NCBI GenBank assembly: GCA_001949185.1
Contig: BDGG01000007.1
Span: 1,632,730 to 1,696,729 of the forward strand
Direction of reading: 5' to 3'
DNA from: Ramazzottius varieornatus
Lineage: Eukaryota > Animalia > Tardigrada
DNA: 64,000 nt
The position numbers and the translations under genes are program-made. Of this stretch, positions 1-64,000 are shown piece after piece. Within the stretch, counting starts at the first letter, position 1; each line of letters begins with the position of its first letter. The notes beneath the pieces were generated by a model. It was not told the origin of the DNA and searched no databases. It saw only the letters and a program-made list of their open reading frames with translations.

Positions 1-66
1 CATCGGTGCGCAGAAAGCCACTCGGACAACCCATTCCGCAAGGAGAAATACCAGCGCCCTCGCCAT
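1..66 (-). CDS. 5' end of a probable secreted protein running off the window edge
   Basis: ATG at 66 (minus) reads MARALVFLLAEWVVRVAFCAPM, signal-peptide-like; TATAAA on minus at 237-242. Confidence 0.4.
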   Translation of the reverse strand, partial: MARALVFLLAEWVVRVAFCAPM

Positions 67-236
67 TAATCCCCGATCGATCGATCCCAGCCAGAAAATC
101 TTCAACAACAGAAAAGTGACCACTTGTTTTTCACTTCTAAAATATTCTGTAGAAAATTATCTGAATAGTTTCCGAAATATTCTGCAGAAAATCGATTGAA
201 TATATTTTCCGCGGGGCGGATACGCAGGCGTCGAGC

Positions 237-242
237 TTTATA
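237..242 (-). promoter_or_regulatory. Candidate TATA box
   Basis: TATAAA on minus strand about 170 nt upstream of the ATG at 66. Confidence 0.35.
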
Positions 243-1046
243 GGGCTCGGGAGTCAACAAGTGCTTCACCAGATTGTTCCATATAGTGTGCAACGGCCAG
301 CAAGGCCACCGACAAACAGTTGCATACCTTCCGTGGGGGAAAATACTCCAAAGGCTGACTTCACATTACCACGACGGCTTTGTTGTATCTCTTGTCAAGA
401 TCCGCACAAAGAAAAATATCAGCACTTGGCCAACATGTCCAATATTGTGGGGAATTTTGCGAATCAGCCTGCAACAAGACACAACCTATTGACTTTCGAC
501 TTGCTGCGTTCTTCAAAGTATTGTTGGACGAAAGAGAAAAATACTTCCGACAGGAGAGAGCCAGCTGAAAGGCTGCGCAACTTACTAGCCAGCTGTTGCT
601 CAAGCAGCAAGGAAGCTATGTACCGACAGTTCGTCAGTAATAATAGCGGAGAACCTAACTGAAAAAAAGCCAAAATTTCACACCTGAACCAAAAGATGCA
701 GTGACATTGCTTTATGCGTACAGTAGATCACAAAAACAATAAAGACTTTCACCTAACAATAAGATGGAAACAAGAAAAAGAAGCTTGGAACGTCACAGCC
801 AGAATACTCCGAGTACTGCCACCTCACTGCACCGACAGATTGGTCTGCTAGATGATAAATATAATTATATGAGCTAACCTGAGTAAAAGACGGAAGCTTG
901 ACTAGGTTAGAAACAGAGGATAAAGACTAGAAAAGTCCAGACTGAAGGAGATCCAACAAAACAAAACGTCCTTTAAGATGGTAAAACAAAAAGAGCGGCA
1001 CCGGGACACCAGATTGACTGCCATGGCTCGTCCTTCTTGTCCAGAA

Positions 1047-3820
1047 TTAGGACAGGAGAGCGCTGATGAGGAGCGTGACGAAGGATAGGAGAAGAAGGAT
1101 CAAGGGTCCCCCTCCCGATGTGGCTGTAGCTGGTGACGACCACCACGAGCCGCCACCGCTGCTAACCTGTCCTCCCTGCGCTTGTAGCTTGTGCAACTGT
1201 CAAAGAAGGAGCAACAAAGAGTCAGTGTGCCTGTAGCATGCTCAGACAGGCCTTTAGACCACGGCCTCACTCACCGTGTCGTCATCCAGTTCTTTGGCGC
1301 ATAGATAGTAATTTCGAGCAAAGACATTGAGAGCCACCAAGTGCTCTTGCGTGCAGCCGCCTTGGTCATCCGTGTCGGGGATGCACTTGAACATGTCGGG
1401 GTTCAACTGGCGACTACAGGTAAAGGAATAGTGTAACAAAGAGCAACTAACAACATAATGATATGTATTTGGCCAGATGCGATGGATGCTTACTGGCAGA
1501 CTTCCTCGTTGCCAAAGACCGACTGCGGCTTGTCCAACTTCATCAGCTGGTCGGGACTGAGTGAGTAGTCCAGACAGGGCAGCACCTGCAGGTTGGTCGG
1601 AGGCTGACCTTCGCCTCTGGGCCGAGGAAGGCAGGCTTTGGCCGCCGTCACCACATCTACAACAGCAAACACAAGTCCACTAGTCAACCGGAAGTGGAGT
1701 ATACCCCGATGCGCCATGCCATCATCCATGCACAATACTCACCGGCAAGTCCATGCAAGTCGGCGCTGTTAGCGTATTGCTGGATGATGGCGCGCAATGC
1801 CGTTATCAAGGGCTCCTCCACCGTGCCACTGCTGACAGTCTTGGTCACATCGACATCCTACAAAGGCCAAACACGACCATCGTAAGCATGTGCAACTATA
1901 GCCATATTCAATAATTATATAATAGTGATAATTATGGCCAATGCAAAGTGGCCTTACCGCTGCGTTTTGAAAGTTGCAGATTGTCAGATCGTAGGTGGCC
2001 GGTATGGTGAAGATATCGGCGGAGCTGTTATACGTCTTGTAGCCTTCCGAGGCATTCTTGAAGAAGCCTTGCAGGAACCTACAGACAAGCGTGAAACACC
2101 TCCCTCATCATTCTACTGCCAGGCCACAGATTGCCTTGTGCCTTGTGCTTACTTGGCCTTGTCGATGGTACTGATGCCGGAGACGCTATCATTCATCAGG
2201 AACTGCAGAGCCATATTTGGCAGCTAAAAACCCAAGACAACGTCCGTGAGAGTGACCCATCAAAGTGCCATAAAAGCCTGGTCCAGGTACTTACCTCGGT
2301 GAATGGCAGTTCGCGGTTCCAGCGGGCCAAAGTGCACAAGTCCAGCTCTTTCTTGACAGCTGGCGTTACTGCTTGATTACCGGAGATTAAGGGCGATGGC
2401 GTGGTGGTAGCGTAATACTGGCCATACTGATCGCGATAGGGAACATAGGACTGGTAGGGCGAATAGCCGTAGCCGCCATAACCGTAGCCATACGGGTGAT
2501 ACAAACTACCCATCATCCTAAACCACCAAGCACATACCATAAGGGTCCGAGAGAGAGAGAGAGAGGCAGTGAGGACAGTGGCCTACCGGCCCATGTAGTA
2601 TCCTCCGATCAAGCCAGCTCCACCAGCCAGCAACAAGCTGCTGGCCCCAGAGGATGAGCGACCACCAAAGCCACCAGCACCCATGCCACCTCCGTAGTAG
2701 CTGTTGTAGGTGGGGGAGTAGACGACGGGAGTGGGCTGAGACTTAGCCGCCGTGGGAGTGTGGACTTGTGGTCGGGCTGCCGCACTGGCCCTGGCTGTGC
2801 CGGGGGAGGCCGCCACGCGGTTGTAGGTGCTGGAGGAACCGCGGTAGGCTGTGCCACTGGCACTACCCACTCGCCCGCTGGCCCCGTAACCACTACCCGA
2901 ACTGTAACCTACAAGGAGCGAGACAGCTTAAAGCCTACAAGGGCAAAGCTTAGGGACTAGACCTTAATTCTCACCGCTGGGGGCACTGCTGCCGTAAGCC
3001 GTTGAGCGAACTGCCGATGATGAGCTAGCTGTGCGCGACGATGAGGTGCGTGCCGCCGCGCCATAACTGCTGCGAGCGCTGGAGGAGGAGCGTCCACCAA
3101 AGCCGCCGCTAGCTCTTCCACCGCCTCCCCCGCCACCACGACCACCTACACCTTAAACCATAAGACTAGACCTCATCAGTCTGCTCTTGTCCAAGCAACG
3201 TCAGATGGATACACTCACCTTTAGCCAGTGATGGTCCGGGCCAGTACAGGATCGCCAGTAAGACAACACCTGCAACCAATAAGGCTGTAGTAATCCGCCG
3301 CTGACTTCAGTCACTTCAGCGCCCCAAAGTCTACTTTCAATTCTGTCGCCAACCAGCGTACGCTACGTGTAGACATGGACATGTAACCATAAACCTTATA
3401 TGCGGAACAGCGGAAACCTTCAGGAGACCAATGACGTCAAACTTTCATAAGCAGAGTACCGATATTCAAGCAACATCTATTTAACCCTGCCGACGAAAAT
3501 GTTTAGTCTTTCTCCTGCGCAATGACGGTATCTCCACCCACAATGTTGCCTTTAAAGTCCAGTGTTATTCTACTACGACAGTAGAATTGATAGAGAAGCC
3601 AGCTCCAATGCCAAGTCTACGGCTACAGCGGCCAGCATCAAAATTAAACGCCAGCTAAAGCTAGGCCGTGGTTTAATTTTGGTGCAGGCCGCTGTAGCCG
3701 CACTGCGGCTGGACTCTATCAATTTTACTGTCGTAGAAAAATAAGAGTGCTTTCAAATGTTACGAAGAGATACTCACCGAGAGACACCAGGCATATTGAC
3801 GATGAAGATATTCGCAACAT
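1047..3820 (-). CDS. Secreted, probably GPI-anchored Gly/Ser/Tyr-rich protein with Cys-rich C-terminal domain (PrP/Shadoo-like architecture), 11 exons, about 520 aa
   Basis: GT-AG splicing keeps frame from ATG 3820 (MLRISSSSICLVSLGVVLLAILYWPGPSLA|KGGRGG...) to TAA 1047-1049; hydrophobic tail GPLILLLLSFVTLLISALLS; 8 Cys; NDS/NAS/NSS sequons. Confidence 0.8.
2549..2564. repeat. (GA)n microsatellite in an intron
   Basis: gagagagagagagaga run; forms a pyrimidine tract on the coding (minus) strand. Confidence 0.8.
3573..3736. mobile_element. Palindromic MITE-like element in intron 1 of the GPI-protein gene
   Basis: Arm ctacgacagtagaattgatagag pairs with ctctatcaattttactgtcgtag (1 mismatch); inner arms cggctacagcggcc..caaaattaaac / gtttaattttgg..ggccgctgtagccg; no clear TSD. 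Confidence 0.65.
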
Positions 3821-5211
3821 AATTGCGGCAAGCGGGCAAAAGGAGAACTGCAATAACAAACAGAGTCGCAAGTCAGAGACAAGGTGATGCCCTATTTGTC
3901 TTGCGGCATTTTAGACGAGCAGATGCACTTGGTACTTACTGGGTATAGCAGATGACGTTACGGGATCGTTCAGAAGACGATAAGGAAAGCCGTCTCAGAT
4001 AAAAGGGTGGTTTATCATCCAGTCCGATTTTTCTTTCTGCCTTCATCCAACCGCCATCGACGACATTCTAGCAGCAGGCAGCAGGTACAGCGAAGATGCA
4101 CAGGAACGTGGGCGTAGACAGATCAAGATGGTATTACGACTTAGGAGGAAGTGTTGGACTTGAGTCACTTGATCAAGTTGCGAAGCTGTCAACAAATGAA
4201 TATATTTATGCAATATAAGAGCGTTCAAGGGAACTTGTTACGGGCACATGTGTCGCTTGACGTCATCGTTCGAAGACGGGCCGATCCATTGATCAGTGAA
4301 TCAAGACGGCCAGCTCATTGACGGACAAAGAAAGAATGATTCAATCCCAACATCTGGCCTCAATGTCTTGGCAAGCCTGATGTCATAAATCACCACCAAG
4401 ATTTATTGTCCAACGATGATCTCATGGCCAGCACCTACCGCAAGCCACAAGATTGCTGGCTGCACTTCGGGCTTGGCTGAAACCCCGCACGAGGGTCCCC
4501 ACGCAGTGCCACACTGCTCCTTGAGGCTTTTGACCACTGGCCGATAGGGTCGAGGCAGGCTGTCTTAACTTTGCCACACAGACAAGTCGAGCACAACCCT
4601 ATCCTTTTGATTCTCTAAATGAGTTGATTGATGAGAGCTTGTTTGAGGGCTGTTAGACAGTTATTACTTATATGAAACGTCTGGGTAGCTTGACGGGCAG
4701 GCAGTTATATCCAAGTTGGAACATTTACGTCGCCTGGACGGTAGTTACAGCAAGTTACCATTCCCTTGCAGGTAAGCATGTAGAAGGAACTGCTGTATCC
4801 TCTGACATGCCACTGATGGCGCAATTGTTGAACTTCAGCATGAACTGCGAACTGTGGAGTGCAGCAGATCGAGCAGATGAGTGCCTTTGAGTCCTACAAA
4901 CGACTTGTGCCTCTGTGTGCAGTGAAAAGTGGTGTGTTGCTGGGACTACTACCGGGAAGAATCAGCCACACTACAGCGGACGCTGCATTTTCCTCTGCTG
5001 TCGTCAGCGATCTTACCCCTATTTGTCAAATTTCTGCTGGCTCATCACAGCCCATCTTCCACAACATTTATGCTTTGGAGAAGCTGAGAGCGGGCATTTG
5101 ATACTTCACCTACAGGTGGCTACCCATCGGGGATCCGGCATCCGGCAACTGTACTGTACTACTGTAATGCATTAAGTGCTCACCAACGTCGCAACTTCTC
5201 TTTCCAAAGAG

Positions 5212-5753
5212 TAGTGTTGTCGTAGTTCGCTTCACTAAACGGTTAGTCGCGACTTAAGTCGTGTAAAGTCGCGACTCGAAAGTCGTTTTGCATTTCGCTC
5301 AACCGTTTTCCAAAACGGTTAACCGCACTAATCAAACGACTTTGATTATTTATTGACCACGAGATTTCCTGCCAAAAATCAAAAAAACTTCCGAAATTCG
5401 AACTGATATTGACATAACAAACAGTTATGAACTAGCCTGCCCTGATTACATCAAATAATTACATATGGCCGATAAATTTGAGCAAGAACATGGTAAGACC
5501 ACCGATCTATTTACCTCGAACTTGCTGCATCCTTTGCACTCCGACAGAGGTGAGCTTTAAAGTTAAAATGCGTCTAGACCAGTTAGGCCGGAACACCTCG
5601 GAAGATATTTTGATTGATTTGGAGGACACTTCCTGTCTTATAAGTCGTTTGAAAGTCGACTAAAGTCGTTTTGCAAAACGGTCAATCGTTTTGCAAAACG
5701 CCTTTCGCGGTCAACCGAGTTAAGTCGAGCTAAGACGAACTACGACAACGCTA
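5212..5753. mobile_element. Non-autonomous hAT element (542 bp)
   Basis: 18-bp TIRs TAGTGTTGTCGTAGTTCG / CGAACTACGACAACGCTA (1 mismatch); perfect 8-bp TSD CCAAAGAG at 5204-5211 and 5754-5761; subterminal AAGTCG repeats. Confidence 0.9.
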
Positions 5754-6745
5754 CCAAAGAGAATACGACATCCAAGTTTCATCTGTGTAAAGCCAGGTGG
5801 ATATAACGCTGTATTTGCTGACGTCATACGCCACTTACTTCCAGACCGCGGTACAGTCAGGTCCTGACTGTTTCCAGCCAACTGGGCGCTTCGTATGCGG
5901 TACTTCGTGCGATCAACTCGCAGCCAGCTGAAGTATACTATACCACATATCGGTCGGTAGGCCAAGCGAACACGACCACAGAAGACGCACACCCGGCAAT
6001 TAAGCTGTGACAGGAACACAGTAGCAACCTTTGCTACGCCAACCGGTTTTTCCTCCCTGTTGTTGACATCAAAAATACAAGAAGCACTTGGGTCGCCGTC
6101 GAGCAGGAAAGACGCTGCATTTCACCACAAGGCAGTCGACGCAGTCACCAGCGCGGATCAGCCCACACCGATAAGAGCTGGCCTTTCTTCTGCCGATACA
6201 AGACTGAAAGGCTCCTATAGCTTAGTTTGTACGTCAGATTGCCGCTTGGCCGCTGTTAGGAAGAAGAGCCAGCAATCACTACTTGGCAAAAGCAATCGAC
6301 TACAACGACGACGTCTTTCCGCTCTGTAGGGGCTGCCGCACTTTGGACAACGTCACCACTTGCTACTCTCCTCCGCAACGCAATCTCATTTTCCGTCGGC
6401 ACAGCGCAAGGAGGATGCGGCAGTTTCATCTTCATGAGTGGATGCTATATTAAACTGCTATCCAATTATTAAGGCTGGGAAGAATATCATCGATAGCACT
6501 GCTGACGTCGATCCCTTTCATCGCTCCAGGTACCAACGCTTGCTCAGTTTAACCCCGCCATTCACGCTGTCCATGATGGCCAATATTTGCCAACTACTTG
6601 TTTCTTCTGAGCAGCCAAGCGACACTCATCCTCTTGCAAACGCTGGCCTGTAACATCGCCATTATTATAATTGACATTCTATCGGCCGGCGGAATTGCCA
6701 CTTGTTCTTCTCGTTCTTGTAGGAAAGCCCTTCTACCGCTTGGAA

Positions 6746-8752
6746 ATGACTACAGAGACTATCGTACAGCAACGGACGGCCTCGACCACGCGGACGCTGA
6801 AGGAGAACGCACCCAAGGCTGCGGTGGAGAAGGAGAAGCCTGAAGAAGTCAAAAAGGCCGTGGCGGCGCTCAAGGCTGATCGCGATGTCGTACGCGGCTT
6901 TCCTGTCACGACGCCCTTGATTGCGGGTCTCAAGTGCTTCACATGGGAGGAAGTGGGCCAGCACAATAGCCAAGAAAGCTGCTGGTGCTACATTAACAAC
7001 AAAGTCTACGACATCACGACATGGCTGGACAGACACCCGGGCGGAAAGAAGGCGCGTCACCATACCCATTTTCAAAACTATACTCACAAAGCCACAAGAT
7101 ACTGTAGGTCTCTCTCTGTCTTCTTGCAGGTGCTACTGTTAGCGGCTGGGCGTGACTGCACGGACCTCTTCATATCGTACCATCCCTTCACGGAGAAGCC
7201 GGCCCAACTCTTGGCCAAATACTGCATCGGCCAAGTGACCACCACCGAGTTCCCCCAGTACCAGCCCGACTCGGGCTTTTACAAGGAAGTGCGTCAGAAG
7301 GTGGCTGAATACTTCAAGGAGAACAAGCTGGTCAGTAAAGACGCCAAGCCGGGTTTGGTCCGCTTAGGCTTCATACTGCTGGTTGCCGCCCTGGCTTACT
7401 CCTTACTAGTCTATGATGGGGGAAGTCTGTCCTGGAGCATCAAACTGCTAGCGGCCATTGTCTTTGGTGTAGCCCAGAGCCTGTGCCTTATGCACGCCAT
7501 GCATGACGCCAGCCATTCAGCTATAGGCCCCAACGAAACCTGGTGGAATTTTGTTGGCAAGTTTTGCCTGGACTGGTTTGCCGGAGCGTCCATAAACTCA
7601 TGGCACAACCAACACATTCTCGGTACGTGTCAAACAGGACGGCCAACGCACACAACACGACAGCTTTTTCGAGGTGGCGCACGCGTCCGCCCTACGGCAC
7701 GGGAAGTGTGCGCTACTTGGTACAAGAATCTTGTGGAGCTTGTTGCTCCACGTGGCGCACGGGCTCGGTGTTGCTGGCTGTAAACGTGCGCCGCTGGCGG
7801 AAATAAGTCTGGTCGAGTTGGTTCGCCGAGCGTTCAGTCATCTTCCCCGATAGTTGCTTCATTAAACCCAGGTTTGTCTTTTGCAGGTCACCATATTTAC
7901 ACCAATGTGATGGGTGTGGACCCAGACTTGCCGGTGGAGAAAGAAGGCGACATTCGACGAGTGTGTTGGCAGCAGAAATGGGCGCCAGCCTATCGTTTCC
8001 AGCACGTCTACCTGTGCGTGCTCTACGGCTTCCTGGCTCTCAAGTTTCGCATCCAAGACATTACGTCCACCATAATTGACCATTCCAACGGCAACATTCG
8101 TGTCAACGATCTGGGCTGGAAGGAAACTACCGGCCAAATTCTCAGCAAGGTATATCAGTGTATTCTCTGCCTTCCCTTGCGTTCTGGCAAAAACTGATCG
8201 TTCTTGTTATTCCAGCTCGTCTGGCTAAGCTGGCGCTTCATCCTTCCTGTGACTGTCTTCCACGTCGCTCCCCTTCCTTTCTTGTGCCTATTTCTCCTGA
8301 TAGAATTTGTGACGGGCTACTTTCTGACATTCAACTTCCAAGTCAGCCATATCAGTCCGTTGGCCGAGTTTCCCGATGGTCAGGGAGCTTCCTTTGTCAA
8401 CGAGTGGGCGCAGGTACGGTGTACGCGTACATGAGCATCAAACTCCATCTAGAACAGAGCTTGCTCATAAGCAGTTGCATTTCTCTAGTCCCAGCTGAAG
8501 ACGACGGTCGACTACGCCTATCATTCTTGGCTGACCACCTTTCTGACCGGCGCACTCAACTACCAGAGCGTCCACCATCTCTTCCCCTCTGTCAGCCAGT
8601 ACCACTACCCCGCCATCGCCCCCATCGTCAAACAAGTCGCCGAAAAGTGGCAAGTCCCCATCAATTACCTGGACACCTTCAGCGAGGCCGTCGCCATGCA
8701 TTTGAAGCACCTACAAGCCATGGGTGTTCACGAAGTCCTTCATCACCATTAA
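6746..8752 (+). CDS. Cytochrome b5-fused front-end (Delta5-type) fatty acid desaturase, copy 1, 5 coding exons
   Basis: HPGG heme motif; His boxes [22 protein letters not shown]; ends VLHHH-stop at 8750-8752. Confidence 0.92.
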
Positions 8753-10598
8753 AAAGCGCGCACAACGACTCTCTACACCAAGTGCCACACATGTACACTT
8801 GCTTGTCTCCATTCTTCCAGCAATCTCAAGGGAAACGAATGATTTGAACTATTCTTAATTTATCTGTCTACCCGAGATTGTCAATACCAAAAACATAAAC
8901 AAACAATTTCGCCGGTGAGTTTGGTGATGGCGCTTCCCTTGATTGCTGTTCGCTAAGACGTACCTCGGTGAATTAGCGTTCTAGGAGCAATACCGACTGG
9001 CGGCACTACCTAACCTCAAAACTTGTGTCCAGCGAGCGACGATTGCTTGTGACTGTCATGAGCGCTGTGCGGAGTTTGACGATGCTCGTTTGTATCAATA
9101 AAACAGCGAGCGGAAACGCCACCCCGAAGAATCCGATCCAATCGTCCGCATATACTCTGCGCAAAGACTACACGCTAACACAGCCGGGAAGTTTGTTGGC
9201 CCAAGAAGGCGGTTGTTATTCCTGCCAGGCTAGATAGATTACTACCGGACCAAAGTTCCCTGTCCCAAAAAGGCGCCTTGTTCTGATCGCCAGGGTAGGA
9301 AAATAGTAAGTCAATGTCGAGCCGCAACGCACAAGCGTTATCACAGTTTGAGCGACGGGCCGATCTTGACCGTCAACGCCATTCGCAAAACCACATCAGC
9401 AGACACTTACTTATCCAGGACAATTTTTACGTTGTTCTATCGCCAACGGCAGTGTGCCCTCACCGTCTTACGGCAGAGAGCAAAGTGCAGAAGAACAAAG
9501 GCCGGAAGTTCTGATATGGCCAACAGCTCCTGCACATCGCCAACCTGTCAAGCTGGTAGCCGAGAAGAACTTCCGACACCTCTCAGAGTGCTTCACCAGT
9601 TTCCGGGAAAGATGACACAGAACAAACTTGTCATTCTTATTCAAGGTCGCGACCGCTACACAAGCTTGTTTACAAGCCTCTATTGTCCGCCATGATTGTC
9701 TGCATGGGCCTCTTCCATCACATCGAAGACCCAAAGTCAACACACAGGTCCCCCTTTCCACAGAAAGAAAATCGATGAGTAGTTCCAGTGAAAACAACCT
9801 GATGGTTCGATCGACGCTAACTGCCCAACAAAGAGGCTCCACAGCAGGCAGCCTTCTCATCAACAAAACCATGTTATGCTTCATAGCCCTCAGCCAGCAC
9901 AAGTTCCCCTGAATTGAGCGGTTGTGGTCACAGCGGAGTTCCCTGCGATCGATACTATCACCAATCATGTCTATTTGTACAGCTGCCCAGCTACTGAGCC
10001 TGCGGCCATGCACAATGCGCCATCCTCCAAATGGATGCATACTTATTCAAGGTCTTCAATGCCGCCTCTGCGTGATGTACGCGGCCTTACACGTGCCGTC
10101 TTGCCAACGTGATGGCAGAGCCTTTCCACCGTCCAATATCCGGTTATAGTTAGTCATTATCTACTCGCTGCATCGTCACCCCATTTTGCGATGCCGCGTT
10201 AGCAGTACGTCGGCGCGTACCGCGAACTTGCTCTTACGTACGAGTAATGTGCCAGTCTTCGGCAGGGACCTATAGGCCTTGCAACAGCTGCAAGAGTTCC
10301 TGCCAAAGTGGTAGGCTGTTGGGCACTTGACAAGCGCCCTTTAGCCTTTTGCACTTCTATAATATTCGCGGCCACAGTGGTATCATGCACTACCTTTCGG
10401 CGAAACTTCTTTCAACAGTGCACTTTGCCGTCTGTGTACCGTGCCATTAACAACTTTGCAAGTCAGGTAACGTCTTGTTACTCACTTGCCAACGTGGTTT
10501 CTCGCCGGCTGCACCCTGGCAATGCCGCTCTGACTGTCTACTAGTGGACGTTGTTGTTTTCTTACCGGATTATCTGTGGATGCTGGTAAGGAGGCAGA

Positions 10599-13007
10599 AT
10601 GGCCCGTGACAGAAGCCCGGTGGCTGAAGGAGGAGGACCGGTCGAAGCCGCCATTTCCCACAAGCGGCGAAACAGCAATAGTAGCCAGGCTAACGGCAAG
10701 ACGACCGACTCATCGCGATCGCCATCCGCCTCGCCACCTTCGCCATCTCATCGCTCTTTGAGCCTTCCCGCAGCGACCACCGATGGGAAGATATCTGCCA
10801 AAAAAAAAGTTTCAGTTACCAAGCCAGGTATCAAAGAAGAGGTGGAAAGCGGAAGTGGTCATCCAGTGACGTCACCGCTGATTGCCGGCTTACCCTGCTA
10901 TACCTGGGAGGAAGTGGCCAAGCACAACACGCCGGCCAGCTGTTGGTGCTACATCGGCACCAAGGTTTACGACATCACTTCTTGGTTGGACCGCCATCCG
11001 GGCGGGCGTCAGGTAAGCTCGCCACAGCCTCAGCTCTCCGCTGCCTCTGTAATAGACAAACAATCAAGTTTGCCGTGCGGCAAGAACAAACTTACGAGTT
11101 AATTATAAGCGCCATCTGTTGCGTAACATTTCGATCAAAACCTACTGCAAAGCGAAATTAGAAACCTCTAAACGTAAAGCGCTATCGAACAGAAGATAGC
11201 TCTGTATCTGTAGGTGTTGCTGCTGTCTGCCGGGCGAGATTGTACTGACCTCTTCATATCGTACCATCCCTTCACGGAGAAGCCGGCCCAACTCTTGGCC
11301 AAATACTGCATCGGCCAAGTGACCACCACCGAGTTCCCCCAGTACCAGCCCGACTCGGGCTTTTACAAGGAAGTGCGTCAGAAGGTGGCTGAATACTTCA
11401 AGGAGAACAAGCTGGACAGCAAAGATGCCAAACCTGGACTGACGCGTCTGGCCATCATGATGCTGGTGGCGCTGACCAGCTACGGTCTGTTGATTTCCAG
11501 CGTTGCCAACCAGTCTTGCTGGGTCTGGCAAGTCCTGTTGGCCATGTTGTATGGCTGGGCACAAGCCTTACCTTTGCTGCACCTGATGCATGATGCCAGC
11601 CACTGCGCCATCGGCCACAGCGAACGCGGCTGGGCCATCATCGGCCGCTTCACTCTGGACTTTTTTGTGGGAGCTTCCATGAACTCTTGGCACAACCAGC
11701 ACATCCTGGGGCACCATGTTTACACAAACGTACTGGGCGTCGATCCGGATCTGCCGCAGGGCAAGACGGGCAGCTTCCGCCGCGTCTGTTCGCTGCAGCG
11801 ATGGCACTGGGCTTATCGGCTGCAACATCTATACCTGCTGGTCCTCTACGGCTTCACCGCCCTCAAGTTCCGCGTCAACGATATCACCGATCTTTTCATC
11901 TTCAAAACCGTGGTAAGTCCTCGATAGATGTGGCCAGAGAAACTTTTGTCGTCGCGCCCTGCAGAAGGAAAGCCGGAAATTATAGACAGAAATTCAAAAG
12001 CCCGGCCAACAGTAGCTGACTACCAAACACGACTTACCTGAGCCATTGCGGACCGTGAGACTGACTTGCGCGTCAAGGAGAATCGAGTGGCACACTGCGG
12101 ACAAGTCGATGAGGATGACCAGAATGTGAAAAAGACCGGGCGAGAACGAACGTTTTTTCCTGGATGAATTTGAAATAGTAATTATTTCGTTCGTAGAGAT
12201 GTGATTAAATCAAGTGAGAACCCATTTCCAATCAACCGTAAGATTTGAGCGAAACATGAGCGGTCAGTAGTGACGTACAATCCGTGACGTCACTGCGAAG
12301 CCAGTATTCGTCGCCTCCTGGCCGAAATGCGGAATAATAGGAGCTCGAGGAGGACTCGAGCGAATTACTGAAGATTTTATCATAGAAATATCAAATATGA
12401 AAGTTATGCTGATGAATCGTAGGGACCAATCCGGATGAACGACATCGACAACAAGGAAGTCTTGAGTCAAGTATGCAGCAAAGTCTTTTGGATATTGTGG
12501 CGCTTCGTTCTGCCCATCGCCTGCTTCGGAGCGGCTGCCGGCCGGTTCCTCCTTCTGCAGCTGGTGATTGAGTTCATCACGGGATACTACCTGAACTTTA
12601 GCTTCCAGATCAGCCACGTCAGTCCGTTGTGCGACTTCCCAGACGGCGAAAAGCCAGCGGTGGACGACGAATGGGCCTATTCGCAGCTAAAGGTAAATTC
12701 TCATCCCTTCTCTCCGTGACATCTTTCTTTCTAAGCTTGGTCTTCTTCTTTGTAGTCAACATTGGACTATGCCTACCACTCGAAGCTGACGACCTTCATG
12801 AACGGTGCTCTGAACTACCAGTCGGTCCATCACTTGTTCCCCTCTGTCTCCCAATACCACTATCCCGCGTTAGCGCCCATCATCAACAGCGTGGGCAGGA
12901 AGTACGGCATCAAAATCAACTATGTCAATACCTTTACCGAAGCCTTCAATCTCCATCTACAGCACCTGTATACCCTGGGTGTCGACTCTGTGTTCCACCA
13001 TCATTAA
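10599..13007 (+). CDS. Cytochrome b5-fused front-end (Delta5-type) fatty acid desaturase, copy 2, 4 coding exons
   Basis: [26 protein letters not shown]; introns about 11013-11213, 11913-12422, 12693-12755; ends VFHHH-stop. Confidence 0.92.
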
Positions 13008-13235
13008 AGTAGACCTTGCTTTCTTTATACAGTACAACGAGATGGTCGCAAGTTGTCTTTATTTCCCCACTCCAGCCACATATCATAGTATTGAAAGCTG
13101 AAGTTCCTACTTTACATTCTGTATTTTTCGGCGCTCTTGCGCTTCGTCTCATTCTGCATTCTGCACTTCCGGGTTTCTGGTATAAATTATTGCAAGAATC
13201 TGTCCTAAGTACTGGAAAGCTCGGCCTTCTCTGCG

Positions 13236-13809
13236 TTACATCCGATAAGCCGCTTCGTACGGGCCAAAGAACCGATTAGAGGGCAACATGGAGATGGACA
13301 TGATATCCGGAGTCGTCACTCGAAGGTTGTTGTAATTGTTGCAGTTGGGTCTGCTGCACCAGCAGCTTCTCCAGCCGCGATCATTGGGCATTGTCGGATG
13401 CAAGCTGCATAGACCCTCTTCCGGCAAGTTGAATTCGTACATGGGACTGCAGCCTCGTGTTATCCGTTCTGCAAGTACAGTACATAAAGCAAACATGGCC
13501 AGGAACGAGCAAAAAAGACCGAAGACCACCTAGGAAGATTATTGAAGCCATACCAATAAAGACGGCGTTTTCCGTAGGGCTCAACACGCGCCAGAACGAT
13601 GTAATGCACTGTTGGACGCGGTAAGCACATGGCACAGAGAACTTTGCCAAGGCAGCTAGATCACCCGTGCCGGCACAATCCGTTTGATTGCTGGAATCAC
13701 AAGTCAAGCACGAGATGGATGACTGAGCACTTGCTCCACGCAGGGTCCATAGTGATGCCAGCAACAGCAGGATCCGGCAGAGTAAGATGACCTTCGACCA
13801 ACTACGCAT
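13236..13809 (-). CDS. Secreted three-finger (Ly6/uPAR, quiver/sleepless-like) protein, 2 exons
   Basis: Signal peptide, ISCLTCDS...C...C...C, ITRGC, SCWCSRPNCNN end motif; intron 13553-13469. Confidence 0.75.
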
Positions 13810-14457
13810 CGCCAGACGTATTACAAGTAGACTCGCTAACAATATGTCCGGACCAGCATGTAGTAGATCAACCAGCATGGAACAATTCCATCAAGACGGT
13901 AGTAGGCCGATGTCAGGTCACATGGCGAGGTACGAGGATGTATGTGCGGATGCCGCCCTACCCCATTCAGCCGGCACAGATCCCCATCCTCTGCATCTGT
14001 CGTCGCGTGGATACCATGTACCCTCCATAAGCAACAGGCTGCTCCATCAAAGAAGACATGAATTCGCCATCACTTCAACCACATTTCGCTTGGTCCTTCT
14101 GTCAGATCGTAACCCCAAAGCGCAGTTCAACCATATCACACACTCGACAGATAACAATAAAAACGCCCAACTGAAAAGGCTACAAATCAGCTTAGGCAGA
14201 AAACACAGGAAACTAAAGGGGGAAAAGAATAAAGGCTATAAAGATAAAAAGCGAAGAAGTCAGCTCCATGATTAAAGTGTATTTGGTTACAATAAATATA
14301 CTTCCCGTTACAGTGTGATCATGGGCAAAGACGCCTCAAGTTGGAGGGCCTCAAACACTTTCAGAAGAGCAAAGTCCATCAAACACTATTTCAACAGAAT
14401 CACGTTTGGCAAGGGAGAAAGCACTAGTTTTTGAAGGGCAACAAGGTCCATCAGCCA

Positions 14458-17400
14458 TCACTGCTGCTTGACGTGGGGTTGTTGAGCGGGTGTGTTGTGA
14501 TGGCGCTCCTCAGCAAAGCGTAACATTTCCCCCAGCAAATTCTACGGGAAGGCAAGACACACATTGCGCCACCATCTTTGACTGCGCAAGTGTCAACCAA
14601 GTTACTTACATTATTGGTTTCACCGATGGAGCCGGCCAGTATCGACCACCACTGAGGATCGTACTGTTGAACCTCCATCACAACTTGGCGGAAGATGGCA
14701 AACTCGTCGACACTGTCCTGGTCAAGGGGCGTTGTCATCTGCTTCAACGTGTCCGACTGGTAACCTTCCGACTGCCAGTCTTCATCGTCGTCATCATAAT
14801 CTACAAGAACACCAAGCTTGAGTTTCTCTCATCTCCCCCCAGCGAGTCAGAATGTCACTAGGTCAGCCTACCTTCGTCTTCCGCGACGACTTCTCCGCCT
14901 ACTTTGCCGGCCGACGGTTCGTGGTCTTCTTCGTCGGTATGGACCACTTCCTCTTCTCCCTCTTCCTCGTCTTCCCATTCATCGTCACTGTCCGTTTCTT
15001 TGTGTGTATACATTCGTTTCAGCCCCTACTCCAAGGACAGCGCATTAGCTTGACGGACAATGACTGGAAAGAAGGGCCATCGTATACCTGGAAGAGGAGG
15101 AGACAGGAAGGCAGTAGCTTGGCCACGATGCTCTGTATGGCAAAGTGCGCTCTGAGGTGTTGGGGCAGACGCATGAAGATGGTCAGGCCCAGGACGGCCA
15201 TCTTCTTGTCATGCTTGCCAAACATGCAGTCAATCTCGTCCAGCCACATGGCCAGAAACTTCATCAGCAGCATACCCTCACCCTCCGTCTCGGCCCGCCA
15301 CTTGTTAAGAAAGTCCAAGGCCAGGGCCGTGTCGTAGTACAAGGCCGCCACTATCACCAGGATCAGCTGTGTCTTCAGCTCGGACATGAGCGGACTGGCC
15401 GGATACATCAGCTTCTGCAGCACCACCTGCATGATGGCCGGTACATACGGTGTTATCAGTCCTGCCAAACAAAAGGCATCAACAGCCTTGAACTACATGT
15501 CCAGCTAGCGAGAGATGCTGACATACCTTGATAGCTCAAGACCAGCACTTCCAACAGCTTGGCCGCTTGACACTGCCCATCTTCGCCCGCTTCGTCATTG
15601 CCCAAGACATACTCGCACATCTCGCACATGACTTGTAGGCGTCGTGGATCCGACAGCAACCCTTGAGCATCCCGTGTGGCGTAGTTGTACAAACACACAA
15701 TCTACAACGACAAAGGAAACAATTCGTCAAACACAAATCCATGTATAGCCTGGCAAGGTCCACAACGCACCATATCGGTAAAGTAGTCGATGCCGCTGTC
15801 TTTCTTCCTTAAAATCTGGGCGCAAATGTCCAGTCCCTGCCATAAGGCCGGCGATATCTGCTTGGAAGTTAGGGAAGTCAGGAGACCAAACATTTCTTCA
15901 AAGTACTCGGACAAGTCCTTCTCCAGGATCAGCTCGATGACTTGTATGATGATGGGTGCTAGCTGAGTATTCAGCTGCGGCTTCTCGATGGTGCAGTCGT
16001 TCAGCAGTTCCATCGTCTGTAGCACCGAAATACCCGTCAGCACCGAGCTCCGTTCTTCCTCCTCGGCTCCGCGCTTGTCCACGATGGTCCCGAAGGTGGC
16101 CAGCAGATGCTGCGCCAACTCGATAGCGCACACCGATACCTGACATCATATTACAGCGTTATATGACATGACAATATGACACAAGATCTTCGCCACATGA
16201 CATAACATAACAGTACTACTACAGGGTTTCGGCCCCTACCTCGTCAGGGAATTCGACGACAAAGGTCTGCAGAACTTCCGACAGTTCTTCATAGTTGGTA
16301 GTGTGGACTAGTTCCAGAGTGACGCGAAGGATGGCGATGGCGTGTGGACGGAGAAAGTCTTCGGCTGCCTTCTGGTTGTCCAGCACTTCGTTGAGCGTCA
16401 GCGCGGCCTCGACGCGGACCGGCAGATGCTCGGCGGGGTTCATCAGCAGCTGCCGCGCGCTTTCCAGCCCGATATAGAGGTGGTCTTTGTTCTTGTACTC
16501 CAGATAGGAGAACTGTCGAAAGAGCCAGACGGCACGGTAGCGAATGAACGGTTCGGGGTTGCGCATTTCCGGGTAACCGTGCACCACCAGCAACTGCTCA
16601 ACTTGGTCCTTATACGGCTTGCGTCGCATCAAGACGCGGCCCATGATTCCTGCAAGACAAAGCAGCATGATACTGGAACAATCGTGCGATAAAATAGGGT
16701 TAGCCAATGCCCAACGGTCACACCGAGAAAGTGAAGCGCGCCATCCTTCTCTCGCGCTCTGGCGGGATCGGGCGTCATTTGGCCCAGCGTGAAGGTCAGA
16801 ATGTCCGGGATGAGGTTGGGATGCTTCTTGCAGAGCGTGTGAAGGAGGTACTGTGCAGCGGCTTCAGCGGACATGAACTCTGCATGCATGTCACTTCGTT
16901 CGAGGATCCAGTCGATGGGATTGTCCTCCCACATTTCCTTATCTTCCTCTTTGAAGCACATGATGGGGAAGATGACGCGCGATAGCAGGTCGTGCGCGTG
17001 CGGCTTGATCAGCTTCCAACATGATGGAACCTGCAGAAAATAAATAACCCACATGAAACATTGACAAAGGAAATACATGACCGGAAGTGAGATGGTCGTA
17101 CTTTCAAGGCTTGTCGAACATAGGCTAAACTTTGCTGTAAACACCGCTGACTGATGTAGGTGCCGCGGATGTACGAGTCGAGGAGGACAAAGACGGACTG
17201 GAGAATGACTTTGGCCAGTTTGGCCACGAAAAAGTTGGCAAAGGCCAGGTAATCTTTCTTAACATCCTTGGGCGAGCCGTAGCGATCAAAAATCTTGGCA
17301 AAGATGTGCAGACACCACTTCTTGCTCTTCCACCAGATCGTGTCCTGGCGCTCGTCCTCCTCCAGCTCGTTCACTTTCGGCGGTACCGGCGAGTCAAAGA

Positions 17401-18277
17401 CTCTCAGAATCGTCATGATCCACTGTTCGGTCATTTCGAAATTTAATATCTTGAGGGGAAAGTCGAACTGGATGTAACAGTAAAAGACTTTTAATATCGT
17501 CTTAATCAACAGCATCGACTGCTCCGATGTGTCGCCCGTCAGTTCATGCAGTCTCCGTAGCAGTAAGGGCTGAAGAAACTTCATGGCTTCATCTGCAAAA
17601 AAGACGAAAGAATTTGTTGATCCGTTGTCTGTTTAACAGAATAATATGACGGACAGGGTCGTGCTGTCAGCCCCATCGAGAGGGCTTAAAGACAACCTTG
17701 TTGCACCGGAAAGAGGTGCCAACACGGCTTTTGGGCACTCACCGATAGCTGAACGGTCATCCGAGACGCGATATTCAAAGGCATGAATCAAGCGGTACAG
17801 GGCAATCAAGGCACCGTACCACAGTTCGTGTTGCGGCGACGCCAGCACGAGATTGACACGCTGCACAATGTCCGACCATCGTCCGGGAAAATCGGCCTTA
17901 CAAATGGTCTCCAGTGCCATGGCTAGTTGTACGCGTAACACTTCCGGCGAGTCGATGACCGTCTCCAGGATTTTGTCACGAAGAATAGAACGGTCCTGTT
18001 CGTGAATGTTGAAGGGTATGGGTTCACCTCGCTCTCGAGCCTTTTGCGTCTCTCCTTCCGTCACGTCGTCCCAGTGATGGATAATGTAATTCTTCAGGTA
18101 TACTACAGCTGCTGTCCGTGAGGGTAATTCGGCTTTGCCATCGCGAACGTGCTCCAGCAACATTGGTCCAAAGTTGATGATTTTGCGCATTTGATTCAGC
18201 TGCTCTTCTGCTGCTTTCCGATGGACCGGATCCAGCGTCGACGCGCACAAGTAGGCGATGTTCTCCATTCCCACCAT
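14458..18277 (-). CDS. IPO7: Importin-7/8 family nuclear import receptor, multi-exon
   Basis: IBN_N start (STLDPVHRKAAEEQL), DFPGRW, WWKSKKW, DRYGSP, REKDGAL, acidic loop and TTPLD...VDEF near the C-terminus. Confidence 0.92.
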
Positions 18278-19230
18278 TCTACTCTCGTCTCGTTATTCCT
18301 CTAGGAAGTAGCACAATAGACGGCAAACGAAGAAGCAAAGCCGCTGTACGGAATCAACAAAATGGTTCTGACTTCTGAATTTGAAATCGGCGAAAATGGC
18401 AAGTGGCAATTGGAATTTGGAATTCTAATAGCACTGCAGCAAAGTGGTTACACGCAGAGAATCAATCAAACTTCCAACCGGAAGTGACGCCCCACTACTT
18501 AACAGGAGCGGTCCCAGCGGATCCGGTCCCTCCGAACAGGTTAAACTACCTGGTGCTACTCCAGTCTCCAACCTCAAGACTGGCATTCCATAACAGAAAC
18601 CACGGACGCATCACGAGACAACGCAAACTGGGGCGAAGGCTATCTGACCTTACCCGGTACCACTTTCTGTTGGAGAGCCCGGTTGACTTCGGACTTCCTG
18701 GTCTTCGGCCGCGTACGGGAGAAGAAGCAAGAAAAAGCGATCATGCCCCTCCTATGTGTCATATGATACCTGGTGCTTGTGGATCGGACCCGGCAGAAGA
18801 ACAGGAGAACAGGTATTAAAGTAGTCTAGTTCCAAGTTTACTGCAGAATTTCTCGCACGGTTTGAAACTTACTGACCGTTTTAAAAAAAGGAACACAGGA
18901 AGCAATGATAAATCAGTTCCTCTCGAACTATGTCGTTCAGCAGATAACGCGCAATGAGCGCTGAAAACTTTTCGAACAAAATTCCCAAGTTCCACGGAGT
19001 CGCCGGCTCCTCTATGTTAAGCGTCGAGCTGGCATTTTATGGCAAAGTTTCTTCGCTCAATATACGACGTCCCTCTCTGACATCTTTGCGCCGGCGGTTC
19101 TCAAACCTACGAGCAGCAAGTCCTCCTCAATCGAAATATCAAACAAGTGTTCAATTTTCAGGTGTTTTCGTCTCGAACCTACCACTTAAGGCAGCGCCTG
19201 ATATCCAGACAGGCTTCTCGAGCGATCACT

Positions 19231-20619
19231 TCAAAATCGTCTTTCGACGGAATGGTTGACTTCTCGTACCATTTGTCTAAAAGAACATTCCGTTAGTCTC
19301 ACATGGCGGAAGGCCTTCAGATCGATAGTGAAAAGCTGATCGAGAAGCGTACTGAGAATGGTCAATTGACCCTTTCGCAGCACATAACGCGGCAGCTTTT
19401 CTTTGGGTTGTGGGGGTTCAAGCAGCGGCGTCTCCGGTGGCTCCTCCAGGTCCCCACGGAGAATACGTCGTTTCAAGTCATCTACCTCCGCCTTCAGTGC
19501 TGCTCGTCTTTTCTCGAACCTGTAAGCATCAGACGAAAAGATAACACTCCCGCGTTCGAGCTGTGCAAAGCACGTCGCAAAGATACAACAAAAGGGTAGT
19601 TCTGTAATTGTGTGATCAATTGTCGAGAAAGAAAAATTAATCAAACATGGAGTGACGATAAAACAACCTCTTACCATTTGTACACCTTGTATTCCTTGAC
19701 CTGCAAGTGCTCGGCCAATTGTTTCACCTTCTCTTTGGAAGGTATCTTCGCTTGCTCAAACTCTGCCTCGAGAAACTGGAGCTGGCCGGGCTGAAAACGG
19801 ACACGAGGTACACGTTCCGGTGGCTTCCAGTCAGTGGGTCTCGACAGCTCTTCCAGAGCAATTAATTCAGTGACCGTCTTTTCCGAAGGGAAAGGCAGAG
19901 TCCTTAGCAGTAGCTTGTACGCGGCACGGCTCTTTGCGTACACCTGCGTGCAGAAGAATTTGAAGTCCATAGAATACTTGTAAGGTGCCAGTTTGTTCTT
20001 CTTTGAAACCTACAACAAGACCGAAATACACAATCATTAACACCGATGATCCAGATACCCCTCATTCATTCGCCCATGACGTAAAGAGATCATTGTCACC
20101 AAATAGAGGCAACCATGACGTCATGCGCGCAGGGTTAAGTATCCTTACAAGTGCCTGCCTGCGTACCTGTACCAACTCCTGGACGAAAGGGGGGACGGCA
20201 TCGCGGTCAGCTTCCAGTTCTTGCACCCGTCTTTCCAGCTTCTTGATGGTCGCCCTCAGCGCTAAGATTTCCTCCCTGTTCTTTTGCTGCTTTGTATGTG
20301 CTCTTTTGCAGTTCGATATCGCGGTTTTACATCGTTTATTGTGACTTTCCACTTCCACCTTCTGGACAACCACAAACAGACGCTTTTGTGCAGGTGTTCT
20401 AGCTTCCATTCCCAGGCGGCCGTCGGGAAAGAGCGTGAGCGGAAGTGGCTGGGTGAATATGGCCGAACTGGATGAAGTGCCATCTGCAATGTCATGGGAA
20501 AGCATCGGTGTATTACCATCACCATTCTGCGTGATCACTGGCTCTCCTTCCGCAGTGTTCTCCTCATCTTCTTCGCACTCCGTCAATTCACTTCCGTCTT
20601 GCTCCTCATCCATATCCAT
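19231..20619 (-). CDS. Chimeric protein: acidic N-terminus, coiled coil, P-element-transposase-like HTH segment and divergent homeodomain; 3' end uncertain
   Basis: Exons 20619-20167, 20009-19675, 19519-onward join in frame; KYSMDFKFFCTQVYAKSRAAYKLLLRTLPFPSEKTV then RVPRVRFQPGQLQFLEAEFEQAKIPSKEKVKQLAEHLQVKEYKVYKWFEKRRAALK. Confidence 0.78.
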
Positions 20620-23097
20620 GTTGGTCCTTTTCGTCCTTCAGCAGAATCCTGCAAGTCGAACAGAAAACAGGATAATAATTAATTAATTATGCAGGGAAGA
20701 CGACTCACGAGTCGCGACTGTGGTCGTCAATCAAAAATTCAAATTGATGGTCGGGCGAGTTGATTGACAGAAGCACTCGTTCAACCAAAGTATAAAACTA
20801 CTCGTACAAGAACGACTTTTTGTTATCACGTAGATTTTTTACCGCTGTCGCCAGATTACTAGGTACCTCAGTTTTAATCGGGTTCCCGTGAAACTTTACG
20901 AAATGCCGGAGAGCCGGATGTACTTCCTACGTCGTAGCGGCGCAGCAAATTTCCGTACGGCCTTCGTCGGTTTTCCCCGGGACAATTCTATGCCGATAAT
21001 TTGTTCCAACACGTTAAAGTGCCGAATGCGCTGCTCCGCCTTCGTTCACAGAATGGCTCACCTTCGAAGCTCTGATCTGTCGTCGACCATTCTTCTCGCA
21101 GCAGGTTCACCTTTAACTTTCCAGGCCTATAACTGGTATAACATCGCTTCACCTGAAAGACTCTTCAAGCCGTACACGTGTACGCATCGAAGCTTCAAAG
21201 TCAATCGAGACTACGAATAATAACCGGTCTACGATCAACCATTTTAGAGATATAGACAAAAGCCGGTGGATCTTGACGGATTGTGGCTCGTGCTCCGGGA
21301 TCAATTTCACGGTGATCGCTTGGCAAGCAGCCTCCCAGAGGCATATTGATGCAGTAAAGTAAGCAAGGGCTGCAACTACAAGGAAGAAAAGACTGAGGGA
21401 CACATATCACACATTTATCTGCCTCACGGCCACTTTGCCTAATTAGTACATATTGTCTCCACTGTCCCCTGAGATCACATTTGTCTTGAGAGATGGCTAG
21501 CTTGATAGCATATATAACAGCAAACCTGACCGTTGGCGCGCAATCGATGCAGAATATTTTTCAACTTCCCGTCCCAGTGGAGCCCACAAACTGCAGATAC
21601 TGCAACACTGCAAAGTTCTTCCCCGTGTGTTTAATACTCCATGCTCATCGCCACCGTCTCTTCATCTGATAACAATTTCTATCGATTGTGGAACTTTTGT
21701 GCCGAAGAAGGATCAAAGGCCAGGATAGCTTCAGTCCTTTGGTAGCTGGTCATCGCGTCTTCTAGATCTGTAAGTATATTACCTATCAAATTATTGCAGT
21801 CACCGAGCCGACCAAATCTAGTGGAAAAATCGCTACAAACCACGCTACTTTAGCCTACTCGTGAAATAATCTAGAATTTCTCGTAAGAAAGGTCATTACT
21901 GTATTCCCTCCAAAGTTCTTCGAATCACGTGACTGTCGTGGTAAATATCATCCGGCGGGGAACAGAAAGTATCTATACCTTCAATCAAAGACTGCTCCCC
22001 AGTCAAGTGTAATGATGGGCGACAATCAAACAATCAGCGATACCAGTGCGGGTGTAATTTACTGGCTTAATGACGTAATTCGTAGAACTATCGAGGGAAT
22101 ACAGTAACTTTACTGACATCAGTAACATGTAAAAACGAGTAAACTGTGCCGCCACCTATAGATGAAATGGATCTTGTGACGGAAGCAGTAAAAGTCTAAG
22201 ACTCTAAGCGGCTTGGTGATGAAGGAGGCTCGTCAAAGAACCGTGAATTCAATTTGCCGGAGGTCCATTTGCAGTTTCGAAACTGCCGATTGGTTACGTC
22301 ACCGGAACTGCAGTGCAGCCATCGTCAAGCCTTACTTTGTTGGCGAATTCTTCTGATATGCATGTCGCTACTTCTTGCCTTTCAACTTGCTTGATGTTTC
22401 CTCAAACGTGACGGAATCTGTTGACCAAGACAAGTTCAATCGTCAGTGGTGGTTGACGACACGAGAGGGCATCATAACTTTGCTGGTTGATGGAGGAGGA
22501 CGACAAAGCATGAGGCATAATTTGCGTGTTACCAATTTATCTTCTGCGCGAAGCAGAGGAGATATCGGAGCCCGAAGTTGAACGATGCTTGACTAAACAA
22601 GTTTCATCTTTCTCCAGTCTAGTGCCTTTACGCCGTTTACGGCTCTCCTTCTGTCTTCATCGTCCCCTTCAAGGCCGGCCTGGCTGTGGATGCTAAAGTC
22701 ACTGGAGACGTTATCTTTGAGCGTTGGCTGACGTCAAGGTTTACGCATTGGAAACTCTGGTCAATCGATACTTTCTCTTCGCTTTGCCGTCCACTTTTTT
22801 GGCCGTTCGTTGAGTCTATTCTGTTCTGTCGAGAGGGGAGGATGTGTGGGTAAAGCTCGTACAAACACTGCACTTACGCAAAAGACAACCAAGATTCATC
22901 CTGTTTCTGCTTGTGGCCGAGATTGCAGACTTGCCGTGGCGACGCTCCCTTTCGCTACAGCATGTAAAGTTCAAGCTCGTCCCAGCTAATTGAATTGCCT
23001 GCATTCTTATTGACCTCCTCGTGCTATAGGTGCTTGATAAGGATGATCACAAGTTGGACGTACCTTCGTTAATCTCAGCAGGAGCGAAGAACGGAAG

Positions 23098-24943
23098 ATG
23101 GTCGTCCTGTCGAAGCAGACGCAAGACTGGCTGCAGCACGTTACCGCTTCCGACATTAAAGTCTGCGTCCTCGGCCTCACTCGTAAGTCGCCTCTCTCAG
23201 CAGTCAGCACGCTGGACGGACATCCCGACCAGATCGTGAATCTTCTAATGGTAGATGAGTGCAACAAAATCAACAGGAAGTCATCAGTCTAAACTAATTA
23301 CGAAGAATTTGTGTGTGCACTATGTAATGTAGATATCGTGTCATGTCATATCATATGACAATATCATCCGTAATAGGCCGCTGCAGTTGGAACGAAGGAC
23401 TTTTCTTAGAGTTCGAAACAGCGATTGCTGGGCTGGGCTTGAAGGAAGATGGATGGTTTCGCGGAATTTTGATGAACATGTTTGTGTGTTTGCAGTGACG
23501 ACAGACTCGCCGAAGCTGCTGTGGTTGACGGTGACATGCGGTCTGGTTTCTGTTGGTTTGATTAGTGGGCGGTCGCGGTCGTTTCTGCTGAAAGTGTGGC
23601 GCCAGACTTGTGCCTACGTTTCCCGGCTCTTGTACCCTCCCTTACCCACAGAGCTGCCGCCGCCGACAGCTTGTGCAAACAGGCAAAGAGGCAGTACCAG
23701 CGGCCTTCCATTGCTGAAAATGGGTCAAAAGATGACAGTGATAACCTCGGTGCAGCTCGATACCGACCCCGAAGTCGACCAAATCCTCATGTCTTCATAC
23801 GAAGTGGTCGACCGACCGCGCCTTCGCCCTGCCATGAAGGACGCTCAGACCTCGCCGCTGACCATTCAGCATCTGGACGTGGGCATCAACACCATCGTCT
23901 CCCGTAAGAGCCGCGGCTGTTCGCCCCTGTCCGTCGGCGAGCTCAGCGACCACGACGAACTGCTGCTCATCTTCGGCGAGGCAAGTGGCAACGGGGAAGG
24001 AGGAATCAATGGAGGGACCAGCGGCAGCTTCTTGGACGGCGGACAGGGCGACCATTCGGAGCTGTACGAAAAGCTGGAGAAGATTCAGAAGCAGCTGCAG
24101 GAAGCCAACCAGGAGATGGACCAGACCATGAACCGGATGGCCGAACTGTCCCAGAAGCACTTTTACGCCCAGGAATCTCCATGTAAGTCTCCTTTGTTGC
24201 TTTGTCTGCCAAGTAGTTGAGCAATGTCCTTGCCCTTAGACATGCCGGCTGAAGAAGAGGCCTCTTCGCAGCTGGACTATGGACATGTGCTGGACAAGCT
24301 TCGGGCCATACAAGGCGGCGCATGGGAGCGGCAGCCAGCAGCCCAGTCTTCTGCCGATTCGGCCCACAACGGCCTGATCTGGGAGGACGAGTTTGCTGGT
24401 CCGCCACTGGGAACAAACTGTGCCATCAAGCCTGTGCGTTACTCACTCGACAACCTGACACTGTGGCAGTCGGAGCTAGGTCTCTACTCCAACCTGCACA
24501 CACCTCACAACCGCTATAGCCTTCCTCCTCAATCATCCTTTAACTCTACCCCCATGCCCAAGAACCTTTTCCCCACACCAGTTTGCACTCCTAGCCCCAT
24601 CTTGTCACCGGTTCAGCCTGCTGCACATAGCAATAATAATAAGCACTGTCTGCAGTGCCTGTTGGAAGCCGGTGACTTTGACAAGGCCACAGAGAAGAGT
24701 GAGGGCAAGCCAGAGCGGCCTTTATCGGCGCCCGGTCGCAGCTCCTACAGCAGCTTGAGCAGCACTTGCTGCGGCGCCAGTGTCTCCTGTGATTGCTGCA
24801 TGTCTTCCGCCAGCTCTCCCCTACACTGTCCTTCCCATGGCCACACTTGTCGCAGTGTCCCTCTTGGCTCACCTCCTGCTCACCGTTCGCCCTTGCATGA
24901 TCGTGTACCCAAAATGAAGCAGCCGCAGCAGCAACCAGCGTGA
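23098..24943 (+). CDS. Unknown protein with N-terminal hydrophobic segment, coiled coil and Ser/Pro/Cys-rich tail, 3 exons
   Basis: ORFs 23098, 23387 and 24224 join through GT-AG introns; LLWLTVTCGLVSVGLI; ELYEKLEKIQKQLQEANQEMDQTMNRMAEL. Confidence 0.6.
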
Positions 24944-25246
24944 AAGACAACGCCAATCGCTCTTCCTTCATTTCTCTCAAGCTTTCGCAGGCACAGTTTA
25001 ACGTAGACGTACAAAAGTCGAGTATTGATAAACCGATGATAACTTATGGGTGAATCTGCTGAGTGCGTCCTGCCTTGTGGGTTTTTGTAAGCTGGTTTGG
25101 ATGGTTTCGTACCTTTGTACATTAATTTTGTCCGTTTTCTCTGTGCCAACGTGCGGTTATTGCTACTAGGCAAAAGGTTTGCTGGTGCGGACGGCAGAAG
25201 GTCAGAAATAAATTAAGTAAATTGATGGGACGGCCAAATGGAAGCG

Positions 25247-28200
25247 TTACTTGTCGAGAATGATGCCGGACATCAGTCGGAAGGGTTTGCTGTCGAACAG
25301 TGGGCGAAGGTCGTCCAACAGCGCAATGTTGTAAAAATTCTGGTAGGCTGCCTTCACCTCCACCAAATCAATCTGCAAGAAGAGAAAAAGGGTTTATATT
25401 TGTCCTCAAGCCGGGACTTTACTAGGCAGACTTTAGCTTAAGGACAGTACTTCGGAACGAGAAACAATCAGCCTAATGAGGTTCCTGGCATCATTGTTCT
25501 GGATGTACTCGTTCAGACAGTAGGCGAAGAAGCTGACGCGATCCTCCACGCACAACACTGCAAGGACAGAATATGCAGCTATCATGGCGGTGACCTTAAA
25601 GCGAGTGAAGGGAAGGACGGCAGGTGCTTTTGTACTGTACCAAGAAGGCGCATGGCCTCGGCAAATTCTGCGCTGAAGAGGGGCTCCAAGGCTGTCAAAA
25701 CGTCGATGCCGGCAAACCGTCGGAATGTGCGAAAAGTTTCGCGCAGTTGTTCGCGACTGCGGCCAGTCAGAATCTGGACGAAAAAGTCAATTTGCGGACT
25801 GTCGCGGTAAAACTGCTGGTACATTTCTCGCGCATCCGTTTCGGCCATCATCTTGTCCACTGTCCAGCCCACTTCCCGCTTGCCTTCCGACAGCTCACAC
25901 AACAACAGCCGAACCGGCATACTAGCCGTAAAATGCTTTTCCATATCGCTCGACACACTGACGTTATATTCTGCAAATATAATATTCGTGATGCGTTACA
26001 AGAAATGACCCGAAAATTCGTCGAGGCCTCCAGCGCGGCCTTACTTTTGGAATATTGCTGTCCGATGCCGTGCAGCTCCTTGACAGTTTTGCTACAAAGG
26101 ATTTCCAGCAAGGCAAAGCTGGTTTCATTGCCGTTCTCGATCAGCTCGTGCAAAAAGGTGGCATCAAACTCTTCGCTCTTCATCAGTAGTGCCGCCATGA
26201 AGAAATCGAGCTCTTCACCCACCGTCTCCATAATCTCTTCGATCATATCCTACGAGGCAAAAAACCCCTTTCGATGTGTAGAAGAGACGATAATTACAGC
26301 AAAGGCACCTAGGCAAGACCGGTCGGCGCTTACAGAATCGAAGACTTCGCGGTAGACGGACTTTAAGACTTGTCTTTGATGGTTGGTCTTTGAGCAGATC
26401 AGGTAAATTAGTGGAAGATCATTAGAAGCTAGCAAGGGAGAAGGCCAACCGTGATCAGACAGAGTAGGTCATGTGGCGCAGGTAGCAGACTTACGGTAAT
26501 GTTGCATGGCGATGCGCATGTCGTGGACATCACGGTAAGGATCAAAGCTCTTTAAGGGTGACACTGTGCCATGCGTCTGTAATTAAAGAAGGGAAGGCAC
26601 TGGTCCTCTCTGTCGAGACACGTAAATGGTTGGCCACAACTTACAAAGAACTTGAACTTGGTGTCGACTGGCGCTGGCAGGCCTCCATTATGGCCACTGC
26701 CGTGTCCCGAACCCGAGGCGGAAGCAGTGCCGTTGGACTTGGCTGGCACTTGGCCATTGCCGACGGCACTTTTGGCCTTGGGCTGGCTTCGCTGCTTGGC
26801 CCCAATGATGCGCTTCATGACGTTGAACAAGGGAGGCTCGACGATGGTCTGCAGGTCCGACAGGAAACGACGATCGTATTTCTCCTCGTAGTACTCCACA
26901 ATGTCCCCAATGTTAGTCTACAATAAAGATATCAAGAAAGACAGACAAGGATTACGGAAAGATGGGCAGGAAAAAAGAACAGATGAAGGCAGCAAGATGG
27001 AAGGATGGCACAAAGCAACAGCAACAATTTCAAGCAGAGCACACCATCTTGCCAACATAAGTCCATGACAGACAACGAAACGAACGGGTCAACTTGACAG
27101 TTTCAGTCTATCTTGGGCTGTCGAATCTTCTCCTTACCTCAACGGCGTTGGCGAAGACTTTGACGAGACTGTCGACGTTTCCATCCAAGAGAAAGTGCAT
27201 CATCTTCTTTGCGAACACGTTGGGCGTACTGCTGATGGCATAATCTATGGACAGGCATATGATGTTACACGACGAGGCGCTGACGAGAGACGAAACCCGG
27301 AAGTCAACTTCCCTCAACAGCTTTCAAGCTTAGTAGTCTATCATATTCCTTTACCAAAAGCTTCCATACAGCGTAGGAATTCGACCGAGCACTCTGCTTC
27401 CACCACATCCAGAAAGTTCTCGCCGGTAACCTGCGCCGCGACAGAAAAGGGTTTTTTTTGGCTCGATCGATATTGTACAAAGTAGCCTTGATCGATACCT
27501 CTTCGAAATCATAGATGACGTCGCGAACGTGAGCGTGACAGCGTGTTTGTAGTAAGTGATGGAGCTTACCGTCACGCGATATCCACCGTTGCGTCTTTGG
27601 AGCCTACATGGAAGAAAAGTGCACTCTATCGCCCTTATACCACTGCCAAAAAGCCGCACCCGGAAACGGTCGCGCTTAACGGGCGGAAAGGCAGTGTGGG
27701 GGAAAGAAGGAATAAGTACGTACTTTGGCTAAAAGCATCGCGTCTTTACGGATATTCATCTCGTTGGGCGCATAACTGCCTTCGCTGAATTCACCCTGTC
27801 AACAGCCCACGTCTCATCTTCAAAGAAGGCAAAAGTAGTGAAAGATGAGTACCTTGCATATGCCCAGTAGAAAAGCCTTGACACCGGCGTCCTGTACATC
27901 TTCCAGCTCCTCCACAATGCTGATATCCTGCTCTGCAACCAACACAACAGATGGTTGACTTCCTTGTCCAACGGATGGAAGGCTCACCAATATACAGTAG
28001 CCTTAACTTACGCTTAGTGTATTCGGCCGATACCACCGCCAAAGCCTGAATAGGACAAAAGACCATCAAATCTCCGGCACTTTTCCCATCGATCGGGCGG
28101 AAGGCATTATATAGGAAAAGCACTTACAATGTTTGTCCGTAAACAGAAAAACTCCACCAGCTCGCGATGGTAAAAGTCCGCTTTCTACCACGATAACAGA

Positions 28201-28667
28201 AACGATCCGAATGAAGATAATAACTATGAAGTGACGATGTTAAGGAGCCAAAGTAAGAAGTGGAGGGGAAGGTACCTGGAAGTAGACCACCAATTCGGTC
28301 ACATCGGCTTGGACACGGTCCGTCAAGAGTTCTTTGATGAGGGAATGGATGGAGGTGTCACAGACGCTGAGAAGGTCGTCTTGAAGCTCGCTCTGGGTCA
28401 AGGCTTGATACAGCCGACAAACTTCCAGTCGGGCTGCCCATCGCCACGTCGATAAGGTCTCGATCAGCTCCTCTAACGTCTCCTCTACAGATAGAAACTA
28501 TGCTTATCATTTGCTTCACTTTGCCCCAACATCCACTTCTCTCTGACAAAGATGGATTTGACTTTCTCGCTAATACAGCAATACTTACGATCGGCAGAAT
28601 TTTGAATCTTGTCCTTGAAGGTGGCCGCTTGTCCTGCCGCGTCGAACGGTTCCCCCTTCTTCTTCAT
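25247..28667 (-). CDS. Divergent annexin with two four-repeat cores (8 repeats)
   Basis: Core 2: FDPYRDVHDMR..ICSKTNHQRQVLK, EILCSKT, AETDAREMY..ILTGRSREQLR, LIRLIVSRSEIDL; core 1: FDAAGQA..ELIETLSTWRWAARLEV, ELVEFFCLRT, RKDAMLL..LLQTRCHAHVR, VFAKKM..; G/S-rich linker. Confidence 0.8.
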
Positions 28668-29259
28668 GCTTGCTTCCCCTCAACTGCTGCAAAGTTTCTC
28701 CGGAAACACTCCACCACACGGTTAATTGAGCTCCGTATGCAAGTTAACGATAGAAGGCAAATACTGTACCAGCACAGTCATCCCCAACATGATACACTAC
28801 ACAGACACTGCGTCTTTTCTCACTCAACGATGCAAATCAATATTCGTAACTACCAAAGGAATAGAGGGGACTACCGCCAGCAGAGCCTCAATGTGATTAC
28901 GAAGGAGACGGCTAAGGCCAGTGCATCCTTGTTCGTTCACCTGCCGACTTAAAATCAATTTATACAGCCTCCCCACGACTCCGCTACGTCTTTTTATCCA
29001 CTGTACCTTCCCACAGAAGGCTTACCCCGTTGGCCGTAGCCCGTCTTTGTCGAGGTGCCGTAACCCCCTTGCTTCGCTTGGCTCAAGTTAAATCTCTTGT
29101 GACATTTTAATGGGAATTTCCCATATACATTATGGCATCAGTAAATAAGGTCTACTTATGTCGAACATTCAAGCAGCGGGAAAGGTGGACACAATCACCG
29201 TGGAAATTACCTTGATCAGAGAGCAGACACGCAAGCACTTGTCTGAAAAGCTGTTAAGG

Positions 29260-30861
29260 TCAGGCCGCCGTGGAAGGCTTAATCTTGATGGGTGCGTGGT
29301 TGGGCGTCCAAGGGCCCAGGCTGTTCTTGGCGTAAAAGTCCATGGGATAGTCGGCCGACAACTTGGCCGTATCGAGTGCCACCGTTAACTCATAGGGTGA
29401 CAAGAGCGGCTTGTGGAAGGCCGTGCCCCAGTCGATGGACAAGCGCGGACAGGCAATCTGCACCCACGCTTCCACGTATCCAAACAGCGCCAGCTTGTCA
29501 GGAAAGACCTCCGACAGTAGCACAATAATGTACTTCTTACCGCCATCCTGCAACTTCTTTTCCATCGTCTCTAGAACCTTCGGCGAACCTTGCCGACCTG
29601 CAAAAGCCACCATGAACGACAAGAGCGTTTCGGTTAGTGGGAAAAACTCACCGAGGGTTCCCCAGACAATGCCAAAGAGCTGCGCGGTAGCCGCCTGCTT
29701 TATGGCGGCTTCTCGGTTGGACAACATGCGCGGCATGTCGTACGAGTCCCGAGAGAGAGACTTGGTGTAGGGATCGTACTTGTAGGCTTGCAAGTCGGGG
29801 TTAGCTATCATGGCGGCCTCCAAGTGAAACCGACCATCACCGACGTACAGCAGCATGTCCACATCTCGAATTTTTGGCGCTGTACAACCCAAAATTTCAC
29901 CCGGCGATAACGGATGACTTTGCGGGATGGTCACCGAGTAGCCCTGCGAACGCAGTTCCTCGCCCAAAACCTACAATTAAAACCGTTAACCAGCCTCAAG
30001 TCAGTGTGGAAAGACCATACAAGGCTTACATGCAAGGAAGCGACGAACTGGATGGTGCTGACCATGGCTATGCGTGTCGAAGGAGGAAAGTTCTTCTGCA
30101 CAGTGGCCAGCAGATGCTGCTGGTCAAAGGCAATGTCCACGAAGACGTACAGCATCTTTAGTCCGTGGGTGATGTCGATGGGCACCAGGCAGCTGTGTCC
30201 GTAATGCACCATAAAGTCACAACCCAACGCTCGTGCCGTAAAGTCATCCACGCAGCAGGCCCCATATGTGACATCACCCATTATCACCGTCTCGCACTTG
30301 GTAAATCTGTAAATGCCATTTCGTTACTGCGGATCCTTACAACGCATTACAGTACATGCATGACATCACATTACGTTTCCCTTCCGCAATTTTTTCCTCG
30401 TTCAACTGGCGCAACTCAGCAGAGTACAGACACTCTAAAGTGCGCCAGCCTTTGGCCAACCGCTTTTCGACTAAGGTGTCTAACAAGTATCCTCCTACCG
30501 TTCAATAATGTCGGCAATGGGACAGGCAAACAGTAGAAGGCCTTCGGGAAACTGTAACGCCACTCGTTTAGCTTCGGCGCAACGAATGCGCCAGATGGTC
30601 TTTGGCAACTCGAAGCTGTAGTTGGACGGTAACTTGGCCACCTCGGTTCGTAACAGCGGATCGTTCAATAACTCTTCTGGGATCTTGTTAATTAATACCC
30701 GATTCTTTGCAGCTGTAACAGAATAAACTGAGAGTTGAGAACTGGAGAGCCATCGGCTGTACCGGTTTTTACAGAGGGTACTTACCTGAAGCACCAAAGA
30801 CTTTTCGGTTGGGATCCGCCGCAACGACCAGCGCACGACCAGATGCTCCTTCGGTGGCCAT
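29260..30861 (-). CDS. DPH1: Diphthamide biosynthesis protein 1
   Basis: [64 protein letters not shown]. Confidence 0.95.
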
Positions 30862-31412
30862 CCAGACAAAGCCCGATAATGCCCTGATTGATAGTACCTA
30901 TAACGTGTCAGAAACAGTTCTGTTCTGTGGCAAACTAGGTTAACTGAGAACTCGAAAGTCGAGGTTCTGGAATCTGGCACGGGAAATCAAACTAATTTGA
31001 AAATTGAAATCCGACCTGTCAAATGTAATGTTATACTGATGACATGACATAAAAAAGTATAGCATTCGGTTCTTGTTTCTCGGTCGATTGATTCTTGATT
31101 AATCATAAACATTCTTTTTGAGTTTTGACAATTCAAACTTCAAAGTCTGCCTCCATGTTCTAAGTTCCAACATTCTTCTTCCAACGCTAAAGCCTACAAG
31201 TTCTTATATCGTCGTGTTATCGTGTTATGATACTAGTTTTCAGTGACATTCAGTCTACTGTGCTACCTGCTATCTTGGTTGAAGTTTTGTCGTGGGTTGG
31301 CTGGAACTTGAGGCTGAAGAGAAACCAAAGGATCAGCCACGAGGTCAACGGGAGAGGAAACTCGCGAACCTGCTGCCTTTGCCACGACTGGTTGTTCACA
31401 GGAAAATTTGTG

Positions 31413-32193
31413 ATGATGTCCCACAAGAAATTGGCCAAATACTTGAAGACGTGAGTAGCCTTAGTAGTAGGTGCTACCCGACGAGCGGAAGCCTACTGGT
31501 GGATAATGTTTGTATTTTTAGGAAGACGAAACGACTGTTTGGACTTGATAAAGAAATCCCTGCGCAGACAGCAGGTATATCAGCTAGAATACCTTCCAAA
31601 CTCAGCCAGATTCACAGAAGACCTACCATATTGTTTGTTGTGTTGCAGACGGTCTTCCTCGGGATAATCGACAGGGTGGTCTATATGCAGCTTTGCTGGA
31701 AGAGCAGGAGACGAAAGAACGAATCCGTCGCACTCTGGAGTGCCCCATATGCACTGACATTATGCTGGATCCCATTATTCTGGAATGTGGCCATACGTTT
31801 TGCTTCCACTGCTTCGCCCACGACTGCGACCGCAGGCACTCCACTACTCTTGTTTGCTGCTTGTGCCGTGACAATATCAGCAGTAAGTCACTTCCAGACA
31901 CCTGTCAAGGGACTGAAACAGTTTTGATCGTTGCACGTGTCTATGTTGTTTCAGGAGCAGTAATAATTGCTCGTAGTCTTCGGGAAGCTATCCAAGCAGC
32001 TTTTCCATCCGAAGAAAGTCATCGCAGAGAAACGCTGACGATGTTGGATCGTCAGGCAGTTGCTCGGCTGTTAGCCAGTCAACAAAAGTCGTCCATTAGC
32101 CAGACGGTCAATCGCCATCTAACGCGCATCAAGTATGCGTCAGCTGGACTGGTCATTTTCTTGGCCTGGTTCTTCTATCCCGAAATCCCTTAA
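31413..32193 (+). CDS. RING-HC finger protein with C-terminal TM (tail-anchored E3 ligase); start codon uncertain
   Basis: CPICTDIMLDPIILECGHTFCFHC...CCLCR; C-terminal YASAGLVIFLAWFFY; upstream exons splice in frame. Confidence 0.8.
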
Positions 32194-33101
32194 AGAAGCA
32201 GCGTCCCTAGCTTCATTACGCAGATTTACTCTTGTTTCTTTGTTGCGTCGGCTGCTGGCGTGTTTTACAATAATAATGTGATGTCTAATAATGTGATGTG
32301 GGCTCCAGGCTTCAGCCTCCGCGGATACTCGGACCTTTCTTTTGGGGTGAAGATCGACTGTTCGCACATATCTTCTTCCTAGACGTCGTATCATGTACTA
32401 CTGCAATAACTTCAGTTTTTCGTCATGAGGACTCTTACAAGTTAGTTGTACCGCGTTGAGCGGTATATCAGAGCTGCGGAAGGGCTACCCCGAATCTCAG
32501 CGGGGCATTCGATTTGATTGTTGATTGATCTGTCTGGAAAAATTCTTGTCGTCCTCGTCGCCGTCGGTCTGAATCACTAATGAGCTGTTGCACCTCGCCT
32601 TGCCGGATAGTGGGACACAAGTTCAAGCGGTTGATTGATTGTGTTATGCGAATATCGAGGCGGAGCGAATATTCGTTACGTTACCGCCCATGCAACCAAA
32701 TAAATGAATGAATAAAATCAATTGAAGAAACCTTTCCGTCGGACTCTTACAAGCAAGCCGTTACACGCGGAAACACTTTTCGAATGTTCTGAAGTCTGAC
32801 AATAATGTCTTCCACGATGCAGATTAGAATATTTCTGCAGTTGATGATCCGTAAAAAGCCAGATCATGATTTGATCTCTGGACCTTCGGCGTCATGCTGA
32901 TGGTTGTTCTTCACCTATCTACGGCGCCTCTGAGTCACCTCGCATTTTGGCACACCGTTCACTGGAGACGGCAAGGTACTGCAGCTTTGAATTCTATCGA
33001 TCGTCGTTTTCGAAAAGTCGCAACAGAAATTGTTCTTGCAACCTCGGCTGACTTAATTCACTGAATGAGGGAAGAAGAAACGAGCGACCACTTAGACGAC
33101 G

Positions 33102-35445
33102 ATGGAATCTGAGGATGCAATCCCGAAGACAGCTAAGCGCGCTGCGGGAGAGGAAGCATCGTCTGCAGGAAGACTTCGTGATCGTAGCATCAATGGAAGC
33201 AATCTCGTAAGTGTGCTATGCGCGTTTAATATCTATATACCCGTTTGAACTTGCGCATCAGATCTGTGTGAGGTGCGCGACTCCTTTGGCTTGTTGTATA
33301 TTTCTTTGCGTTGACGTAGCCTTTTCGACATTCGTGGACACCGGAAATCAGCAGTAACATGCGGAGCGCAAGACGGGAAGAATTTCTAGCCAAGCGGCGC
33401 ACTGGTTCGTTCGATCAGCTGTCCTCCAACAATGCCCTGCGCTGCGTTCGCCGTCGCAGTAGCAGCTCGAAAGAACCTCTTCACCATGCCTGCGACTTGT
33501 CCCCGGTTGGCGATGCATCTTCCAGAATTGCCTTGCTGACCACTAGACTCCGATCGACGTCCTTTGCCATGGCATTTGCCGCAGTGTCTGAAATCAGGTT
33601 GGACATGCCTTGCTCCGTTTTGCTCATTGCATAATTATTTACTTGGGAGTGTTCCACTATAATTATTCTGTTGCTATAACTGCAGGAAACTCACTGCCGC
33701 AGAAGACTCTGAGCAAGTGGATATGCTGGTGAGCTTTGGTGTCCCACGACCACTGATCGAGATGCTGTCCGAATCAGCGTAAGTCACTATAAATTACTAT
33801 CCCTCGTGCACATGCCACTGTATGTATACTGCAAGTTGGGTACATATGGTTTTTTGTTCTGCAGGACTGGACTGAGGTTCGAAGCAGCCTGGGCTTTGTC
33901 CAACATCGCAGCTGGTACGCCGCAGCAGACATTAGCCGTAGTGGCGGAAGGCGCCTTGAAACCCCTGATCGCCTTGCTGGACCATATCAACAAGGACCTT
34001 GTGGCCATGGCGCTGTGGGCCATCGGAAATATCGTAGCCGACAATGGTCACTTTCGTGATTTGGCTCTGGAGAACGGCTTACTGCCTAGACTGTTACCAC
34101 TCATTGTCGTGGCCGACGAAGGGGAGAAGGACGTGCTGCACAACGTGTCGTGGCTCCTCGTCAACATGTGCCGCACAAAGAACCCACCTCCATCCACAAA
34201 GCTCATTGCGACGCTAGCGGATAAGCTGAGACTTCTGCTACACTGCCGGGACGAAAAGGTGGGAACTTTCGTCGGAAAGGCCAGAGTGTTGATATAATTA
34301 CTGTACGGGGGTATTTTGTCTGCAGATTCGAATCGACGGCGTGTGGTGTCTTGCCTATCTGTCGGACAGTACGGCGGACATGATCGACATTCTCCTGGAT
34401 GATGTCGGTGTCCTGGACCTCTTAGCAAATCTTCCAACGGCAGCACGGAACAACGTTAGCTTTCTGGTACAGTATCAGCTGGCAACCTGCCTCGGTTACA
34501 CCCGGCATCTAACTTTATCAACTGATGTTTCAATCGTTCTTGACAGTTGGGTGGAGTAAGGACCATCGGCAACCTTCTGTCAGGGTCCGATGCACAATGC
34601 GACGCCGTCATCGCAGCAGGCTTTGTTCCACTGTTGGTCCAGCTTCTTGGGCATCCACACGTGACCATCCAAAAAGTATGATTGCTTCGATCTTGCTTAT
34701 ACCTTCGATACAGGACTCTTATCTTCGGTCTTGTAGGAGACCTTGTCATGCTTGGCCAACGTTTCAGCCGGCTCGTCCGCTCAAATCCAGGCTATCCTGA
34801 GCAATGCTGGTTTACTCTCGCAGATCGTTTCCTTCGTCGGAAAGGTGCTAGTTCCACGCTGCAACTGTTCGAAGCTACTCTGAGGTATATTTATGATGTT
34901 TCGGCAGGACAACAGTGCTTTACAAGAAGAAGCTTTGTGGATAATAGCCAACATTGCCCAGGGCGGAAGTCTGGCACAGATAACAGATGTGTTGGAGACG
35001 GAGCCCCTCAAGCCGTTATGTCGGCTTCTCCATAGCCGTAATATCCATCTAGTGAAACTAACCCTGGAAACCATACTTCGCCTGCTGAAGCGTTGTCCCA
35101 GCGACTTTTTCAAGACGCTGCGCAACTTTATCGAGACGTGCGGAGGCCTGCGAAAGACTGAGCTTCTCTTGCTCAATGACGACGATCTGACTTACGAATT
35201 GTGCTACGAAATAATCGACTTGTGCTCCAGAGAAAACAACGAAGAGAGGGTGGGATTTTTGAAGTGCTTTTGGGGATTACTTTTGCAGGATGGTTCATCG
35301 AAATTGACTACATGACTCTGTTGTTGTTCTGCAGGAGCCCGCCGTCATTCTGCCAGATCTGGCCGTCCTGGACTTTGATATTCCTCATCTCTCCTCGGCA
35401 CTTGACTTTAGCCAACAGCTTGATCGCCCACAGGCGGCTTCATGA
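33102..35445 (+). CDS. Divergent importin-alpha (karyopherin alpha)
   Basis: IBB-like MRSARREEFLAKRR; ARM repeats FEAAWALSNIAAG, LWAIGNIVAD, WLLVNMCRTKNPPP, WCLAYLSD, EALWIIANIAQGG, IETCGGL. Confidence 0.88.
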
Positions 35446-35603
35446 TCGCTGTACCTCGGCATCTTTCCACCACTGTTGCCTTCTCAGTACTTTCTTAAAG
35501 TACTTAGTTGTTGATCTTTTGCTTCTTCAGCTCGGCCCGTTAATTTGTCACTTGAAGTTTTCTGGTTTTTACTTTTTTAACAGCTGGTTTTTCGCCATGC
35601 TGC

Positions 35604-35938
35604 TATAGAAGGCTCGGCGAAGCTAAAATTAGCCGTTCCTAGTCGTGGCTAAAAATATTTTAGCCGCGGCTAAAGCAGCTAAAGTACTTTTAGCCACGGC
35701 TAAAATGTATTGTGCGTTNNNNNNNNNNNNNNNNNNNNNNNNNNNNNNNNNNNNNNNNNNNNNNNNNNATTGTGCGTTCATTGATTTATTGATGTTGAGT
35801 CGGCTAAAATAGTTTTGGCATCAATAAAAAATTCGAGCGCACAATACATTCTAGCCGTGGCTAAAAGTATTTTAGCTGCTTTAGCCGCGGCTGAGAACGG
35901 CTAAAACGGCTTATTTTAGCTTCGCCGAGCCTTCTATA
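35604..35938. mobile_element. Non-autonomous TIR element with 8-bp TSD, superfamily uncertain (hAT or P-like)
   Basis: TIR TATAGAAGGCTCGGCGAAGCTAAAAT at both ends; flanks CATGCTGC / CATGGTGC; internal TAGCCG(C/T)GGCTAAA-type repeats. Confidence 0.8.
35719..35768. other. Assembly gap (50 N)
   Basis: N run with the same ATTGTGCGTT on both sides, suggesting overlapping contig ends. Confidence 0.95.
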
Positions 35939-36139
35939 CATGGTGCTGTTACAGCTGTATCTACACAGTTTGAAAGAAATCCAAATTCTCCCGTTTGATT
36001 TGTAAGGAACCATATAATGCTGTGATAGATTATCTATCAAACACGAAGAATGTGCTACGGCAGTTTCCGTTGATGGACACTGGGCACCGCGGGCTGCGGT
36101 GGGCAGTAAGCGAGCTGACGAGTTCTGACAGCCACAGGG

Positions 36140-39100
36140 TATTGATGTTCTACTCGGGCAAAATGGCATCTAATATACTATTACTTACTATTCGCCATCA
36201 GTTTGAGTTCTACTTAATTGCTACTTAATATAGTAAAACTTCCGCCTGATCTAATTTACTTTACTATAGTAACTTCCGTTTAATCTCCGTAGTAAAATAT
36301 ATTTTACTATTGAAAGCAAAGTTTCAGATCTTAGTAACAAGCCGCACTGGGTAACAAATTACGAACCGCTTACAAATGTTACCGGGAGAACAGAGACCTT
36401 AGTCATCGAGATCGGGCAAATGCTCTGTATTTCGCAAAGAAAGTATTTTTCTTTCGAGATTGTGGCCGGCTAGTCTGTTTCCTTTCCCCCTTGTTGCAGC
36501 TGCGCCAATGGAAAAAACTCTTTCCGGTGCACTCGAAGCAGCCGGTATGGCTAGAATGTCCAAAGCCACACGGCTCAGTAGAGGGAACTTTCCCGCATTC
36601 TGTATCCAGAAGAGCTCTGGATTGTCATCAGTATTATCTTCCGTACTAGCAGGTAGACTGATATAAGTTTGGATTTCCAAATCAAACGGCGAATTATGAG
36701 GTGCGACCTCCAAACTTGCAGCGACGAAAAAGTCCAAGTCATCGTCAGTGTTGAACTTGGAGGTGACATTCGGATCAGCAGGTTCAGGGAGTATGTCTGA
36801 GCGAAGAAAGTTTAGAATTTAGCGATAAACAAATTAAACTAATCAGCTGAACGGTCGAACGTGTACCTGGAATGTTTTTTTCGTACCAATCACTGCTCTT
36901 TAGTGCGAGCCATCTGGAAGCAAGGCTCGCCACCCGATGTGGCAGAGTGAGGCGCAGTTTCTTGTGAAGAAAGGTGCTCGCAATGTACACTGCATCAAAC
37001 TTCGGATCACGTTCATTGATCACGTATCCCAACACGCGAGATAATTCAGATTCCATCGCCAATATGACCTACAAAATACAAAAGCCTTTGCAACTTAACG
37101 AAAAGAATCGAAACGAGTATAAAACGTTAATACCAAAAACAGATCACACAGCGCACAAGAACACCTACTTGATCGAACGGGTTATCGAGGTGGAAGCTAG
37201 AGAAGTCCAGCTTTGATAATGCATCACGGATGCATTCCAAACGTCGAACCAGCCCGTTGATGTAGAAGTGGACCCGATGAATAGTTGCCTCCTTATCAGC
37301 GCTCAGCTTATCCGTAACCTGCAATCGGTAAGAAACATCGGCATACAAATTCGATTGTAAATGTCTAGCCACAGCTGTACTGTGACACGTACAGTGTTAA
37401 ATTTGTCCAATAGTTTTATTATATATCGGATGATAACCCATTCTCCCGATGTAAGACCTGGAATCTTCAGGTGCCGTGCCATGATTTCTTTTACGGAATC
37501 TTGTACTAGATCCAGGCGCTTAAGAAACAGCAAAGTTGAATTCCATCGAGTTGAGACATCAGCAATCAAAGTCAGGTTCGTGGCTTTGATGAGTTCGCCG
37601 GTAGCAACGGTGGACAATCTGAATGTCTTCACTATGACTCGGGCTTTCCTGATGATGGGCTTCAGCGTTTCGTCTTTCTCAAATACACGAACAGCCGTCT
37701 GCAAACGATGGATAGTACAGCTGTGGCGCTTAATTCTGAAAAGCGAAAAAAATACGTTATCATTCAGTTGGTGAAGTAGGATCACATGCCTAACTTCTAG
37801 ATGTTTATAAGATTTATGGCTCTGAAATGGAAAACATTACCTTCCGTCGAACTCCCTGTCACACTGCTCTTCAAACTGCATGTATTCGTCAACTTCTTCT
37901 ACTACATTGGCCTCTTCTGTGTCATCAGAGGTCACTGTTACACCCTCTTCATCCTCGTCCGATTCGTTATGACTGTCTGAACCATTTGAGTCAACGAAGG
38001 CTTTGAAAGCGGTTACCATGTTCGATCCGTTGTCGGTCACTATGGCGGATATCTTGGAAGGTGCAATATCCCATTCAGCCAGAATATCCATTGTAAATTT
38101 AAACAGCCGAGCAGCAGTGTGTGGAGGTGGAAAGGTGCGACAAGCCAGTGTCATTCCTCGCATAACTTTGGAGTGAGGATCGTACACGCGAGCAGTCATT
38201 CCAAGTTTGGATTCAGTCATTCCACGCTTCGTCCAAATATCTGTAATGAAATAAGTACACGTTAAACATTAACGAATGTTAATTTTGTCAAATGAACCTT
38301 CGAAGGAGAACAGTCCTACCTGCTGACAAGGAAATCTTTCGAGCACGACGCAGTACAAATTTCATGTTGGTCAGCAGCTGCTTGTAGACTCTGTCCATCT
38401 CGGTATTCACAGCTTTTCTACCGAACGCAGGCGATCGAGGGTCATGTTTCATGAAGACACGTTGAGTCGTAGGATTGGCACAGAGTGTTGGCGTCGCGGT
38501 GGTACGTAAACACCACAATGCACGTTCGCGTAGGACAGCTCGATATATGCAATAAGGAACGAAATGCGATGAATAGATTAATTATCAGTCACCAGCAAGC
38601 AAAAGAAAAATGAAATTAATCTTACTTGAAACTTCCCTCCTCGTACGGATGTGAAGACTCAAAGCTGAGTTTAGGCTGGATCATCGTCACGCTTGATTCC
38701 TGCTGCTTGCTTTTCTTGACATCTTTGCGACATTTCTCCTGCTCTTCATATTTTCCATAAGCCTGAGGATGATGATTTCTGAGGTGAGCCACAGCATTTC
38801 CATTGTTACCGGCAGGCTTGACTTCATGTAGGCAGTATTGGCATGTACGACTACCTATCTCGACATCTTCGGTGTAGTGTTGCCATACTGCAGATGCTCT
38901 CTTTGGACCACCAAGTCGTTTGCGCTTCACGTTAGCAACCGAAGATGACGTTGATGAGCACTGAGGACTAGGAACAGGCGGATCATCATCCGCAGAGTCC
39001 GAAACGTCATCATCAGTAATGTTGATCACTGCTGGGCTGACTACGGCTTCCTTGGTGGGAGCAGAAAATTTTCCATTCCCGGCTGGAGGCTTCTTCAGAA

Positions 39101-39649
39101 CGCGTTGTGTCTTCCCTTTGGTCGGTAAAGGCATGGCTGATGAGTAGCTATGGGATAGGTCCTACCTAATCATAAGCAAACTAGAAGGACGCAAAAAAAC
39201 TAGCCGATCGTTCCATATTGAGCTTTCAGCAAAACACAAATAATTCGAATCTCCGCCATCACGCACCGGCAAACCGTCAATCCAGCTCGTCTAAGGAGTA
39301 CAGAGTATGTAGGCGCATGGCCATCTTGTGTTAGCCCTACGAAGCCAACTTCTGCTGACATAGGGGCGGGATATGCGGTGTGCGCTGTCTTCTGGGCGTT
39401 GCCCCAGATATCAGGGCGCCTACTATAGTACGTCAGTGCGCGCTTCAGACGTATTATACTATATTTTAATATCGTAAACGCTTGATCGAATGTTACTATA
39501 ATATCTCGGTTTCCGTTGTGACTTACTTTACTATTAATTTTCTGTGTCGCAGTCCAGTGCATTCACTTGATATTACTTACTATAGTATATGCTAAAAGCA
39601 TCTATTTTCACATACTTTAATATACTTTTACTATAGTAGAACATCACTA
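36140..39649 (-). mobile_element. Full-length hAT DNA transposon (3510 bp)
   Basis: 15-bp TIRs TATTGATGTTCTACT / AGTAGAACATCACTA (1 mismatch); perfect 8-bp TSD CCACAGGG at 36132-36139 and 39650-39657; subterminal TTACTAT repeats. Confidence 0.95.
36399..39134 (-). CDS. hAT transposase with BED zinc finger, 7 exons; intron 1 acceptor non-canonical, possibly disabled
   Basis: BED SAVWQHY..CQYC..HLRNHH; catalytic motifs DIW, TDNGSN, CTIH, TRWNS, ERVFS; C-terminal dimerisation domain FWIQNAGKFPLLSRVALDILAIPA. Confidence 0.9.
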
Positions 39650-39892
39650 CCACAGGGTATCGGAATGGGTGATCGGTGATCCCTCAAAGTCGTCGGCTTT
39701 CAGGGGTGGAAAGCACGACCTTGGAAGACAGATTTCGTCATCAATGATGATTCATCACAAATCAGATCCCATTAGAATATTCCGAAAGATCTTCTCAAGT
39801 CACTTGCGAACTTCGGGAGAATTATCAGTTGCCTGGTCTCCGAAAGGTCTCTTTCGGCTTTGTAGTGGATGTAGCGGATCGAGAGAGCGCCG

Positions 39893-42800
39893 ATGATGGT
39901 GGAAGTACAGGCAGAAGAAGCAGTGCTGCTGCGGGATGGGCAAGAGCTGGACGCCGTGAAGAGTGGTAAAAAGAAGGGCCGTAATCGCAAAAAACCTGTT
40001 GCGTCAGCCGCTGCACTCCAGACCAAGTAAGCATCCTTCTAAACCCCACCTGGTACTCTGAATAGGATTTCCTATGGTGTTTTAGATCCTCTGGACGACA
40101 GTTAAGTAGCCATGGCTCGTCTGACGACATTGAAGTGGACTCTGCCATCAGCAGCGCCGCTTCCGAAGTCAAAGCTCCCTCCGCCTTCCCCGTAAGTCAC
40201 ATCTCTTTTATTCACGGTTTCACGCGATGCTGTTCAAGACTGTCTTGGCTATATAGGCTGGCAACGTGATGGTGAATGACCAGTTAGCCTATGGATTGGC
40301 TCTGGTAATGGTAAGTTGGAGACTTCCGGCGATGCGTTACTCGATGACTTGACGCATTCGCTGGGTTTATCTGCACCAATGATGCGCGGCTTGTCGATCC
40401 GCTGTCGGGGTATCCTTAGTGGAATACCATATTCCCCCACCGTTTCCAGCGATCCAGGCTTTGTCTCATTGTCTGTCCTTGACGAGTGATTGAGGGTGCC
40501 TTTGGGTTGCAGGGGTTGGAAGCGACGGTGAGGACACTCAACGGAGCAGGCTTTTGCGGGCTAATCCACTCATTTGGACCAGTAAGACTTTCTACTGTGT
40601 TTCTGATCGGCATTGCATCGATATGTTGGTTCAACTTTGCTGAGGTTAACTTTTTCGACAGGGAGAAGTCGTGTTATGCGAAGTTACGGTGACGCCTCCG
40701 GAGAATGAAGCATCGGAAGATGGCAAAGATGAGAGGGAAACGATGGAGACTGATTATGTCTGCATCTCCCTGCATGATGTTGTCGATCTCGTGGTGGAGA
40801 GTGTGCCCGACGACGGGGCCATCGACGTCTTGGACGGCACATTCACAGCGCCCGCTGATGAGCAGCCTAAGAAAGCGCAGAGTATGTCCGATGATTTGCT
40901 ATCCGTTATCCATCTGATTGCTGACAAATGTAATATGGCCATCTGTACATGATTCGTGTCTTTGCAGAGGTGAAAGATGCTACACTGAAAGGGGAGGCCA
41001 AGGGCAAAGAAAGTGTAGATGCGAAAGCGGTGGTTGAGGAGAAGAGTGAGGAAAAGGCAAAGGAAAAAACGGTCGTCTCCAGCAGGGCGTCTCGGCTTGA
41101 TTGCCTGATGGATGGTCAGGAAGAAGCGCAGGTGTCCCCTTTTTCAGCAAAGCCGCTCCATCAGGAGTCTCACAACTCTACCACCAAGGAAAGGTACGGT
41201 GAGGAGCGTCAAGACAGCCTTCCTTTCAACCACCACAATGGTCGCAGCTTGCCTGGTGGCAATGCGCCACCAGCGGAGCGCTATCCGCCACCGCGGCACT
41301 CTGCTCCGACGCGAATGCCCTTCATTCATAACGACCGCAGTCGTCATTACGGACCTGGCCCGAATTATCGACCAAGGTACAGTACTGTCTTGCGCAAAAG
41401 TGGACATGTCATATTGCCGGCTTCATTCGAACATGTTCGACTTCCGTTTTGTGCTTTGTAGCGTTCGACCAAATCGAAGCAGTCACAATCACTGGAAGCA
41501 GAGGCCGGCCAATACCTATCCGAAAGCTGCGGCCCATCCAGGCCCGGCAGCAGCCGCCAAGGCGGCAGAAAAGCCTGGTCAGCCGGCAACGGAAGTCGTC
41601 ACGCCGACCGCAAAGACGGCTACACAGGCAGATGGTCCAACAGAAGGTGGCAGTGGCCGTCTCCAGGAAGCAATAGCCACAGCCACTGCCACTGCCGCCC
41701 AGGAGGTGGAGGAAGTAGCTTGGCGGGCGGAGGCCCAGAAAGCTGAAGAGACCGTGGTGGTGGGCAATCCCTGGAGCAGCACCTCCAACGTCTGGCATCG
41801 TCGACATGTGCCCTCCAGCCCGCAAGCTCTGCCAGCCGCCACCGCCTCTGACCCCGTCAGTCTGCCTGAGGACGGCGATAACCAGCGCTTTGTCGACAGG
41901 TACAGCGCAAAACAGTTCAATCTTTCCTTATTACATTGTGCTGAGGGTTGCATCCGTCTGCCTTGCAGTTTCCGCCAAGCGGCCACCACATTGAATCCGG
42001 AAGCTGACGAATTTGTACCGGTAAGCGCCAGTAGCCATTGTACTGTTGATTGTTGGCCAAGCTAAAGTTGTGTAGGGTGGTTTCGGTAGCAATGAAGCAG
42101 CAGCAGACTGTAGGCTGGCAAGAGGTGATGCTGAAGTTTGTGCTTTTCATGACAGCGAGTGGGGAGCAGGATGGAGGAGGAGAGTGTGATGGCGCAGTCG
42201 CCCAACGTCCACGGCGCCCTCTTCTCGCCCATGTCGCCGCCAGCAAGGGCCGCCATCTTCCCCTTCCAGCCAGCTCCGCCTGGCATGTTGCCTGCCATGC
42301 CGCTGTCACCCACGGCAGGAGCCTGGTTGCCCATGGAGGCCTTCCAGCAGCAAGCAGCGCAAGGCCTGCCGCCACACGTCCTTCCTGTCCCTAACGTCAG
42401 TTTGCCCACAGTCTGCCAACTTGGAAATGTGTCTATCGGTGTGTCAATGTTATGTATCTGCAGATGTTTGTGCCTTTGGATGTGCAAGCCTTCATCAACG
42501 GGCCAGGGGGCTTCCCTGCCGCTCCCTTCTTCCACTCCATTGCTCCCAATGGAGAAGCTCAAGGCATCTACAGTACGTCCGCGGTCTTTTACTACTCATA
42601 ACCTGCCTCTTTACTGCTCTTTGAATAACGATGGTGCGTACCTTGTAGTGCCGATATTGCCGCCGCTGGAAAGTTACTACGCTTCGTTGCTCTTCCACCA
42701 AATGCAGGCTCACTTGCAGCACGCGCAACAGCAGCAACAGCAGGTGCCTCACTCCCCACCACAGCAGGCAAGTCAGCGGCAGGAAGGAGCGGAAGTGGAT

Positions 42801-42941
42801 GGTGAGGGGGAGAGGCGGCCACCCAGTTGCCCTAGCAGTGGCCTGACCTCCCCCAGCAGCAACCAGACACTGTCACAGATGAGCAGCCCTCTCTCCTTTG
42901 CGCAAGTGCCTTCCACCACCTCCGACCTCTCTTCCTCCTAA
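39893..42941 (+). CDS. Ataxin-2/Pbp1-like protein (SM-ATX LSm domain, PAM2 motif, Pro/Gln-rich tail)
   Basis: Spliced NDQLAYGLALVMGLEATVRTLNGAGFCGLIHSFGP..VVLCEV..ISLHDVVDL resembles the ataxin-2 LSm domain; PAM2 LNPEADEFVP near 41990; short polyQ. Confidence 0.7.
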
Positions 42942-43383
42942 GATATACCCTTACCAATTAGGCTGCTGTCGCTATAACTGGCCCTTTTGTGTCTTGTTAT
43001 CCCCTTATTTGCCTTTTGCGGTGCTTTCTTCCCCTGTTCGACTAATGTCTTACACAGTATTGCTGCCTTGCTTCTTTTGGTTTTATCTGTCGCTGTGGGT
43101 CATGCCACACCGACTGTTATTGCCTTACCTGACTTTGTGTACCTACGATCATTTGGCGGTCGGATATTCCGCTCTGATGTTTTGGGGTTTTTTTCTCTCA
43201 CTCTTTGCAATAATGTTGCTGTGATTATGCAGCATATTTGTTCCTTTATATGGGTGCTGGATGGAAAAGTTGCTTGGTGCAGTATGAGGCATGTCATATA
43301 TGGAATACAAAGTCCAGACTTTGATTAAGAGGAGGAAAGGGTCGAAGGTCGAAATATGGAGAAGGCGCATAGTTGTGTGGGAT

Positions 43384-43957
43384 CTATTGGGCCAATTGTC
43401 CGTAGTTGTATTGATAGTTGCCCTGCTGGCTACCTTCGTATTCTGGGTCGACGCAGAGCTGACCACATCCATTGTAGCAACACTTTTGGTGTCCTGAGCA
43501 GTCGACGTCGTTGTAACAGCTGATGGCACAAGCACCCAGTGATCCAGGTTGGAGAACTGGGCACGAGCCGGGCTTTTGCGTGGGGGGTCGACGAGTTAGG
43601 GCTTCGGTGCACACTGGACAGCACTGCTTGACGGCACAACACGTTTGGCCCCGGGAACAGCTTCTCTCGTCACAGGAGGCGCATCGAACGGCAGCACACG
43701 AAGCAAAGTTGATCAGGCTGTTGGGGCAATACTTTGGCTTGGATGGATGGCGGCGGTACATGTCTTTTTCGTAGCTGCCAGAACCTGTAATGACCAGCGC
43801 ATCTACCTATACAGTATGTTGATCTGATTCTGCGTCAATTATGTATGTGAAGGTCGACGCTGAAGTTGCGCCTACCGTCCATGTTGGCGCAGGCAAGCTG
43901 GACAGCCATCAGAAACAATGCCAGGCCTACCACAGCCAACCGCGCGTTTTTCTCCAT
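43384..43957 (-). CDS. Secreted WAP-domain protein (crustin/waprin-like), 2 exons
   Basis: Signal MEKNARLAVVGLALFLMAVQLACA; Cys-rich region then KPGSCP..CAISCYNDVDCSGHQKCCYNGCGQLC. Confidence 0.88.
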
Positions 43958-44696
43958 GATGGGATCCGATACGCCGTACGGAAGGCAATATACCAAATGA
44001 AACAAGTCACCTTGATGGCGCTAGCTGCACCTGTTTGGGATACAGCGGAACAGAGACCGGAGTAGAGAATGGAGCGGAGACCTCAACCTACAGTAGTATT
44101 AATACTGTACTGTACTGGAGACATGAGCGACAGGTATGAGCCGCGGGTGCGCCGCAAGACAAAGATCTCGCGCCATGTAAGCTGCCATTCTCCATCAACG
44201 TTTGCATGGGTACGACTTCACTAAATGCCTTGTGTTGATGCCTTGTCGATTTCTCGATGAACCCGCTGAGCGCGTTCGTTCGTAAGCTACAAAAAAGGCT
44301 GTCAAAAAAAGGCCTGTTCGTCCACAAGTTATCGTGTGCGTCGAAGGGAGAAAAACAGGGGGACCTTGAGCCGTTCGTACTACTTATATATAATAATTAT
44401 ATGACATACTGGATAGTATCTGGGGTTATTCAGCTGCTTTTACTGTATAATCAGCGGTATATGTGAGCGTGGCAAAAGTATTATTGACAGACAGGAGAAA
44501 GCATTAAGCAGTCGAACCAAGAGATGGGAATGTGACTGACAAAGACTGTATCTTTGACCAAAAGCTTCAACGAGTTAGTAGCGGCAAAGGGGGAGAAAGT
44601 CACTATATCATCTGGAGAGCGGATCCACCACTTGATAAAAAGTACATGAGCGAAGGCAGCTAGAAGATAAAGTATAAAAAGCGCCGTTGACGACGG

Positions 44697-47600
44697 TTAG
44701 AGGGCTAGCTCGTAAAAGAGGAGGTAGGCATCGGAGGTGAGGACATCGCGGACGTCGGCGGGCGACACTCTGGAGTCGTTGTATTCGTTCCATTTGCCCG
44801 TCGAAGGGTTCTTACAGAAGGCGGTGTAATGGCCAGAGTGGGTGCTGCCGGCATGACAGCTGACAGCAAAGAGGTTGTAGCGGGGTCGCGGACCCTTGTA
44901 GGAGTCGGCGGCAAAGGGGGCCAAGTCCAGCCCCTCAATGGGATAGTCGACCATGCTGGAGATCTTGGCGCGATAGCGTTCTTGGGAGAAGCGCTTGAGG
45001 TGGATGACCAGACATTTGGGGAAGCGCTGGATGGAGAAGAACTTGGTGCAGCGCTGCCGTGACTTGCATTTAGCGCACATCTGCAATGACACAAGGATGG
45101 ACAAAGAACAGCCAGCGAGCAGCGCATTATATATAATACATAATAATACATAATACAAGTCCACGACCAAATAAGCTTTCAAAATAGGCGCAGCGTCCTA
45201 AACACGGACGAGGAATCAACATCAGTGTTAAGCCAAAGCGCTAAGTTGATTCACTGTGTCCAGCTGGTTCCATTGATACCCATTTTTGAAAGCTTATTTT
45301 GTCGTACACTGTACATAATAATAAGCAGAGGCATAATATATGCGCTTCGGCCTTTTTTACCGGTCTCTCGTCGCCATCCATCACTTCCTTCTTGGTAAAG
45401 TGCTTGAAGCAGTCGTAAATGTCAATGTCGCTGCTGGCACCGCGGTTGGTGGGAATGGGCAATGCCAAGTCCCAGAAAGGGTCAAAGGTCACGGAGCAAT
45501 GGCCGCATTTATCACAAATTAAGGAGGACTTGAGTTGTCCCACGTATAAATCTGCCACCAAGAAAGGATGACACCGATTAGGATATAGCGGACAAGCCTA
45601 GCTGTGGAAACGGAGGCCTTATTTCTCTTCTTACCGACAATCTTGCTGTTGTCTCGCTTGAGGTATCTCTTCCAGGCTTCGGCGGCCTTTTGTTGGTCAT
45701 CGAGGTGGTCGGCGATGTCCGGGTCGAGGCCTTTATACTTGGTCGTCACTCGGTTGACATCCTCGTGTAAGCCTTCCAGAACGTAACGGAGAAACTCCTG
45801 CGCGTCCTGTTGTCTGCAACAAGACCAAACTCCTGTCTTAATATATCGCTGTCCCCCTCATTGTCCTTCCTATACTGTAGTTTTCGTGTAATTATAACGT
45901 TTCCATGTACAAGGCAAATCAGGGAGGTACCTACAAATAGCCGGAGAAGCGTGGGGCGTATTGCTGGATTTTGCGGTGAAAGCGATCGGGGTCGTAGGCA
46001 TTGGAGCTGCAATAGCTAGAGTGCTTCTTCCACAGCGCTTCCATGACCGCCGCGAAGGCTGTCAAAGAGAAAAACGGCGGTTGAGAGGCGCTCTCTCTCA
46101 ATGAGGGTTTTTAGTACAATTTTACCTGCCATCAGTGGTGAGTCCTTGCTGGGGTTAAGCTCGCTCAAATACTGTCCACCAATGGTATAATCCCGTAAGG
46201 GTTTGGTGTTGCTTAAACACTGCAGGATCGAATTCATAAAGCACTACAAACAGAGAAGAGAGATGAAGACGAGTAAGTATGCTGAAGGCGAAGGAAAAGA
46301 AGGCTTACAGTATTGCCGATATTCTTCAGTCCGATGAGGCCAGCTTTGTCGGTTTCATCGAGGGAAACGGTAGCCTTGGAAAGACGGGAGGAGCCCGGTT
46401 GCATAGACGTCAAAGTGCTGGTGGAGCTGTCGGCCGACAAGCTGGCGCGGCCACCGGCCACGCCGCGCACATACAAATCTGCAAGGTTCTCCTTGTCGTT
46501 CTCTCCACTACCACTATTGCACCTCAAGGCGGACAAATCTCTTAGCCGACTGGGATAAGTGGATATACTGCCTTGACGACGGTAGACACTTGGGCCAGCC
46601 TCAGCGTCGGCACTCTCCGCCTGCACTTTTGACCGATGAGATCCACTCTATACCGACAAGAAACACCAAGGGGATGAATATCATGATGAATATGATGAAG
46701 GAAGCAGGGTCAGTTGATTACAGGTTGGTATCGAGAGAGTGGGCCACGGATGCTGTTCATCTCCTGGAGGGAACGGGCGGAGACGGTGGCTGTCTCATCG
46801 TCGTCGTCGCCCTTGCAGCCATTGTCGTTCGGAGAAGAGAGGGAGGTGGCGTGGCTGTCGCGATCGGATGGACGACGACGCCAGTCACCATTACTACCGC
46901 CACATGTTTCCGTGGTCACCACCTGCACTCCGCCATCCTGACCGGAAGTGCGCCTTTCCCTACTGGACACGCCTTCGGCCAGCGAAGAGTCGATACCCGA
47001 GTCATAGGGCGAGGAGGCACGACCCGGCTGACAGGCGTAGCGACTGGACGAGCTGGACTTCAAGCTGCCATACGACGAGGACGAGCCCTCTTCTTTTGTG
47101 CTATTATTCTTCGCCAATATCTCTGCAGCAACACAACGTACATTACGATAGCTACAGTACAAACCTTCAGTACTACTGACTTGATTCAATTTTTGCAGCG
47201 GTCTTTCTTTGGCTGCGAGCATAGCTAAGAGCGCTTACGTTTACCTCGAGCCTTCTCCAGTGATTCTTGGCGGGAATAGCTCGGACGGGCTTTGGTCGGC
47301 GTGCTGGAATTGGCGTATTTGGAGGTCAGCTCCAGCGAGCTGAGGGCATCCAGTGAGGCCGCCGCCCGACTATAGGCCGACTTGCGTGGCACCTCGGCCT
47401 TAATCTCCGCTTCGTCATCGTCGCGGGCCCGCGATGTGCTGATGGAGCTGCGCGATCTGTTGGACGGTTGATAGGAAGAGGTGTAGCTATCACTTGCGGT
47501 CTTGCGCAGCAAACTGGGGCTGCTGTAGACGGTCGACCTCCAAGAAGGGGTAGGAGTACTAGAACCCAGGATGGCCGACCCATAGTTGGACGAGTAGCGG

Positions 47601-48285
47601 CTGGACGATGGCGAACTGGTTCGGGCAGGCGGAGACTCGCTAATACTGAACAAGAAACAACACTCTTCAAAAGCCCAAAGACTGCTTCGGCATCAATGTC
47701 ATTAGTTTATTTTCAAGCAAAAGTAGGTATTTTACTGCATAGTAAAAAAAAGTTGGTTTGAGATAGTTTTGTTTTTCCAAATTGTCTGTACCTTGCCCTA
47801 GAACGAGCTGATATAGGTGAGGCGATGGCAGAGCTAAGTGAGGAGGAGTAGCCAGAAGTGGTTACAGAAGAGGAGCGGGTGGAGGGCGGCGGCAGTCCGA
47901 TTCTGTCCAACGCTAGGCTGGAGGTTGACTTGAGGGCGGCGCGCTGTGCGCGATCCCGCCCAATCTCTGTCAGGTCCTGCACTGAGGTCCGTCGTGCCGA
48001 AGCAGCCCGCACGCGTTCCAGCGTAGCCGTATACTCGGCAATGGCGTTCTTATAGGTCCTATAAGAGCCGGCATTGTTGCCGTAGGTGGTGGGGCTGCTG
48101 GTGGGCAGCGCTGGACGGTAGCTGGGGCTGGGGCTGCTGTAAGCGCTATCACGGTCCAGACGGCCACTGCCGTAAGCGGAAGTGCTGCGGTAGATGGTGC
48201 GGCAGGCCGGCAAGTCAACAGGCACAGAAGCTTCACTTGTTGCGCCTGCCTGCTGGCAGCTCTCCTCAGCCTCTGCCGCCGTCAT
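44697..48285 (-). CDS. USP2: USP2/USP21-family deubiquitinase with long Ser-rich N-terminus
   Basis: Cys box [43 protein letters not shown], His box [25 protein letters not shown]. Confidence 0.88.
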
Positions 48286-49459
48286 TCTCCTTGATGGATC
48301 TTCAGCTGATGTTTACTCCTCAAACTTGTAACACTGCGTTGTACCAACGGTAGCACCACACCAACGCCTTACATAATATCAACGCACAGATATATTCCTT
48401 CGGCTGCCACCATGCAAAAGTCAACTTTTGGCCAGACGATGCCCAGAGGAAGTACTGCAGTGCAGCGATTCAAGCCCGGCTGAAATCATACGGTTAGGGA
48501 CAAATTTCGGCGAACGAAAAGATGATGCGGGAAGGACTTTGAAAAGAGACTGTCCAGGCCTAAGGGCAGGCTTGGCATGAGGAAGCGCTGAAACTGTAGA
48601 AATTCGTCCGGTTGTCCTTCCGCCGAAGAACTCCAGATTGCGCAAAAGAAAGCGAGATGCCAACGAATACAGAGAACAGACAGGAGGAGTTCGCACACGC
48701 AGCGATCTGCAGTTTTGTCAGAAGAGCGCCGGCTTGAAAGTTTTGCCTGGACCTTCTTCTGCATGTGCATGACTAACTGACAAGTTGACAAGATGGGTCG
48801 CGGGCTATATCTGACATAGCATATATGTCCGCATGGCGAAGAGCGCGTGCCAGACGCCCAACATATCTTCTCTGCTCGAATTCTTTCACCTTCTCCTACT
48901 GTACTTGCTTGTCCACCAGAGGAAGCAAGCTGACGAAGAACCAGGCCTTTACTGCACAGCGCAATCAAGCCTTGAGGAAGGAGAGACGGCCTTTGCAAAG
49001 AGCCTTGCTTGCGCTTTTGCTCCAGTCTTTTTTCAGCATCTCTTTACTCTTCTTCCGATTGTCGCAATCGCACCGCAGAAGAATTATCTGCCCACATATC
49101 ATTACGTGCTTCTGTTCTGCCAAGAAAAGTCTGCTCGAATGGGGGTCGTCTACTATTTGTTCAGCTGTCCCTTCTCTCCGCATCCGATCCGTCTGCAAAG
49201 CACAGCACATTGAGACCGCCGTGGCGTGTTATGCTGATCACGAAAATATCTATGTGCCATTAATCGTTTGAAGGTCGCCACATCAAATATGCCGTCTCTT
49301 GTAGACCATCTGCTACGTCGTTTCTTGTCTGACTCTTATGTGGTTCTTACAATACAAAGCACTTCTTTTCTACCCCTCGTCCCAGGTCAAGGTGCCCTCA
49401 TAGATCCGCCGAAAGTCTTTTGCTGAAGCTGCTCGAGCTTTCGTGCCTTCCGATACATG

Positions 49460-49835
49460 TTAGATACTATCAGTGGGTTTCTTATAGTTATAGACTAAAA
49501 CATACAGTATTATTGGCACGCAGTAAAGAAGCAACGAGACAGAAACCCCCACCATGGCACTGAAGAGCAACCTATGCTGACATCTGACGAGCAAAAGTAC
49601 AGAAGAGTGGACAAGTCCAGCAGCTCGACAGATGGCGTCGCCGGCGGAAACCCAGCATGTGCAACCATGGCTGATTTCAAGGGTCGCTCCATCGATCGAA
49701 TTTCCCTCAAGCATGTACGACTCGAGCGCAAACAAGGTGGAAACGACAAACCAGTTTTGCCATTGCCGAGCTTTATTTTGGTTCTCGATGAAGTACTGTA
49801 CTGCAGGGTACGCCACAAGGAACCCATGACTAACC
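49460..49835 (-). pseudogene. Possible degenerate membrane-protein (class A GPCR-like TM4-TM5) fragment
   Basis: VAYP..KARQWQNWFVVSTLFAL..CTC..FSAMVGVSVSLLLYCVPIILYVLVY; no start codon or other exons found. Confidence 0.22.
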
Positions 49836-50250
49836 GTAGCTACCTTCCCTCATACGGCACGATCGAATATATAACGCTCTTTCCTGCTGACTCACGCACT
49901 GTAGAAAAAGCCGTCAAGCTCGGCAAGAAACACGTCCCTCTGCGCTAACTCGCGGAAGCGTTTATGACCTAGGTTGTACCAAACGCAGCTGCCACTATCT
50001 TTGCTCTGCAAAATTATCCGCGCCAAGCTTGCATCAAAACATAGCTCCGTTAATCAAACAAAACGTGAACCAGTCCGTCATTCCTGCTGCCCTAAAGGTG
50101 AAAATATCATATATTCTATAAGTCGTCCAGAGCATTTGTACCTTCCGACTAGTGGAATACTGGACCCTCCTTGACCTTCTAAAGCATCTCGCTGATCCTT
50201 GTGTTACCGTCGTGTCCGTCCATTATTTACTTTGAGGCCCGAAGATTACC

Positions 50251-50689
50251 ATGTCGTATCCGTATCCTCCTGGCCAGCAAGGAGCGTACTACACTCAACA
50301 GCCAGGAGTCAATTATGCCTCTCCACCTGCTGGAACCACCGTCCACTACATCTCGACAGGTCAGTCGTACCCTGGCCAGGGTGGCCCTCCTCCCCCAGGC
50401 TACTACGGCCAAGGACCCAACATTCCTGCTGACCCTTACTATGGCCAAGCACAACCGGGCATGGTTTACGGCCAACCTGGAGGTCCTCCGCAGCAAGTCA
50501 TGTAAGTCTCGGGGTCAAATCTAGCACCTACCTGTCAACATATGAACAAGTATCAGCTGACTCAGTAATTATTACAGATACCAGCAAGCTCCGGCCAAGA
50601 ATGACGGTCTCTGCGCACAGCTGTGCGCCGGTGCTCTTTGCGCTACTTGCTGTTGGTGCTGCTTGGAATGCTGCGATGGTCTCTGCTAA
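50251..50689 (+). CDS. CYSTM (cysteine-rich transmembrane module) protein, 2 exons
   Basis: P/G/Q/Y-rich N-terminus, then KNDGLCAQLCAGALCATCCWCCLECCDGLC-stop. Confidence 0.85.
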
Positions 50690-51087
50690 AAGACAAGATT
50701 CCCTCAAGATGAAGTTTTAGATCACCCTATCTGTATCATGATACAAAGCTTATTTTTTAACATCTAGTCATAAAGAGCTTCTAAAATATAAAAAACCATC
50801 CCGTTGTTGATTGAGAAAATATCGGGCGATATTTAAATTTGTTTTATTCAAACACCTTTCAATGGCTTTCTTCTCGACAATCCTGTTTATAGTATTTTGA
50901 TTGTCCGGCACAAAATATTGCTTTAGCCTTGTTGGACCATTGCACCTTCCATCAAAAGCCCAGACACCAGACTGAGCTACATATATGCGCTAGCAGAAAG
51001 CATACTGGTTGGAGAGATCATGTCCTGCTAGAGGATTGTCTGTCTTTGCAACTGTGCTAATCAAAAAGAGCTTCCTCAGTTAACAGC

Positions 51088-52455
51088 ATGATTATCTTCT
51101 GTTTCCCCCTCGTTCTCTGGTTGTTGGCGCTGTTGGGAACAGAGGCTGCTATTACGTCAAGAAGAAGCAACACACCTTCAGGCTCACTGCGAAGCTCAGC
51201 GGACAGATCCCAGCCAAGGAATGGCCAACGGCTGGTGCACAGGCTTCGGCGGCCAGGACCGCGGATGGCCACCGGTCTAAAGCAAAATGGCGACGGCCAG
51301 CCGTCACTTGCGCACTTTGCGCGCTCCTTCCCCTTCCCGACCTATGCCACCCCTCCCCAAACATCCTTCTCCTGCAGCAACGTCAATCTGCCTGGCTTTT
51401 ACGCCGACCCCGAGACTCAATGCCAAGTCATTCGCCGCTGTACTCTCTCCAACTACATGTTCAGCTATATCTGCCCCAATGGGACAGTAAGTCCACCTCT
51501 CCCTTTGGCCTTTCCGGCAGAGACACCACTGCTATCTTTTTTTCCCTTGCAGGTTTTCGACCAAGCTGCGCAGGGTTGCGCCTACTGGTACAATGTCAAC
51601 TGTCCTCGGTTCGTCACCCACTGTCGAAACGTATCTATTAAGCCCGTTTTCTGTTGGAGAAATGCCTTTTTGTTTTGTAGTGAAGTACAGCAGCTGAATC
51701 AGAATCAGATACCGGTGCCACTTGTTGCCGTCCCAGAGGGCGTCTCTGCGCCAGACTTTCAGTTGCGTTCCAGCTTTGGCCCAGGCAGCACTTCGTCCCG
51801 TCTACCAACTTTCCTTCCTACAAAGACACCAATAGACAACTGGCAAAGAAGAGATGCTTCGCCGAACGCTGAGGACGGCAGCTTGAAGCAAAGCAAGCTG
51901 CCGTGGCTTCCTTCACGAGATCCACGCTTCCCCACTGGTCAAAATCGTCCAGAGATCCTTGGCGGGGCATTGAATCAACCCAATCCTTCCCCGAAAAACC
52001 TGCAAAGCCAAGCCACTCTTGACGCGAAAGCGGCCAATCAGAGAGACAACGCAACCATCAAGACCTTGATGCAGTGGGTGGGCGCTAATCCCGTTTGGGT
52101 TCCGCGGCAGGATCAACTGCAGCACATGCCCCCTATTGCCGCCCCAACGCCCTCTCAGACATCCCTTCCCTGGACGGCATCGGCCATCGCGCCGGACAAG
52201 GAGGAGGAGGTGTCCACACGAAAGCCCAGCCGAACCGTCGTGGTTAACCTGGCAGAAAAGGAACCAGACATGGAAAGCGCCGCAGGCGATGGCCAAGGAC
52301 AATCAAGCCAAGCAAAGCAGCCGACCGCAGTGACGTCATTGCAGAATGACGTTAATGACGTCGACGGCAATGTCGTCAGCAAGCAAGGTGCAAAGAAATC
52401 GCTGAATACGTCCGTCGTCAACAACCGGTGGCATCCTTTGACGGATTTCGGTTGA
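51088..52455 (+). CDS. Secreted chitin-binding (CBM14/ChtBD2) protein with disordered C-terminus
   Basis: Signal peptide; TSFSC..PGFYADPETQCQVIRRC..YICPNGT|VFDQAAQGCAYWYNVNCP. Confidence 0.85.
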   Translation: MIIFCFPLVLWLLALLGTEAAITSRRSNTPSGSLRSSADRSQPRNGQRLVHRLRRPGPRMATGLKQNGDGQPSLAHFARSFPFPTYATPPQTSFSCSNVNLPGFYADPETQCQVIRRCTLSNYMFSYICPNGTVSPPLPLAFPAETPLLSFFPLQVFDQAAQGCAYWYNVNCPRFVTHCRNVSIKPVFCWRNAFLFCSEVQQLNQNQIPVPLVAVPEGVSAPDFQLRSSFGPGSTSSRLPTFLPTKTPIDNWQRRDASPNAEDGSLKQSKLPWLPSRDPRFPTGQNRPEILGGALNQPNPSPKNLQSQATLDAKAANQRDNATIKTLMQWVGANPVWVPRQDQLQHMPPIAAPTPSQTSLPWTASAIAPDKEEEVSTRKPSRTVVVNLAEKEPDMESAAGDGQGQSSQAKQPTAVTSLQNDVNDVDGNVVSKQGAKKSLNTSVVNNRWHPLTDFG

Positions 52456-52804
52456 AACCAGCTTCATGTTAACCAGCTGAAGATACAATATCCCAATCTT
52501 GGCTATGATAAATTCCCCGACAAAAAAGAAGACGGTGCATATGACACAAAAGGCTGGAAAAAGTCCAGTTGTAAGAATGAGCATGCATTCCCAAAAGCCC
52601 GTTCGCCTTCAAGCATAAACAAGAACAAGAGAGATTTGTTGGTAAGCTAGAACTTACATTTCAGCAGGTATCACCACAGAGAAACTACAGTACAAAAAGA
52701 AAGCATAGTCTTGAATAAAAAGTTGCAGGTGACAATGTAGCAGGTAATGATGTCTACCCTTGCCAATCCTGACTGCAAGAGTTGATCAAAGTCACACAAA
52801 GAAT

Positions 52805-54571
52805 TTATGCCGTCTTTTGAGCGTCGTCATTGTCCTGTTGCAAGTAGGGGTTGGCTGGGTAGCGCGTCAGGTGTCGTAGCTTCTTCAGGACGAGGGGATC
52901 GCGGCCGTCGGCATTGCTGAGCAAGCGTGCATACTGCATCCCTTCGTGATTGTTCCAATCCAGCTTCTGGATCATGCTGGCAATCTTGTAGCGCAGAAAG
53001 TGGTTGTCGTTGAAAAAGTCGCCCACAACGAAGACCGTGACGATGACGGCGATCAGGCCGACCAAGCCTCCAGCAAAGACGTCCGTCCAATGGTGCTATA
53101 ACATAATTATGGCAAGCCCGTTATTCGCTGATGACAATCATGGACAAAACAAAGGTAGGCCAGTATGGTACCTTGTGGTCGGAGATGCGACTCATGCCAG
53201 TCAGAGCGGCAATAAGGAAGAGCCCGAACTGGATGATGCCCTTGCAGTAGCGTAGCTGCATCCAACGCAGTCGCGATTCCAGGTAAAAGATGACGAAGAA
53301 CATGCTGCAAACCATCAGAAACAAGAGTGAAGACACTAGCTTTAGGCCGCGATTGAGCTAAATTGTACCTGTAGAAAGCCATAGAGGTGTGGCCGGACAT
53401 GAAAGACAGGCGAGCATCATTCAGGCGGTAGATGTCATGAGGATCCTGGCTGGAAGCTTTGCGACAGCTAAATTCCGTAATGTATCGATTACAGCCGCCC
53501 TCGGCATTGATGCGGGCCATGTCGGGCTCGCAAACGGCCAAGAAATGTGGTCGCAGTCGTCCCACGGCGTACCTGCTCGGTCAAAGAAAACGTCAGTCTG
53601 GTAGGAGAGCGAAGAAGAGAACAAGTTGGGGTGTACTTGGCAATATCGGTCACGCCTTTGGTGATCATGAAGCCAAAGGCGAAGAGGACGACGATGCGCG
53701 TGATGCTGACCAGCAGAGGCGGAATCCGCGGTCCGTTGCGGTACAGAAAGTAGGGCGTTTCCATCTTCCTGTAGCCAGTCTTGGAGACGTGAAAGCGACA
53801 AATTTCGCCGATTATCACCTACCACAAAAACACAAGAAGTGTCGGCATGACTTGTAGGCCATTCCAGTCAACCTACAAGTGCGCCAACAAAGACTTACAA
53901 CCAGGCCAGTGATGCCAAAGTTGATGATGTACAGCACCCAGATCTTGACAGTTCCAGTTTTATAGGGATACATGATCTATAGGGATGATGTATATAGATT
54001 AACAAATGTACATAGATTCATAGATGTACATGATTTGTAGGGATACATTGGGGTCATTGCAGTAGAAGCCTCTTTGGTAAGCGCCAATGTGTGGCGCAAC
54101 AATTATAGGTATGGCGGCTGCAACATGAATCAACAATCAAGCGACATGGCAAGGTTGCAGCAACCAAGGATTTTTCCTACCTGCCAGAATGGACAGACTT
54201 TCCAACAGTGTTCTCAGGCTGAAGAAGTAGCGCGACTGCGGGCCCAAGTCGGGTATGCCACTGAGATTGACCGTGCCTAGAGGAGCAGCGACATTGTGCA
54301 GGGCGTGCAGCGAGGGAGGCTGCAGGTGTTCGTCGCGGTAATCTGGCCCATTGCCGTTAGCGTCGATGTAGGGAACGTCACTGTGGACGCGGGGCGAATC
54401 CACCACATCGCGCGCCGACGGCGAAGGAGTCGGATGAGTGGGAGAGACTCGTGTCATGGGGATATAGTTGCTAGCAGTGTTCTGGACGCGCTGGAACTCC
54501 AGGTCGGTCGTGGGGAAGGGAAGGGGCTTACTACGCTGCGGGGGGATATAGCTGTTCGGCGCTTGGCTCAT
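52805..54571 (-). CDS. Phospholipid phosphatase (PLPP/wunen family, PAP2)
   Basis: RGFYCNDPNIMYPYK, C1 KYAVGRLRPHF, C2 SFMSGH, C3 SRISDHKHHWTDVFAG. Confidence 0.9.
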
Positions 54572-55101
54572 GACGGCGGCCTGAAGTTGGCTTGATCCCG
54601 AACAACAAATCGCTGTCACCTACAGATATGAAGTACCATCACCAAGGCCAGAAGAATATCAAGTTCTAAGTGATACAACGAGAAAGATGGTGGCTCACTT
54701 TGAGGACGGAGTTAAAACTGATTACGTTGATTTCGAACCATGGCGCGCCACTGCGTGTCCCGCAGTGTTACCGCAACCAACCGGAAGTCCGAGACGAATA
54801 CCTGACACATCCTCTCTGTCGATTTGCGGCTTGGTATTTGACTTATCAATATTTGCATCTTACTCCGCGAATAATTCTGATAAACAACAGAGCACTTATC
54901 ATAAAACATATCATAAAACAAAAACAACAGTCCGGTCAGATTAAAACTAGAATATCGACGGGGGCAAAACCCTACTCACTGAAAGTGATATGAAATCTTT
55001 CTGGATCAAGACGATTCAGACTGAGCAAGACGATACACTGAGCATTGCAATGATAGAACAAAGCGGTATGATAGTCTGTTCACTTCAATGCCCGCACTTA
55101 T

Positions 55102-57064
55102 TTAAGTGACAATGGTCGAAAGACCGAAAGAAAGACCGCCATTCTGCAGCTGGTTGGGTTTCTTAAAGACCGCTGTACGCAGCGCGTTGTCCAAATCGGC
55201 GATGAGGTCGTCCACGTCTTCTAGACCCACTGACAGGCGAATCAGATTGTCCGAGATACCCAACATCTCGCGCTCTTCCGCCGGAACGGACGCGTGCTAC
55301 AAGATAAAACGAAGAGCTCGCTTCCCAATTAAGATATTCGGTAGAGCATCGCCCCAAAATTGAACTGCACTCACAGTCATGATTGCCGGATGTTCCGCCA
55401 GACTTTCATATCCGCCCAAGGATTCAGCCAACGTGAAGACCTGCAACGGTAAAATGTTGTACCGTCCACAAAAGGATTGTCAGACTACAAAGCAACCGAA
55501 AAACTGTCTTCTCACCTTACAGTACAGTATCATAGCGTTATCACTGGTAACTCTACCTTGATAGTTTGCAGAAAGACCTTAGCTTCCTCCAGTCCTCCCT
55601 TGATAAAGAAAGTGACCATGCCACTGTACCCGCGGCACTGCTTTTTGCACAGCTCGTACTGGGGATGAGAACGAAGGCCCGGGTGGATGACGCGTTCGAC
55701 CAGGGCCGGATGCTCTTCCAGGTACTTGGCCACAGTTAAGCCGTTCTTCATATGCTCTCGCATTCGTAGATGCAGCGTCTTCAGCCCTCTATACGACACG
55801 ATTCACTATCAACCATAGCCGAAGTATCAACGAGAAAAAAGGCATACGACGTACCTGTTGACCAGGAAGCAGTCAAAGGGCGAAGGCACCGCCCCGATGG
55901 CATTCTGCAGGAACTTGAGCCGCTTGTACAGCCCTTCGTTGCTCATGACGGCGGCACCCATGACCACATCCGAGTGTCCGTTCATGTACTTTGTCAGCGA
56001 GTGATGGGAGATGTCGGCACCTAGGTCTAACGGTCGCTGGAAGTACGAGGACATGAAGGTGTTGTCCACAGCCACGATGATCTCCTCTTTGAACTCTTTG
56101 GCCGCCTTGCACACTGCCTCAATGTCCACCACTACCAACAGTATCATTACAACATTAGATAGGCTTTCAGTATCAGCAGGTATGTATTTCAGCGATAACG
56201 GCGATAAAACAGTTTCTTGTGGCGTACCTCGTAAAGTGGGGTTTGTTGGAGTCTCGACCCACAAGAGCCTCGTCTTATCGTTTAGCAGAGCGTGGATCCG
56301 ATTCAGATCCGTCATGTCCACCAAATGGATCTTTAGGCCGTTCCTGGACGCCACGTGTCGGAAGAAGCGATTACTGCCTGAAGAACTCGAGCTGTTCTAG
56401 TGGATTACGATGGGCTATATCAAATGAAGAGCATCTCACGTACCTCCGTACATGTCGTTCATGCTGATGATCTCGTCCCCCGCTTGCAAAAGACTGACTA
56501 TATTCATCATGGCCGCTAAACCGCTAGCATAGGTCAATGCTGAAACAAGAAGCCATCGACATAAGTATAATGCACTACCAATAAGGAAGCATTTCGCGGT
56601 ACCGTAGCGTCCATTCTCCAGGTTTGCCAAAGCTGTCTCCAGAACCTCCCTGGTGGGGTTTCCCGACCGTGAGTAATCATATCCACCGGGATACTCTCCT
56701 GGAGCAGTCTGCTTGAATGTAGTCGACAGCGAGATTGGTGGGACAACGGCGCCAGAAGCTGTAAAGTTGAAAACACCATGCTCGTAAAATCACGACAGAA
56801 AGATGGCAGGCCGTGAGGGTCACCAACCCGAAAGGCTGCAGTTAACATCCAGACGGTATACAGCCGCCCTGCAGCCCGCCATCACCACGATCAGCTGACT
56901 GCTACTAGACAATTATATACTTGCCAACCGGAAATCAAGGAAACCGACAGGCAGCTATATTATACGCCCACAGTTAATTGCTCCTTACTCCATTTTTCTG
57001 GTTCGTTGCCAGCATGAATAGCTTGCGTGCCAAAGTGGGGAAAAGGCTGAAATTCCTCGGCCAT
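55102..57064 (-). CDS. CTH: Cystathionine gamma-lyase
   Basis: FGTQAIHAG, PPISLSTTF, YSRSGNPTR, ETPTNP, VDNTF, PLP-lysine motif SLTKYMNGHSD, AESLGGYESLAEHP, IRLSVGLED. Confidence 0.95.
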
Positions 57065-58327
57065 AACGCTGCTGGTTTCGCGGTGAGTGAAAGAGGACGC
57101 AAGAAGGGCCGTGACTCCAGGTAAGGGACTGAACAGCAGGTGAAGCTCGTCACTGGCAGGTTCGCTACTGTGGTGGTTGGAATTTGCTGCTGTGCTGGCT
57201 TCGGCCCGTTCTTGTGCCATAGCAGGCGTTTGTTCTGTGAGCGATATTATGCCGTCGGTCGATGTAAGGATAAGTTAGCATGACTGGCAGCTTACTCGAC
57301 TAATGATGCCTGCAGGGCTGGCTTACGTAAGGGAATCCAACGGCCTGAAAACACAAACCATTATCAAACACTATCACTTCCACGGAGAAAAAACTTCTTA
57401 TCGACTTCCGCCCAGATCTATGGTTCTACATGCACCGACCGTGTGGCTGGCACAACTTCATGCGGAGTTTCTAGAGGTTCGGGTCAGGGACTCAGAGATG
57501 ATGATGCCTCGTGAAGAGAAAATGACTTAAAGTGCGCTTCGTCGGGCAGTACGATGTGCTTGCGCATCAACGATCGTCTATCGAGCCGGATGCGATTATG
57601 CGTCAATTGACCTACGTGCCTTGATGCTCGCTTAGACAGAAAAGTTGTTTGCCTGGTTTCCACTTTCCAGGCCAAGTTCCAAAAATGAACGTCAGAATGT
57701 TGGAGTTAACGGCTTAACGTTCTTGAATAGAAGCCAATGAAACCGGACATGGCAGAATACGAGTCGCAAGTGTCCAGAACCAGAACGAAACCGCTCATAG
57801 AGCACGTGAGTTCTAGATGCTGTTCAACAGAGCGACAGCACGTGATTTTTGAGATAGTGCGCGGCCTCGACAGGGGTCTCGTTTTTTCACCTCTGAGTGA
57901 GCCTTTGACGGTTTGACCCCTTGGTCTCAGGGTCACACCAGCGACACCTCCCGGGATCTCCCCGGGACTGCCCCCGTGGATCTCGTGCTCTTGTCAATCA
58001 GACGTCTTGTTTCAGTTGACCGCGTTAATCTTGCAAAAGAATATGGGAGTTATTTTGTTTGTGCTTAAATTACTCTTGTGCTGGAGCCTGGAGGGGACTC
58101 TGCTTCCGTTCCGTCTGAGTGACAATAGTCCGAAGGCGTCGTAGGAGACGAGAGAGAAGTCTCCTAGAGAAGTTCTTGTGGGAACAATATAGATCATTGA
58201 AGCTGCTGAGAATGCAGCTGGATGACTGGAAGCGTGGGACTGTTCTGAACGGATGAAGCCAGTCGACGCTACTGTAAATGGTTCTCAAGATGCCCCATGA
58301 AGCCTCCTTCAGTTTATCCTACCATCA

Positions 58328-61300
58328 ATGATGGGATCATACAAGCCTGTGGTGCCGGAGCGCTCCAAGTATCAGGAGCTGATCTGCCCTGCGTTGAAAG
58401 AGGTATGTTCAAACGTAGCCCACCACTCGACCGATCGGAATGGCCCCGTGACCATGACGCAAGACTTATCACAAGAAATGAATAGCAAAACGTTGCTTTT
58501 TGCTCATGGGTGCAACTACGTCACGCGCAGCTTAACTTGGAAGACAGCATCCACGAACAAGGGGCATTGGTTTTGATGCGCTATTAGTCTTCTGACGTTA
58601 TGTTCCACACACCCGCTCTCTCTGTGTAGGTACTGAAAAAACTTCATCCAGGCCTGGTTCTTAGGGAGGAAGGTGCCCAGTTCGTGGAAACATGCTTGGA
58701 ACAAGTCTTGGGCTCACTGTGTCCCGCCGAGTCTCCCCCGCAAAGCATCAACGATTTGGAGCAGCATCTGAAGAAGACCTTCCCCCATCCATTGGCAGAC
58801 ATGGCCACGCACTGGGGCCAGACTAAGAAGAAGGCACAGCTCTGTTTTCCGGTGGGGAAGCTGCAGCCCATGATCCAACGGGACTACTTGCCCGCAGTCC
58901 GCGACTCTCTGGCCTTGACGTGCTACTTGTGCGCCGTCCTCGAATGTATCGCCAACGACATCCTCAAGGTGAGGCTTGTGATGTTCCTTCGCGCATTCCT
59001 AGGCTTTTTAGGCTGTGCTGTTGTTGTAGCTCTCGGGACGATATGTCTCCAATCTTGGCCAACAGGAAGTTCGCGAAGAAGACATCATGGTTTTGCTATC
59101 AACTGACCAAGTAAGGTCTTTTCTTCGTTTGCCATCCGTGCACAAGCTACTGTAGCCCTTGTTCTAGGTGATGAAGGAGCTGCTAAACCCCAGCAAAGAG
59201 GAGAAAAGCTGGACTTGCAGCCCTCGGGGGCAGGAAGAGAGGTCAGCAGTCAATACGCAGACCTACGAAGATGCTGTCAAACACTTGATCCACGAAGAGA
59301 AGGCCTTTCTTCGAGACCTCAAGATGATCAAGAAAGTGTTCAAGGTATATTGACCATGCAGTTAATGATGCACAGGGGCGTACTGCATGTTTAGACCATC
59401 ATTACCTTCTGTTAAGGTCAACATGGAACCTTTGAGGGAATACGGTGCAGTTTCCGCCGAAGAACTGCAGGAAATCTTTGGGCACATCGAAGATGTCTTT
59501 GAGACTTCCGATCGCTTCTGTGAAGCGCTGGAGGACGCACTGGAAGTGGATGCTTCCCATGGGATGTTGGGAGTTGGCCATGTCTTTGAAGACATGCTGG
59601 AAGCCAACGAGTTTGCCGTCTTTCAAGACTACGCCATAGATCTGCTGGGTGGAGGCGATCACGCCGAAAGGATAGACTGCATTTCGCTGCATTCTACTCG
59701 GGGAAGTATCTGCGAAACGCGACGCTGTGCCTTTACGGTCCTAGCAGAGATTATGAGTCGTCCTGCTGTCCAAAGAATACTCGAGGTCAGTTTTCTTCTG
59801 TGTGCGCGTGGTCCATCAAATGAACGCTGGCCCTAGTTTGTTTTGTCTGCTCAACAGGAAACGGTGCCGAGTTTTGTGGAGATGTGCACGTATGTCCTTC
59901 CTCGCTACTTGATGATGCCGGTCTTTCGACTCTCTCACTATGCAGAGTTCCTCAGGGTGAGTTGATGGAGCAGTTGTCGGTGATGCGCTGGTTGGGAAAA
60001 TGGAGTATGGAAAGTGGTTGTTTGGGCTCTTGCAGAATATGCGGACCAGTTGGTCGGACGAGCGGAACGACGGGGAGGATGAGGAAGCCTTGGAGCAAGC
60101 CGAAGGTATCTTGCGGCTGATGGTGGAAAGCATCGATAAGACACTGAGCATGCCGCAGTTTCGTCGGCGTCTTCAGGGAATCCAGATGCGGCTGTGGTCA
60201 CGAGGACCTTGCACAACGATGATGAGTCGAGTGGCGGAGATTCAGCGGGCAGTGGAAGGCTGGGAAGGCAGGGATGCCTGTAACCATGGCCGACTGGAGT
60301 TTCTCCTTGGTATAGACTTTAATATTTGGATGTAAATCCATCAAAATTGTTGTCTACTGTCTCTCATGGCCGGTCTCTCGATTGTTGCAGAAAGCGATAT
60401 GACGAAGATAAGTGGTCGAGATCGTCGCAGTGAGCGTCATGTCTTCCTCTTTGACTCGCTCCTCCTAGCCTGCAAGCTGAAGCAGGCCAAGTCGCCGCTT
60501 GGAGGGGCCGAGTATCGTCTGAAAGAGAAGATGTCTTTGGCCTCCTTCATGCTGAAAGATAAGGAAGACTCGTCCGACCTCAAGCACGCTTTCGAGGTGG
60601 CCTCCAATGATCAGCCTAACGTCCGCCTGACTCTCTCAGCGCGCAATGCTGACGAGAAGCACATGTGGCTGGGCGCACTCTTCAGCCTCATGTACCAGAA
60701 GGCGCTGGAGAAGCTGCTGGATGTTCGCTTGAAGAAGGAAGACTTGGCCAATCCTCTGCGCTTGCCCATGCCGGAAATGTACCCCTTTGCTGAAGCCGAT
60801 AGTCCCCACAACATTCTCTTTGAAGAAGGCAGAGGTTAGTACGTTGTATGCTTTACATGTGGCATTTTTGGGGTGTGATAGGCAATACGGGTTGCAGGTG
60901 CGGTGCCGCTCATCAAGGGAGCAACCATCATTAAGCTGGTGGAGAGGTTGACGTACCACGAGTACGCCGACCCAGCCTTCGTCAAGACCTTCCTCATTAC
61001 CTTCCGCTCCTTCACCACGCCGGCCCGACTGATGGAGCTCCTCTTTGAGAGGTTCGACATCAAGTCCCCCGTCGAAGGTGACGTGCTGCAACAGTCGCAC
61101 GACTACAACCCCGTTCTGTCCGAACGACGCTTCGAGAAGGAGTTTAAGCAACCGGTGCAGTTTCGGTATGGTCACATGCCATTCTCCTTGTGTTATACAG
61201 TGACGGTCATATTCACCCATCATTGCATTTGCAGAGTGTTGAATGTGATGCGGCACTGGGTCGATCATCATTTCTTGGATTTCGAGAGCGATCCCTTCTT

Positions 61301-63733
61301 GCTGGACAAGATGAGAGGCTTTCTGGACGAGCACGCTAATATCGAGAACCAGAGGCGTTCCATCAAGAGGTGGATCAGTTCTATCCTCAAAATGATCGAG
61401 AGAAAGGTCAGCAAGTCATGCTATCGAAGCAGGGTTTATTTCCAACTTACCCTCAAGGGCTGAATCAGCCATGTTCTTCCTTGCAGCAACGACACAGTGA
61501 TCGAACGCGAGAAACAACCTTCGCCACTCCCTTTCCCGACACCGAGTGGCATTTGTGGACCAACACTCACTTCACCTTTGATCTTGAACTGATGACTGTA
61601 AGACAACTATTATCTTTCCTCATGCTCTTGCGTATTTCCGTGGTGAAAGATTGGTGCTGTTGTTAATTTTGTTAGTTACACCCACGCGAAGTGGCGCGTC
61701 AGCTGACCTTGATTGAGTTTGAGCTGTATCGTGCCATCAAGCCCTCAGAGTTGGTCCAGTGGAACTCCAAAGATCAGCCTGACGAACGGCAGCTGCTGGC
61801 GCCCAATCTCCTCAGAAATATCCAGTTCACCAATAAGGTAGGCCAGCTCTGCTTTATTTTTCACCGGCGGTTGTTCTGAAAGCGTGAGTCAACGGCGCGT
61901 GTGTTTTCGCTAGATTACTGATTTCTTTGTCAAGTCCATGGTGACAACGGAGAATATCGATGAGCGAGTAGCGGTCATGAGCCGTCTAATCGATATCATG
62001 CGTGAACTGGAGAAGCTGAATAATTTCAGTGGTGTTATGGAAGTGGAAGCCGCCTTCCACAGCGCCTCCGTCCATCGACTGGAGAAGAGCAAGGTAAGTG
62101 CCGAGGGACGATATGTCGCTATAGCCAAGGCTGTTGAGATGTCATGTCTATTCAACAGGAGCTGTTGGAGACCAAGTATGCTAACAATGCCAGGTTTCTG
62201 GAAGAGATGAAAGAGACGTGCGCGGGCAACGAGCACGGTAGTCGCTACTTGGCCAAGCTACGGCGGGCTAATCCACCTTGTGTCCCCTACGTTGGTCTGT
62301 ACCTGACACACCTGTACTTTAACGAGAAGGGCAACAAGGAGTACCTCAACGAGAACCAACTGCCGCTCGTGGTGGAGCAGCGCCTCATCAACTTTGCTCA
62401 ACGGCGGCGCATCGCGGAAATTGTCAAAGAGATTCAGCAGTATCAGAATCAGCCCTACTGCCTCAAGGCCGAACCACAAATCCAGGTAGTTTCCTGCTGC
62501 ATTTTATACGAGGCAGGTTAAAGTTTATGCGGTTTCCTTTTTATTGCAGGATTATTTCCGGAATTTGGATCCATATGATGGAATGGACAAGAAATCGTTT
62601 GAAGACTTTCTTTGGAACGAATCGCAGAAGATTGAGCCGAAAGGCTGTACCGTCGCTCCACACTTTGTAAGTCCTACTTTCAAAGCCTTGGCTGCTCTTT
62701 TCCATCGGGCTTTGGCATTGATAACTTGTATGCCTTTTCCAGGAGAAGAAGTACAAATATTCATTAAAGTCGCCGTTGAACCGTCCACCGCACTTGATGG
62801 CCAAGAGCGCACTGGGTGCTGCCACCTCCATGAGCAGCATCAACTCCTTCCTGACGTCGCCAGGCATTCTTCGGCGCCTCAGCCACGACAACGGCCTCCA
62901 CTCTCCCACCGGCTCGGGGGGCTCGACGCCCATTTCGCCCATCGCCGAGTCCCTCAGTCCCTCCGACTCGGCGTCTCCGCGTTCGGCCCTACCCTACACC
63001 AAAGATAGCCCCCTCTTGCCACCTCACTCTCCTTCCGGTTCGTAATGCCTTCTTCCCCCTATCCTTCGCCGTAAACTTTTCCCGGTGTGCTTTCAAGCAG
63101 ATCGGCACAGTCAACTACGTAGCTCGCTTCACATCGCGAGGGCAGTTTGCCGGTGGTCGATGGAAAATGGTTGACAGGGCCGTGCAGGGCACGAACCTGT
63201 TCGGGGCTGTCGTCAAAATATCGTAGAGAAGGGCCCGAAGGTGGAAGAGCTAAATCAGCGTTGCGACTCTGGTTTTCAAGCCTTGATTTGTATACATTTC
63301 AGGCTCGACACTGAAGTCCTCGCACAGCTCGGCAACCTTGACTTCCTTACTGCCCAACCCGAACACGCCCGAGGAGAGTGCTCCACCACTTCCGCCTCGC
63401 GCCCCCAAGCTGTACGTCGAGGATGCTTCTTCTCCGCTAGGTGTCTCCACCAACTGGGCCAAGCCACGGAGCGCCAGTTCTTACAGCAGTGACGGACAAC
63501 CTTCCAGCTTTCCCTTTGACGACCTCCCTCCTCCGGCGCTTCCTCCCAAGCTGCGTCACAGCAACTCAGGTACGAGTAGTACTACGCTCAGTGTCAAGAG
63601 CCTCAGTTTCAGTGTGGAGCCCGAGCCGTCGAGTAACGGTGGGACCGTCAATGGAGGTTACATCGACGAGCCGCAATCTCTCTTCTCACTACCTCCGCCG
63701 CTTCCGCCCAGAAAAAATCGGCCGGCTTCTTGA
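58328..63733 (+). CDS. SOS: Son of sevenless Ras/Rac GEF (histone fold, DH, PH, REM, CDC25, proline-rich tail)
   Basis: YLCAVLECIANDILK, EEKAFLRDL, ERHVFLFD, IKGATIIKLVERLT, FLITFRSF, NNFSG, PPCVPY, LINFAQRR, PPLPPR repeats. Confidence 0.95.
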
Positions 63734-64000
63734 TTAACATTTTAGCAGAATGTGTATTGGTGATGGTGCAATGCAAAAGTGACCTGCTTTGAAGATTTTA
63801 CTTTTAGACTCTTTTTTAATTCTTTTGCTTCTTTGATAACGACTGAGCGGTGCACATTGGGCTAGTTTCAAGTTTTGTCGTGTCTTTTCGAGATCTCAAA
63901 ATTGGAGAATTAAGCTGGTCAAAAATGTCAGATATTTCCATTTGGTAATTACCTTTAGCAAAAAATGTTTTGACTTTTGAGTTTTATTCATAACACGTAA

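Follow-up and report, generated by a model that had tools for sequence, protein, structure and literature searches.

The gene under study lies on the minus strand of a 64-kb window (the whole stretch of DNA analysed here). It comprises six exons and encodes a protein of 372 residues (CDS 20619-19037, in the spliced frame read from transcript contigs). From the N- to the C-terminus, the protein displays an acidic head, a coiled coil, a P-element-type helix-turn-helix (HTH), homeodomain 1, and homeodomain 2. Its gene structure was read from contigs of four sequencing runs from four studies, aligned to positions 18300-21800. These runs carry no RNA record; their status as transcript data was deduced from their spliced GT-AG joints, which are present in the neighbouring genes too. 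All five introns are of the GT...AG type on the minus strand and are skipped by the contigs: intron 20649-20866 (junction 20647/20866) in two of the four runs, introns 20010-20166, 19520-19674, and 19277-19352 in all four, and intron 19107-19182 in three. The transposase-derived and homeodomain parts are joined in frame within one spliced transcript, the HTH exon and the exons of homeodomain 2 being found together on single contigs of runs X1, X2, and X7. Of four further runs, X3 displays the four coding junctions and X21 the last one, while X22 has none and X16 yields one unspliced contig of 922 nt. No sequence difference on the homeobox gene is found among those listed for the aligned runs. 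A preliminary description of this locus had proposed canonical introns, as observed here, and a spliced transcript is now documented in contigs from the four studies. That description, however, ended the gene at 19231 by reading through the third coding intron: introns 19277-19352 and 19107-19182 are spliced out, and the stop codon lies at 19039-19037. The earlier model would encode 358 residues and lack homeodomain 2.

Exon 1 (20867-21335) is 5' non-coding and is joined to exon 2 in two of the four runs. It overlaps by ~30 nt (about 21307-21335) the 5' end of a divergent plus-strand neighbour. Contigs of X2, X7, and X3 continue from exon 2 into intron 1 (20649-20866), up to 20774, 20706, and 20700, respectively, which suggests a second start or a partial retention in the 5' UTR. 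Exon 2 (20167-20648) contains the ATG at 20619, the acidic head (14 Asp or Glu among the first 27 residues), the coiled coil, and the start of a transposase-like helix. An in-frame stop immediately precedes this ATG, so a THAP exon cannot be added from the 5' exon. Exon 3 (19675-20009) runs uninterrupted from the HTH through a linker of 14 residues into homeodomain 1, which it encodes as far as Trp48. Exon 4 (19353-19519) holds the end of homeodomain 1, a 27-residue proline-rich linker, and the start of homeodomain 2. For both exons 3 and 4, the two flanking junctions are seen in all four runs. Exon 5 (19183-19276) has its upstream junction in four of four runs and its downstream junction in three, plus X3 and X21. 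Exon 6 (18728-19106), delineated by spliced contigs whose ends vary from 18728 to 18916, encodes helix 3 of homeodomain 2, followed by the stop codon and the 3' UTR.

The window is compact and intron-rich, with about 50% GC. A scan of 149 of its 156 ORFs of at least 105 residues reveals genes for fatty-acid desaturases, diphthamide synthesis, RING, and RhoGEF/RasGEF proteins. Directly downstream of the homeobox gene, a gene of the importin-beta family (14000-18400, minus strand; IBN_N and Cse1 domains), which we take to be importin-7-like, possesses many short introns confirmed by contigs and is usable as a synteny anchor. Its first transcript pieces are located some 330-500 bp from the 3' end of the homeobox gene. 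On the other side, the divergent neighbour (21307-21769 and 23496 onward, plus strand) has a first intron of 1.7 kb, with GT at 21770 and AG before 23496, and its ORFs display weak coiled-coil Pfam matches only. This intron houses a MITE (21896-22107) of about 210 bp with 59-nt imperfect terminal inverted repeats (TIRs) and TA on either side, probably of the Tc1/mariner type, with many diverged copies in the run contigs. Further away, a tandem pair of cytochrome b5 / fatty-acid desaturase genes is found at 6671-7780 and 10590-11924 (plus strand). Pieces of hAT-type transposase lie at 36402-39161 (minus strand), near a 50-N gap (35719-35768); they include a dimerisation domain at the C-terminus (E 7e-14) and a weakly matched BED finger (E 0.008), and belong either to an element or to a domesticated ZBED-like gene.

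Two homeodomains

Homeodomain 1 (residues 216-275; 19483-19817, minus strand) is recognized by Pfam (PF00046, E 1.6e-9). As the preliminary description had stated, it shares an exon (19675-20009) with the HTH-like segment. Homeodomain 2 (residues 303-362; 19070-19401, minus strand), encoded across three exons and detected by profile search, had been overlooked in that description, which counted a single homeodomain. With a profile built from 17 homeodomains of proteins P0001-P0003, the spliced protein displays two domains, at 51.1 and 29.5 bits; its C-terminal part scores 33.3 bits, against 6.7 for the best of 2000 shuffles. Both domains exhibit the homeodomain signature (L16, F/Y20, W48, F49, R5, and R53; PMC4901127, section 5). 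Residues at the diagnostic positions are R5, L16, F20, W48, F49, E50, K51, and R53 in homeodomain 1, and R5, L16, Y20, W48, F49, E50, N51, and R53 in homeodomain 2. The Glu50 and Lys51 previously read in helix 3 of homeodomain 1 are thus confirmed, this helix being assembled by splicing inside Trp48.

The two homeodomains share 20 of 60 residues, which does not exceed what each has in common with the best unrelated fetched domain (20 and 18). Both, however, have Glu at position 50, and in both the Trp48 codon is split by a phase-2 intron, which suggests an internal duplication. Glu50 is absent from every class in Table 1 of PMC4901127 (section 5). Asn51 establishes a key adenine contact (PMC11832328), making homeodomain 2 the likelier base reader. 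The unusual DNA specificity proposed earlier therefore depends on Glu50 in both domains and on Lys51 in homeodomain 1, homeodomain 2 having kept Asn51. A Lys51 homeodomain may also occur in the ZEB family, for which a text search gave no confirmation. Among solved structures, the best matches of the homeodomains are faint and point to no single class: engrailed (E 0.0012), ATBF1 (E 0.2), and POU6F1 (E 0.36). The ESM Atlas returned no usable match for homeodomain 1. No paired domain (PAX) is matched by Pfam, and neither homeodomain has Ser50, both having Glu50.

P-type transposase ancestry of the HTH segment

The segment resembling P-element/THAP9 transposases covers residues 144-201 (19860-20190, minus strand). 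It includes a pre-HTH helix (residues 144-160), with a phase-0 intron after residue 151, and the HTH itself (residues 161-201). Pfam PF12017 does not match any piece of the protein, up to E 10, and a single-sequence search of the PDB with the HTH-homeodomain exon returned homeodomains only, plus one chance match. With residues 1-60 of this exon and no motif supplied, the ESM Atlas placed PF12017 clusters on top (0.89, just below the 0.9 line; 190 of 256 features), a lead only. The ten best family matches all agree, and PF12017 is carried by 38% of the members of the top cluster.

A metagenome scan with the motif of the preliminary description retrieved 11 loci. Five were transposase-like and were scanned, four of them carrying PF12017; the other six were dropped as chance matches. 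P-like transposases of animal type are found at L001:297-1142, L003:157-987, L007:218-1495, and L009:39-752, the first with THAP, coil, and HTH within one frame. The segment shares 19 of 48 residues with a THAP-bearing metagenome transposase. Since selection by motif is circular, a second search used the catalytic (RNase H) region of one locus as sole query. It gave 303 matches, of which the best 120 were used; 70 had the anchor and enough upstream sequence, and 59 were left after removal of near-duplicates. The profile of these 59 transposases scores 24.9 bits on residues 144-201, whereas 2000 whole-protein shuffles reach 9.1 at most; it thereby provides the match to the P-transposase HTH that the preliminary description had set as a test. 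Among 1404 ORFs of the window, the HTH exon is its sole match (E 2e-6), the next best reaching 4.8 bits. A profile from the 32 segments less than 45% identical to the seed gives 25.4 bits, against 3.7 for the best shuffle, and none of the 17 homeodomains exceeds 0.6 bits with this profile. Furthermore, hhalign relates the segment to the P-like family (probability 82%, E 1e-5), and tblastn finds 43% identity over 46 residues (E 1.5e-6). The profile match spans the intron after residue 151. Shuffles reach the real score in none of 500 cases for the HTH core (161-201), in 5 of 500 for the helix (144-160), and in 50 of 500 for the coiled coil. The family itself, as a 34-sequence alignment, matches the Drosophila P transposase (PDB ID: 6P5A) with E 1e-70; the matched stretch coincides with the HTH of this structure, which is formed by residues 151-200 (PMC10824691) and binds the inner half of the terminal inverted repeats (PMC7776569). 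At the level of sequence comparison, these results establish the transposase ancestry of residues 144-201. Among viral contigs, motif scans retrieved 0 and 5 loci, and none of these proved transposase-like when read.

Structurally, the HTH piece is modelled from its single sequence as three helices (pLDDT 73). The single-sequence models (pLDDT 51 and 73) have no informative fold match, with a best Z of about 4, and 6P5A is not among the listed rows of the structure searches.

A PGF motif follows the HTH proline by 16 residues in all 46 family segments having both motifs. In the 372-residue protein, a proline (Pro209) is found 17 residues past the HTH proline; the similarity ends there, and homeodomain 1 begins seven residues further, in the same exon. 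The junction between HTH and homeodomain therefore coincides with the expected start of the catalytic part.

The coiled coil claimed earlier is seen at residues 114-137 (20209-20280, minus strand), as a leucine-zipper-like heptad pattern (I118/L121/I125/L128/V132/L135). Its distance to the HTH equals that of the Drosophila P zipper, with a similar register, as judged by eye on the 6P5A alignment: I112-L126, F140, and P187 of the P transposase correspond to I118-V132, F145, and P192. By its shuffles, it is not distinguishable from a generic coil; Pfam gives generic coiled-coil matches alone, below cut-off, and hhalign of the coiled-coil exon alone found nothing. The P-type zipper plus HTH of the preliminary description is thus retained for the HTH, whereas for the coiled coil the likeness to transposases is one of position only. 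A bZIP identity was rejected, as no Pfam match was obtained. In the transposase, the coiled coil is reported to be dispensable for oligomers in cells (preprint 10.1101/2020.10.06.328815).

A probable host-transposase fusion and its rivals

A chimeric origin of the gene is very probable. Judged from its domains, a transcription-factor role is likely, and it is an even question whether the HTH still contributes to DNA binding. Taken as a whole, the locus reads, with fair likelihood, as an expressed six-exon gene for a domesticated host-transposase fusion, probably a dimeric nuclear DNA-binding transcription factor. The domesticated transposon-homeobox chimera of the preliminary description is supported in this respect by the HTH profile match, the spliced transcript, and the absence of TIRs and diverged copies. 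Such a gene could have arisen by fusion of a homeobox to the N-terminal region of a P-like transposase (probably the zipper with the HTH), at the point where the catalytic domain begins. The homeobox would then have been duplicated together with its Trp48 intron, and the THAP and RNase H parts would have been lost or never captured. In the protein, the zipper would pair two chains, so that as many as six helix-turn-helix units would be present in the dimer. Homeodomain 2 (Arg5, Asn51, Arg53) would be the principal base-specific reader, its contact shifted by Glu50, while homeodomain 1 (Lys51) and the HTH might add backbone or secondary base contacts and lengthen the site, comparably to the paired domain of Pax proteins. 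Added domains are known to extend the site in PRD, POU, and CUT proteins (PMC4901127, section 24). The acidic head may serve as an activation surface.

The transposase piece could instead be real but vestigial, a spacer or folding unit in a divergent double-homeodomain factor that does not use the HTH on DNA. The HTH has indeed diverged: 8 of its 23 strongly conserved columns are identical, helix 1 is altered (A/L/S replaced), and an invariant Leu is now Val197. Identities to the family are 14 of 37 at best (median 9 of 37), against a median of 19 between pairs of members. At the start of the third helix, Glu194 stands for Drosophila Arg189 (by eye), in a column that is variable in the family. 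Such an HTH may be decaying. However, its frame is open, its hydrophobic core and its Y-x-x-L and P-S-x-x-T signatures are kept, seven further columns show conservative changes, and K168, S178, Y182, L185, P192, S193, and T196, all of invariant type, are retained. Moreover, the GC3 of the HTH segment (0.62) is close to that of the homeodomains (0.58-0.60), suggesting that it has been there for long, in which time a piece without use would be expected to erode. A vestigial HTH is considered unlikely. By its divergence, the segment is either old or derived from an unsampled clade.

The preliminary description had left the choice between a transcription factor and a transposon repressor. As a host-encoded repressor of P-like elements, comparable to KP or the 66 kDa protein, the product would poison multimers via its zipper or occupy element ends via its HTH. 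Truncated P transposases that keep the N-terminal part do repress (PMC7776569), and a coil at the zipper position and the HTH are kept here while the catalytic core is gone. The 66 kDa repressor, however, has a THAP domain (PMC7776569), and its absence here weakens this option. In addition, the HTH differs widely from the transposases sampled, two homeodomains are not accounted for by such a role, and no P-like element lies within the 64-kb window. A repressor is thus quite improbable, and the transcription factor is favoured.

Still more improbable is that the locus represents a P-like element, mobile now or in the past, with an acquired host homeobox, despite the transposase-derived sequence and the failure to find an orthologue in the collections searched. 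Exon searches gave three generic homeodomain proteins, from a collection whose coverage of this lineage is doubtful, as none of six window ORFs is in it, and a metagenome scan with the HTH-homeodomain exon gave 273 pattern matches, none confirmed. Against mobility, the profile of the 120 transposases matches the HTH and nothing else in the window, with no second copy there and no catalytic remnant in its six frames (other rows at most 0.2 bits). No RNase H DDE core with GTP-binding insertion is found in the window, and no THAP finger in exon 2 (Pfam) or, at E 1, in six upstream ORFs. Between 18300-19040 and 20620-23500, no inverted repeats with a 7-9 bp target duplication flank the coding region. 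The absence of THAP, catalytic core, and flanking repeats was already part of the preliminary description, for which many TIR-flanked copies would have meant a simple transposon. The MITE at 21896-22107 was rejected as an element end, given its TA flanks and its position in the neighbour's intron. The neighbours leave no space for an element, and the five introns are spliced. Finally, at 80% likeness in four runs, no diverged contigs on the gene are among those listed, whereas the nearby MITE drew dozens of differences in the same comparison of listed contigs.

That a small unit of three helices came to resemble the P-type HTH by chance or convergence is equally hard to credit: Pfam silence, the missing 6P5A row, an Atlas score under its line, and a seed located with a query-like motif are outweighed by shuffles that never approach the real score (0 of 500 for 161-201, 0 of 2000 for the whole protein), by the persistence of the result without the clade of the seed, and by the motif-free retrieval of the same family by the Atlas.

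Known systems and significance

The closest known design is that of the Pax / PRD genes, in which a paired domain derived from a Tc1-like transposase is joined to a homeodomain (PMC4901127). In both cases, a single host protein carries a transposase-derived HTH ahead of a homeodomain, and the catalytic core is gone. In contrast to Pax, the donor here belongs to the P/THAP9 superfamily instead of Tc1/mariner, a single HTH with a coiled coil replaces PAI and RED, there are two homeodomains, position 50 is Glu instead of Ser, and the distribution is apparently limited to a lineage instead of being pan-animal. The protein resembles Drosophila P transposase and THAP9 in its layout, a coiled coil followed by a PF12017-type HTH, with the spacing judged equal by eye. 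Unlike P transposase, THAP9, KP, and the 66 kDa protein, it has no THAP, RNase H, GTP-binding, or C-terminal domain and no terminal repeats; homeodomains take the place of the catalytic part.

Other fusions differ further. KRABINER, SETMAR, and PGBD3-CSB are tetrapod fusions formed by splicing, mostly with KRAB, SET, or SCAN (bioRxiv 10.1101/2020.05.07.082677), whereas HTH and homeodomain 1 are here in one exon; the string 'homeo' does not occur in the main text of that preprint. CEH-91 of C. elegans is, likewise, a divergent multi-homeodomain protein of one lineage with a P-element-related domain, predicted as a THAP beside a HOCHOB double homeodomain, the THAP being possibly fortuitous according to its authors (PMC4448998). 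It carries a THAP finger and no HTH, and the cysteine linker of HOCHOB contrasts with the cysteine-free 27-residue linker found here. Tandem homeodomains are also present in the ZF class, DVE, and DUX (PMC4901127, sections 5 and 24; PMC4448998), and an oligomerising zipper beside a homeodomain in plant HD-ZIP proteins (PMC4901127, PMC4448998). Here, however, there are no zinc fingers, and the zipper precedes the HTH instead of following the homeodomain.

Full-text searches, covering few subscription papers, found no report of a protein that combines homeodomains with a P-type HTH, in agreement with the preliminary description, which knew of no family with this layout. In the portions available, texts having both terms mention each separately, and 'homeo' is absent from the main texts of PMC10027918 and PMC12062965. 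A supplement of the latter screens 10 million proteins for co-occurring domains and may bear on novelty. None of 123 fetched proteins harbors HTH and homeodomain together. In the literature consulted, transposase capture is already known, with Pax as the transposase-homeodomain case and CEH-91 as a doubtful THAP-homeodomain case. What appears to be new, as far as domain comparison indicates, is a Pax-like capture from the P-type transposase family, with two homeodomains. A bolder proposal, which we hold only tentatively and rate well below an even chance, is a lineage-limited re-invention of the Pax design, in which a dimeric zipper-HTH with Glu50 homeodomains would read sites from P-like element ends co-opted as a regulatory network.

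The transposase origin of Pax is considered too old for stepwise tracing (bioRxiv 10.1101/2020.05.07.082677). A second transposase-homeodomain protein, from another superfamily and apparently one lineage, would allow tests of whether a captured HTH still reads transposon-derived sites, and of how such an HTH combines with homeodomains. The case further means that the P-type HTH, and not THAP alone, can be domesticated by itself, and that Pfam-based surveys miss such cases, Pfam seeing here just the homeodomain. Finally, the homeodomain recognition code could be probed here on natural variants, Glu50 being paired with Asn51 in one domain and with Lys51 in the other.
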